Shown one piece after another: positions 1 through 64,000 of a stretch of 64,000 nt of DNA. How positions within the stretch are numbered: position 1 is the first letter of the stretch; each line of letters starts with the position of its first letter. The notes under the pieces are model-generated. The model was not told where the DNA came from and searched no databases. It worked only from the letters and a program-made list of their open reading frames with translations. The stretch is from contig OX597821.1 in assembly GCA_951406725.2 (NCBI GenBank), positions 103,788,001 through 103,852,000 of the forward strand, read 5' to 3'. Made by a program: the position numbers and the translations under genes. The DNA comes from Octopus vulgaris. Its lineage: Eukaryota.

Positions 1-203
1 CAGACACACAAACACACACATACATATACATATATATACATATATACGACAGGCTTCTTTCAGTTTCCGTCTACCAAATCGACTCACAAGAAATTGGTCG
101 GAAAATAGCAGAAGACACTTGCTCAAGTTGCCACGCTGTAGGACTGAACCCGGAACCATGTGGCTGCTTAGCAAGCTACTTACCACACAGCCACTCCTGC
201 GCC
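1..203 (-). mobile_element. tRNA-headed SINE family A, 5' half (truncated by window edge)
   Basis: Minus strand begins GGCGCAGGAGTGGCTGTGTGGTAAG (A box) ... GGTTCAGTCC (B-box-like) then a CTTGAGCAAGTGTCTTCT core; same family recurs more than 12 times in the window. Confidence 0.85.
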
Positions 204-388
204 TTGTAATATGATGACAAAGTTTTTGTCGTTCGAAACTACAACCTGTTGTTCACTGTCAAAAGTGTTTTACCAAATAAACGTTTAAGTGAAGTTGACA
301 GCCTTCATGCGTTCCTAAATGGCTAACTTCTGTCCTTAACGCTGCAATCGCTCTCACGCTATGTCTGCCTGTGTGTGTCTCACTTTCT

Positions 389-421
<33 letters not shown>

Positions 422-426
<5 letters not shown>

Positions 427-656
427 ACATAAGGAATCCACTTATAAGAATTCAACACGCTAGAAAGAACAGCTAGGTTCTATAACCACAAAAATTAGGG
501 ATAAAATTCGACAGGAACGATTTGAAAAATGAAAAACATTTTACCATCTAGTTTCCTGGACCAATTGGTTGTGATTTTTCTAATTTTTGTGGTTATAGAA
601 CCTACCTGTTCTTTCTAGCGTGTTGAATTCCTATAAGTGGATTCCTTATGTGTTTA
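422..656. repeat. Fold-back element: ~77-bp inverted arms with 81-bp spacer, abutting (TA)n
   Basis: 422-498 is the near-perfect reverse complement of 580-656. Confidence 0.9.
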
Positions 657-789
657 AATATACACTATATCGTATGACTAATATATTGTCTTTTTGACTA
701 AATTTTTTACACGTTAGACCACTGGAAATGTAAATTTTAAATAATTTCCATTTCCCTTTGATATGATTAAATATTATATATTCTTTCCC

Positions 790-1203
790 TCTTTTAGTTT
801 TATCGGTCATTTGACTGCAACCAAACTGGAGCACCGCCTTTAGTCGCAGATATCGACTCCAGGACTTTTTCTTTGTAAGCCTAGTACTTATTCTATCGGT
901 CTCTTTTGCTGAACAGCTAAGTTACGGGGACATAAACACACCAGCATCGGTTGTCAAGCAATGGTGGGGTACAAACACAGACACACAAATACACACACAC
1001 ATACAAAATAATACATATTATACATACATGCATATTATAATTGTATATATAACGACGGGCTTCTTTCGGTTTCCATCTACCAAATCGACTCACTTTGGTC
1101 GGCCCGAGGCTGTAGTAGAAGACACTTCCCCTAGTTGCCTGGGAGTGGGATTAAACCCGGAACCATGTGGTTGGAAAACAAGCTTATTTACTACATAGCC
1201 ACA
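790..1203 (-). mobile_element. SINE family A, near full length
   Basis: Head near 1203, internal CA/TA microsatellite, tail AAAGGCGGTGCTCCAG...CAGTCAAATGAC on the minus strand. Confidence 0.85.
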
Positions 1204-1204
1204 G

Positions 1205-1641
1205 CTCTGTACTTATGTGATCTTTTCGAACAATTCGCGTAAGTGTAAAACGGTCCCTAGCAGAAAGATTTGAATTACTTTCGGAGTTTTGTTTCGACGA
1301 GGAGGTTTTTTTCCCTCTTTCTCGAAAGCTGTCATTACATTCGAGAAATTTCATCTTGATACACCAATCATTTCAGCTGCTTTCGTTGCGCTAGCGCCTG
1401 CCATACGAGCACCAACAATTCGACCTCTTTGAAAGTCCGATATATCTGTCATTTTAATGAATTTTAATTACCTTTTTCTGATGATATCTGAAAAGATACA
1501 ACAATTTTAGAAAAAACATTTTAAGCAACACAAATAAATAAAAAAAAACATAAAAATAAATAAGCTTTTGACGGTTTTATAGATATTTGAAACTTATGCT
1601 GCTATGATGCTAGGTGTTTCCATTATTTTGTCCAACACATG
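1205..1641 (-). mobile_element. Tc1-like DNA transposon 5' fragment (TIR plus decayed transposase N-terminal HTH)
   Basis: Minus strand TA|CATGTGTTGGACAAAATAATGGAAACACC is TIR-like; ATG at 1452 gives MTDISDFQRGRIVGARMAGASATKAAEMIGVSR*..., a typical Tc1 paired-like domain; interrupted by the SINE at 1203. Confidence 0.8.
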
Positions 1642-1644
1642 TAT

Positions 1645-1779
<135 letters not shown>

Positions 1780-1811
1780 TTTATATATATATAAATATAT
1801 ATTCTCTCTTT

Positions 1812-2202
1812 ACTCCTTTACTTGTTTTAGTTATTTGACTGCGGCCATGTTGGAGCACTGCCTTTCATCGAGCAACTCGACCCCGGAACTTATTCTTTTG
1901 TAAGCCCAGAACTTATTCTATCGGTCTCTTTTTGCCGAGCCGGTAAGTAACGGGGACATAAACACACCAACATCGGTTGTCAAGCAATGCTAGGAGGACA
2001 AACACACACACAAACACAGAAACACAGACACACAAACGCACAAACACACATACATATATACGACGGGCTTCTTTCAGTTTCCGTCTACCAAATCCACTCA
2101 CAAGGCTTTGGTCGGCCCGAGGCTATAGTAGAAGACACTTGCCCAAGGACTGAACCCGGAACCATGTGGTTGGTAAACAAGCTACTTACCACACAGCCAC
2201 TC
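1812..2202 (-). mobile_element. SINE family A, near full length
   Basis: Same head, core and tail as the other family A copies. Confidence 0.88.
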
Positions 2203-2214
2203 ATATATATATAT

Positions 2215-2270
<56 letters not shown>

Positions 2271-2845
2271 CCAAAATGGGATATAGACTATAGATTAATA
2301 GCGGCTAAAATTGCTACAAATCATCCCATCCCCAAAGGTCTTAAAAACGAAAAATAGAGAAAAAAAATCGATGCATTAGACGCATCACGCAGACTTGATG
2401 GTTTTGTCGCGGTTGGGAATCCTTTGATCATGGTTGCGCTCGACTGGAGCCAACCCTGTATATGCCGCTAAACGTCATTAACTTCATTTTATCACATGAT
2501 CAGTTCGCTGCAGCCAGGTGAGCCGAACGTTCGATGGTTAGTTTCTAGATGGTCGTCTATAGCAGAGTCTGCTGCAGTAATATATTGGCTCATGATCCAT
2601 TTCTGTTCTTGACCTTTAGACTGTATGTGTCTATCAAATTATTTGTATATTTGTACAAATACGCATATACACACACACATACTCATGCAAACACTCACAT
2701 GTGTGTATATACATTTGCGTAAACGCACATGTAAACACATGCCCTCTGCCATATCCATAGCTAAATATATATGATATTCAATCAAGAGGAGAAACCAAAA
2801 GGGAAAACGAAATAATTACATATGCGTCTGGATAACGAAATAAAA

Positions 2846-3028
2846 CTCTCTCTCTCTCTCACACTTTCTCTCTCTCTCACACTTTCTCTCTCTCTCACAC
2901 TTTCTCTCTCTCTCTCTCACACTTTCTCTCTCTCTCTCACACTTTCTCTCTCTCTCTGCAAACATATGTACGTATGTATGTATTCATGTATGTCCCTATG
3001 TATTTATGTATGTATGTATGTATGTATG

Positions 3029-3062
<34 letters not shown>

Positions 3063-3132
3063 TGTATGTATGTATGTTTGTATGTATGTATGTATGTATG
3101 TATTTATGTATGTATGTATGTATGTATGTATG

Positions 3133-3166
<34 letters not shown>

Positions 3167-3168
3167 TG

Positions 3169-3201
<33 letters not shown>

Positions 3202-3352
3202 TTGTATGTATGTATGTATGTATGTATGTATGTATGTATGTATGTGTGTGTGTATGTATGTATGTATTATTTATGTATGTATCTATGTACAAAATATCAC
3301 ACACGCATAGAAAAGAGGGGAGAGATTAGATTGGCATACAGATAGATAGAAA

Positions 3353-3425
<73 letters not shown>
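2846..3425. repeat. Compound microsatellite block: (CT)n minisatellite, (TATG)n, (TATC)n
   Basis: Direct inspection; explains the MYVC-repeat ORFs. Confidence 0.95.
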
Positions 3426-3426
<1 letters not shown>

Positions 3427-4036
3427 ATCACATTTTCTATATGTGTTACTGTGTGTGCCTCTCTGTGTGTGCGTATGTGTGTATGTGTGTGTGTACATAT
3501 CTATAAAGTGAGAGACAAAAGGAGACAGAGGGACGGAGAGACTAGTCGAGGTAGCTTTCTCAACTGAGAAACTCTATCGTGATTCTCAGAGTTTCCAATT
3601 CGATTTCACAACGATGTATTGAAATGTGCTCCGAAATATTATCATCTGACTTAAATTTCAAGATACTTATCAACTACAAATAATTAGAATTCTTCAATAT
3701 AATTTCAATTATTTTTCCTACTAAGTGACTGAAGACGGTGAACATTTTCTCTTCTTGACAAAATCAATAGAAAAGATGCACCAACCAATATGCTCCCCAC
3801 TCTCGCGTATCTACGTATGTAATCTACGTATCTAATCTACGTATCTACGTATGTATAATGTATAAGAAATAAATGCATGCACATAATTTACCTAATATCT
3901 ATGGATACTACGGACTGTATTTTAATCAACTCAGGAATACGGACTATGATCATAGGAAACATGGAATTTGTTGAAACGCGCGTAGCGATGCATTTAGATA
4001 TTTATAAATCCCCTCCAATTATTTTATTATTATTAC

Positions 4037-4219
4037 TATATTTATCCTGCCTTATATCGACATGGCCCAGTGCGACTCACAAAATCTGGTATTGCCAGTT
4101 GGCAACATCAGGCTGTAGCTGGAATAATAAAATAGGAGCTTGTGTTTTCGAAACGTTTTCCGTAAATGATCCTCAAGGTTATATATATATATGACTGGGC
4201 CATGTCGATATAAGGCAGG

Positions 4220-4228
<9 letters not shown>
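4037..4228. repeat. Small inverted-repeat element (35-bp perfect arms) next to (TA)n
   Basis: TATATTTATCCTGCCTTATATCGACATGGCCCAGT (4037-4071) and its reverse complement at 4194-4228. Confidence 0.85.
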
Positions 4229-4255
<27 letters not shown>

Positions 4256-4274
4256 CGGTTGTGCGCTTGCGTAT

Positions 4275-6360
4275 GTTTGCATACATACCCACACACTCGC
4301 ATGCATCCCTACCCACATACATACACGCACACCTACTCGCACACACACATACACACACACACATACCCGCACACACACACACATACATACATACACACAC
4401 ATACCCACTTCAGACATACACACACACAGACATACACCCATACACCCACACTCACACGCATACACACACACACATACACACGCACACGTACACATACACA
4501 CACACACACACACCCACATACATACATTACACTTGTATACGCACACACTTACATTCATACACACACACACCTACACAGCCATACCCTCACTCAGACACAC
4601 ACATCTACCTACACACACACAAACACACACTGACACACACCCATACATAGATACATCTACACACTCACGCCTACACACATACATACACACATACATAAAC
4701 ACACACACATACACATACACACACATACGCACACACGCATATACTTATACACATGCACACACACACACATACATACACCCATATACATACACACACACAT
4801 ACCTACATACTCCTATACGCACATACATACACACAGACATACACACATACACACTCACACAAACATACACACACACATACTTACACACACACTCACCTGC
4901 ACGCGCACACACATGCATGACAAACACTCATACACTCACACTCACATACGCACACACCAACATAAACACGCACACGCACACACACACCTACACTCCCACA
5001 CACATACACACGCACCTACATACACACACGCACGCATACACACGCATACACACATACATTACACACGTAACACACACCTACATACACATGCACACACACA
5101 CACACACAAACATGCACGGACACACCCAGACATACATACATACACCTATATACACACGCCTACACACCTACATACACACACATATACACACGCCCACACA
5201 GCTACATACACACACATACATACACACATACACGGACACACCCATACATACTTACATACATACACCTATACACACACGCCTACACACCTACACACACACA
5301 TGCACACACACACACATGTACGCACATACACACACATATACGCACACACATATATACCCACACACATGCACACACACACACATACGCACATACATGCACG
5401 CATGCACACGCGCACACCTACACGCATACACACACACACACGCACGTACACATACATACATACACACACGCATACATACACCCATACACATACATGCATC
5501 CTACACACACATACATACACACTCACACATACATACACACACACGCACTCACTCACACACCTGTATGTTCGCGCACACACATGCACATACACACACTTCC
5601 CCACACCCACACGTACATACATACACACTCATACACACATACACACACACACACACACACGGACATACATCTATGCACACACATATATACACACATACTC
5701 ACATACATTCATCGGACACACTGCCACCCAGACATACACACAGACACACTCACACATCCACACGCACACATACGTACGCGCACACTCGCAGGCTCGCGCA
5801 CACACGCGTTTGCGCCGGTTCGCGCACGCATGCGCCCGCATGCACCTCGCCCTTGGACCCGACGAGACCTCCCGCCCGTTCCTGGGATGTCGCTTGTCGT
5901 TGGGTTTTCCCACGCCCGTCTCCGCGGGACCACTCTTCCATCTTCCCCTCCGCTGGAGTCCTTTTCCTAACCCCCCCCCCCTTTTTTCGTTACACACACG
6001 CGCACACATATACACACATTGCTTAAACATATACATCACTCTTACACACATTCAATCTACTCGCCACTAATACTACCACGACACTGGACACACACACACA
6101 CTACTACTCAACACACGCTGGCACGCTACATACGCCCCCACCCCTTCCCCTCCCTCCCTTCCTCCTTCCTCCCTTTTCTCACTACCGACCTTTGTCTGCT
6201 ATGCTGCTGCTATGCTGACCACCGTCTCGCCCTACCTCACACGCCTACACACAGACGCACACACTAACACATACATATATTTTTTGTTTTTTTACCTCGC
6301 CTCACACACACACATACACACACGCACACGCACACACTCACACATACACACACATCTGTT
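4275..6360. repeat. Degenerate (CA)-rich low-complexity tract
   Basis: Cryptic CA/CATA repeats; source of the long H/T/Y-rich ORFs. Confidence 0.9.
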
Positions 6361-6479
6361 GCGTTACCAACCTTGTCTCCACTCTTTTGCCTTTAAAAAC
6401 CCACTTTGCTCTTGTTATCGTAAACATCCGCCTTTCACCATGTGCTACTGCTAACACCAGCCGTTTTTTTCTCTATCTC

Positions 6480-6646
6480 CGTTGCCCGCTCCGGGATCTT
6501 TCTTTCCTCTCTCTTCCTTCTTTATGTTTCCGACGAAGAGCTCCGCTCGAAACGTCATACCTCCCTGCTTCCATTTCCTGAGCGCCTATTAATAATAATA
6601 CTGTAATTGTTCCCTTGTTGTTGTTTTTTTGTTTCCCGTTTGGATT

Positions 6647-6652
<6 letters not shown>
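6480..6652 (+). mobile_element. Penelope-like terminal (pLTR-type) fragment with decayed minimal hammerhead motif
   Basis: CCGACGA-A-GAGC-tcc-GCTC-GAAAC-GTC at 6530-6556, then a TTCCTGAGCG...GTTTGGATTAA tail ending in (TA)n; a related tail occurs at 17790-17915 and inverted at 18830-18953. Confidence 0.6.
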
Positions 6653-6713
<61 letters not shown>

Positions 6714-6715
<2 letters not shown>

Positions 6716-7200
6716 TTAGTGGTACAACAAGCACCAAAAGTTCCTGGAAATAGCAGTCGATACAATATACTGGCAAAGACGTGTGAGTGCAATAAACATG
6801 AAAAATTTGTCTTACCTGTGGAAAGAACATTATATAAATGGACAACCCAGAATCGGAAATGCAATACCTAGGTTTCGGACTCTTCAGATACTTTTGTCAA
6901 CGTAAATTTGATCAGTCTTCATCAGCTGCATTTACCTAGACAATATTTCAAATGTTGCTACATTAATGCCAGTATACTCGCCTGAACGCTTAGCCGTTAA
7001 CAGAACGGGAACAGTGACAATTGTTCAATGAAAAACAAAATATTGTAATACAGATGTATTACTTTCCAATAAAATAAAGCACCGTAAATGTAGAATTATA
7101 AACATGAATATAGATTAGTGGTACAACAAGGCACCAATATTTACGGGAAATAGCAGTCGATACGTATACGACGCTATCGTAAAGCTTCACTGCGTATATA
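6714..7200 (-). mobile_element. Non-coding hammerhead-bearing element with partial direct repeat (~400-bp spacing)
   Basis: GATTAGTGGTACAACAAG..GGAAATAGCAGTCGATA at 6714 and again at 7113; hammerhead between them; same family forms a palindrome at 29844-30083. Confidence 0.7.
6857..6933 (-). ncRNA. Type I hammerhead ribozyme (predicted)
   Basis: Minus strand: AAATGCAG-CTGATGA-aGACT..AGTCc-GAAA-CCTAGG-TA-TTGCATTT; 8-bp stem I, full core, palindromic stem III ACCTAGGT, GUA cleavage triplet. Confidence 0.85.
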
Positions 7201-7456
7201 CAAGATGGAATTAATAGGCTCTAGTCCAGATAGCAGCACTCATTTCTATGTATTAGAAACAGCTGTAAGAAACAATTGTTGGGATTTGTGTTTAAAGCTT
7301 TTTTATTCATTCTTCTTGTATTATGATTCTTTTGTATGAATTCTACGTATACTAACGCATTTCCACATGTATATCCCGTAAAAGTTATGTTGTATGATGT
7401 CATATGGTAGCCGCTAAATGTAGAGGTGCTTATGAAATGCACGTTACAAGGTAGAC

Positions 7457-7607
7457 TTGGCTGTGTAGTAAGAAGCTTGCTTCCAAGTCACATGGTTCCT
7501 GATTCAGTCTCACTGGGTGGCACCTTTGGCAAGTGTCTTCTCCTATTCCCTCGAGCCGACCAAAGCCTTGTTAGTGGGTTTAATAGACGCAAACCGAAGG
7601 AATCTCG

Positions 7608-7612
<5 letters not shown>
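7457..7612 (+). mobile_element. SINE family A, 5' half
   Basis: TGGCTGTGTAGTAAGAAGCTTGC...GGCAAGTGTCTTCT. Confidence 0.8.
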
Positions 7613-7681
<69 letters not shown>

Positions 7682-7687
<6 letters not shown>

Positions 7688-8246
7688 TTAAGGGTAGAAA
7701 TTGATATTTATCAATTAAGACCAGTGGTCTACCATATTAAAAAAGAATCCGAAGATTAAAATATTTATATATACCAATTAAGGACTGAACACGAAAAGTG
7801 GACAGTCAACATGCTAGATATAGACGTCAAATCGCCATTCTCCACAAAAGATTATGTTCTCAGATCAAACTCAGCACAAAACAAAGCAATAAACAAGTGA
7901 AAATATACGAAATAAGATAATTACTCATGTACTGATCAGTTTCGGCTATTATTATCCGCAAGGATAACTGCAGCCTTCATCAGCATGGTCCGCTATAAAT
8001 GCATCTAGTCCAGCAAATTGCATTTATAACGGACCATGCTGATCAAGGCTGCAGTTATCCTTGCGGATAATAATAGCCGAAACTGATCAGTACATGGGTA
8101 ATTATCTTATTTCGTATATTTTCACTTGTTTATTGCTTTGTTTTGTGCTGAGTTTGATCTGAGAACATAATCTTTTGTGGAGAATGGCGATTTGACGTCT
8201 ATATCTAGCATGTTGACTGTCCACTTTTCGTGTTCAGTCCTTAATT

Positions 8247-8248
<2 letters not shown>
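7682..8248. mobile_element. Fold-back hammerhead element in (TA)n: 230-bp inverted arms (7774-8003 / 8019-8248), 15-nt loop
   Basis: Arms are reverse complements with few mismatches; (TA)n on both sides; left arm extends further to 7682. Confidence 0.9.
7926..7987 (-). ncRNA. Type I hammerhead ribozyme (predicted)
   Basis: Minus strand: CATG-CTGATGA-a-GGCTG ca GTTATCC ttgc GGATAAT aa TAGCC-GAAA-CTGATCAG-TA-CATG; palindromic stem III, GUA triplet. Mirror copy on plus strand at 8035-8096 has CTGATCA (G8 to C). Confidence 0.85.
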
Positions 8249-8324
<76 letters not shown>

Positions 8325-8325
<1 letters not shown>

Positions 8326-8608
8326 GAGACACCCTTCGGTCACGAATGACCATGGGATTGCACCTAGGAAGTTACCCTCCCAGGCACGAGTCCGAGCAAG
8401 TTTGTTTATGGAAGACTAGCAATTGCCCATGCATATCACCCCCTCTCCACGCCACCGATGTTATCCAGGGGAAAGGCTTCGCATCAGTGACGTTGCAACT
8501 CATTTCTACAGTTGAGTAAAATGGAGCAACGTGAAGTAAGGCGTCTTGCTCAAGAACAGAACACGCAGCCCTGTCCGGGATTCGAACTCACAACCTCGCG
8601 GTCGTAAG
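8325..8608 (-). mobile_element. tRNA-headed SINE family B
   Basis: Aligns by eye with the more complete copy at 23371-23696; B box GAGTTCGAATCC on the minus strand. Confidence 0.85.
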
Positions 8609-8795
8609 GTATGTATGTGTGTATGTTTGTCTTTGTGTCTGTGTCTGTCCCCTATCGTCGCCGCTTTACAACCGGTGTTGGTGTGTTTACGTTCCCGTTA
8701 TCTAGCGTTACGACAAAGAGTCTGATAAAATAAGTATTCAGCTTAAAAATAAGTCCTTGGGTCGATTTTTTCGACTAAAAACAGTTTGAGATGGT

Positions 8796-9323
8796 CATCA
8801 TCATCATTGTTCGACCGTGGTCGAGACAATGGAATTTACTATGTTACGCCAGACTTCACGGTCCATCATAGCATTACGGAGGTCCTGTTGCTGGATGCCT
8901 GTATCCCTGGAGATTACATCAGGGTAGGAGAGTGTGCGCCCTCTGGTATTGCGAGTAGATGGCTTCCAGAGGAGAAGAGTAGAAATTACTTCTTTTTCAG
9001 CTCTACAACAATGTCCAGCAAACTGGACTCTCCTACCTTTCACAAGAGATGACACAGGTGATAGTTTCCCATATATTTGCATTTTGGTTGGATGGCGCTT
9101 CCACGAGAGATTTTGAGCTCTCATAAGGAGGCGAGTGTAGGTGCCATCCAACCGCCTCTCAAGCTTCTTTGATAACGTCCAGGTTTCTGAGCCATATAGT
9201 AGAATTGGTTCGACTGTGGCTTTGAATATTTCAAGTTTGAAGTCTCTACTTAGATTTGATGACCAGATCTTATGCATGCCATTACAGGCTGACCAGGCCA
9301 TACCCTTTCTAGTTAGAAAGTCT
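8796..9323 (-). mobile_element. RTE-clade LINE, 5'-truncated (RT C-terminus), inserted in a SINE A tail
   Basis: ORF 8804-9301 with ILLYGSETW and QFAGHCCR motifs, (TGA)n tail, 11-bp TSD TTTGAGATGGT at 8785-8795 and 9324-9334. Confidence 0.92.
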
Positions 9324-9909
9324 TTTGAGATGGTGCTCCAGCGTCACCGCAATCAAATGACTGAAACAAGTAAAAGAATAAAAGGAGATACTTGTTGTGA
9401 TAAACGGAGGAGATGTAGTGGAAAACTAAGATAAAAACAAGTAAAAATTATTAGTTCCTACATACGTTTCGGCATTGCGGTTATTTACCCTCAGCATTGG
9501 ATGTTTGAAATGCTTTTTAATGTATTCCGGACAAGGATAATATTAGAAAAACAGGAGCTCTCATACAGTAGTAGTCTTACATGTAACTGTACATTAAAGT
9601 TATGTACGCGTAGTGCTGACTAGCTCCTGGTTTAGGTAAAAGAAAACAGGAAGGATAGTTAATTATGATTTAATTCAACACATCCTCCTCTCAGATTCAC
9701 ACACTTATTGCAGCGAGCCTTCAGTTTTTCTAAACCCTGTGAAAGAACTCGGGAGGTTAGGCCTCCAACTAGATCTTTCGCAACACCCTTAAAGCCAGGA
9801 ACATTTCGACAATCCTTCGTATATTGATCTATCAATCCAGCTATCTATCTATCTACCTACCTATCTATCTCTCTATCAATCAATCTATCTATCTATCTAT
9901 CTATCTATC

Positions 9910-9976
<67 letters not shown>

Positions 9977-10409
9977 GTATGTATATATATGTCATGATAC
10001 TCATACATATGTATACACTCATTTATAGCTAGCTAGCTAGATAGGCAGATAAAAGAAACAGATATATGTATATATATGCTATCATAATCTAATATCTGTG
10101 GACACGACTCAAACTAAGGCCTGTGTTAACGTTTAAGCACACGTATGAAATCCTCTCTTCTGGATGTACATGTGTATCTGTGTATTTATACATATGTGTA
10201 GAGGTGCATACAAACATTCCTATGTTACTCTACATGTATATGTGTATATTCCATGCGTCTGTGTTATTTTGGCATAGGTGTACGTTAAAGATTATTTCTT
10301 TCATATGAAGTATCGATCACATATCATACTTTGAAATCAATTATGTACAATTACTGGACATATATTTATATAAGTTGTTATAAATCGCTTTCTATATTAA
10401 TGCGTGCGT

Positions 10410-10460
<51 letters not shown>

Positions 10461-11339
10461 ATTGCTATATGTGTGTGTGAATATACGTATTTATATTAAT
10501 ATGCGTGTGCATGTATTCCGTCTTCCTGTTTTGTTGGCTGAAGTTATTGGACTAGGCCCATGTTGCTGCACCAGCTTGAAGGGTTTTACAGGATCGTATC
10601 GACCAGCTGCTTACTTTAGTACGGTACTTATTTTATCGATTTATATTTATTGAATCGGTAAGTTAGGTTTTTGATGTAATCGAAAGCTGTATGTCTTACG
10701 TGTTCACACCGTCAAATATATTTACAAACGTACACACACATACAAACACCACACACACACACACAGACACACACAGAGATGCTTGCATGCAAACACAAAA
10801 TATGCAATGTATATCAGATAAAAATGAATCCGAGGTGTTTGGCGGTGGTCTATGTCTGCAAGCAACTGTATCTGATGGAAAGATTGACGGAATGCAGTAA
10901 ATCTTTATGCCGTGGGGAGTGGAAGTTCCAACATTTTGCAAAAGGTTCTCCTTCAGAAGTTTTTCTTTTACTTCTCAACCTTTTTCCTTCTATTCTATCC
11001 TGTTTTACAACAGTAAATATGGATGTATACTTTAGCTCCCGTATGTTACAAATTTAATTTCCAAACCACTCACGTTCAGCTTTTGTTCTCTCTAAATCAT
11101 CCAAGATTTTTTTCTACATTTCCTCATCCTGCTCTCGATGTTTCTTTAATTATTCCCTACGTTTGCATTCCACCCGCTCCCCCATTGTTTTATGTTGCTT
11201 ATCAGTTGCTGCTTGTCAATCTCTTATAAACGTTACGTGAATATTTTCTTTTATCTTCTTCCTTTCATTTCAACTCTGTAATTGGAAAATTTCCACAGAG
11301 TACAGATATACATAATTATTTCGCTTACATTATCTTATA

Positions 11340-11450
<111 letters not shown>

Positions 11451-11460
11451 GTATATGTAT

Positions 11461-11659
11461 ATTTAGGGATAACCACTAGGTGGATAACCAATATGCTAGA
11501 AGAAGATCACATACGATCTAACTACAAAGAAAAGGATGTTCTCTAGAGAAATTCAGGTGTTTGCTGAATTTCTCTAGAGAACATTCTTTTCTTTGTAGTT
11601 AGATCATATGTGATCTTCTTCTAGCGTATTGGTTATCCACCTAGTGGCTATCCCTAAAT
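11461..11659. repeat. Fold-back element: 96-bp arms, 7-nt loop, following (TA)n
   Basis: 11461-11556 is the reverse complement of 11564-11659 with few mismatches. Confidence 0.92.
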
Positions 11660-11722
11660 ATACACATGTATTGGAATTTTTTCTGATTTTTCAGATTTTT
11701 TATATATGCTAGGCTACATGTA

Positions 11723-11791
<69 letters not shown>

Positions 11792-11809
11792 TGTGTGTGT
11801 GTGAATGTG

Positions 11810-12250
11810 CATGCCTTAGTGGTTAGGGCATTGGACTCACATTCATGAAATAGTGAGTTCGATTTCCAGAAAGGATTTCATGTTGTGTTCTTGAACAAAA
11901 CACTATTTCATGTTGCACCAGTTCATTCATCAGCAGAAATGAGTTGCGATGTCATTGGTGCCAAGCTGTATCGGCCTTTTCTTTTCCGTTGGATAACATC
12001 AGTGGCGTGGAGATAGGAGACTGATATGCATGGGCGACTGCTTGTCTTCCATAAGCAGGCTTACCCAGATTTATGCCTCGAAGGGGAACATTCTCTGTGC
12101 AATGCCATGGGTCAGCAAAAACGACTAATAGAATAAGTACCTGGCTTAAAACAAAATATGTCCAAGTGTCCATTTGTGGAACTAAAACCCTTCAACGTTG
12201 TGCTCCAGCATGGCTGCCTTCAAATAACTGAAATAAGAAAAAGAATAAAG
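11810..12250 (+). mobile_element. Diverged SINE B joined to a SINE A-type tail
   Basis: GCCTTAGTGGTTAGG / GAGTTCGATTTCC boxes; tail GTGCTCCAGCATGGCTGC. Confidence 0.7.
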
Positions 12251-13049
12251 GAATATATATGTATACATATGTATATGTATGCGCACAAACCCACACATAC
12301 ATACATACAGGCATGATAGACTTTTTCTTTCAGTTTCCGTATAGGAAATTAACTCACAAGGCTTTGATTAGCCTGAAGCTAGAATAGCGGACACTTGCCC
12401 AGGGTGTTACACTGGAACTGAAGCCAAAACTCCGTAGTTGAGATGCAAGTTTATTTCCAATCATCCAGTGGAGCTATAAGAAAATCGAGTAGGAAACCTT
12501 TTGGCATTTGTTCTAGCTCCTTGCATTCTGCAGACATAATCTATTACCCATTTTAATATAATCATCTGGCACTTTAGGTACCTTTAAAATACCCAACATA
12601 GGTGCAAGCTAAGCCTTTGGTTTGAAAATAACTTCCTCTCTCTCTTACCTGTCTTGGAGGTAAGGGTTTTGTTTTCTTTCTTCACTAATGAATCAACATT
12701 CAATTCATGTCTTCCTCGGCCACGATCCCTTGATCCCTAGAATGAACTCTCCTAAAACATTTGGGGTTTTAAATAAATCATATATTTTTGTGATGCGCAT
12801 GGACGAGAAAAGCTGTGTAAATGAGCGCCAGTATCTAACAGTGGCGGGGGGGTCTTTACCCTTTATATATATCGTGTGTGTGTTTGTGTGTGTCATGGGT
12901 ATGACTTTAAACTACATCCGTTAGTGGGACCACGGTTTGGTAGTTCCAGGCTTTAGAGGAGCGTGGAATCCCTTCTAAACCATTATCTTTCCTAGGGCAA
13001 CACTGACCTGAATTAGCAGCAGCTGCCGGTGTCCCAATGTTGGGGTAAT

Positions 13050-13680
13050 TTATAATAACCACAGAAACTGAAGGACCCAGCAGGTTGTCATATCATCCTT
13101 CTAGAAGAGGGGTACAATGATATTAAATCTACTATTACACGTGATAATTGAATATTACTAATTACTGAGTCCCACAGAGTAATACTCAAGTTGTACAAGC
13201 TTTTATCACAATAATCCAGTGACGTACAGATGTCTTCTTATGGTGACCCCATTCATCATTCCGTGTAGTAAAAGTTCAATGGCAATGAAAGTTTCATGGT
13301 GACCTAAGTAGTTGGAAGCCCACACTTTACAAATCTGCATGTGGGCTACGGAAAACTTACCCTAAATCGTTGTTGTGAAATTTTTGTGACAGGAACCTAA
13401 TTCGGTGGAGATTCTTTTGGACGAGCAGTTCTTTTTAGGGAGAGCACTGCTAATCCAAATTCATTGAAAGCCAAGACACCAGAGACCGTGTATTTAACAT
13501 TGCTTGTCACATCAATCCACTGGCAAATAGAACTTTCGTCTTACATCTATATTGCAAACCATGTGGCTCTGCAGCAGGACTAAATAGTCATCTAAGAGGT
13601 CATGGTCGGATATTCAGAAATTACATTTGCAACGAGGTAGCAGAAAGAGACGACAATCATCTGTGAAGATGGAACATTAC
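13050..13680 (+). mobile_element. Decayed RTE-like LINE 3' fragment
   Basis: Around 13530-13610 translates RTFVLHLYCKPCGSAAGLNSHLRGHGR, resembling the C-terminal zinc finger of RTE ORFs; boundaries approximate. Confidence 0.5.
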
Positions 13681-13835
13681 TTACACACACATACACACAC
13701 ACAGCTCAGAGTGTGCGTATAAGTGAATGTTTCAGTTTTTTAATTACAAAAATGCGAAAAATATACTCGATAGAGTAGTAAAGTGGAAATATTTGCCTTA
13801 CTCATTAGATTACTTGTTATTCTTTTCTACACTAG

Positions 13836-14217
13836 GGCCCGAAATTTTTGGGGAGGGGGATAGTCGATTAGATCTACCTCAGTACGGAACTGGTGCTTAA
13901 TTTATCAACCCCGAAAGGATAAAAGGCAAAGTCGACCTCGGCGGAATTTGAACTCAGAACGTAACGGCAGACGAAATACCTATTTCATTACTGCCCACAA
14001 GGGGATACACACAGAGGGGACAAACAAACAACGATAGACAAAGGGATTATGTCGATTACATCGACCCTAGTGCTTAACTGGTACTTAATTTATCGACCCC
14101 TAAAGGATGAAAGGCAAAGTCGACCTCGGCGGAATTTGAACTCAGAACGTAACGGCAGACGAAATGCCGATAAGCATTCCGCTCGGCGTGCTAACGTTTC
14201 TGCCAGCTCACCGCCTT
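13836..14217 (-). mobile_element. SINE family D (Nin-domain-like), partial tandem
   Basis: Head GGCGGTGAGCTGGCAGAAACGTTAGC; B box GAGTTCAAATTCC; core TTTGCCTTTCATCCTTT..GGGTCGATAAATTAAGTACC present twice. Confidence 0.85.
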
Positions 14218-14279
14218 TGGCTGCTTATTTATTGTTAACGCTACCATCAAGTTTAGTTGTTACTATTACACTAATATGC

Positions 14280-14575
14280 AAGCCGTGGTAGGGGACAAGA
14301 AGAGAAACAATCACGCACACAGACACACACATACATACACGCACGCATACAAACACACAACACACATGCACACACACACACATACAACACACACACATGC
14401 ACACACACACATGCACATAAACACATGCACACACACATATAAACACACGACGGGCTTCTTTCGGTTTCCGTCTACCAAATCCACTCACAAAGCTTTGGAC
14501 TACCATGGTAGAAGACACCTGCCCAAGTTTCCACACAGTGGGACTGAACCCGAAGCCATGTTTTTGGGAACCAAG
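14280..14575 (-). mobile_element. SINE family A, partial
   Basis: ACGGGCTTCTTTCGGTTTCCGTCTACCAAATCCACTCACAA core. Confidence 0.8.
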
Positions 14576-15242
14576 ATGCCCACTAACAAGACATAAATCT
14601 ATAGGAACCTTGCTGGAGCTTTCCATGGAGCCGGATGGAAACTGGAAGCAACACTTCTTTAACACATTGGTAGGTATGAACGCTTCTATTCGTAAAGACG
14701 TTCTCTATCTTTTGACATTCGGCGTATTTGTTAGAGATGTAATCATTTCTACCTCTTGAAATTTATTACGATCGATTGGTATATGAGCGACTCTCTAATC
14801 GTTCTTTTTATCGGGTGTCTTTAACAGGGAAATAGCTGTGCATGTTTTATTATATAATAACTTTTATCTAAACAGCTCAGCCAACATATGTATATGTGTG
14901 TGACTGTATATACATGTAAGGTAGGCGAACTGACACACAAACACACACACAAACAAATACGCACACAAAAAAATATGTGCCACATTATATGTGTTTATGT
15001 AAGGATATTTATATATATATATATATATATATATGAATAAATACAGGGGAGTATATAAATATGTATATATGCATATATATAGATGTATATATATATATAC
15101 ATACACACACGCACACATGTATATATATGCATATGCATAATTAGATAAATGTCAATATTTATATATTCATACATACTCTCTTTTACTAACGAACACAAGT
15201 ATATACATAGATTTGTATATATTATATAAGTGTGTGTAGTAT

Positions 15243-15589
<347 letters not shown>

Positions 15590-16192
15590 CATGTAAATAT
15601 ATACACACGCACGCAGACATGTATGTGTTAATATATATATAAACATTCATACATACATTCAAACATACACATAGTGTTTAAACTCTGCAAATTTGTTTAT
15701 CCAATTCCATTTTTTTCTTTTGTAGTTGTTTTTCGTTATTTGAGCTATTTACTTAAAAGCGTTTAAGGAAATGAAATATATTTTTTTTCATTAATGTAAC
15801 AATGATGTTGTAGAGACCATCTCCTGTCTGAGAGGTATGTTTGGTGTGAGAGAGTAGGTGATGAATGCTCATAAACATACGCACACAAATCAAAACCACA
15901 CGAAGCTAAGCATACAGACGCAAAAAAATAATATTTACACACAAATAAAAACCTACTCATATAGGTATATATACAAATACATATACATACAAACATACAT
16001 ACTTACATGAATGTATGTATGTTGATGTGTGTATATGATTGTGTCTGTGTTATACATTATTATAAATCTGTTTGCAAAATGAATGGGTATTAGTTTGTCT
16101 GGCTGTCTGCAATAACCTATATCAAGTTATGTTTCAACATCTAATATATATGTTTATAACTATGCAAAAACGTATGTTGGCCTTTGCACGTG

Positions 16193-16305
<113 letters not shown>

Positions 16306-16607
16306 GTATATATATATCAGTAACAATAAAGGGTGAAATTAATTAATTTGGAATAATTATCAATTACACCAAGTAGATTTCGGCATGTAAAAGCCTCATA
16401 TGTATATATATATATATATGTATATATAAATAATAATAAATATTAGGGAATGAATCCAAAATTACAGGGAAAAATCAGATTTAGGGTTAAATCCAATTTT
16501 ATAGTAAAATATTATATAATATAATTCGAGACAAAACCACTATTTTAAAACCAAACAAGGAAAGACTTAATCAATACATAAAATTTTAATATAAATTAAA
16601 TAAACCG

Positions 16608-16651
16608 CCACTACAAATGTTTCATGTCTGCTACCGACAATCTTCAGGTGG
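16608..16651 (-). ncRNA. Type I hammerhead ribozyme (predicted), within element 16435-16697
   Basis: Minus strand: CCAC-CTGAAGA-tTGTC ggtagca GACAt-GAAA-C attt G-TA-GTGG; identical to the copies at 18289-18332 and 18388-18431. Confidence 0.8.
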
Positions 16652-16810
16652 ATTTTCGATCTTCTAATCAGTATCAAATTTTGATACTGATTAGAAGCGT
16701 GGTTTCAAATATACAGGAATATATGTGATGGTCAATTTCGACGAATGTAGCTGTGACGCTTGTTGCTGACCGGCGCAGAGAGGAGTAAAAACACGTCTTT
16801 ATACTTCAGC

Positions 16811-16860
<50 letters not shown>

Positions 16861-16882
16861 ATATATATGTATATATATATAC

Positions 16883-17686
16883 ATAATAATGAAGGGTGAA
16901 TTTAATTAATTTGGAATAATTATCAATTACACCAAGTAGTCTTCGGCATGTAAAAGCCTCATTCGAGGAAAATTTAAGTAATACTAAGCAATAAAGGGTT
17001 TAGCAACGAATTGCCTTACCACAGACCGAATTTAGAAATAGCAGTCAAAGAGTTATAGCTATTTCTTCTACTAAAAAGGGAGATCTCAGTAAAAACACAG
17101 CAATTGGAAGGCAGACACAAACAGGTAAGAGAGAATGAATTGACGGCAATCTATCATACAATTTTAAGTTATCTACGGACGCACGTTTCGAAATCAAGTT
17201 TTTAGGAAAGCATAAGAATTAAATATTAAATAATTCTACCTTACCCAAACTTCTTTTCTCTTCAGCGTAGAATACTATAATCATAAATGATTATATATTG
17301 AATTTTGAGATACTAGTAGGCACCAACTCAACTCAGTATCAGAGCGAGCTAGAATCCGCAACTAGTATCACCAAATTCAAAGTGTGAATGAAAAGATTGT
17401 GTCACCAGCCCCTTCCCACCCGCGTGTAGCCAAAACAAGATGCTGTGGTCATCTACTGAGATAAAATATGGTTATCCGTAATAATGAAGGGTGAAATTAA
17501 TTAATTTGGAATTGCCATCAATTCATTCTCTCTTACCTGTTTGTGTCTGCCTTCCAATTGCTGTGTTTTTACTGAGATCTCCCTTTTTAGTAGAAGAAAT
17601 AGCTATAACTCTTTGACTGCTATTTCTAAATTCGGTCTGTGGTAAGGCAATTCGTTGCTAAACCCTTTATTGCTTAGTATTACTTA
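16883..17686 (-). mobile_element. Hammerhead element: ~597-bp monomer, start of a second tandem unit, then inverted segment, in (TA)n
   Basis: ATAATGAAGGGTGAA.TTAATTAATTTGGAA at about 16886 and again at 17481; 17511-17686 is the reverse complement of about 16975-17150; another terminal fragment at 16325-16399. Confidence 0.8.
17172..17271 (-). ncRNA. Type I hammerhead ribozyme (predicted) with extended stem II
   Basis: Minus strand: TCTACG-CTGAAGA-GAAA...TTTC-GAAA-C gtgc G-TC-CGTAGA; 6-bp stem I, canonical GUC triplet. Confidence 0.85.
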
Positions 17687-17911
17687 TATATATATACATA
17701 TATATACATATATATATATATACATATATATATATACATATATATATATATACATATATGTAAATACATATATATATATATATATATATCTCCTTCCCTT
17801 CTTTCCTGAGCGTCAATAATACTTTAATTGTTCCACGTCCTGCGTTGGTGTGTTTTTTTTTCTTTTTGTTTTCTTTTTTTCTCTTTTTTTTGTGTGTTTT
17901 CTTGTTTGGAT

Positions 17912-18191
<280 letters not shown>

Positions 18192-18195
18192 CATA

Positions 18196-18522
18196 TATAA
18201 TATAATTCGAGACAAAACCACTATTTTAAAACCAAACAAGGAAAGACTTAATCAATACATAAAATTTTAATATAAATCAAATAAACCGCCACTACAAATG
18301 TTTCATGTCTGCTACCGACAATCTTCAGGTGGATTTTCGATCTTCTAATCAGTATCAAAATTTGATACTGATTAGAAGATCGAAAATCCACCTGAAGATT
18401 GTCGGTAGCAGACATGAAACATTTGTAGTGGCGGTTTATTTGATTTATATTAAAATTTTATGTATTGATTAAGTCTTTCCTTGTTTGGTTTTAAAATAGT
18501 GGTTTTGTCTCGAATTATATTA
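18196..18522. mobile_element. Essentially perfect palindrome (centre 18360) carrying two opposed hammerheads, in (TA)n
   Basis: Arms of about 160 bp with almost no loop; hammerheads at 18289-18332 (-) and 18388-18431 (+). Confidence 0.9.
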
Positions 18523-18553
18523 TATATGTATATATATATATATATATATATGT

Positions 18554-18596
<43 letters not shown>

Positions 18597-18625
18597 ATAT
18601 ATATATATATATATATGTATATAGG

Positions 18626-18833
<208 letters not shown>

Positions 18834-18982
18834 ATCCAAACAAGAAAACACAAAAAAAAAGAAAAAAAAAAAAAAAAAAAAAGAAAAAAACACAGCAACG
18901 CAGGACGTGGAACAATTAAAGTATTATTGACGCTCAGGAAAGAAGGGAAGGAGATATATATATATGTATATATATATATATG

Positions 18983-19133
<151 letters not shown>

Positions 19134-19144
19134 TATATATATAT

Positions 19145-19230
<86 letters not shown>

Positions 19231-19636
19231 GCTGAAGTATAAAGACGTGTTTTTACTCCTCTCTGCGCCGGTCAGCAACAAGCGTCACAGCTACATTCGT
19301 CGAAATTGACCATCACATATATTCCTGTATATTTGAAACCACGCTTTTTCCCAACTCGTGAGTAGACTTTTCCTTAACCACAAACTATTTTCATAATTTT
19401 CAAACGACCAAATATTTTCAAACACCTTCTGATAACTAAATTAGAAGAAGAGGGAAAAAAAGAAAAGAAAAGAAAGATAAAATAACTACAAGCTCATAAT
19501 TCAAATACAAACTTCTCAGTATTACAGCAAACATTCTGTACAATCAATTCTACATACTTCTCCTTAAAAAAAATAATTAAAAGTAATCAACAAAACAAAC
19601 GAACAAAATAAAATTTAATAAAACATATCAACCAGA

Positions 19637-20145
19637 ATGGCTAGCCACCAAAAATCCAACAAAAACTGGTCTGATAATGAAGTCGACGTTCTTATCAACA
19701 CATGGCATGGCCTTACCGAAACAGAGAGCATTGGTGCTTCGTCTTCAAACTATCATCTACACCTTTCACAACTCACACACACACACGCACCTACACACCC
19801 ACTCGAAACCCCATCATTTGCCGATATTCTCTTCGCCATAGACTGTGCACTGATAGAGACTGCAAATTCACCCATTTACCTGGAACAAAACGCTCTATCC
19901 CCACAAACTACAACAGCAACCACCATAATACAACACCACCACAACCACCAATATCTCAAACAAGGAATCCCCAAATCTGCCGCTATTCCCAGCGAGACAG
20001 ATTGTGTTTGCACAGGGATTGCCCCTTTACCCATCTCCCGGGACTCGTCGGACATTTAAAGATAACCACTCATATAAAAATAACCACAACCACAGTCACC
20101 TACAGTTCCCTAGACAGGAAACCACCTCTTCTTCCTCTTTTTTAG
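19637..20145 (+). pseudogene. LINE ORF1 (one frameshift) with two C-x8-C-x4-C-x3-H zinc fingers
   Basis: ORFs 19637 and 19702 join by a frameshift; CRYSLRHRLCTDRDCKFTH and CRYSQRDRLCLHRDCPFTH. Confidence 0.75.
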
Positions 20146-20227
20146 CTATAACGAATCTAGCAAAAGAACTGGAAAAAAACATCCGAGCTATCACCCACCA
20201 CCATCCACCACTATTACCCCACTGCAC

Positions 20228-23224
20228 ATGCCATTAAAAAGCAATCAAATAAACAAATCACCAAAACAATTAAAACCATCCACTCTCGCCTCAACATTTC
20301 TGCTTAATGCCCAAGGTATCAGCCCTTCCACCAATACACAAAAATGGAAGATAAGATTCCTGGAGGACTGGGTCGAGGCCCATCCAAACCACATCCCTTT
20401 CTTCGTCCTCACTGAAACTTGGAAGCCGAGGTGAAAGTTAAAAATTTCAAAACCATTCGTGCTGATCGTGCTGGCAGAAGAAAGGGTGGGACTGCCATTT
20501 ATGTCCATGATTCATTCTCAACAGAAGCCATGAACATATTTTCCAATGGGTACTGCGAAGCAGTCGCTGTATTCAGTCAAACCAACAACTTAACAGTAGT
20601 TGGGCTCTACAGACCACCCCAAACGCCCCTACCATGCTTCAAGGAATGCCTCAACAGCATAAAGTGTTTCATTCAGCAGTGTCAACCTGACAACATTTTA
20701 ATGATGGGAGACTTCAACCTTCCCGGGGTTGACTGGTCTACAAACAGTCTGCCGCCAGGTTCTTCTCTCAACCCTTGACAGGGAGGCAGTGGAATCGCTT
20801 CTTGACTTCATGGATGATTTCTTCCTGTCCCAACTGGTACTCGAACCAACGAGATGTCATAAAAACGTCTTAGACTTAATTTTCAGCAATCACACTGATA
20901 CTATCCACAATATTACAGTGGAGAAAACCCTACTCTCCGACCATGACATGGTTCTCTGTGATCTGAGATTTCACTGGCCAAAATGCAAAACAAATGTCAT
21001 CCCTCCTGTTCATCCATTTGACACTATGGATTTCCACAATGCAAACTGGGAAGCGATCAATAATTATCTTGCACAAGTCGATTGGTCCTTCACGCACACA
21101 TACACACCCACTAACATCAAAAAGTCCTGGCAGTCACTTGTAGACACCATCACGAACATATGTGCAAGACACACCCCATTATGATCTGCAAACAAATCTA
21201 AGTGTCGAATCCCTAGAAATAGAAAATCTCTCATAAGGAAAATTAAAAGAATTAACAAAAAGATCAACATGCTGAAATACTGTCAACAGCAACACACCAA
21301 CCTGACTGCCATCTCGTCGCTAGAGATTAAAAAACATAAACTCCAAAACAACATGATGTCTATCATCAATAGTCAGCGAAGAGCTGAAGAGGCCTGGGCC
21401 ATTGAGAAGATCAAACTCAATCCCAAAGTGTTCTTTTCATTTGCAAAAAAACACAGAGTCACTGGTTCTACTGTTGGCCCTCTGATTGATGAAAATGGTA
21501 CTCTTCAAGACAATGCCAAAACCATGGGAGAGATATTGCAGAAACAATATTGCTCTGTTTTCAGCAATCCTGATATGACTGATCTGGGCTGTATCAGTGA
21601 TGTTACTCCCCAATGCACTTTATCGGACATAACATTTGGCGCTCCTGATGTCTTAGCAGCAATAAAGGAAATGAAGCATAATTCAGCAGTAGGTCCCGAT
21701 AGGTTCCCTGCTTGTGTCTTGAAGATGTGTCAAAACCAACTTGCACCCCCTCTAGCCAATCTGTGGCGGAACTCACTGGATGCTGGATATATACCAGAAG
21801 ACCTTCTATCCCAGTCTGTTGTCCCAGTTTTCAAAAAAGGAAACAAATCGCTTGCCGTGAATTACCGTCCAATCTCACTCACCTCTCATATCATCAAGGT
21901 ATTTGAGAGAGTGCTGAGATCGCGTATGACTCACTTCCTTGAGAGTCATAATATGCTGAACCCCAACCAGCATGGATTCCGTAATGGGAGAGATTGCCTG
22001 ACGCAGCTACTGCATCATTTTGATGACATTTTGAGAGCCTTGGAAGAAGGTTCCAACACTGATGTCGTCTACCTTGATTTCAGCAAGGCCTTTGACAGGG
22101 TTGATCATAAGATCCTTCTGAGAAAGCTGTCCAATATTGGTGTCACTGGAAAGCTGCTGCAGTGGATCAAGTGCTTCCTGTCTAAGAGAACCCAACATGT
22201 TGTAGTCGAAGGAGTCAAATCCAGCCCAGCCAAAGTCAGCAGTGGTGTCCCACAAGGCACTGTGTTGGGCCCACTTCTCTTCATCATCTACATAAATGAT
22301 ATTACTGACCCCATCAAACACAGTAACATCAGAACCTTCGCTGATGATTCCAAGCTCCAGGAGGTCATCAATGGCGTGGAAGACCGAATAAACCTTCAGT
22401 CAGACCTACTGGCTGTTGTCCAATGAGCGGAAAAGAATAACATGTTGCTAAATGAAGACAAATTCGAACTGATCCACTTTGGAAGGGAGGACGCTCTGAA
22501 ACTCCCATACTCCCTTCCTTCTGGAGAAATTCTCATGGCATCCAACAACATCAGAGACTTGGGAGTAACAGTGGACAACAACATAAGCTGGGATACACAT
22601 ATAAGCAGCAAAGTTGACATGGCCCGCAGAATGTGTTCCTGGATTCTCAGAACCTTCCAGTCGAGAGATTCCCACGCTATTATCCTTCTCTTCTCCACTT
22701 TTGCCCGACCCCACCTTGAATACTGCTGTCCACTGTGGTCTCCCTACACAAAACAAAATATTATGAGAATTGAAGCTCCCCAAAGGTCAATCACAAAAAA
22801 GATAGATGGCATGTCAGACCTTGACTACTGGGGTAGACTAGAGAAGCTGAAATTGTATTCACTCCAACGACGCCGTGAACGCTACATTATCTGTATGACG
22901 TGGAAAATATTCCATCAGCACTGTCCGAATGATGTTGGCATTACCTTCAAAATACATCCAAGGCTTGGACCACGTGCCATCCGTCCACAACAAAAATCTA
23001 AATCGCATCACATAACGACAATACGGCACAACTATTTCACCTCAATTGGACCCGCTGTCTTCAACATTACACCAGGACACGTCAAAAATGAAACTGACCA
23101 CACAAAATTCAAGAAGTATTTGGACAAATTTCTTCAAACAGTACCGGACAAACCACCCACACCCGGATATGTCTCCGCAAACAATAACTCTCTGCTCGAA
23201 TGGGCCTTGGTGCCCAAATCCTGA
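20228..23224 (+). pseudogene. LINE ORF2 endonuclease/reverse transcriptase with frameshifts (~20430, ~20775) and in-frame stops (21182, 22424)
   Basis: Consecutive ORFs 20228, 20419, 20729, 21269 and 22442 carry collinear APE, RT and C-terminal motifs. Confidence 0.93.
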
Positions 23225-23309
23225 ACGGAAAGACTTCGCCAGGTGGTGCTATTAAGTTAGACATGGCCTGGGCCAATACTGGCCAAAACCTTTCTAAGTT
23301 ATTCTAAGT

Positions 23310-24120
<811 letters not shown>

Positions 24121-24507
24121 TATATATATATACATATACATATGCATATACATACATGCATATATGTATATATATATATATAAAATAATAAAAATATTAG
24201 GGAATAAATCCAAATTTACAGGGAAAAATCAGTATTGGCCCAGGCCATGTCTAACTTAATAGCACCACCTGGCGAAGTCTTTCAGTTCAGGATTTGGGCA
24301 CCAAGGCCCATTCGAGCAGAGAGTTATTGTTTGCGGAGACATATCCGGGTGTGAGTGGTTTGTCCGGTACAGTTTGAAGGAATTTTTTTATGTATTGATT
24401 AAGTCTTTCCTTGTTTGATTTACAAAATAGTGGTTTTGTCACTAATTAATATTATATGTATATATGTATATATATATAATATATATATTTCTATATTTAT
24501 ACATATA

Positions 24508-24550
<43 letters not shown>

Positions 24551-24689
24551 TAAATATATTAAACAATGCTTTTATATGATATATCTATTATATATTATGT
24601 AAATTTGTATGAGTGTGCGTGTTTATTATGTTTATATATATGTATATGTATATATATGTTTATATATGTATATATATGTATATATGTAT

Positions 24690-24743
<54 letters not shown>

Positions 24744-24759
24744 TATATGTAACCTTTGA

Positions 24760-25305
24760 AAGGAAAGGGAAATGGTCTTTAACGTTTCGGAGGCTAGTCC
24801 TTCATCAAAAATGTGAAATGTAAGAAAAATTTTAATAGAAGTGAGAAAGGAAACATATTCAGAGGCCAGGTGGATATGCTTGTATGTGGGGAGGAGTAAG
24901 GGCGGAATGAGTTAGCGGGAGTAGTGTGTCCGTGGATAAGAAGGTCGCTATGAAGGGCGATGGGTAAATAGGCTGGTGTGTAAGGTGTTGGCTGTTACTT
25001 TTGGTGTGGAAAATTGTTAGACTGTGCTTAGGGGTGTGGGACGGAAAGTGTATTTGGAAAAATACATATAGGGATCGGACGGAGGGTGGGTGGTGAGAAG
25101 GAAAATATGTGAAACAAGTGAGGAAACATCATACATGTTGAGAAAACAATGAAGTATACGCGAAAAAGGGACGAGGTCCAAGATTAGGAGAAAAGGTGAG
25201 GGTATATATTTGTGGAAATTGTATAAAGTTGAAGAGAGACTGTGTATAATATCCAAAGAAAAAGCAGTTAAACGTGAAAGAGCTTTTATAATAGAAAGGA
25301 TGTTT
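24760..25305 (-). mobile_element. Probable decayed Penelope-like fragment with minimal hammerhead-like terminus
   Basis: Minus strand tTGATGA-aGGA ctagcc TCC-GAAAC-GTT-AAAGAC at 24781-24807 near a TA-rich tract; same GAAACGTTAAAGAC tail as 44530. Confidence 0.45.
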
Positions 25306-25307
25306 CT

Positions 25308-25670
25308 TTGGCTGTGTTGTAAGAAGCATAGTTCCGGGCTCAGCCCGCTGCGCGATACCTTGGGCAAGTTCCTACAATAGCCTCGGGGGGACCAAAGACT
25401 TGCTTGTGGTTTTGCTTGACGGAAACTGAAAGAAGTCTCTCGTATATATATATATATATATATATAGCTATGAGCGTGTGTGTCTTTGTGGCTGTGTATG
25501 TCTCTCCCCACCATTTCACAACTTAACGGTTCAGTAAAAGGCACTTTTAAAGTAAGTACTAGACTTTAAAAAAAATAAGTTCTTGGTCTATACATCAGAC
25601 TACAGAACAAATCTTGTAGGCGCTGCCCCAGCATGGCTACAGTTAAACGATTGAATCAATTGAAAGATTA
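25308..25670 (+). mobile_element. SINE family A, diverged
   Basis: TGGCTGTGTTGTAAG head, CCTTGGGCAAGT core, CCCAGCATGGCTACAGT tail. Confidence 0.75.
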
Positions 25671-26097
25671 TATATAAGTGTATGTATGTGTGTACGTGTG
25701 AGTGTGTATGTGAAGGAGAGAGAGAATGAGAGAGAGAAGGAGGATGCAGTCTGTTGGTGTGTGTTCATCGTGTGTACGTGTGTATAAACAATCAGCTTCA
25801 GTACAGTTTCCATCAACAAAATTTGTCTTTGATGGAATTAATCAAACCGTGCTTCTAGAGGAGAATCCTTTTCCAACAAGAGGGCTGTTAGATTGTTTCT
25901 GGACCCGATACGACATAGTTGCAAAGCAAAGCGTCCGCCGCATCTGTGTTTGCCAATTTCTCTCCCTATTCTCTGTTTCTCCTTCTCTGTCTTTCACTCG
26001 TTTTTCCGTCTGCTTCTTAGTAATCGTGTGTATGTATATGTATACATATATACACATACGATCTCACTCACACTCACATATTCATATATCTCAACGT

Positions 26098-26340
26098 CCT
26101 TTATGAAGGTGATTCTTCAAATAATCATACGCCCGCAGCGCATTGATGACACTGCAACAAAAGTCTTTCCAATTAAGTGCGAATACTCCAGCTGCCTTGC
26201 TACGTTTTTCAACCATTGTGTTCTTTGCCTGCCTCGTGATCCGCTGCCATCTACTCTTCCTTCTATGATAATGGTTTCCAGAACTCTGCTTCTTTGAATA
26301 TGGCCAGAATAGATGAGTTTTTGGTTTTTCTTTAAGTTCA
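26098..26340 (-). mobile_element. RTE-clade LINE 3' fragment
   Basis: ORF 26117-26341: KLIYSGHIQR...IIEGRVDGSGSRGRQRTQW, the typical RTE/BovB C-terminus. Confidence 0.8.
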
Positions 26341-28912
26341 AGTTTTCATCTTTAACATTCTATTAACCCTGTGGTTCCCAACCGACTTTTGGTCATGCCT
26401 TACCGAATCATTTCTAAAATCTTGATGCCCCTTTGTGATATTTACTTAATGATATTCAAAATTTGGTTAAGATTTACAATATTACTCAGAAACAAAATAA
26501 AAAGAAATACTGCATTGGATGTAAAAACAATGTGTAGGAAACGAATATAGGAAACGAAAGCAACGGGGTGGGGGAGGACTTCGGAATATTCCCAAGATCC
26601 GAGATTTTCCTTCATAACTTTTAGGAAAAAGTTTTTTTATGAAATTTTATATAAATTTCATATATATATATGTGTGTGTGTGTGTGTATATGTGCGTTAC
26701 CAGTACCATAAATCTCTCTCTATCTATCTATTTATCTCTCTGTCTGTCTGTCTGTCTCTCTCCTCTCTCTTTCTCTTTCTTTCTCTTTCTCTTCCTTCAG
26801 TGACGCTACCCCTTACTTCTACTCCATTTCAACCCATTTCACATCATTCAAATCTTTCATCCCTTACGCCCATCGCCAATTATTGCCCTATCAACACACT
26901 GCAGTATCACATTTTTCTGGTATACCTAGATTGTTTTGTCGCCACATACCCGCACACATAGGTCTGTCTCCAGTTTATTTCTCCATGGAGAATAAAGATG
27001 GTGTTGATTTCAGTACTGATCAGTTATACACTACATACATGCATGCACGCACACAAACACACACACATACACACGCAAACACACACACTCATACACGTTT
27101 GTAATCACCTACATACCACGAAATCCCCTCTTTAGTGACATCAGATGAAAACGACCTATTGTCTTTAAAGTTTCCAAAACTAGATAAAATTGTCCACAGA
27201 AAGGATATAAAGAATTTCTTTTAATAACTCATCCTCGAATTGCCCCCTTTTTCTATTGGTCTACTACTAAACATTGAGTACAACATAACCCTACGCATGC
27301 CTCACCAAAATATTACCATGCTTCACCAAAATATTATCATGCCCCACGCTAGGAATCACGGCTTTAACCTATATTATTTCGTTCGACGACCTTGTAAGAG
27401 TCGTAACATTTTCCTATACACGCACGTTTCAAACATATTATATTCTCTTCGAATTTGCTCAGAGTCCATTCTTCGCAATCAAAATTGCCTATTGGTCAAA
27501 TGAACACTTGCACGAGCCTAGGTTTTAACTTAGGACACTTTTGCTACTTTAGATGTTTTTCCATAAATATTTACATGTTGGTTAGTTAAATTATTTAACA
27601 GATTCACATAAATATTTCGTCTCGCAACTGCATCATTTTGTTTTCAATGATTTCTCATACAACAAATGATTTTCTATCCTTGTGTTTATTTTGCCAACAT
27701 TTTATATGTGTGTGCTGTCACGTTGTTTTATTTCCGTTGTTTCAGATGGTGTTTATATTTTCGGTTATCTTTGTTGTGCCAACGTAAGGACGTGTTGTAT
27801 GTGTATGTATTTTTGTGGTTTGTATGAGTGTGTGTGTGTGTGTGTGTGTGTGTGCACTTTTGTGGTTTATTGTGTGTATAGTTGTCTTTAGTTTATGATA
27901 ATCAAATTCATCTTTGTCTTTGCATTATTGTGGTGGCAGTGGTGTGTGTTGTTAATCCATTAATTTTTCTTTAGAAGGAGTGTGTGTGATTTATTATCCA
28001 TATCCAGTATGCGTAATGATTATGTAACCTATCATAGTGTGGGATCTTTGAAATGAGAGGAAATACTTTTTTATTGCAACATTGTTTATTGACCTATTTC
28101 ATTTCTGAGTGGTATGTTGGAAGTTTGTAGATATCCTCTAAAGCGTATTCACACAAGTGAAAATAAAAATCGGCCATTTCAACTACACTACGAGTAATTT
28201 CTTCTATATAGTTTGCACATATGTCTTTATTCTGCCCTAACATGTATCTCACATAGTACATTACATTGCTAGTTTTACAGTTTATCTACAGCTTGGTTGA
28301 GTACAATTTAAAATTATTGTCAGAAAAAGGGGGGTACATCTTACAATTTATTTCTTATGTTCATACTACGTGTCTGATTTTCCTCGTTTCTTTACTAACC
28401 GTTCCAGTGTATGATCATGCTCATTTTTATGATGTTCCATACTTTTATTTGACTCCCCTAGGGACTTTAATTGGATCTAGTTCTTTGTATTCTGAGTATT
28501 GTATGTGGTAGACGTTATTCGGTAATCTATTTCTTAGCTCACACGAAGGAGACATTACTGCGGTGGTAGTAGTCGTGGTGGATTTGCTGTTAATCCACTC
28601 ATTTCTTTTCTTAGAAAGTGTTTTGATTTATCGTCCATATCCAGTATGCACACTGACTATGTAACCTTCCATAGCGTAGGACCTTACTAAATGGGTACAA
28701 TCAGCATATTTATAATTTAACATGTTCGCATGCTCACGTGTGGTTAGTTGCAGTCATGACTATAGGGTTAAGATACTTACTTTGCATACGCGTCGGTTCC
28801 GGTTACGACAGATTATGCTACACACACCGGAGGTGTCTTCTACTATATCTGTAGGCCACCAATACTTTATGAATAAAAATTGGTAGACGGTAACTGTATG
28901 AAGCCTACCGTA

Positions 28913-28944
<32 letters not shown>

Positions 28945-28988
28945 TATTAATAATAATAATATTAATATTAATAATAATAATAATATTA

Positions 28989-29019
<31 letters not shown>

Positions 29020-29024
29020 TAGTT

Positions 29025-29078
<54 letters not shown>

Positions 29079-29354
29079 TGTGTGGGTGAGTTCGTGCGTT
29101 TTTTTTAGTTTGTGCTAGCCTTCCAACTTCGCCTGATAACTAGTATTGGCTTGTTTAGTTTTACAGTTATTGCCTACAAAATTGCACTTACACGTTATCG
29201 GTAAACTAGAGAATGAATTAGGAGACACTTGCCCAAAACATTTCGAGGCGGAAATGAAGCAGGAAGCAAATTTCTTAATGACAAAGCTATGCCAACAGAA
29301 CTGAACGTGTGTGTATTTTTATCTTTTAGCTTTCATTTGTTCAATTCACTGGAC

Positions 29355-29444
<90 letters not shown>

Positions 29445-29445
<1 letters not shown>

Positions 29446-29830
29446 GCGCAGGAGTGGCTGTGTGGTAAGTAGCTTGCATACCAATCACATGGTTACGGGT
29501 TCAGTCCCACTGCGTGGTTCCTTGGGCAAGTGTCTTCTACTATAGCCTCCGGCCGACCAACGCTTTGTGAGTGGACTTGGTAGACGGAAACTGAAAGAAG
29601 CCCGTCGCATATATGTACATATATGTTTGTATGTCTGTGTTTGTCCCCCAAGATCGCTTCACAACCGATGCTAGTGTGTTTACGTCCACTTGACTTGGCA
29701 GTTCGGCAAAAAAGACTGATAGAATAAGTACTAGGCTTACAAAGAATAAGTCCTGGGATCGATTCGTTTCGACTAAAGGCGGTGCTCCAGCATGGCCGCA
29801 GTCAAATGACTGAAACAAATAAAAGAATAA
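29445..29830 (+). mobile_element. SINE family A, full length
   Basis: GGCGCAGGAGTGGCTGTGTGG head through CAGTCAAATGACTGAAACAAATAAAAGAATAAA tail. Confidence 0.92.
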
Positions 29831-29843
29831 AATAATATATATG

Positions 29844-30083
29844 TAAATACAGATTAGTGGTACAACAAGGCACCAATATTTACTGGAAATAACAGTCGAT
29901 AGACTTACGACTCTACAGTAAAGGTTTACTATAGCGTCATAAATGTATCGTTTGCTATTTCCAGCAAATATTGGTGCCTTGTCGTACCACTAATCTGTAT
30001 TTATATTTATATTTATATTTATACTTCTACCATTACGGTGCTTTATTTTACTAGAAAGGAATACATTCGTATTGCAATATTTT
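29844..30083. repeat. Fold-back copy of the 6714-7200 family (imperfect palindrome 29844-30003)
   Basis: GATTAGTGGTACAACAAGGCACCAATATTT and its reverse complement; about 30000-30083 is the reverse complement of about 7038-7112. Confidence 0.85.
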
Positions 30084-30959
30084 ATGAGGGGTTCCACGTA
30101 GTTTCCATGTACCAAATTCATTCACAAAGCATGGGTCGACCCAGGGCTATAGCTTAAGGTACTTGCCAAAATATGCCGTGTAGTAGCCTCGCTTGTCTCT
30201 CTGTCGGTCACGCCGATGAGCGCCTTTCATGAGTCGATCGACCAATATCATGTCCGCGAAACTAACGTGCAAGTGTCTGAAAACTTCACAGACACGTGTA
30301 CCGTCAACGTAGCTCTCAGCGAGATTCAGCCTGACACTGAATGTAACAAAGCTGGCCCTTTGTCAGCTGAGTGGACTGTGGCAGCGTGAAATAGAGCGCC
30401 TTGCTTAAGGACACGACGCGTTGCCGGGAATCGAACTCATGACCTGACGATCGTGAGTCAAATACCCTAACCAGGAAGCCTTTACAATGGCGGCTAAAAG
30501 CTAATGAGATTCTTAACTACACAGCTATGCTTGCACTCTGAACACTTAGAGGCGGTGCTCCAGCTTCTCAGCAATTCACATCTATGAAGCTAATAAAATG
30601 AGATAGCAAAGAAAAAAATAAAAGAAATCATTCTTGTTTTAATTTAATCGAATTTATTTAAAGCAACTTATGTTGGAGTAGAAGCAGCAATGGTGAATTA
30701 ATTGATCTACTTCAGTTGACAGTAGACAACAAGTGATATCATCAGGATTCTCTCGTAAATCTCAACAACCAAAGAAAGAGGCTTTGCTGGTCTTTTATAT
30801 GTGTGAAAACATGTGACTGTGCGAATGCGCCTGGCTTACTGGTTAGGCTCTTATGTTGCGATCACAGTATCGTGCGATCAATTCCTAGATCGAGTGGTGC
30901 AATGTGTCTTCAAACAGGGTACTTTATTTAATCTTGCTCAATGCTCAACTTTCGAAGGA

Positions 30960-31225
30960 AAATGAAATTACCGGTAAAATGCTGTATCCACGCCTCCCTC
31001 CATACCCAGTAAATTTGATGAAAAGTGGGTGAATATGGAAGGGGTGATGCTTGTCAGATGGAGAGAACTGACAGATGAAGCGGGGCGATCTCCAAGTGAC
31101 ATTCCGGGTGATCTACGATCTGTTGGATTCCTTGGTTAGTTCTGGGGCGGGGGTGCTGCTTCCGACGAGGGAATTTAATTGTTTTTCTTATTTATACGTG
31201 TTTATGAAAATCCCTTCTGTTCTTC
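30960..31225 (+). repeat. Diverged duplicated segment (second copy ~33530-33790)
   Basis: Shared CCATACCCAGTAAATTTGATGAAA...GGGTGATCTACGATCT..TGGATTCCTTGGTTAGTT. Confidence 0.8.
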
Positions 31226-32589
31226 CCTGAATGTTAGGTTGTTATGTTCCTATCATAATGTCGTGCGATCAATTCCCAAATCGAGTGGCGCAATGTGCCC
31301 TCAAACAGTGTACTTATTTTAACTATGTTCAACGCTCAACAACCGAAGTAAGCGATTTGCTGGTCTTTTACATGTATTCACATATATGGCTGTGCGAAGG
31401 TACGTGGCCTACCGGTTACGTTGTTCATTTCCGATCATAATATCGTGCGATCAATTCCTAGATCGAGTGGCGTAATGTGCCCTCAAATAGAGTACTTCAT
31501 TTCACTTTGTTCAACGCTGTATCAAGATGCGTGACTTACCGGTTAGGCTGTTTGTTTCCGATCATAATGCCATGCGATCAATTCTTAAACGTATTTCATT
31601 TCATCTTTTTTCAAAGCCATAAATGTGCGCGAAAAGAAGTGGCTGTCGGAAGGCCCGTGGCCCAGTAGTTAAAGTGTTCGACTTAAAATCATAATATAGT
31701 GCTTTCAATTCCTATGGCAGACGGCGCGTATTGTTCCTGAGCAAACCACTTCATTTCACGTTGTTCAAATCAAATCAACTCCAAATTTGCAGCAACTTTC
31801 TCTCTCAGTTTGAGCCAGCTCACGACTACACAAGCACCTAAAACACTTAGCGAAAGCATGGTACACGATACCAAGCCGTACTAGTTTGTAAGGAGAGACT
31901 GGATTGTGTCATGTGGGTTTTGTTATTTGACTACAGAGGCTAAATATTGATATTATGTGGATGTTATATTGATATTATATCATGCTAATATTGCTTTTGT
32001 TGTTCTCGTTGACGCTGTCTTTCTTTTCCTTACGTTTTTGTTTCTGGTCTTATGGCTGCCGTTGTTAAATTGTTTTTATTCCAGCCAAACTCTGTAAACC
32101 TAAAGCCAAACGCGTTCAAAACATTGCGTTTCAGTATATTTGTATACCATGGAATATAGATGTTGCCCACATTTTCTTTCGATTTATTTATTTGATTATT
32201 TTTTTTGTTTAAGATGGGAAACTGTTACAAGAAATTAATATTCCAAGTCTTTGTTTCTTTTTACAGGTTACTGGAGTTGGAAGAGACTTTAATGTCGAGG
32301 ATTCCTCGGCTTGGCTGAGATTCCGGAGGAGTGGAGAGAAACATTGCTCTACCGGGATAATCTCTACAGACATGGTAAAGCTGATAGCCTGTGTGTGTGT
32401 GTGTGTGTTAATGTGTATGTGTGTGTGTGTATGTGAGTGTGTGTGTGAGTGGTGTTGTGCTTTAGAAACGTCACTCAGGTCAGGATGCCTGCAAAGCAAC
32501 GACCCCCATCTACATAAACACGTACAAAGCCCGAGCCTTACTGACCTGTGGTCGAACAGCTGCGATTGTGAGACAGATCCTTATTTCTT

Positions 32590-32998
32590 TCCTGTCCAGA
32601 AGGGGCTAAACAAAGAGGGGACAAACAATGAGAGACAAAGGAATTAAGTCGATTGCATCGACCACAGTGCATAACTGGTACTTAATTTATCGACACCGAA
32701 AGAATGAAAGGTAAAGCCGACCTCGGCGGAATTTGAACTCAGAACGTAACGGCAGACGAAATACCTATTTCTTTACTACCCACAAGGGGCCAAACACAGA
32801 GAGGACTAACAAGGACAGACAAACTGATCAAGTCGATTATACAGACCCCCAGTGAGTAACTGGTACTTATTTAATCGACCCTGAAAGGATGAAAGGCAAA
32901 GTCGACCTCGGCGGAATTTGAACTCAGAACGTAACGGCAGACGAAATACTGCTAAGCATTTCGCTCGCTGTGCTAACGTTTCTGCCAGCTCGCCGCCT
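32590..32998 (-). mobile_element. SINE family D, partial tandem
   Basis: Same organisation as 13836-14217. Confidence 0.88.
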
Positions 32999-33227
32999 TT
33001 AATTGTGAGGCAGATTCTGTAATCGATTGATTCCATCGCGAAGATTTCCTCGCACGCCTTCATTTGGCAGAGAAGTGTGGGCAATCATCCTCTGTCTATT
33101 GGTTATGATGAAGATACATTTTGTGGTTGACGCGGCCAAAGAACTAAAAACCGACATTTGCGTCCGCGCTTTTGTTTTAAATTCCATTTGTGAATGAAAT
33201 ACCTGGTTAAAGGTATAGTTGTTCTTA

Positions 33228-33432
33228 GGCGAGCTGGCAGAAACGTTAGCACGCCGGGCGAAATGCTTAGCAGCTTTTCGTCTGCAGCCACGTTCTGAGT
33301 TCAAATTCCGCCGAGGTCGACTTTGTCTTTCATCCTTTCGGGGTCGATTAAATAATCGATATAATCGACTAAATCCGTTTGTCTGTCCTTGTTTGTCCTC
33401 TCTGTGTTTAGCCCCTTGTGGGTTGTAAAGAA
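33228..33432 (+). mobile_element. SINE family D
   Basis: GGCGAGCTGGCAGAAACGTTAGCACGCCGGGCG head; lies head-to-head with the copy ending at 32998. Confidence 0.88.
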
Positions 33433-33844
33433 ATTGCTATAGTTGTTCTTAGTTAACATAAAAGTATGGTTAATTGATCTATTTCAGTTGACAGTAGACA
33501 GAACTGCCGGATAAAATTCCAATTGAAAAGGAAATTACGGTAAAATGCTGTTTCCCCGCCACCCCATACCCAGTAAATTTGATGAAAGCTAGGCGAATAT
33601 GGAAGCGCTGATGCTTGTCGGATGGAGAGAACTGATAGATGAAGTGGTGCCTTTGACATTCAGGGTGATCTACGATCTCTTGGATTCCTTGGTTAGTTTT
33701 GGGACGGTGTGCTCTCTCCGATGAGGGAATTTAGTTGCTTTTTTATTGTCTTATTTACACGTGTTTATGAAAATCTCTTCTCTCATTTGTCTTAGTTTTT
33801 TCCCTGAATGTTCTTTGCTTTTGCGACACTTTGTGGAAAAATAA

Positions 33845-33948
33845 ATCATAATCATTATCATCTCCATGATCATCATAATCATCAGCATCATCATCATCGC
33901 CATCACCGCCACTATCATCATCACCCTCATCACCATCACCATCATCAC

Positions 33949-33992
<44 letters not shown>

Positions 33993-34215
33993 CATCATCA
34001 CCATAATCATCACTATCATCACCATCAACATCACAGTCATCATCATCATCATCATCATCATCACCCCCACCATCATAATCATCACCCTCATCATAATCAT
34101 CACCATCATCATCAGCTTCACAATCATCATCATCATCACCATGATTATCATCATCAACATCATCGCCACCATCACCATCATCAACATGACGACGACGACG
34201 ACCACGACCACGACC

Positions 34216-34246
<31 letters not shown>

Positions 34247-34255
34247 TCATCATCG

Positions 34256-34287
<32 letters not shown>

Positions 34288-34310
34288 GTCATCATCATCA
34301 TCATCATAAT
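33845..34310. repeat. (CAT)n microsatellite tract
   Basis: Direct inspection. Confidence 0.95.
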
Positions 34311-34469
34311 TACGCTTTGACTTTGTCTTATTTTATATAGGCCGCAGCATCCAAGTTTCAACCAGACACGTCAAGAGACCATAGCCTTTTGCTTTTACAA
34401 TTAATGATGCAGACAGGTGAGGTAGAATGCGATGGAAAAATTGCCGTTTCTTACATACAGAAATATTTC

Positions 34470-34660
34470 ATTGTATTATTTTCTCTTTATCATAGGCTTT
34501 GTCGGAGCTCCTGGAGTCTTGCATGCGTCTTGCAGCCTACGGTACCGTGCTATTCATTCTTTTCAGCTATTTTATACTTTCTCGATTATTCTGGCTGTGC
34601 CAAGGAGGCAAACCTTTTGTAACATTTCTACTGGGTACTCTATTTCAATTTCCTTTATTA
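34470..34660 (-). mobile_element. RLE-type (R4/Dong-like) LINE 3' fragment next to (AAT)n
   Basis: Translates LQKVCLLGTARIIEKV, matching the QKxxLLGTAxI C-terminal motif. Confidence 0.7.
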
Positions 34661-34673
34661 TTATTATCATTAC

Positions 34674-34746
<73 letters not shown>

Positions 34747-34769
34747 GTTATTATTATTACAATAATCGG

Positions 34770-35540
34770 ACACTGCGACAGGTGGAACGTCCACTTCAGC
34801 ATTTTATAGAGGATTAGTGGAGGAAAAGTGCGACGACGTTCTTGAGGAGGCCAAGGGCTTCGAATAAGAGCAACTAGCCATTCGTTTCCGGAGAACTTTC
34901 GGTCTGGGATTGATGGATAATTTCCCAAAATCTCTGCCGTGGCAGTCCTACCGGGGAGCTTTGCTTGTTCGAGATAAACTTTACAGACACGGAAGTGCCG
35001 TCAGCCGAGCATTTCCGAGATGCGTGCAGGACAACGAGACACTCCTGCATGCACTTCTCCAGTGGCCGAGCATTGCTGACATGTGGGTTTATATCGAACA
35101 CTTGCTGTCGTGTGGAGGACGGATCCGACTGTCAACTGAATCCATCATGAAGATCGGCGTGCCGCCTTCCTTTAACCGGGAAGGAACGGGCTGTGTTTAT
35201 ATGCCTGATGGTCATGACGAAAGAGTTTGTATGGTGGACGAGATTGAAGGGGCTGAAAGCAAACACTTCTCTGTTTGGCCAATCCCTAATCAACTTCTTC
35301 AAGTTTTACGTGAATAGGAAAATAAAGTTAGAGAGGAAAGTGTTATCTTTTAGTAAGTTTGCCAAAAGGTGGATGAAAGTGGCGAGAATAGTGCGAGTGG
35401 ACGGGCCTGCTCTGAGCATACGCCTGTAGTCGGTAAAAAGGAAAACAAAAAAAAAAAACACTTGCTCCAAAAGTCAGGATACCCATGCTTTCATTTATGG
35501 GATTTTTCCATGAGCAGCCCTGGAACGCCTTCTCCTTATT
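34770..35540 (+). mobile_element. Tx1/L1-group LINE 3' fragment (decayed zf-RVT domain)
   Basis: W..YRGALLVRDKL....PRC....ETLLHALLQ.P....W in ORF 34910-35317; A-rich stretch near 35445-35460. Confidence 0.8.
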
Positions 35541-35694
35541 GAGAATCACACATTGTGATTTTGTTAGTCTTGTTTACACGCAAAACCTTCACAACAACAC
35601 ACACTCACACACATGCACACACATTCTTTGATTTGTCCTTTACTATCCACAATGTTTTTCTTAACGTAAACTCCTGTGGTTAAGAAAGAAATCG

Positions 35695-35695
35695 C

Positions 35696-35753
<58 letters not shown>

Positions 35754-35787
35754 GCTATTATTATTATTATTATTGCTATTATTATTA

Positions 35788-35873
<86 letters not shown>

Positions 35874-35900
35874 GCTATTATTATTATTGTTATTATTATA

Positions 35901-35942
<42 letters not shown>

Positions 35943-35971
35943 GTTATTATTATTATTATTATTATTATTGC

Positions 35972-36052
<81 letters not shown>
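35695..36052. repeat. (ATT)n microsatellite
   Basis: Direct inspection; similar tracts at 34655-34760, 46458-46808, 54650-54748 and 56118-56185. Confidence 0.95.
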
Positions 36053-36053
<1 letters not shown>

Positions 36054-37212
36054 TATAGATTCGATCATTTATTTCTTCAGTGTTTGTATCTCCATCTACT
36101 TGTGTTCTTATTCGTGCGTGAGCAGGGAAGCTCGATGGAGCCGACAGATGATTGAAACCATTTCAAGGCTAATCCTTTTTCTGACTTCATTAAACATTAT
36201 GTCTTTTCTGCTTGTCTTTTACGTTTTTCGAAATGTCAGTGTTGTGATTTTGAAGTAGATTTGGTTGTTATTTCATTATTTCTAGCAGATCTATCGACCA
36301 CTTGATAACAACTTCATTAACTTGTCCTACACCACCACCACCGCCAATACCACCACTACTACCACCACCACCACCACCACAACCAACACCACTACTCTCA
36401 CCACTACCACCGACGCGTCCACCACTATGACTAACCGCGAACACCACCACCACTACAACCACCACCACCACCACTACCACAACCACCAAAACCAATACCA
36501 CTACTCACACCACTACTACCGACACGACCACCACTATGACCAACCCGAACACCACCACCACCACCACCGCCTATCCACCTCATCATCTCCCATCTCCAAA
36601 ACCACTTCGACAAATACTGACACAACCATCACCACCTCCTTCGCCATCACCGGCGTCATCACCACCTACACCACTACCCCCACTGCAACACTTCTCCACC
36701 AACTCCACCATCTCAACAACCTTCCCCACCACTATTACCCAATCAGAACCATCATTACCACAGCCATCATAACCACCACCACCACCACCACCACCACCAC
36801 CGCCACTACCATCGCCATCACAACCACCCTCGCTACCACACCGTCACCTTCACCATCTCCAATTCCAATATCTCAAAACCACACCTACCGCCATAACCCC
36901 AACCCATCAACACACCCTCTGATATATCCAGTTTTTAAAAAAACACAAAAAACGAAATACGATAGGTGCGAATGTTTCCGTTTTAACTCAATACTTCATT
37001 GATTTATTGCTAAAATGTCCACTCCTCTATTTCAGAATTTATTTAATGTAGAAAGTCCGAATTTGTTTTGTCAAAATTTATAGAACTTAAAATTTCTGTT
37101 CTGAAAATTTTGCTCACTCAGAAGTTACTTGGACATTAAGCTTGATGGTATCGAACGAGTTATATTAGATAGAATATGTGTCACGTGAACAATCAAAATC
37201 CATTATTTTTCA

Positions 37213-37448
37213 TTTAATGCAGTTCTATATTTAGGAAATGAGGAATTATGTACATTATTTACATTTACAACTGAAAGACATTTGTCCTCATCTTGTTTGT
37301 TGTTAATAAAACGTTTCGGCTCATATGCCCTCCAGCCTTCATCAGGTGTCTTGGGGAAATTTCGAACCTGGGTTCTCATTCCTAAGGTATTTTTCGATGT
37401 TGCTATTGTTATTATTATCATTATTGTTACTGCTGCTGCTGCTGCTGC

Positions 37449-37479
<31 letters not shown>

Positions 37480-37657
37480 CTTCTTCTTCTTCTTCTTCTT
37501 CTTCTTCTTCAGGTCACTGCCTGGAATCGAACTCGGAATCATGGGGTTAGTAGCCTGCGCTCTTAACCACGGGCAAAGGGCATAGCGGTTAAGAGCGCAG
37601 GCTACTAACCCCAAGATTACGAGTTCGATTCCAGGCAGTGACCTGAATAATAATAAT

Positions 37658-37701
<44 letters not shown>

Positions 37702-37836
37702 TAATATCGAAAATACCTTAGGAAGGAGAACCCAGGTTCGAAATTTCCCCAAGCCACCTGAAGGGTATATCAGCCGAAACGTTGTGTTAACAACAAAGAA
37801 GATGGGGACAAATATCCGTCAAATGTAAATAATGTA
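37213..37836. mobile_element. Head-to-head inverted pair of a tRNA-headed SINE with hammerhead-like 3' region
   Basis: tRNA-like heads at 37508-37570 (-) and 37578-37646 (+) with GAGTTCGATTCC B box; internal trinucleotide tract; CTGATGA..GAAACGTT motif at 37305-37350 (-), core deleted in the plus copy (37753-37788). Confidence 0.85.
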
Positions 37837-38079
37837 GTTTTCCTTTGTTTTCAGTTATTGGACAGCGGCCATGATGGAGCACTGTAGTGAAGAGATTCAA
37901 TTAAACAAATCTGTCTCGGTGCATGTTCTCATTTTGAAGTGTAATACTTATTCTTGTGATCGCTTTCTCGCAAGCGCTAAGTTAGAGGGACGTAAACAAA
38001 CCAACAGTGGTTGTCAAACAGTGGAGAAGTCAAAACCAGACAAAAAGGCACTCATACTTAGATGAATATGTACACATTC

Positions 38080-38290
38080 TTTTATTCTTCTACTTCTTTC
38101 AGTCATTTGACTGTAGCCATGCTGGAGCACCGCCTTCCAGGAGTTTCTGTCGAACAAATCGACCCTCAGAAATTATTTCTTAAGCCTAGTACCAGTTATA
38201 TCAGTTTCTTAGGGCGAACTGCTAAGTTATTGTAACGGCAACACATTAACACCGGTTGTCAAGCGGTGAAGGAAAGACAGACAAAAAGTC
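38080..38290 (-). mobile_element. SINE family A 3' half
   Basis: CAGTCATTTGACTGTAGCCATGCTGGAGCACCGCC. Confidence 0.8.
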
Positions 38291-38317
38291 ACACACGTAC
38301 ACACACAAATACATACA

Positions 38318-38407
<90 letters not shown>

Positions 38408-38430
38408 ATGTGACAATTAGTTGGTTCTCA

Positions 38431-38491
38431 TAATAAAACTCAGTTTCAGGTGTCGGGGTTGAAGTCTGCTCCGGCATCTCATCAGTTATTA
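38431..38491 (-). ncRNA. Partly decayed type I hammerhead next to (TA)n
   Basis: Minus strand: TAATAA-CTGATGA-GATGCCGGAG..CCCCGACACCt-GAAA-C tga G-TT-TTATTA; core intact, stem II has several mismatches. Confidence 0.65.
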
Positions 38492-39544
38492 AGACAAACG
38501 CTATCTGGATATAATATTCACTTTGAAAACTATATATTTCGAACGGGAATTTGGCAGCGCCACCTCTAACCGAACAATTATTCTTTGCTGATGAAGAGAG
38601 ATAACCCAGTAATCGCAATACACAGATATTGTTTTGAGCCGAGTGGGGATGCTAGATTCCCTTGTTCGAAAATATAAGGACATAGATCGTGTCGTACAGC
38701 CAGCTGGAGACGATATCCCCTGGGGCTAAATTGCAGTAACATTCGTCCTAAACAAGGACTGCCATATTATGTTGGCAAATAATCTTTATTACGAAGGTAG
38801 TGCTGTTGATTATGAATATCAAAGACGTCTTGTACGATTAGAACATCACATTTGGAGCTTTACAATGAAATGTAAATTTCCAAGTAATTGAGATTAGCTT
38901 TGCAATTAACAAGCGAAATCTTACATTAAGGGTGTAAAAAGTATAAAATGATAATCAAAAGAGGGGGGTAACGCCGATTGTAATAGGTAACCTAAATTTT
39001 AGAACAATTAAGACCCATGCAGTTTCTTTTAAATTTTATTGTTTAAAGCAACAGGTTTTTGTTTCGATATTACGTGGTCTCATCAGTGGAGCATACTTTA
39101 CACGATTGGCAAGACTTCTTCAGAATGACATCTCGACCACCACCACCACCACCTCGACCACTTAACGATCTTCATCACCCGACGTTCGAGTTGGTTGCCT
39201 ACTGGCCTACATCTCAAGCTCTAATCAACCTGTAATAATAAGTCTGTCTGGCTGTCGTAGTGTTGGCTTGCTTGTTTGTGTGTTATTGTTTGTGGCTCTC
39301 TAGATCCGCCATTTCAATAGATTTTTCGTTTTGCATTGTTTGTGCGAGTGTTAATCTGTCTCACTTTCTATTTTCTCTCACACTCTATCCCTATCTCTCC
39401 TCTCTTTCTATCATCCTCTCTTTTACCACCTCTCTCTCTCTCTCTCTACTTCTTTTTCTTCTCTCTTCCGCTTCGTCTCACCTTACAAGTGTTATCTTTT
39501 GCGTATTTTATTATATGTGCTAATAGGTTTGCATGCGAGTGAAT

Positions 39545-40154
39545 GTTGCCCTCTCTCTCTCTTTCTCTCTCTCTTTCTCTTTCTCTCTCTCTCTTTCTCC
39601 CTCCCTCCCTCTCTCTCTCTCTCTCTGTATGTGCATAGGATTTTCTGTCTGTCTGTCTCTCTGTCTGTCTCTGTCTCTCTGTCTCTCTGTCTCTCTCTGT
39701 CTCTCTGTCTCTCTCTGTCTCTCTGTCCGTTTCTGTCTCCCTGTCTGTATCTGCCTCTGCCTCTGCCTCTCTGTCCTTTCCTGCATTGCTGTCTGCTTTT
39801 CTGCTTCTTTGTCAGAATCACTTCTTCCTCTTTTCTAGTCACGTGTGCAGTCTCTCTCTCTCTCTCTCTCTTCCTCTCTTTCTCTCACATTTTGTGTGTT
39901 TCTCTTTATGCATGTCTATGCCCTGTATGTGTGTGTGTTATACGTGCTTGTGTTCTCAAGAGCAACAAAACGATTAAGACGCTCTCCACCTCACCGTCTC
40001 TCTCTCTCTCTCTCTCTCTTCCTGAGTCTCTCTCTGCTATCGTTTTTCTTTCATTTTATGTAGTTCTCATTGCGTCTGCTATGGACAGTGAACAGTTCTG
40101 CATGTTCGCATTAGCGTGTGTGTAAGACAGATACAGAAAATAAGTCTCCATTTT

Positions 40155-40188
<34 letters not shown>

Positions 40189-41425
40189 GCTGTCTTTCTT
40201 TGATGCCTTTCTCTCAGTCTCTCTCTGTATATTTCTTTTACTCCCTCTTTGTCTCCTTCCCTCCTTCTGTCTTTTCGCCTGTCAGCCTGTCTCTCCCCCT
40301 ACCTCTCACGTCTCTCTCACACTCTCCCTCTCTTCTTCGCTCTCTTTCTCTCTGTTTTGTCTTTATCTGTTTGTGTCTCTCTTTCCCTCTCTCTCTCTGC
40401 CTTTCTCTCGATCTGTCTTTCTCTCTCTCTCTTTCTGCCTTTCATTCTCTCTTTCTATAACACTCTCTCTTCCTTGCTCTCTTTCTGTCCGTTTTTGTCT
40501 ATTTGTGTCTCTCTTTCTCTCTCTTCTCTTTCTCACTTTTTCCCCCTGTCACTACGTTTCTCTTTGTCTGACCTTTCCTCTCTCACCCACTTCCTCTCTA
40601 TCTCTATCCGTCTCATTCTTTTTCTCTCTCTTCTCACTCTCTCCTTGTCACTGCGTCTCCATCTGACTCTCTTTTTCTCTCCCTCTCACTTCTCTCTTAT
40701 ACTCCCCCTCTCTCTGTTCTCTGTTTCTCTTTTTACTGTTTCACTTTCTCTCTCACTCTCTCTGTCAATCTCTGTCTCTCCCCTATCTCTCTCTGCGTCT
40801 CCATCCATCTGCCCCTCACCCTCCCTCTTACCTCTCATACACTCTTTCTCTTTTCCTCACTTTCTGTTTCTATCTGTCCGTCTGTCTGTTTGCTGTCTCT
40901 CTTCCCTCTCCCTCCCACTTTCTCAATTTCATTCCTCTCCCCACCACTCTCTCACACTCTCCCCTCTCTCTCTCCCTTACTATCTCTGTCTCTTTTACTG
41001 TTTCTCTTTCCCCCCTCTCTCTCTCTCTCACACACTCTCTCTCTCTGTCTCTGCGTCTCCATTCATCTCTCCCTCCCTCTCTCCACCACTCTCTCACACT
41101 GTCCACTCTCTCTCTCTCTTATTATTTCTGTCTCTTTTACTGTTTCTCTTTCCCCCTCTCACTCTCTCTCTGTCTCTGCGTCTCCATTAATCTGTCCCTC
41201 TCTCTCTCTCCATCTCACCTCTTTCACACTCTCCCCTCTCTCTCCCTTACTATCTCTGTCTCTTTTACTGTTTCTCTTTCTCCCCTTCTCTGTCTCTCAC
41301 TCTCTCTCTTTCTCTGCGTCTCCATTCATCTGTCCCTCCCTCTCCATCTCACCTCTTTCATACTCCTTCTCTCTTCCTCTCACTCTCTCTCTCTCTCTGC
41401 CTCTGTCCTTCTGTCCGTCTGGCTG

Positions 41426-41456
<31 letters not shown>

Positions 41457-41505
41457 TTCCTCACCTCTCCCTTCTCTCACACTGACTCTCCCTCCCCCCT
41501 TCTCC
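39545..41505. repeat. ~2-kb polypyrimidine (CT-rich) tract with internal imperfect repeats
   Basis: Direct inspection; CTCTGCGTCTCCAT recurs. Confidence 0.9.
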
Positions 41506-41805
41506 CTCGTATATAACAGTGTGTGTCTGTCAGCCTCCTTCGCTTTATACTTTTCGCTCCTCGTCGGACAGACACCGTCGTTGAATCTCGCTCTGCCGTC
41601 GTCGTTGCGTTTACTCTTTTGTAATTAATGGTTCTAGTGTTGATACACGGCAGGTGTCATTGCGTGTGTGCAGCACAAAGTGTGTGTATTAGCTAGTGAT
41701 GTGTGTGTGTGTGTGCATGTGTGTATGTATGTGTGTGAACTTGTGTTTACGTGTGTGCGTTTGTGTGAGTGTTAATATGTTAGTGTAAGCCAGTTTGAAT
41801 GGGAT

Positions 41806-41990
41806 GTGTGTGTCAGTGTGTGTGTATGTATGTGATGTGTGTGTCAGTGTGTGTATGTATGTGATGTGTGTGTCAGTGTGTGTATGTATGTGATGTGTGT
41901 GTCAGTGTGTGTATGTATGTGATGTGTGTGTCAGTGTGTGTATGTATGTGATGTGTGTGTCGGTGTGTGTACGTATGTGATGTGTGTGTG
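41806..41990. repeat. ~29-bp minisatellite (about 6 copies) at the start of a 4-kb GT-rich tract
   Basis: TCAGTGTGTGTATGTATGTGATGTGTGTG repeated. Confidence 0.9.
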
Positions 41991-42366
41991 TTTCTCTGTG
42001 CATGTCAATGTGTGTATGTGTATGCTATGTGTGTGTGTGTTTCTGTGCGATTGTGTATTTGTGCATCTAAGTGTTGTGTGACTGCTTCTGTGTGCGTGTG
42101 TGTGTGTATGTGCGTGCATCAGTGTGTTTATGTATATGTTCTGTGTGTGTGTGTGTGTGTGTCTTGTGGGTTTTTTGAGTGTGTGTGTGTATGTGTTGTC
42201 TGAGTGTTTCTCTGTGTGTGTGTGTCAGTGTGCTTGTGTATTCATATGCTGTGTGTTTGCGTATGTCGTGTATGTGTGTGTGTGTATGTGTTGTGTGTGT
42301 GGCTATAAGCGTATTCCGTTGCTTATGTATGTCTGCTGTACAATGCGCTACTATTTGCATGCGCGC

Positions 42367-42416
<50 letters not shown>

Positions 42417-42892
42417 ATACGACTTCCAGTGTATAGCACTATGTGTGTATGTGTCAGTGCGTGTGTTGTATGCATGTGTGTGTGCCTGAATGTATTGTGT
42501 GTGTGTATGTGTGTGTGTGTGTGTGTATGTGAGTGAAAATGTCAATATGTTTGTTGGTTCTAATAATATGAACGGACGTGTGTATAGTGTGTGCATGTGT
42601 GTGTGTGTGTTAGTATATGCGTGCATGTTAATGATGTATATGTGTATGTTGGTGTATACACGCCTCGAAGAACGTGTGCTTATTCTGTTATGTGTGTATA
42701 TACATGTGTATGCTTCTATATGTGTGAGCTCCCGTGTTTGTGCGTGTGGTACTGTGTGTGCTTGTGTGTGTGTGTGTGAATATGAGTGCGCGCATGTGTG
42801 TGCATGCATGTGCGTATGTGATATTATAGGCGTATTTCATTGCTTATATGTATGTATGTCTGCGGTACAATGCGCTATTTGCCTGCGCGCGC

Positions 42893-42936
<44 letters not shown>

Positions 42937-43649
42937 GTGCGTGTATGTGTGTGTGTGTATGTGTGTGTGTGTGACAGTATAAGCATATTTTATTGTCTAA
43001 GTGTATGTATGCGTTCCAATGTAACACAATGTGTGTGTGTGTGTATGTAGGTATGTGACTATATTTGTATGAATGCATGATACGTGTGTGTGTGTGTGTG
43101 TGTGTGGCGCAGTTTAGGCCTATTTCCCATGTTATATGTATATGTGTGTGTGTGAGTGTGTGTCTTAATCTTCTGTGTGTTTGTGTGCATGTGTGTGTTG
43201 CAGTGTAGGTATATCTCCTTCTTTATGTGTATATATGTGTGTATGTATGTGTGCGTATGTGTAGCTCTTAGTCTTCTGTGTGTATGTGTCGCTGTATACG
43301 CATATTTCCCATTTTATATGTATATGTGTGTGTGTGTAACTATGTGTGCGTATGTGTGTATATGTGTGTGTGTAAGTATGTGTGCGTATGTGTGTCTCTT
43401 AGACTTCTGTGTGTTTGTGTGCATGCGTGTGTGTCGCAGTGTAGCTTTATTTCCCATTTAATGCGTATATGTGTGTATGTCGCAGTGTAAGTATATTTCT
43501 CTCTTTATGTGTGTATGTGTGTATGTGTGTATGTGTATATATGCATGCATGTACGTAGCTCTTAGCCTTCTGTGTGTTTGTGTGTATGTGTGTGTGTCGC
43601 TGTGTTCTCATATTACTCTCTTTATGTGTATATGTGTGTGTGTGTATGT

Positions 43650-44110
43650 ATGTATGTATGTATGTATGTATGCGTGTGTATATCTCATAGTCTTCTGTCA
43701 GTACCCATGTGTATGTGTGTGTGAGTGAGTATGTATGTATGTATGTATGTATGCGTGTGTATATCTCATAGTCTTCTGTCAGTACCCATGTGTATGTGTG
43801 TGTGAGTGAGTATGTATGTAAGTATGTATGTATGCGTGTGTATATCTCATAGTCTTCTGTCAGTACCCATGTGTATGTGTGTGTGAGTGAGTATGTATGT
43901 ATGTATGTATGTATGCGTGTGTATATCTCATAGTCTTCTGTCAGTACCCATGTGTATGTGTGTGTGAGTGAGTATGTATGTAAGTATGTATGTATGCGTG
44001 TGTATATCTCATAGTCTTCTGTCAGTACCCATGTGTATGTGTGTGTGAGTGAGTATGTATGTATGTATGCGTGTGTATATCTCATAGTCTTCTGTCAGTA
44101 CCCATGTGTA
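43650..44110. repeat. 81-bp minisatellite, about 6 near-identical copies
   Basis: CATAGTCTTCTGTCAGTACCCATG recurs at 81-bp intervals (GTACCC at 43701, 43782, 43863, 43944, 44025). Confidence 0.95.
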
Positions 44111-44459
44111 CGTGTGTTTGTGTGTGCGTGTGTGTAAACGTTCCCACATTAACAATCGTATTGTGTGAATTGCGTGTGTGAAGTTCATATAAGGTGATGC
44201 ATACGGCTGCAGATATCTAGATGCACATATCGAGTTGTATGCACGTCTTCATGCCAGTGTCTTGAGTCTATGCGACTGCACAAGCGTTGGCATGGATGTC
44301 TGGTAAGAAGCTTGCTTCCCAACCACATGGTTCAAGGTTCGCTCCAGCATCGCAGCACCTATTTTTTCCTTCTGTACACCCCACTGAATTTCTTTCTTTA
44401 TTTCTCTATTGCTCCTGCTGCTACAGTTGTTGTTGTTGTTGTTGTTGTTATTATTATCA

Positions 44460-44640
44460 TTATTATACATCTCTTTCTTTTCTCTCCTTGTTTCATTCTG
44501 TGTTCCTTTCTTTGGAAGAGCGTTGGCTTGAAACGTTAAAGACTATTTCACTTCCCGAGCGTTAAACTAATACATCTGTTTGTTGTCTACACCACCTGTC
44601 TTCATCTTTTTTTTTTTTTTGTATGTGAATTTTCCCCATA
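44460..44640 (+). mobile_element. Penelope-like terminal fragment with degenerate hammerhead-like motif, ending at a TA-rich tract
   Basis: GGAAGAGC gttg GCTT GAAACGTT AAAGAC...TTCCCGAGCG; same layout as 6530-6652. Confidence 0.5.
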
Positions 44641-44842
44641 TGTATATATATATATATATACATACATACATACATACATACATACGTACATACATATATA
44701 TATATATATATATATACATACATACATATATATACATATATATATATACATACATATATATATATACATATATATATACATATATATATATATACATACA
44801 TACATACATAAATACATACATACATATATATATATATATACA

Positions 44843-44878
<36 letters not shown>

Positions 44879-46056
44879 TATATACATATACATATATATA
44901 TCAAGGCGGTGCCCCAGTATGGCCGCAGTTTAGTGACTGATGCAAGCAAATAGGGAAAGAAAAAAACGTGTGTGTATCTGTGTGATTGTTTGTCATCCTA
45001 TTCCTCCGTCGTTTGGCAACCGGAGTTGGTTTGTTCACTTCCTTAATCGAATATATACCAGGCTTTAAAACGCATAAGTACTGGTGTCGATTTTATGATT
45101 AAACGCTTCAAGGTCGTGCCCCAGAATGGCCGCAGTCTAATGACTGGGAGGAGTAAAAGATATGTGTGTGTGTGTATGTGTGAGTGCATATGCATTTCTG
45201 TGTGTGAATGTTTGTGTTTGCGATTGCGTGTGTGTGTGTGTATCTGCATGCGCGTTTGTGTGCTTGTGCGCGATTGCGTGTGTATTTGTGCGTGTTTGCG
45301 TGCGCGAGTGTCAGTGCATGTGTGCCTTTTTGTACGTGCGTGCGTGTGTGTGCGTGCACGTGTGTATGTATGTGGGTGTGCGTGTGTATGTGTGTGGGTG
45401 CGCGTGGTCATGTACATGCGTGCGCTAGTGCATGTGTGTGAGTACACGTGTGAATGCGTGTAGGTGCGCGTGCGTATGTGTGCGTGTGCGCGTGAGTATG
45501 TGTGTGAATACGCGTGTGTATGTGTGTGGGTGCGCGTGTGCATGTGTGAGTGCACTAGTGCACATGTGTAAGTACGCGTGTCTATGTGTGTGGGTCTGCA
45601 TGTGTATGTGTGTGAGCGCGCGTGTGTATGTGTGTGAGTGCGCGTGTGTATGTGTGTGCTTGCGCGCGTGTTTGTGTGTGTTTGTGTCTCCGTGTGAGTA
45701 CGTGTATGTGTATGAGTGCATGTGTATATGTGTGTGTGTGCGTATCGGTGTGTGTGTTAATACGAGCGTGTATGTGCGCGCGTGTGTCGGTTGAGCATAC
45801 AAGCGTATGCGCATGTATGTGTGGATGTACCCGAGTATATATACCACGAAGTATGCAACTAAATATATAGTTCCGTACGTATATACACCTATGTGCGTGT
45901 GTATATACACATGTATGCTGGCGCGTGTTCGAGCTACGCGAGCGGGCGCGAGCGTGTGTGGCCGGTTGTGCGTAAATACACCCGCGTGTGTGCGGTGTGC
46001 GTGTGTGCGGTGTGCGTGTGTGTGTGTATATATATATGTGTTAGTGTGAGTGTGTG

Positions 46057-46127
<71 letters not shown>

Positions 46128-46456
46128 TTCTGTGTATAGAACTATACAAACATGTAAATATATGTGTTTATTCGCAGGCATGCGTATGTGTGTGTGTGCC
46201 TAGCTGTGTTTGTGTGATTCTGTGTATTATGTCTGCGTATGTGTGTGCGTATGCCAACGTGTGTGTGTATGTGTGCACCCATGAAGTAGGTGGAGGTATT
46301 TGTGAAAGAAAATGAAATCACCTGCTTTCTGTATTGTCAACTTCGTTTGTTAGAGCACCCTCTCCCCACCCCTCTCCACCCGCCATCTTTATTTTTCTTC
46401 CTTCTGTACACTCCACTAAATTTATTTCTTTATTTCTCTATCGCTCCTGTTGTTGC

Positions 46457-46493
<37 letters not shown>

Positions 46494-46503
46494 GTTGTTG
46501 TTG

Positions 46504-46550
<47 letters not shown>

Positions 46551-46590
46551 GTTGTTGTTGTTATTATTATTATTATTATTATTATTGTTG

Positions 46591-46631
<41 letters not shown>

Positions 46632-46638
46632 GTTGTTG

Positions 46639-46670
<32 letters not shown>

Positions 46671-46671
46671 G

Positions 46672-46709
<38 letters not shown>

Positions 46710-46714
46710 GTTGC

Positions 46715-46751
<37 letters not shown>

Positions 46752-46755
46752 GTTG

Positions 46756-46808
<53 letters not shown>

Positions 46809-47593
46809 TTCTTGCTTTTGTACTTATTTCTGTTTCTGATTTTTTTTTACTCCATCCTCTCCTTCTTCTCCTTCAACTCCTTCCTCTTCCTCCTCTCTTT
46901 CTTCCTCCACCTTTTCCTCCTCCCCTCCCCTAATCCCCCTCCTCATCTCCTCCACCTCCTCCTCCTTCATGCTGTTGCTGTTGTTGTCATCACCAGTCAA
47001 TTCCACCAAAATCTCTGTCTTTCTCTCTCCCTCCCCCTCATTCTCTCTTTCTCTCTGTCTCTTTCCGTTCCTCTTTCTGTCTCAGATGTCAATAAGGGAA
47101 AAACCTAGGAGGCCAATCGAGCTGCTGGAAATAACAGCAAAATCACCCATAAATTACTGCCTATCGTTTAATAAGAGAAAAAAAAAAAACGTAGACAAAA
47201 TAAAGGAGATAATATATATAAAGTCCGGCTTAGAATATGCTTGAATACAACAGAAAGAAGATGGTCATAACTGGAACGAATTTGATCATAGCTCCTGCTC
47301 AGTCGGGATTCATTCGGGCGGGACAAGAAAAGGTAAAGTCTAAGTCAGATTATTAAAACAGAAGTTTGCCACTATCTGCAAAAACTAGTAACGTAATTGT
47401 TCTCAGACTACACTCGGCCGTCTCAGAAAAAAGAACACATTGGCTAATGTGAGCTCAGATACACTATGCCTAAAGAAAAGTACTTGTCGTAGCTGGAACG
47501 TCTCTAGTGATAGGTCTACAAATTCAGGGCTGAACATGAGTTGAATACCAGCTAATTCCTCAGAAGCAGTAGCAATCGTAACAGCAACATCAC

Positions 47594-47780
47594 GTGGAGC
47601 GCAATGGCCCAGTGGTTAGGGCAGCGGACTTGCGGTCGTAAGAACGCGGTTTCGATTCCCAGACCGGGCATTGTGAGTGTTTATTGAGCAGAAACTCCTA
47701 AGCTTTACGAAGCTCCAGCGGGGAGGGGTGGCGAATCACGCCGTACTCTTTCACCACAACATTCTCTCACTCATTCTTAC
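47594..47780 (+). mobile_element. SINE family C 5' part
   Basis: TGGCCCAGTGGTTAGG / GGTTTCGATTCCC boxes. Confidence 0.85.
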
Positions 47781-48364
47781 TACTTCTGCCACAAAGCAGA
47801 GCAACTATGGTGTAACCCACTATGGTGTGGTAAACTTTCAGACCCTAGTGTAGATTGCGAATCCTCTGTACCCCAGGATGGTTCAGTTTTCCACCCGTTA
47901 AAAGCCACCGTTTACAGAATGAGGATAACAACGTAGCTTTCGCGCCCGTGCAACCGCCAGTCTATCGCGTGTGGTGAGTGGATCTGCAAGTTGCCACACG
48001 CGTTCTTAGTAGCTTAGAGTAGGCTCGAATTAGAGATTATTTTTTGTGGAAAATGGCGTGAGCCCTGATTGGAAGATGAAGATGAAGAAGAAGAAGAAGA
48101 TGAAGAAGAAGAAGAAGATGAAGAAGAAGAAGGAGAAGAAGAAGAAGAAGAAGAAGAAGAAGAAGAAGAAGAAGAAGAAAGCAACAGCAATAACAAAAAC
48201 CTGTTTCTGTCAGCCCAGCAGCTAACGTCAGCATAGTTTAACATTATCATTTTTGCTATGTTTATATGAAGTATATCATATTACATCTTTCATATTTCGT
48301 TATGTTATATCATTGCATCAGTCACAACATTTATCGCATTCACATCAATCATTTCATGATTTCA

Positions 48365-49620
48365 CACATCGTTTGTGGAAGACGCTTGCCACGTCAAGTT
48401 TAGCACATAACGTTTGACACATTGCGTTTAGCACATAACATTTGTCGCAAAACATCTACCACATTTAGTTTGGAAGGTTACGCTTGTCATTAGCCATCTG
48501 ACCTGTCGTACTCGCCACATGACATTTGTTGTAGGACGTCTGTCACATCAAGCTTGGCACATCACGTTTATCGCATATCGTAAGACATCCAATCTATCGA
48601 TCCTGACACATAACGATTGCCTCAAGATGTTTGCCACTTCAAGCTTGACACGTCACGTTTATCACTAGACACCTGTCATGTCATGCTTGACGTAAAAACG
48701 TTTGTCGTTTGACATCTATCACGTCGAGCTTGTCGCAAGATGTCTGTTGCACCATTAAGCTTGGCACATTAAGTTTGTTACAAGACATCTGGATCATCAA
48801 ACATGGCATGAGACGGTTGTCGTATGACATCTTCACACCAATCAAACATAATAAAGCTTGTCACAAATATCTGTCACGTAACGCTTGGCAAATCCCGTTT
48901 GTAGCAAAACGCTTGTAACATCAACCTTGAAATATTACGTTTGCTACAAGATGTCTGCTTCTTCAGGTTCAGCACATCGCATTTGTCTTAAAACACCTGT
49001 CATATGCTTATCGATGCATCATGATTTTGTTTTGTTATTCTTTTTGCCCAAACAGGGCCCGAGGCTTCTGTAACGTTAGAACTGCAAAAAGGAAAAGAAG
49101 AGTCATACAAACTCCAAAGATATCGATTGACAGAATGCTTAAAAGCCTGAACGTTATAGAAGAGATGAGATCAAGACGATAGTAGTGAATACATGAGAAT
49201 AAAATTTTGAGGAAAGAAATTAAAATACAAAGACTTTTCACAATCAGGAAGCTCAACAGAGAAACAATGGACCTGGGAAAAGAAGCCAATGACGCATTTA
49301 AATGGCTTGATAGAATGTACTAGAGGATACTTAATATTTGTCGCAAGAAATATGGCCCGACATGCTAGGCACGTCTGTTTGTCATATGATATTGTTTATG
49401 CCAAGCTTAGCCTATCACATTATACACGTTGTTCTCTACTAGTATTTGTCTCGTATCGGTCACATCATATCAATCTCATCCTCTGTGTTATATATCACAT
49501 ATGACATCACGTCTGTTACATCTCTCATATAACATCTCCGCGTCACATAACTTGCGACACATTAAGCGTGACACATAAACGTCCATCAGAGTATGACTGA
49601 CACCACTTGTCACAATATAT
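48365..49620. repeat. Old degenerate tandem array (14-bp subunits, ~42-bp higher order), interrupted at ~49040-49320
   Basis: Approximate consensus GTTTGTCGCAAGAC-ATCTGTCACATCAA-GCTTGGCACATAAC seen repeatedly. Confidence 0.7.
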
Positions 49621-50196
49621 TAATCATATCACAAAAATAATGGATTGATATCAGTCATTGCATGTTTCGTCACTTTTATGATTGGTATCTTTCGGATGCC
49701 TTTAGCATCATCGCACCTGTATTCGGGTTTATTCTCCTGTCTACTATTATTATTGTCAACGCTCACCTCATTGCATCTTCAATTCTCTGCCATCACATTT
49801 TTCAACTTCATATATGACATTTAATATCCCTTGTCAACGTCCTCTCATCATCTAACTCATCACATCTGTCATCTCTAATTTCTTCCTCAGCTATCACTTA
49901 GTGGACGTGTCTATGTTATTCCTCTCAGCAGGCATTGATATGACAATTGCAATATCTAACATCCCTGTCATATTAATATCAGTACATGTGGTCAGTCAAT
50001 ATGCCAGCAGCAACGATATTGTTTAGAAAAAGGTTGAGGTATAGAAAATATAATAACTTGAATATATTAAAAAAAACTATTGTAATAGTATGGTGTAATA
50101 TAGTATATAGCAATACCTTGCTGAAAGAATGCTGTGACTAAGACATGGCAAGGTAGAGGCTAATAAACGAATTAAAGTATATTGAGACTTAGCAAT

Positions 50197-50410
50197 ATTC
50201 TTTTACTTGTTTCAGTCATTTGACTGTGGCCATGCTGGAGCACCGCCTTTAGTCGCGCAAAGCGACCCCAGGACTTATTCTTTGTACGCCTAGTACTTAT
50301 CCACTCGTATATGTATATATGTATATATATATATACATACGACGGGCTTCTTTCAGCTTCCGTCAACCAAATCCACTCACAAGGCTTTGGTCGACCCGAG
50401 GCTATAGTAC
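50197..50410 (-). mobile_element. SINE family A, internally deleted
   Basis: Tail and core motifs both present. Confidence 0.8.
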
Positions 50411-50919
50411 GCCTATACCTCTATGTTATGCTCGAAATTTGCAATTCGCCACATCCACTCTGCTAGTGGCTGTATTCTAGATATCCACCTGTCGTACTCT
50501 TGTTCATAAACACATGCTATCTATGCCCGTCCTTTGTCTCAGACACTCAGCGATCAGTTGTGCTCCCTTTACAAGTTACTCCTTGTTAATACTCAGACTC
50601 CTTACTACTGTCGCTCTCTCTAAAGACATAAAGGCTCCAAACACTTCATAACTTGTAATTAATTGTATTTTGCACTCCAGCCAACCAATGATTCTCTACA
50701 TCGTATATGAGGTTATTCTACATGGTAAACATAGCAGCTAAATCCCTTTCAAATCACACCCTACTTTCTTAAAATAGATGTCATGATGGATAATGAAATT
50801 CTGATAACAATAGTTTTGTAAACAGGAAGGGAATAGAGCAAAAATAAAAAAAAAAAGTGATTTGAAATCGTGAATGCTATTAATCATAAAGCCGCTCAAT
50901 CAATGTCAAATATAATATC

Positions 50920-51238
50920 GCCATGATGATGATGATGATGATGAATGACGATGATGATGATGACGACGACGACGACGACGATGATGATGATGATGATGAA
51001 GATCAGGATCATGATCATCATCATCATAATCGCCGTCGTTCGCTGTTGCCCTTAACCCCTTCGTCATCGCCATCTACATCCGCCTCCTTATAATCATCGT
51101 CGTCGTCGTCGCCATCGCGTTCGTTGTCGTCACCAGCCTCGTCGTCAGCTTCGCTTTTGCCCCGCCGTCGTTGTCTTCGTCCTCGTTGTAAACGTCGTTA
51201 TTATCATAATTCCCATCATCATCATCATCATCACCATT

Positions 51239-51278
<40 letters not shown>

Positions 51279-51283
51279 CCATT

Positions 51284-51323
<40 letters not shown>

Positions 51324-51381
51324 ACATCATCATCAACATCATCATCATCATCATCATCATCGTCATCATCATCATCATCAA

Positions 51382-51422
<41 letters not shown>

Positions 51423-51478
51423 CCATCTTCGTCGTCATCATATTTATTATCACCATCGTTCTCATTATTATCAACATC

Positions 51479-51512
<34 letters not shown>

Positions 51513-51515
51513 ACC
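50920..51515. repeat. (GAT)/(CAT)/(CAG) trinucleotide microsatellite block
   Basis: Direct inspection. Confidence 0.95.
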
Positions 51516-51912
51516 ATCTTAACAGCAAAAAAAAAAATGTCTGCGCTCTTTACAACTTACTCACACTCACACTCACACTCAAGCAAAACTTGTACTCAAC
51601 ACACATAAAATACGGCAGTTAGTTAAACAGTTGCATGTTGCTAAATTGTAATGCGTATAAATCAAATCACATCTCTTGAAACCCCCATGCGTGTGACCCC
51701 TTTAAATGCAAGATGCGCATACAAAAGCACACACACAATGGGTATATGCAAATATAAATGGCCACATACTGCACATATAACAAAACAGTATTGTAATGTT
51801 GTGTACGGTGACTATTTGCATAAACGAATCAATTTACATTCATTGCCAGTGTGAACTCTGTTCATTGTTGTGCGTGCATGCGTTTATTAAGTATATCATA
51901 GGCAGTAATATA

Positions 51913-52150
51913 CAGGGTGGCCCAAAAGAAGGTTTACAGTTATCACACGTAGACACTTTAAATTTCTTTTAAATCACTTTATTACATTTAAATTTCTACC
52001 TTACAACCTGAAAAGGGCGCTTGACAAAATTAACTTAATTAGCATAGATTAATGGTTTCATATTTTTTTATAATTAAGATCTAAATTGTTAGTATATGAA
52101 AGCAAAAAAAAATAGCTGAATAACTGTAAACCCACTTTTGCGCCACGCTG
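51913..52150. mobile_element. Tc1/mariner-type MITE
   Basis: TA|CAGGGTGGCCCAAAAGAAGGTTTACAGTTAT ... ATAACTGTAAACCCACTTTTGCGCCACGCTG: imperfect ~31-bp TIRs, non-coding interior. Confidence 0.8.
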
Positions 52151-52153
52151 AAT

Positions 52154-52246
<93 letters not shown>

Positions 52247-52297
52247 CACACACACACACTCATACAGACACACACACATATATTGTTTTATTCTTCT

Positions 52298-52686
52298 TTT
52301 CTTTTACTTGTTTCAGTCATTTGACTGCGGCCACGCTTGTGTTCAAGAAATCGACCCTAGGACTTATTCGCCGTAAGCCTGGTAATTCTATCGATCTCTT
52401 TTGTCGAAGCGCTATGTTACGGGATCGCAAATACACCAGCATGGCTTGTCAAACGATGGTAGGAAACACACACACACACACACACACACATACAGACACA
52501 TACGCACACACACGCAAACACACACAAACACGCGCGCGATGGGATTCTATTCAGTTTCTGTCCACTCACAAGGCTTTGGTCAACGCTATAGTAGAAAACA
52601 CTTGCCCAAGGTACCACTCAGCGGGACTGAATCCAGAACCATGTGGTTGGAAAGCAAGCTTCTTACCACACGGCTACACATGCGCC
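52298..52686 (-). mobile_element. SINE family A
   Basis: Head, core and tail all recognisable. Confidence 0.85.
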
Positions 52687-52810
52687 TACATGTTTCATGA
52701 TTACGGCCATGCTGGGGCACAGCCTTGAAGAGATTTTTGTCGAAGGAATTGTGCACAGTACTTATCATTTGAATCTAAAGACTGTTACTTAATGTATCGA
52801 TCTCTTTGTT

Positions 52811-52843
<33 letters not shown>

Positions 52844-52884
52844 ATATATATAAATGTAATATGTGACTATTACTCGGTAGCCAT

Positions 52885-52945
52885 GATAAAACTCCGAGTT
52901 TTGGATGCCGAGGTAGAAATCCACGGCACCATCACTTCAGTTATC
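52885..52945 (-). ncRNA. Decayed type I hammerhead in a ~200-bp island between TA-rich tracts
   Basis: Minus strand: GATAA-CTGAAGT-gatgGTGCCG..CGGCATcc-AAAA-CTCGGAG-TT-TTATC; three stems retained, core changed at A9 and G12. Confidence 0.55.
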
Positions 52946-53047
52946 TGGCCATCGGAAAAATGCTATAAAAAATGACCGTTATACAAAGGGAAATTACTGT
53001 GTTATTGACCGCTATTAAGAAAAAAGAGCTATTTGAATGACCGCGCG

Positions 53048-53232
<185 letters not shown>

Positions 53233-53276
53233 CGTACATATATGTATATATATATATATATATATACGTACATATA

Positions 53277-53307
<31 letters not shown>

Positions 53308-53550
53308 CATTTGTGCTCGTCTGTGTGTAATGTATGTATGTATATATATATTATTTGCCTATATGTGTGTATATATATTTACACACATACATACATATAT
53401 TTGCTACAAATTTTGGGATAACTTCGTGGGTGGGGCGAGCTAGTCGATTACATACATCCATATATTTATAAGTGCATATATATATGTATCTATATCTATA
53501 TCTATAACTATCGATCTATCTATCTACCTATCTATCTAACTATCTATCTA

Positions 53551-53584
<34 letters not shown>

Positions 53585-54223
53585 CATACACACACATACA
53601 TATATATACACACACACATATATATATATACACAATCACATATATACACACATTTATATACATACATATATATATATGAATATATGTATATAAATATGAA
53701 TGCATATACATACGTGTATATATATATTATATATATATATATACATACATATATATATGAATATATGTATATAAATATGAATGCATATACATACGTGTAT
53801 ATATATTATATATATATATATACATACATATATATATGAATATATGTATATAAATATGTATGCATATATATATATATATAACATGACTACATTCTCATAA
53901 AACAAGCACGTTCGTACAGATGCTATCTCACACACACAGATGTGTGCGCGCGCGTTAGTTGTATATGCCATGGCGGGCTTATTGGAGATAATGGCGACTG
54001 CAGTGGTGGACAGTGAGAGAGGACAGGTGGTCGATGCATGCTGTTGTTGGCTGACATTCTTGGTGACAGGGTGGGGGACGGGTAGCGAGCAGGTGTCGGC
54101 TGCCTGTGCAGGTGCGAGCGAAAGCCGTTAACCGAAGAGATGGTTTCCTGATGTCTTGTGTAAACTTGGTTGACAAAGTACGATAGATGACGAGAGGAGC
54201 CTCTTGCAGATGAACAGCCAGTG

Positions 54224-54274
<51 letters not shown>

Positions 54275-54399
54275 TAGTAGGTAGGAGGGATTAGTATTGG
54301 TTGTGGTAGTTGTGGTAGTAGTAATAGTAGTATTAGTAGTAGAAGAAGCAGAAAGTGCGTGAGGGTTTAAAAGATAAAGGGAGATAAAAAGGGTGAGAG

Positions 54400-54440
<41 letters not shown>

Positions 54441-54593
54441 GAGCATCACAACAAATCACAGCACATACCCAAGGCACACAGAGCTGCGCTCGGTAGTGAA
54501 GTGAAAGCACGCTATAAAAATAAAAATAAAACTACTGAATAATAATAATATCTCCCTTTATCTTTTAAACCTTCACGCACTTTCTGCTTCCTT

Positions 54594-54642
<49 letters not shown>

Positions 54643-54652
54643 GTTGCTATTA

Positions 54653-55083
<431 letters not shown>

Positions 55084-55096
55084 TTATAATAGCAAC

Positions 55097-55157
<61 letters not shown>

Positions 55158-55216
55158 AAAAAAGCAGAAAGTGCGTGAGGGTTTAAAAGATAAAGGGAGA
55201 TAAAAAATGGTGGGAG

Positions 55217-55248
<32 letters not shown>

Positions 55249-55618
55249 TTAGCAATAGTAGTAGTAGTAGTAGTAGTATGAATAATAACAATTGTTTTAA
55301 TAGCAGCAACAATAGTATTATCAGTGGTTCTTCTGGCGGCGGTGGAGGTGGTGGTTGTGGTAGTAGTTGCAAAAGTCGGGATTAGAGTAGAGAACCAGGA
55401 GAGGTGTTTATTAGCCACAACGGCTGTAGTAGTAGTAGTAGTAGTCGTAGTAGTAGTACCTGTATTAGCTTCAGGTTAGTAATGGTAGCATCAATATGAG
55501 TAGTAGCAGTAGTAGTAGTAGTAGTAGTAGTAGCAGCAGCAGTAGTAGTAGTAGTAGTAGTAGTAGTAGCAGCAACAGCATCTGCAGCAGAAACAGCTAG
55601 AGTAGCAACAACTGCAGC

Positions 55619-55688
<70 letters not shown>

Positions 55689-56114
55689 AAAGTAGCAGCA
55701 GTAGTAGTATGAGTGGTAGTAGCGGCAAATAACAATAGTGGTAGTACTAACAGTTTGTATTAGATGTTGCTGCAACAGCATGACCAACATCGGATCCACC
55801 AGTAGCTGCAGTAGTGGTAATTGTAGTTGTGGTGGTGGTATTGGTGGCGGTAGTTTTGAAGTTTGGGGTGCTGGGGAGAGCCGTTAGATGGAGTAGCAGC
55901 AGCAGCATCAGCGAAATTGTGCAAGTGAGGTAGTAGCAGTAGTAGTGGTAGTAGTAGTAGTAGTCAAAGGAGGAGGAGGAGGAGGAGGAGGAGGGAAAAA
56001 AAAGGAAGGAAGGAGGGCAACTAAATTAGCGGCAGCAGCATTAGTAGTAGTAGTAGTAGTGGGAGGAGGATGAAAGAGAACGAATGAAAGGGGAAGCTAT
56101 ATTAGCGACAATTA

Positions 56115-56185
<71 letters not shown>

Positions 56186-56501
56186 TGTTGTTGTTGTTGT
56201 AGGAGTTGTAATAGCTACTGTTGCTCTTATTGTTTAGCCCCAGGTCAACCATGATCGAGCAAAGTCCATTATCAAAGACTTTATTTCGAGCCCAAAATGC
56301 TGAGAACAGACATATTTGTTACAAAGTCCGAATAAATGCTTGGCAGTATTTCTTCCGACTCTTTACGTTGTGAGTTCAAATTCAGAACGCGGTCGATCTT
56401 GCCGTTCACCTCTCGGAATCGATAAAATAAGCACCGGCTAGTACTGGGGTGAACGTAATCGACTAAATCCTCCCCACAGAGTTCAAACCTTGTGCTAATA
56501 T

Positions 56502-56780
56502 AGGCGCATGAATGGCTTTGTGGTAAGTAGCTTGCTTCCCAACCACATGGTTCCAGGTTCAGTCCCACTGCATGACACCGTGGGCAAGTGTCTTCTACTA
56601 TAGCTTCGGGCCGACCAAAGCCTTGTGAGTGAATTTGGTGGAGGGAAACTGAAAGAAGCCCGTCGTATATATGCATATATATTTATATATATGTATGTAT
56701 GTGTGTGTGTGCATTTGTGTTTCTGTGTTTGTCTCCCAACATCTCTTGACAACCGATGCTGGTGTGTTAACGTCCCTGTA
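56502..56780 (+). mobile_element. SINE family A 5' part (preceded by a decayed SINE D at ~56320-56490)
   Basis: GGCGCATGAATGGCTTTGTGGTAAG head. Confidence 0.85.
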
Positions 56781-57195
56781 GAGTCATAATAGAAAGGGTT
56801 ATTTGCTGCCACGACCATCCATTTACATTATCATAAATTACCTTCTGTGCTCTTCCTTCTTGAAGATTATTTAGGTATGATTTGAACAGGATCTAACTGC
56901 TATTTCTACCAATGGGTGCATCCTCCTACAGGTTTCTTCATTCCTTTGATACTATAGTTTAGGCTTGAGTCAACCCTGATCAAGAAAACTTGGGAGCAAA
57001 TAATTTCTCCAGCTGTGACAATTTTGATTTTTAAAGGTTATTTAAAGATCATTTAAAGGTTATTACTTTAAAGATTATTATTTTAAAGGTTATTATTATT
57101 ATCTAGAACTACATCCTTCTTTCAAACAATGCGATGTGGTTTGCTGGAAATTTGTCTGCTATTTCTAGTAAAAATAATTAACCGGATAATAATCG

Positions 57196-57357
57196 GCCCC
57201 AGGACATATTCTTTTAGAAGCCTATTACTTATTCTATCGGTATCTTTTACCGAACCGCTAAGTTACGGGGACGTAGACACACCACCATCGGTTTTCAAGC
57301 GATGTTGTGGGGACAAACACAGACGCGCAAACATATAGCACATACATATATATATAA

Positions 57358-57429
<72 letters not shown>

Positions 57430-57588
57430 CGGGCTTCTTTCAGTTTCCCTCTACCAAATCCACTTACAAAGCTGTTGTCGGCCCGAGGCTACAGTAGAAG
57501 ATACTTGCCCAAGGTGCCACGCAGTGGGACTGAACCCGGCACCATGTCGTTTTTAAGCAAGCTACTTACCACACAGCCACTCCTGCGC
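57196..57588 (-). mobile_element. SINE family A
   Basis: Standard head and core with an internal (TA)n. Confidence 0.85.
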
Positions 57589-58062
57589 TTCAACTGTTTA
57601 AAGATTTTTGAAATTTTTATCAGATTATTTACAAAACGAAAAAAAAAATTTGCAATTCTAATGACGAAATTAGCATTGCTTTTTTTTTTCTAGAAATTAA
57701 TAACAAAGAAGGGAATTTTCTGGTTGGCTGCAATGTTTTAAATTTTAAAACTAAGCGAAAATGTTCAAATTTGGTGTATTGATGTAATTTGTCATGTTGA
57801 ATCTCAGCGTCTAATTCACTTGTTCCAGAATAATTAAAAAGAAAATGTTACAGAAGTTTAAATTTTGATCCTTCTGACCAAGTCAGAAAAAAAAAGTATT
57901 TGGGAGCTGTTGTTTTGTGTTTGACTGCAATGTTAAGACGACAAAACAATAAGGTCAATGTACGATACCACGTTTTAAGCAATTAGCAAGCGAAAAATAA
58001 CCAAAACAACTAACAAACAACACATATTTGTAGTTCTAAGCATTCAATATGCATTTAATGCT

Positions 58063-58461
58063 CTTTTACTCATTTACTTGTTTCAGTCATTTGACTGCGG
58101 TCATGCTGGAGCACCGCCTTTAGTCGAGCAATTCGACCCCAGGATTTATTTTTTGGAAGCCTATTACTTATTCTATCGGCCTCTTTTGCCGAACCGGTAA
58201 GGTAACGGGGACATAAACACACCACCATCGGTTGTCAAGCGATGTTGGGGGGACAAACAGACACACAAACATACACACACATACACATATATATATACAT
58301 ACGACGGTCTTTCAGTTTCCCTCTACCAAATCCACTCACAAGGCTTTGGTTGGCCCGAGGCTATAGTAGAAGACACTTGCCCAAGGTGCCACGCAGTGGG
58401 AATGAACCCGGAACCATGTGGTTGATAAGCAAGCTACTTACCACACAGCCACTCGTGCGCC
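58063..58461 (-). mobile_element. SINE family A, full length
   Basis: Standard head, core and tail. Confidence 0.9.
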
Positions 58462-59420
58462 TATTTAATGAAAATAAATAAATAACACATCTTGTAGTTT
58501 TAAGGATTCAAGAGGTGGGTATCAAAAATGCAACGTAAAATATATAAAAACAGCAACGGATGGGTACAAAACAAGAAAACAGCATAAAATATCAGTTTGT
58601 AAACACACGTCGTCTTTTGTAAACAAGAGTTCCAACGCTTGCCCTGTTACTATGGAAACAAGTACCTATATGGCTGTGGCTTTCGATTGGCTGAAACTAC
58701 CTAAATTTGCAAACATTGAAAGCTATTAACGGTTTATTCATTGATTTATGGCGAAAATGAATTTCATGGCAATGATTATCAAGCAAAACTACATCAATAC
58801 ACCAAATTTAAATAAATTGGAACAAAATTGAAGAAACTGAAAAGTGGCAGTTAAACTGAAAAAGATCCCAAAGAAGATTCTAGCATTTAAAACTATGTAG
58901 TTTTAGCCAATCGGAAGCTTTCATTGCAGGATATACCGGGAGCCGCAACTGCTTGTTTCTATGTAAACAACACACACAACGAAGACAAAACCTTTACGTT
59001 GTCCCTCAGCCTGCAAGACATATCAGCCAAATGTTCCGTAAACTCTACATCACAACGTTGAAGATACAAAAAAGGATGAACGATTGTGACAATCCCATAT
59101 ATTTCCTCACTTTTAGCAGGCTAAGATGTTTTCCACTGGATTGTTTCATGAATAGCATCTAAATTAAAATCAATCTGCAAATATGTAATCTTTTATCGAA
59201 CTCACAGCACACGAAGCATTCATTGGGCACCACACACTGTTGTTAATTGTGTTACGTTTATTTATGATTTACTGTGTCTCGTGGCACAATTCTTTCTCAA
59301 CCACAAGAAAAGAACTGGAGAAAGAATTGGTTATAAACTCTTTTTGCTTTTACAAGTTTTAAGACTGAAACGGTCAGATTGTGGCTTGTAGCTCCACACC
59401 ACCACCACCACCACCACCAT

Positions 59421-60051
59421 ATCGCACATCCCGAGAATTGGCGGAAAGCCTCAACATATCAAAATCCGTCTTTCATGAGCACTTGGTAAAGCTTGGGTAC
59501 ACAAATCGCTACGATGTTTGGGTACCACATGAGTTGAGTGAGAAGAATCTTTTGGATCGCATTTCCATCTGTGATTCGCTTTATCATCGGAATGAAAACG
59601 CACCTACTTTAAAGCAAATTGTGATAGGTGATGAGTTAAAAGCTGCAATTCAAGAGAAACGTCCAGAATTGGCCAACAGGAAAGGTGTTGCTTTCGAACA
59701 TGATAATGCAAGATCGCACGCTTCTTTTGGAACCAGACAAAAATTGCTCCAGCTTGGCTAGAATGTGCTACCCCACTCTCCATATTCCTCCAGGTATTGC
59801 TCCATCGGATTTTCACTTGTTCAGGTCTCTGCAGAATAGTCTTAATGGTAAAAATTTCAATTCCTTGGATAACGTAAAAATATACCTTGATGAATTCTTT
59901 GCCATGAAACCACCTCAATTCTGGGAAGAGGGTATTTTCAAAACGCATTGTGCAACAAATGGTTCATATTTGGTTGATTAAAAATGTGATGGCAAGTATT
60001 CATTGACCTTTATATTTCCTTCAAAAATCGGCACGAACTTTCCAGTCAACC

Positions 60052-60054
<3 letters not shown>
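59421..60054 (+). mobile_element. mariner transposon remnant (internally deleted transposase plus 3' TIR)
   Basis: WVPHEL, IVIGDE, HDNAR and APSDFHLF motifs; ends ...GAACTTTCCAGTCAACCCAA|TA. Confidence 0.92.
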
Positions 60055-60086
<32 letters not shown>

Positions 60087-60144
60087 TGAGGGAGATAAAT
60101 TAATATTAATTTTAATATCAATTTAAAACCAGTAGTCCCTGCCA

Positions 60145-60207
<63 letters not shown>

Positions 60208-60210
<3 letters not shown>

Positions 60211-60578
60211 ATATATATAAACGGCAGTTTGTCTGTGCGTGTTTCTTTGTGTCTGTTTGCTTGTACCTTCACCCTGACCACGGCTTTCAACCGATTCTGA
60301 TGAAACTTGACACACAAATAGCCCAATGTCATAATTGAAAACTAACGCAGCGAAAATTTTGAAAAGTTCCCCCAGTTCTGAAAAAAATCGATAAATTCGA
60401 CATGGGGTCCAGAATCAGAAACACAAACTGTCTAGGGGACGCAACTCCACCTTTTTTAACTAAAAAAAAATTTACCATCATTTTTTTCCATTTTTTTGCT
60501 ATTTTTTGGCTATAACTCTCTAAAAATGCTTTATAGTTATTTCCTTACAAACCTGAGCAACGCCGGGCGATACTGCTA

Positions 60579-60579
<1 letters not shown>
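60208..60579 (+). mobile_element. Non-autonomous Helitron
   Basis: 5' TC(TATATATATAAA), 3' hairpin CCTGAGCAACGCCGGG followed by CTAG, inserted between A and T. Confidence 0.85.
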
Positions 60580-60636
<57 letters not shown>

Positions 60637-60991
60637 ACACGCATAGCTTATTGGAAAACACAAAGGAAGTGAGGCATAAACATCCACGGATTAGTAGGCA
60701 GGTTCCTCCAGTGCAGAATTTTGGTTTTAAGAACATTCCCCGTTGAGCTTATAGAAAAGTGTAAAGGTAGGATAAACCCATCCTTAATGCGTATATTTGC
60801 ATGCCATTTAAAATGCAGAGGACAGAATAACATATACAAAATGAACGAAAGGGCTTATTTAATAATCCATCTTAATAGACTAGGAGGCTTTTACATTATT
60901 TCTTTCAATGATTTTGTATTCTTTATTCCTGACACTGTATTTTGTGTTTCAAGCAAATATACGCATTGAAGCTATTTCTGCTTATCTTCCG

Positions 60992-61038
<47 letters not shown>

Positions 61039-61041
61039 CAC

Positions 61042-61076
<35 letters not shown>

Positions 61077-61137
61077 TATATATTTATCTATGTATGTATA
61101 TATATATGTATATCTATATATGTATATAATTCTATAC

Positions 61138-61175
<38 letters not shown>

Positions 61176-61358
61176 GTATATAAATGTATATATATATACA
61201 TATATATGCATACATATATATATGCGTGTGTGAGTGTGGGTGTATGTATGTGTGTGTATTTATGTATATATATATATATATATGTATATATATGTAGAGA
61301 TATTGTGTGTGTGCGATTAAGTATATGTATATGTATATATGTATTATCTGTATAATAT

Positions 61359-61408
<50 letters not shown>

Positions 61409-61499
61409 TCACGCAGACAAGCACGCTGCCGCGCGCGTACATACATTCCGCTTCGGAATCACTCATACACACACACACGCTCACAAAAGAATTTTCAGG

Positions 61500-62400
61500 A
61501 TGTCCTTAGATCAGAGAACGTAATATGTTAGAGCTGGAAACCATTACAAGAAAGTGCTGGCGAAATATGGATTAAGGGAATAAATTAAATTTATCCTTGA
61601 ATGTGTTCATCCTTCACGTTATGAAAGCAGAGCCAAATAAACGGAAATCCTGCTAGCTGCTACATAACGTACATTTAAAATCCAATATTACTAGAAACCT
61701 GTTAAATCTTTCCAGAAGTATTTCTCTACAAGGCGTAGATATTGCAAAATATTACCCACAAATAGTTAAAATATAGCGGATGCGTGTCAGACAAGAGGAA
61801 GATAATCGTTTAAAGTATGCACTATAAAATAACAGACGGGCACCCGTTATTTATGTATCTATCAATTTCATAGACCCAAGAAAATAGAAACCTTTTCCAT
61901 AAACAATTATCGGATAAATGACTACAGCCCAAGTGGCAGGGAGGCTATTTGAAATTGCCAAAATAAAGGATTATAGCCATTAAAAAATGTATATTAAATG
62001 TTACCATTGGTATACTACGTGTCCATATTAGCACGAAGAGATACTTAACCTAAATCAGTTATCGGAATGTGTGAAGGTAGCATCAAAAGCCGATAATAGA
62101 AACAGAAATATATCTGTCATGACATAAGCAGAAAGGAAACTGCCCAGCATTGTCAAATGTCATATGGAATGTTAAAGATCACACCATTCATAATTTCAAT
62201 ACCATCGTCACTGTGCCACATGTCAGCAACAAGAACACTTGATGTTTCGACTTCTGTGTCCTCTCGAATGAAGGAACGATACTTTATCTCATTTGAAAAA
62301 GATATTTTAACTGCAAAACCACAATGAATTTGTAAGCGTTGTTAAGAATATCCTTACCACTTCAATCGGTTTAATACCACCACCTGGCATTTTGAACGAC
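61500..62400 (+). pseudogene. Heavily decayed Penelope-like RT-thumb/GIY-YIG coding remnant
   Basis: About 62058-62095 reads VIGMCEGSIKSR (YIG..E...K.R motif) with weaker downstream LS..IW-like residues; many stops and frameshifts; boundaries approximate. Confidence 0.45.
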
Positions 62401-63194
62401 TTTCGTGGAGTCCACTCTGTGCATGAATTAGGACCAGGTATCTGGTTTGAGAATACCTTAATTTCTCTCCACTCCGGTGCCGGAGGTTATGTAGAGAAGG
62501 AAAGCATTCATAAGGAGTCCTTTTCCCCTCGAGTAAAAGGAAAACAATCGAACGTAAAATCGAAAATCTCAAAGTTTGCAGACCACTATGCAGCATAAAA
62601 TTTAGCAATAGGTTGAGTTACTAACTTGATAACCTACCGAATTTAGAGATATGCCTACTACTAGAATTATTTGATCTGTATTTATTTCTAGATATCACTC
62701 TTAACTTCTTGTCTAAGGACGATATTCATTATAGAGTACAGAATCAAAGCTTTTGCAATATTTTGGCAACATATTTACCTTATTCCTCAAGTTAGAACAG
62801 AGGCAGCCTAGCATTGAAAGTAGAGGCCATCGTGTTGCACCGTCAAAACCCATTTTTCTTCTAGTTCTTTGATCCCACGTGGCGCAGAACTCCTTTATTG
62901 AAGATCTCATTTGGGTTGATGAAGCCAGGCATTCGCAGGAAGTGAGCCAGGGATCGATACAAAAATTAATCCGAGGGTGCTAGGTCCGCACTACATGCTG
63001 TGTGCAGTATCAGTTCGTTTTCCTCAAGTTTCTGGAGTTTATTCTAGGTTGTTTGAGGTGTATGAGGTCTTGAGTTCTCTTGCTGCAGAAGTGTTCACTT
63101 TCTGTTAACCAATGCCGAGTATTTTTGCCGCAGAATAGCATACATCCGCTCTTGCTGTTCAGAGAAGAAGTTGATATCTATAGTTATTTTGTTT

Positions 63195-63476
63195 TGTCCC
63201 TTTTCGAGCCATGCCTGGCTCATAAGGGTCGGATTCCCTGTTTCTTAGCGTATAGGTTCTCCACCTGGACGGGACGCGTATCCGTCCCAGGTGAGCTGCA
63301 AGAGGAAAGAGTGAGGAAAAGTTGTGGCGAAAGAGTCAGCAGAAGTTTGCCAGTACCTTCTGCCGGAGCCGCGTGGAGAATAGGTGTTTTCGCTCATAAA
63401 CACACACATCACCCGGTCTCAGATTCGAACCCGCGATCCCTCGACCGCTGCTCTAACCACTAGGCCATGTGTCTCC
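63195..63476 (-). mobile_element. SINE with family C-type head
   Basis: TGGCCTAGTGGTTAGAGC A box and GGGTTCGAATCT B box on the minus strand. Confidence 0.8.
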
Positions 63477-64000
63477 ACTATCTATGGTTCGACCGCTCGT
63501 TGTGTATTATCCCCTAATAATTCCATCAGGCACAGAACATCATCATGTCTTCGAAACGCACATATTTGGCGACAGGTCCTAGAAGCTGGCATTTGGTTAG
63601 CCACTGCTTATTCACGTTTACATGGCGAAAAAATATCTCCATCGGAAATAAGTTACCAAAATATTGCAAAACTTTTGTCTCAACGCAATAATTCACCCAC
63701 AAGATGGCCACGGTGTTGTGACAGATGGAAGTGACAAAATGAAGCAGCCTGCCTGCGTTACATTATCGCTTAAATACGAAACATGAAGGGAATTTCAGTA
63801 TCATTATTTAGCGCTTCATCATTAGATGATAGGGAAATTAATTTCCCCTAATGTTCACTCCACATTCACGAACTAAATCAATATATAAATCAATCTTTAT
63901 TCTGATTAAGAGTAAAAGCACGGCCAAGGGCACAGTCAAGTCTACTTTTCGACAATCGAATCTTACTGGTTCTCCTTACATTACACGTTCCTTTCCACAT

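Follow-up and report, generated by a model that had tools for sequence, protein, structure and literature searches.

A non-coding hammerhead retrozyme family in Octopus vulgaris whose paired insertion ends resemble those of Penelope-like elements

Introduction

Metazoan non-LTR retrozymes are non-coding tandem units of low GC content that carry a type I hammerhead ribozyme, as described in the available parts of PMC7229834 and bioRxiv 10.64898/2026.07.22.740005. Retrozyme circles have been shown in coral, mussel and axolotl, and the same source, in the parts available, proposes Penelope-like elements (PLEs) as mobilisers without going beyond a proposal; its supplementary figure S9 presents a mobilisation model that may bear on the mobilisation considered here (PMC7229834). 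For vertebrate retrozymes, a PLE origin has been argued from co-occurrence and homology to the PLE pseudo-LTR (pLTR), and one of nine predicted Xenopus retrozymes was cleaved in vitro while eight stayed uncleaved, according to the accessible sections of the preprint (10.64898/2026.07.22.740005). In the parts available of both sources, the mobiliser and the template of animal retrozymes have thus far been proposed from co-occurrence or pLTR homology (PMC7229834; 2026 preprint).

The anole PLE PAc, a predicted dimer, cleaves and extends AT-rich DNA on both strands and has two internal reverse transcription starts, with uncleaved RNA as the dominant substrate (PMC11167929, available parts). PLE insertions contain an inverted truncated copy and a tail of 30-40 bp, often at one end only, and Hydra-clade PLEs possess a CxCX5C linker and target (TA)n (PMC8557442, available parts).

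Here, we describe a retrozyme family of Octopus vulgaris. The kind of element is already known; what this analysis adds is the family, a quantitative match to the PLE footprint, a two-site module and a counter-signal concerning the template. The family resembles the metazoan non-LTR retrozymes of the available literature in its tandem non-coding organization, hammerhead type and low GC, as well as in the lack of visible LTR features, a self-paired predicted circle and co-occurrence with PLEs. Its 595-nt unit compares with ~170-400 nt for invertebrate circles (PMC7229834, in part) and with 51-972 bp across families (bioRxiv 10.64898/2026.07.22.740005, in part), and its 69-nt stem II is without the short loop 2 usual in the metazoan retrozymes of these sources. 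The available parts of PMC7229834 and the 2026 preprint yielded no description of two fixed 3' ends combined with back-to-back arms, and a search of literature mostly outside subscription journals found no report of cephalopod retrozymes or of paired two-site retrozyme ends.

Results

We analysed a 64,000-nt stretch of the O. vulgaris genome (GCA_951406725.2, contig OX597821.1, positions 103,788,001 to 103,852,000, forward strand; hereafter the window), from a TA microsatellite-rich assembly of 2.8 Gb. Comparison of the window with itself gave a period of 595 nt, with 16884-16917 recurring 595 nt downstream with one mismatch. A first-pass annotation had described a ~597-nt monomer starting at 16883, a tandem restart and an inverted copy of about 16975-17150. 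Its unit size of roughly 600 nt stands with the period corrected to 595, the restart is real, and the inverted copy was recovered as 17511-17689, the reverse complement of 16972-17150 with a sole internal difference (17517 G>A, at a CpG); the element's own sequence stops at ~17686. Position 16883, however, is the 3' (putative priming) end of the left arm, at site B, and therefore not a unit start. With unit positions numbered from the predicted cleavage site (after 17178), the left arm starts on the minus strand at about position 250-261, runs through a full unit and ends at positions 292-300 (16883-16886). The minus strand is the RNA sense of the element.

The locus consists of two outward-pointing, back-to-back arms inside (TA)n, joined at a 2-nt microhomology read from the window sequence, and both 3' ends enter (TA)n (Table 1). 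No target-site duplication is definable at the locus, where TA tracts lie on both sides. The longest stop-to-stop frame fully within the element spans 57 aa, in line with the annotated absence of an ORF of 60 aa or more; longer frames extend into the TA tracts.

Table 1. Features of the retrozyme locus and its surroundings (window coordinates)
Feature	Position	Strand	Details
Sister-subfamily truncated insertion	16316..16399	-	93% here; unit ~583-588 nt; ends at site B
(TA)n target tract, left	16820..16882		
Left arm	16883..17510	-	~1.05 units; 3' end = putative priming site B, faces left TA tract
Putative priming module	16886..17078	-	unit ~100-300; site A 16970-16993, site B 16886; 68-94% conserved in sisters
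One full 595-nt unit	16886..17480	-	6 differences from family majority base
Type I hammerhead (predicted)	17168..17275	-	CUGAAGA 17265-17259; stem II 17258-17190; GAAA; stem III; GUC
Tandem restart	17481..17510	-	~30 nt of preceding unit
Right (inverted) arm	17511..17686	+	unit positions 28-203; 3' end = site A, faces right TA tract
(TA)n target tract, right	17687..17789		

The surrounding DNA forms a large palindrome (16695-19346, centre ~18360). Its halves are identical at 125/125 positions between 16695-16819 and 19222-19346, at 119/124 between 17790-17915 and 18830-18953, and at 155/155 between 18205-18360 and 18361-18515. As the retrozyme is present in the left half only, its insertion probably postdates the inverted duplication. 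A degraded LINE, its family judged by eye, lies at 19622-23224 (+), with endonuclease-like and RT-like frames containing stops.

The locus carries a single hammerhead, which agrees with the annotated GUC motif with a long AU-rich stem II and was assigned to type I on the minus strand. Its AU-rich stem II measures 69 nt, stem III comprises 2 bp and a 4-nt loop, and stem I has 6 bp; C17 of the GUC falls at 17178, after which cleavage is predicted. The minimum free energy fold includes stems I-III (z -1.6, 126 nt), and an Rfam search of the window returned no match at gathering thresholds. The core is intact, self-cleavage is predicted, and a sister subfamily bears a compensatory change in stem I, U-A to C-G. 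Folded as a predicted circle, the 595-nt unit reached -158.3 kcal/mol, with a z of -6.0 relative to 60 shuffled sequences, and its antisense -128.2, strong circle pairing being predicted for the hammerhead strand only. Identity with plant LTR retrozymes was rejected, since these have a type III hammerhead within LTRs and a 4-bp target-site duplication, as opposed to a type I motif in a tandem unit.

Other hammerhead-like sequences were observed alongside. A second family, at 16436-16697 (-) and 18194-18526, combines CUGAAGA, a 17-nt stem II with a U-U base and GUA; it has 1564 first-look candidates. Most copies are almost perfect palindromes around a fixed centre, with a short and a long arm ending in TA; the copies examined were short and had no tandem units. 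Three more type I hammerhead-like motifs lie in the window at 6865-6925, 7930-7983 and 38437-38485, all on the minus strand. Variant cores were seen as CUGAAGG in a divergent relative, family D (L345 1330-1410), and as CCGAAGA in the pLTR of a young PLE with a 775-aa frame (L141).

Genome-wide, a 31-nt hammerhead core motif has 267 exact copies and a 33-nt downstream motif 498, with none for the reversed controls; a search with the unit returned 1901 first-look candidates. Copies are spread over many contigs and are mostly 97-99% identical. We sampled 107 non-redundant insertions with 173 arms from the best unit matches and the first-listed motif matches, mostly on contigs 1, 2, 3 and 5, a sample that favours long, intact copies; every arm below 93% identity was left out, as were four duplicates and one fragment cut off at an edge. 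Aligning genomic copies, as the first-pass annotation had recommended, revealed a ~600-nt unit arranged head-to-tail and circularly permuted, with up to six passes per arm. The copies loop back to the unit, and continuation into an RT/GIY-YIG ORF was found in 0/107 sampled insertions, so that identity as an autonomous PLE was rejected; PLE fragments flanking sampled copies are separate insertions beyond the TA tracts. The element thus belongs to the non-LTR retrozymes, as a tandem family that is young, scattered through the genome, free of coding sequence and equipped with a type I GUC hammerhead. The least probable of the explanations we weighed takes the copies for truncated forms of an autonomous PLE, with the unit as its pseudo-LTR, or has the arrays arise by tandem duplication at the DNA level. 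Xenopus retrozymes do resemble pLTRs (bioRxiv 2026.07.22.740005, available parts), the family was sampled in part and one array is mosaic (C5_14400300), but no sampled insertion enters an ORF, the units loop back on themselves, and the arrays are short and dispersed with both arms ending at RT-type sites.

Sister families exist at ~88%, 77% and 68% identity, with conservation mainly at unit positions 100-300. Family D is another non-coding repeat, of ~590 nt; an ORF beside one of its copies was considered as a partner and rejected as an unrelated repeat. The longest array (L150, G000:C5:14400300-14407900; ~9 laps) is the mosaic one: some variants are fixed in just one of its arms, and linked variants turn up in laps here and there. 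Contigs from four presumed-RNA runs (X1, X2, X4, X10) span 30/30 unit bins, and three of these runs contain the joint of unit end to unit start; because genomic tandem arrays yield the identical joint, its presence is no evidence for expression or circles.

Subsequently, we mapped the 3' ends of all 173 arms. Ninety-six fell in zone A (positions 185-208), 56 in zone B (288-313) and 21 elsewhere, such that 152/173 arms end at about 197 nt (A) or 300 nt (B) from the cleavage site, and TA-rich DNA adjoins 157/173 ends. Because sites with TAT/ATA microhomology are spread over the whole unit, the zones are not explained by microhomology alone. Each site comes after an ACCCT sequence and an AT-rich stretch, both of them retained in sister families. 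All 58 two-armed insertions are divergent and none convergent. Both ends lie in a zone in 46 of them, as AB in 43, AA in three and BB in none (AB expected 22.9, p 2e-10), and one or both ends lie outside the zones in the other 12.

The first-pass annotation had attributed the inverted arm to a strand switch, in which a single cDNA folds back and is copied into that arm. At this locus the short arm does lie within the long one, as it does in 36/58 insertions, so that, judged from the window alone, fold-back may have acted here; arm 5' ends lie within 20 nt of each other in 11/58 insertions (4.0 expected), suggesting that fold-back may happen sometimes, and one variant near the junction is found in both arms (C2_184009800 position 530). 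As a general account, we regard it as improbable. In 22/58 insertions each arm includes sequence that the other lacks, which fold-back could produce only with a further template switch; moreover, the pairing of A with B is not predicted, and in 20 of the 43 AB pairs the arm ending at A is the longer.

To compare with an autonomous element, we examined a PLE family of the same genome with an ORF of ~1312 aa and a weak RVT_1 match. Among 20 divergent pairs, both ends were resolved in 18, and all 18 combined a short and a long end, ~57 nt apart (the tail); the remaining two continue into a tandem copy. Three further pairs of this family and one pair of a 775-aa RT+GIY-YIG family likewise combined short and long. 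Together, the A and B pairing and the match to the short-plus-long ends of this PLE point to Penelope twin priming rather than the annotated strand switch: PLE-type two-site priming is very likely, with a separate cDNA most likely started from each of the two cut DNA ends. In L1 twin priming, both target ends prime on the RNA, yielding a 5' inversion with a microhomology junction. The retrozyme shares priming from both ends, inversion and microhomology with L1, but its starts are two fixed internal sites, its arms overlap in sequence and can both be longer than a unit, and poly(A) is absent.

We next considered the template. Per arm, the cleavage site is crossed 0, 1, 2, 3, 5 or 6 times in 56, 70, 36, 9, 1 and 1 arms, respectively, so that 47/173 arms cross it two to six times. 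Among the 180 crossings, 179 are seamless, and stops at the site number three against 3.3 expected. Without an excess of stops, the template is circular or an uncleaved multimer, as the annotation's circular or concatemeric RNA implied, and a cleaved linear monomer is not the usual template. The R2 reverse transcriptase can jump end to end between templates. Jumping of this kind on self-cleaved linear monomers, which would make a covalent circle unnecessary and would homogenise laps too, appears very improbable here, given that 179/180 junctions have no extra or missing bases and that stops at the cleavage site are not in excess.

Sequence variants were then followed through the laps. The two arms agree in allele in 227/229 comparisons at eight linked polymorphic sites (chance 0.51-0.61), indicating that the arms derive from one source. 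A further 65 common and nine rare variants recur in each lap of either arm, and fixation of this kind favours repeated copying of a single monomer. Long arrays differ from one another by a mean of 4.5 fixed sites, and 17/41 have at least one fixed difference from every other sampled long array; such private variants may originate from unsampled source arrays. Examined for RNA editing that had become fixed in the genome, the 30 rare fixed substitutions include eight A>G and eight T>C, without strand bias (p 0.61), and these two classes make up 16/30 rare fixed changes versus 28/128 singletons (p 0.001). Five rare variants occur in one arm and not in the other, and two of these (C15 position 32; C5_14400300 position 176) are fixed throughout the laps of their arm, which suggests that some insertions were copied from two RNAs or underwent conversion afterwards; another five fit no pattern.

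The counter-signal comes from two rare variants that both arms carry in their last lap and lack in the earlier one (C25 position 41; C2_26197500 position 136), a pattern that a single circle does not predict and that favours linear multimers; a third flagged lap-matched case sits in a mosaic array. The same PLE twin priming might indeed act on the uncleaved transcript of an array, the hammerhead being slow or irrelevant to mobilisation, a reading we judge unlikely though not remote. Besides the two clear lap-matched variants, seamless junctions fit it equally, insertion by the anole PLE was unaffected by hammerhead mutants (PMC11167929, available parts), and three independent arms, having completed a full pass, terminate precisely at position 2, as expected of a 5'-cleaved dimer. 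Against cleaved-dimer stops, however, ends within 5 nt of the cleavage site show no excess. Furthermore, arrays copied from arrays would be expected only to shorten and to inherit heterogeneity, whereas the observed arrays are internally uniform, and all-lap variants outnumber lap-matched ones by nine to two or three (rare) and 65 to none (common). Counting against the circle-based reading are also the eight uncleaved Xenopus retrozymes and the use of mainly uncleaved RNA by the anole PLE. The template signal is mixed but circle-leaning: judged from variant patterns in genomic copies, it is somewhat more likely than not that the usual template is a circle or one monomer read again and again, and circle and linear-multimer routes may both operate.

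Discussion

Our analysis makes it probable that this retrozyme was inserted into TA microsatellites by a PLE enzyme, with both cut ends primed at two fixed RNA sites, probably often on a circle, a reading drawn from insertion sequences. Arrays would be transcribed on the hammerhead strand, and self-cleavage and ligation would yield 595-nt circles. A PLE RT/GIY-YIG complex, perhaps a dimer, would bind the conserved module at unit positions 100-300; both (TA)n strands would be cut, one end being primed at A and the other at B. Each reverse transcription would then proceed 5'-ward over a random length of up to six laps of the unit, and the cDNA ends would be joined via short microhomology. A more specific version, which we hold tentatively and at slightly less than even chance, places a Penelope RT/endonuclease dimer on one closed 595-nt RNA, with one strand per motif copy and the module as a portable signal. 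The dimer would dock at the duplicated ACCCT-AT-rich motif, and both RTs would roll round the same circle. If so, a ~200-nt two-site module, kept in at least five retrozyme families, would let any RNA circle enter (TA)n.

The features of a PLE-mobilised element are present in the family: an inverted truncated arm, two 3' ends with a tail, and a (TA)n target. As in the PLEs of PMC11167929 and PMC8557442 (available parts), the inverted arm is 5'-truncated, the tail is often one-ended, two internal RT starts lie downstream of the hammerhead, and targets are (TA)n or AT-rich. In contrast to these PLEs, as far as the same parts describe them, the retrozyme has no ORF, its tail measures ~100 nt versus 30-40, its ends lie ~197 and ~300 nt beyond the predicted cut, and it has no homology to any sampled autonomous family. 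Chlamys MRC1, a non-autonomous PLE passenger in the available parts of PMC8557442, is likewise found as multicopy head-to-tail insertions. The insertion ends thus match, quantitatively, those of an autonomous PLE of the same genome. The two exact priming sites and the 200-nt module could be used directly in the existing in vitro PLE assay, and the strict pairing of short and long ends bears on the origin of inverted, tailed PLE insertions, which is left open in the available parts of PMC8557442.

Searching for a helper, we identified by protein and GIY-YIG searches at least four PLE families that are young and retain long open frames, of 775, 781, ~950 and 1312 aa. When the unit DNA was compared with ~120 GIY-YIG/EN-anchored loci with 1.5-kb flanks and five longer stretches, only inserted retrozyme relatives matched, and translated similarity between the unit and the sampled PLE families was absent (best E 0.37). 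One young family has a CxCX5C linker as in the Hydra clade and a similarly long stem II, and can be named as a candidate helper, as a lead only.

Two observations on the PLEs are added. The young Hydra-clade-like element (L142 3274-6153, -; L144 1414-4278, +) has a 950-960 aa frame with a long Asn-rich insert, a ~2-kb 3' region and a hammerhead stem II of ~80 nt, and gave no Pfam match. In the 775-aa PLE (L141 5861-7222, -), a separate upstream frame of 454 aa overlaps the RT frame in another phase, which is unusual among single-ORF PLEs.
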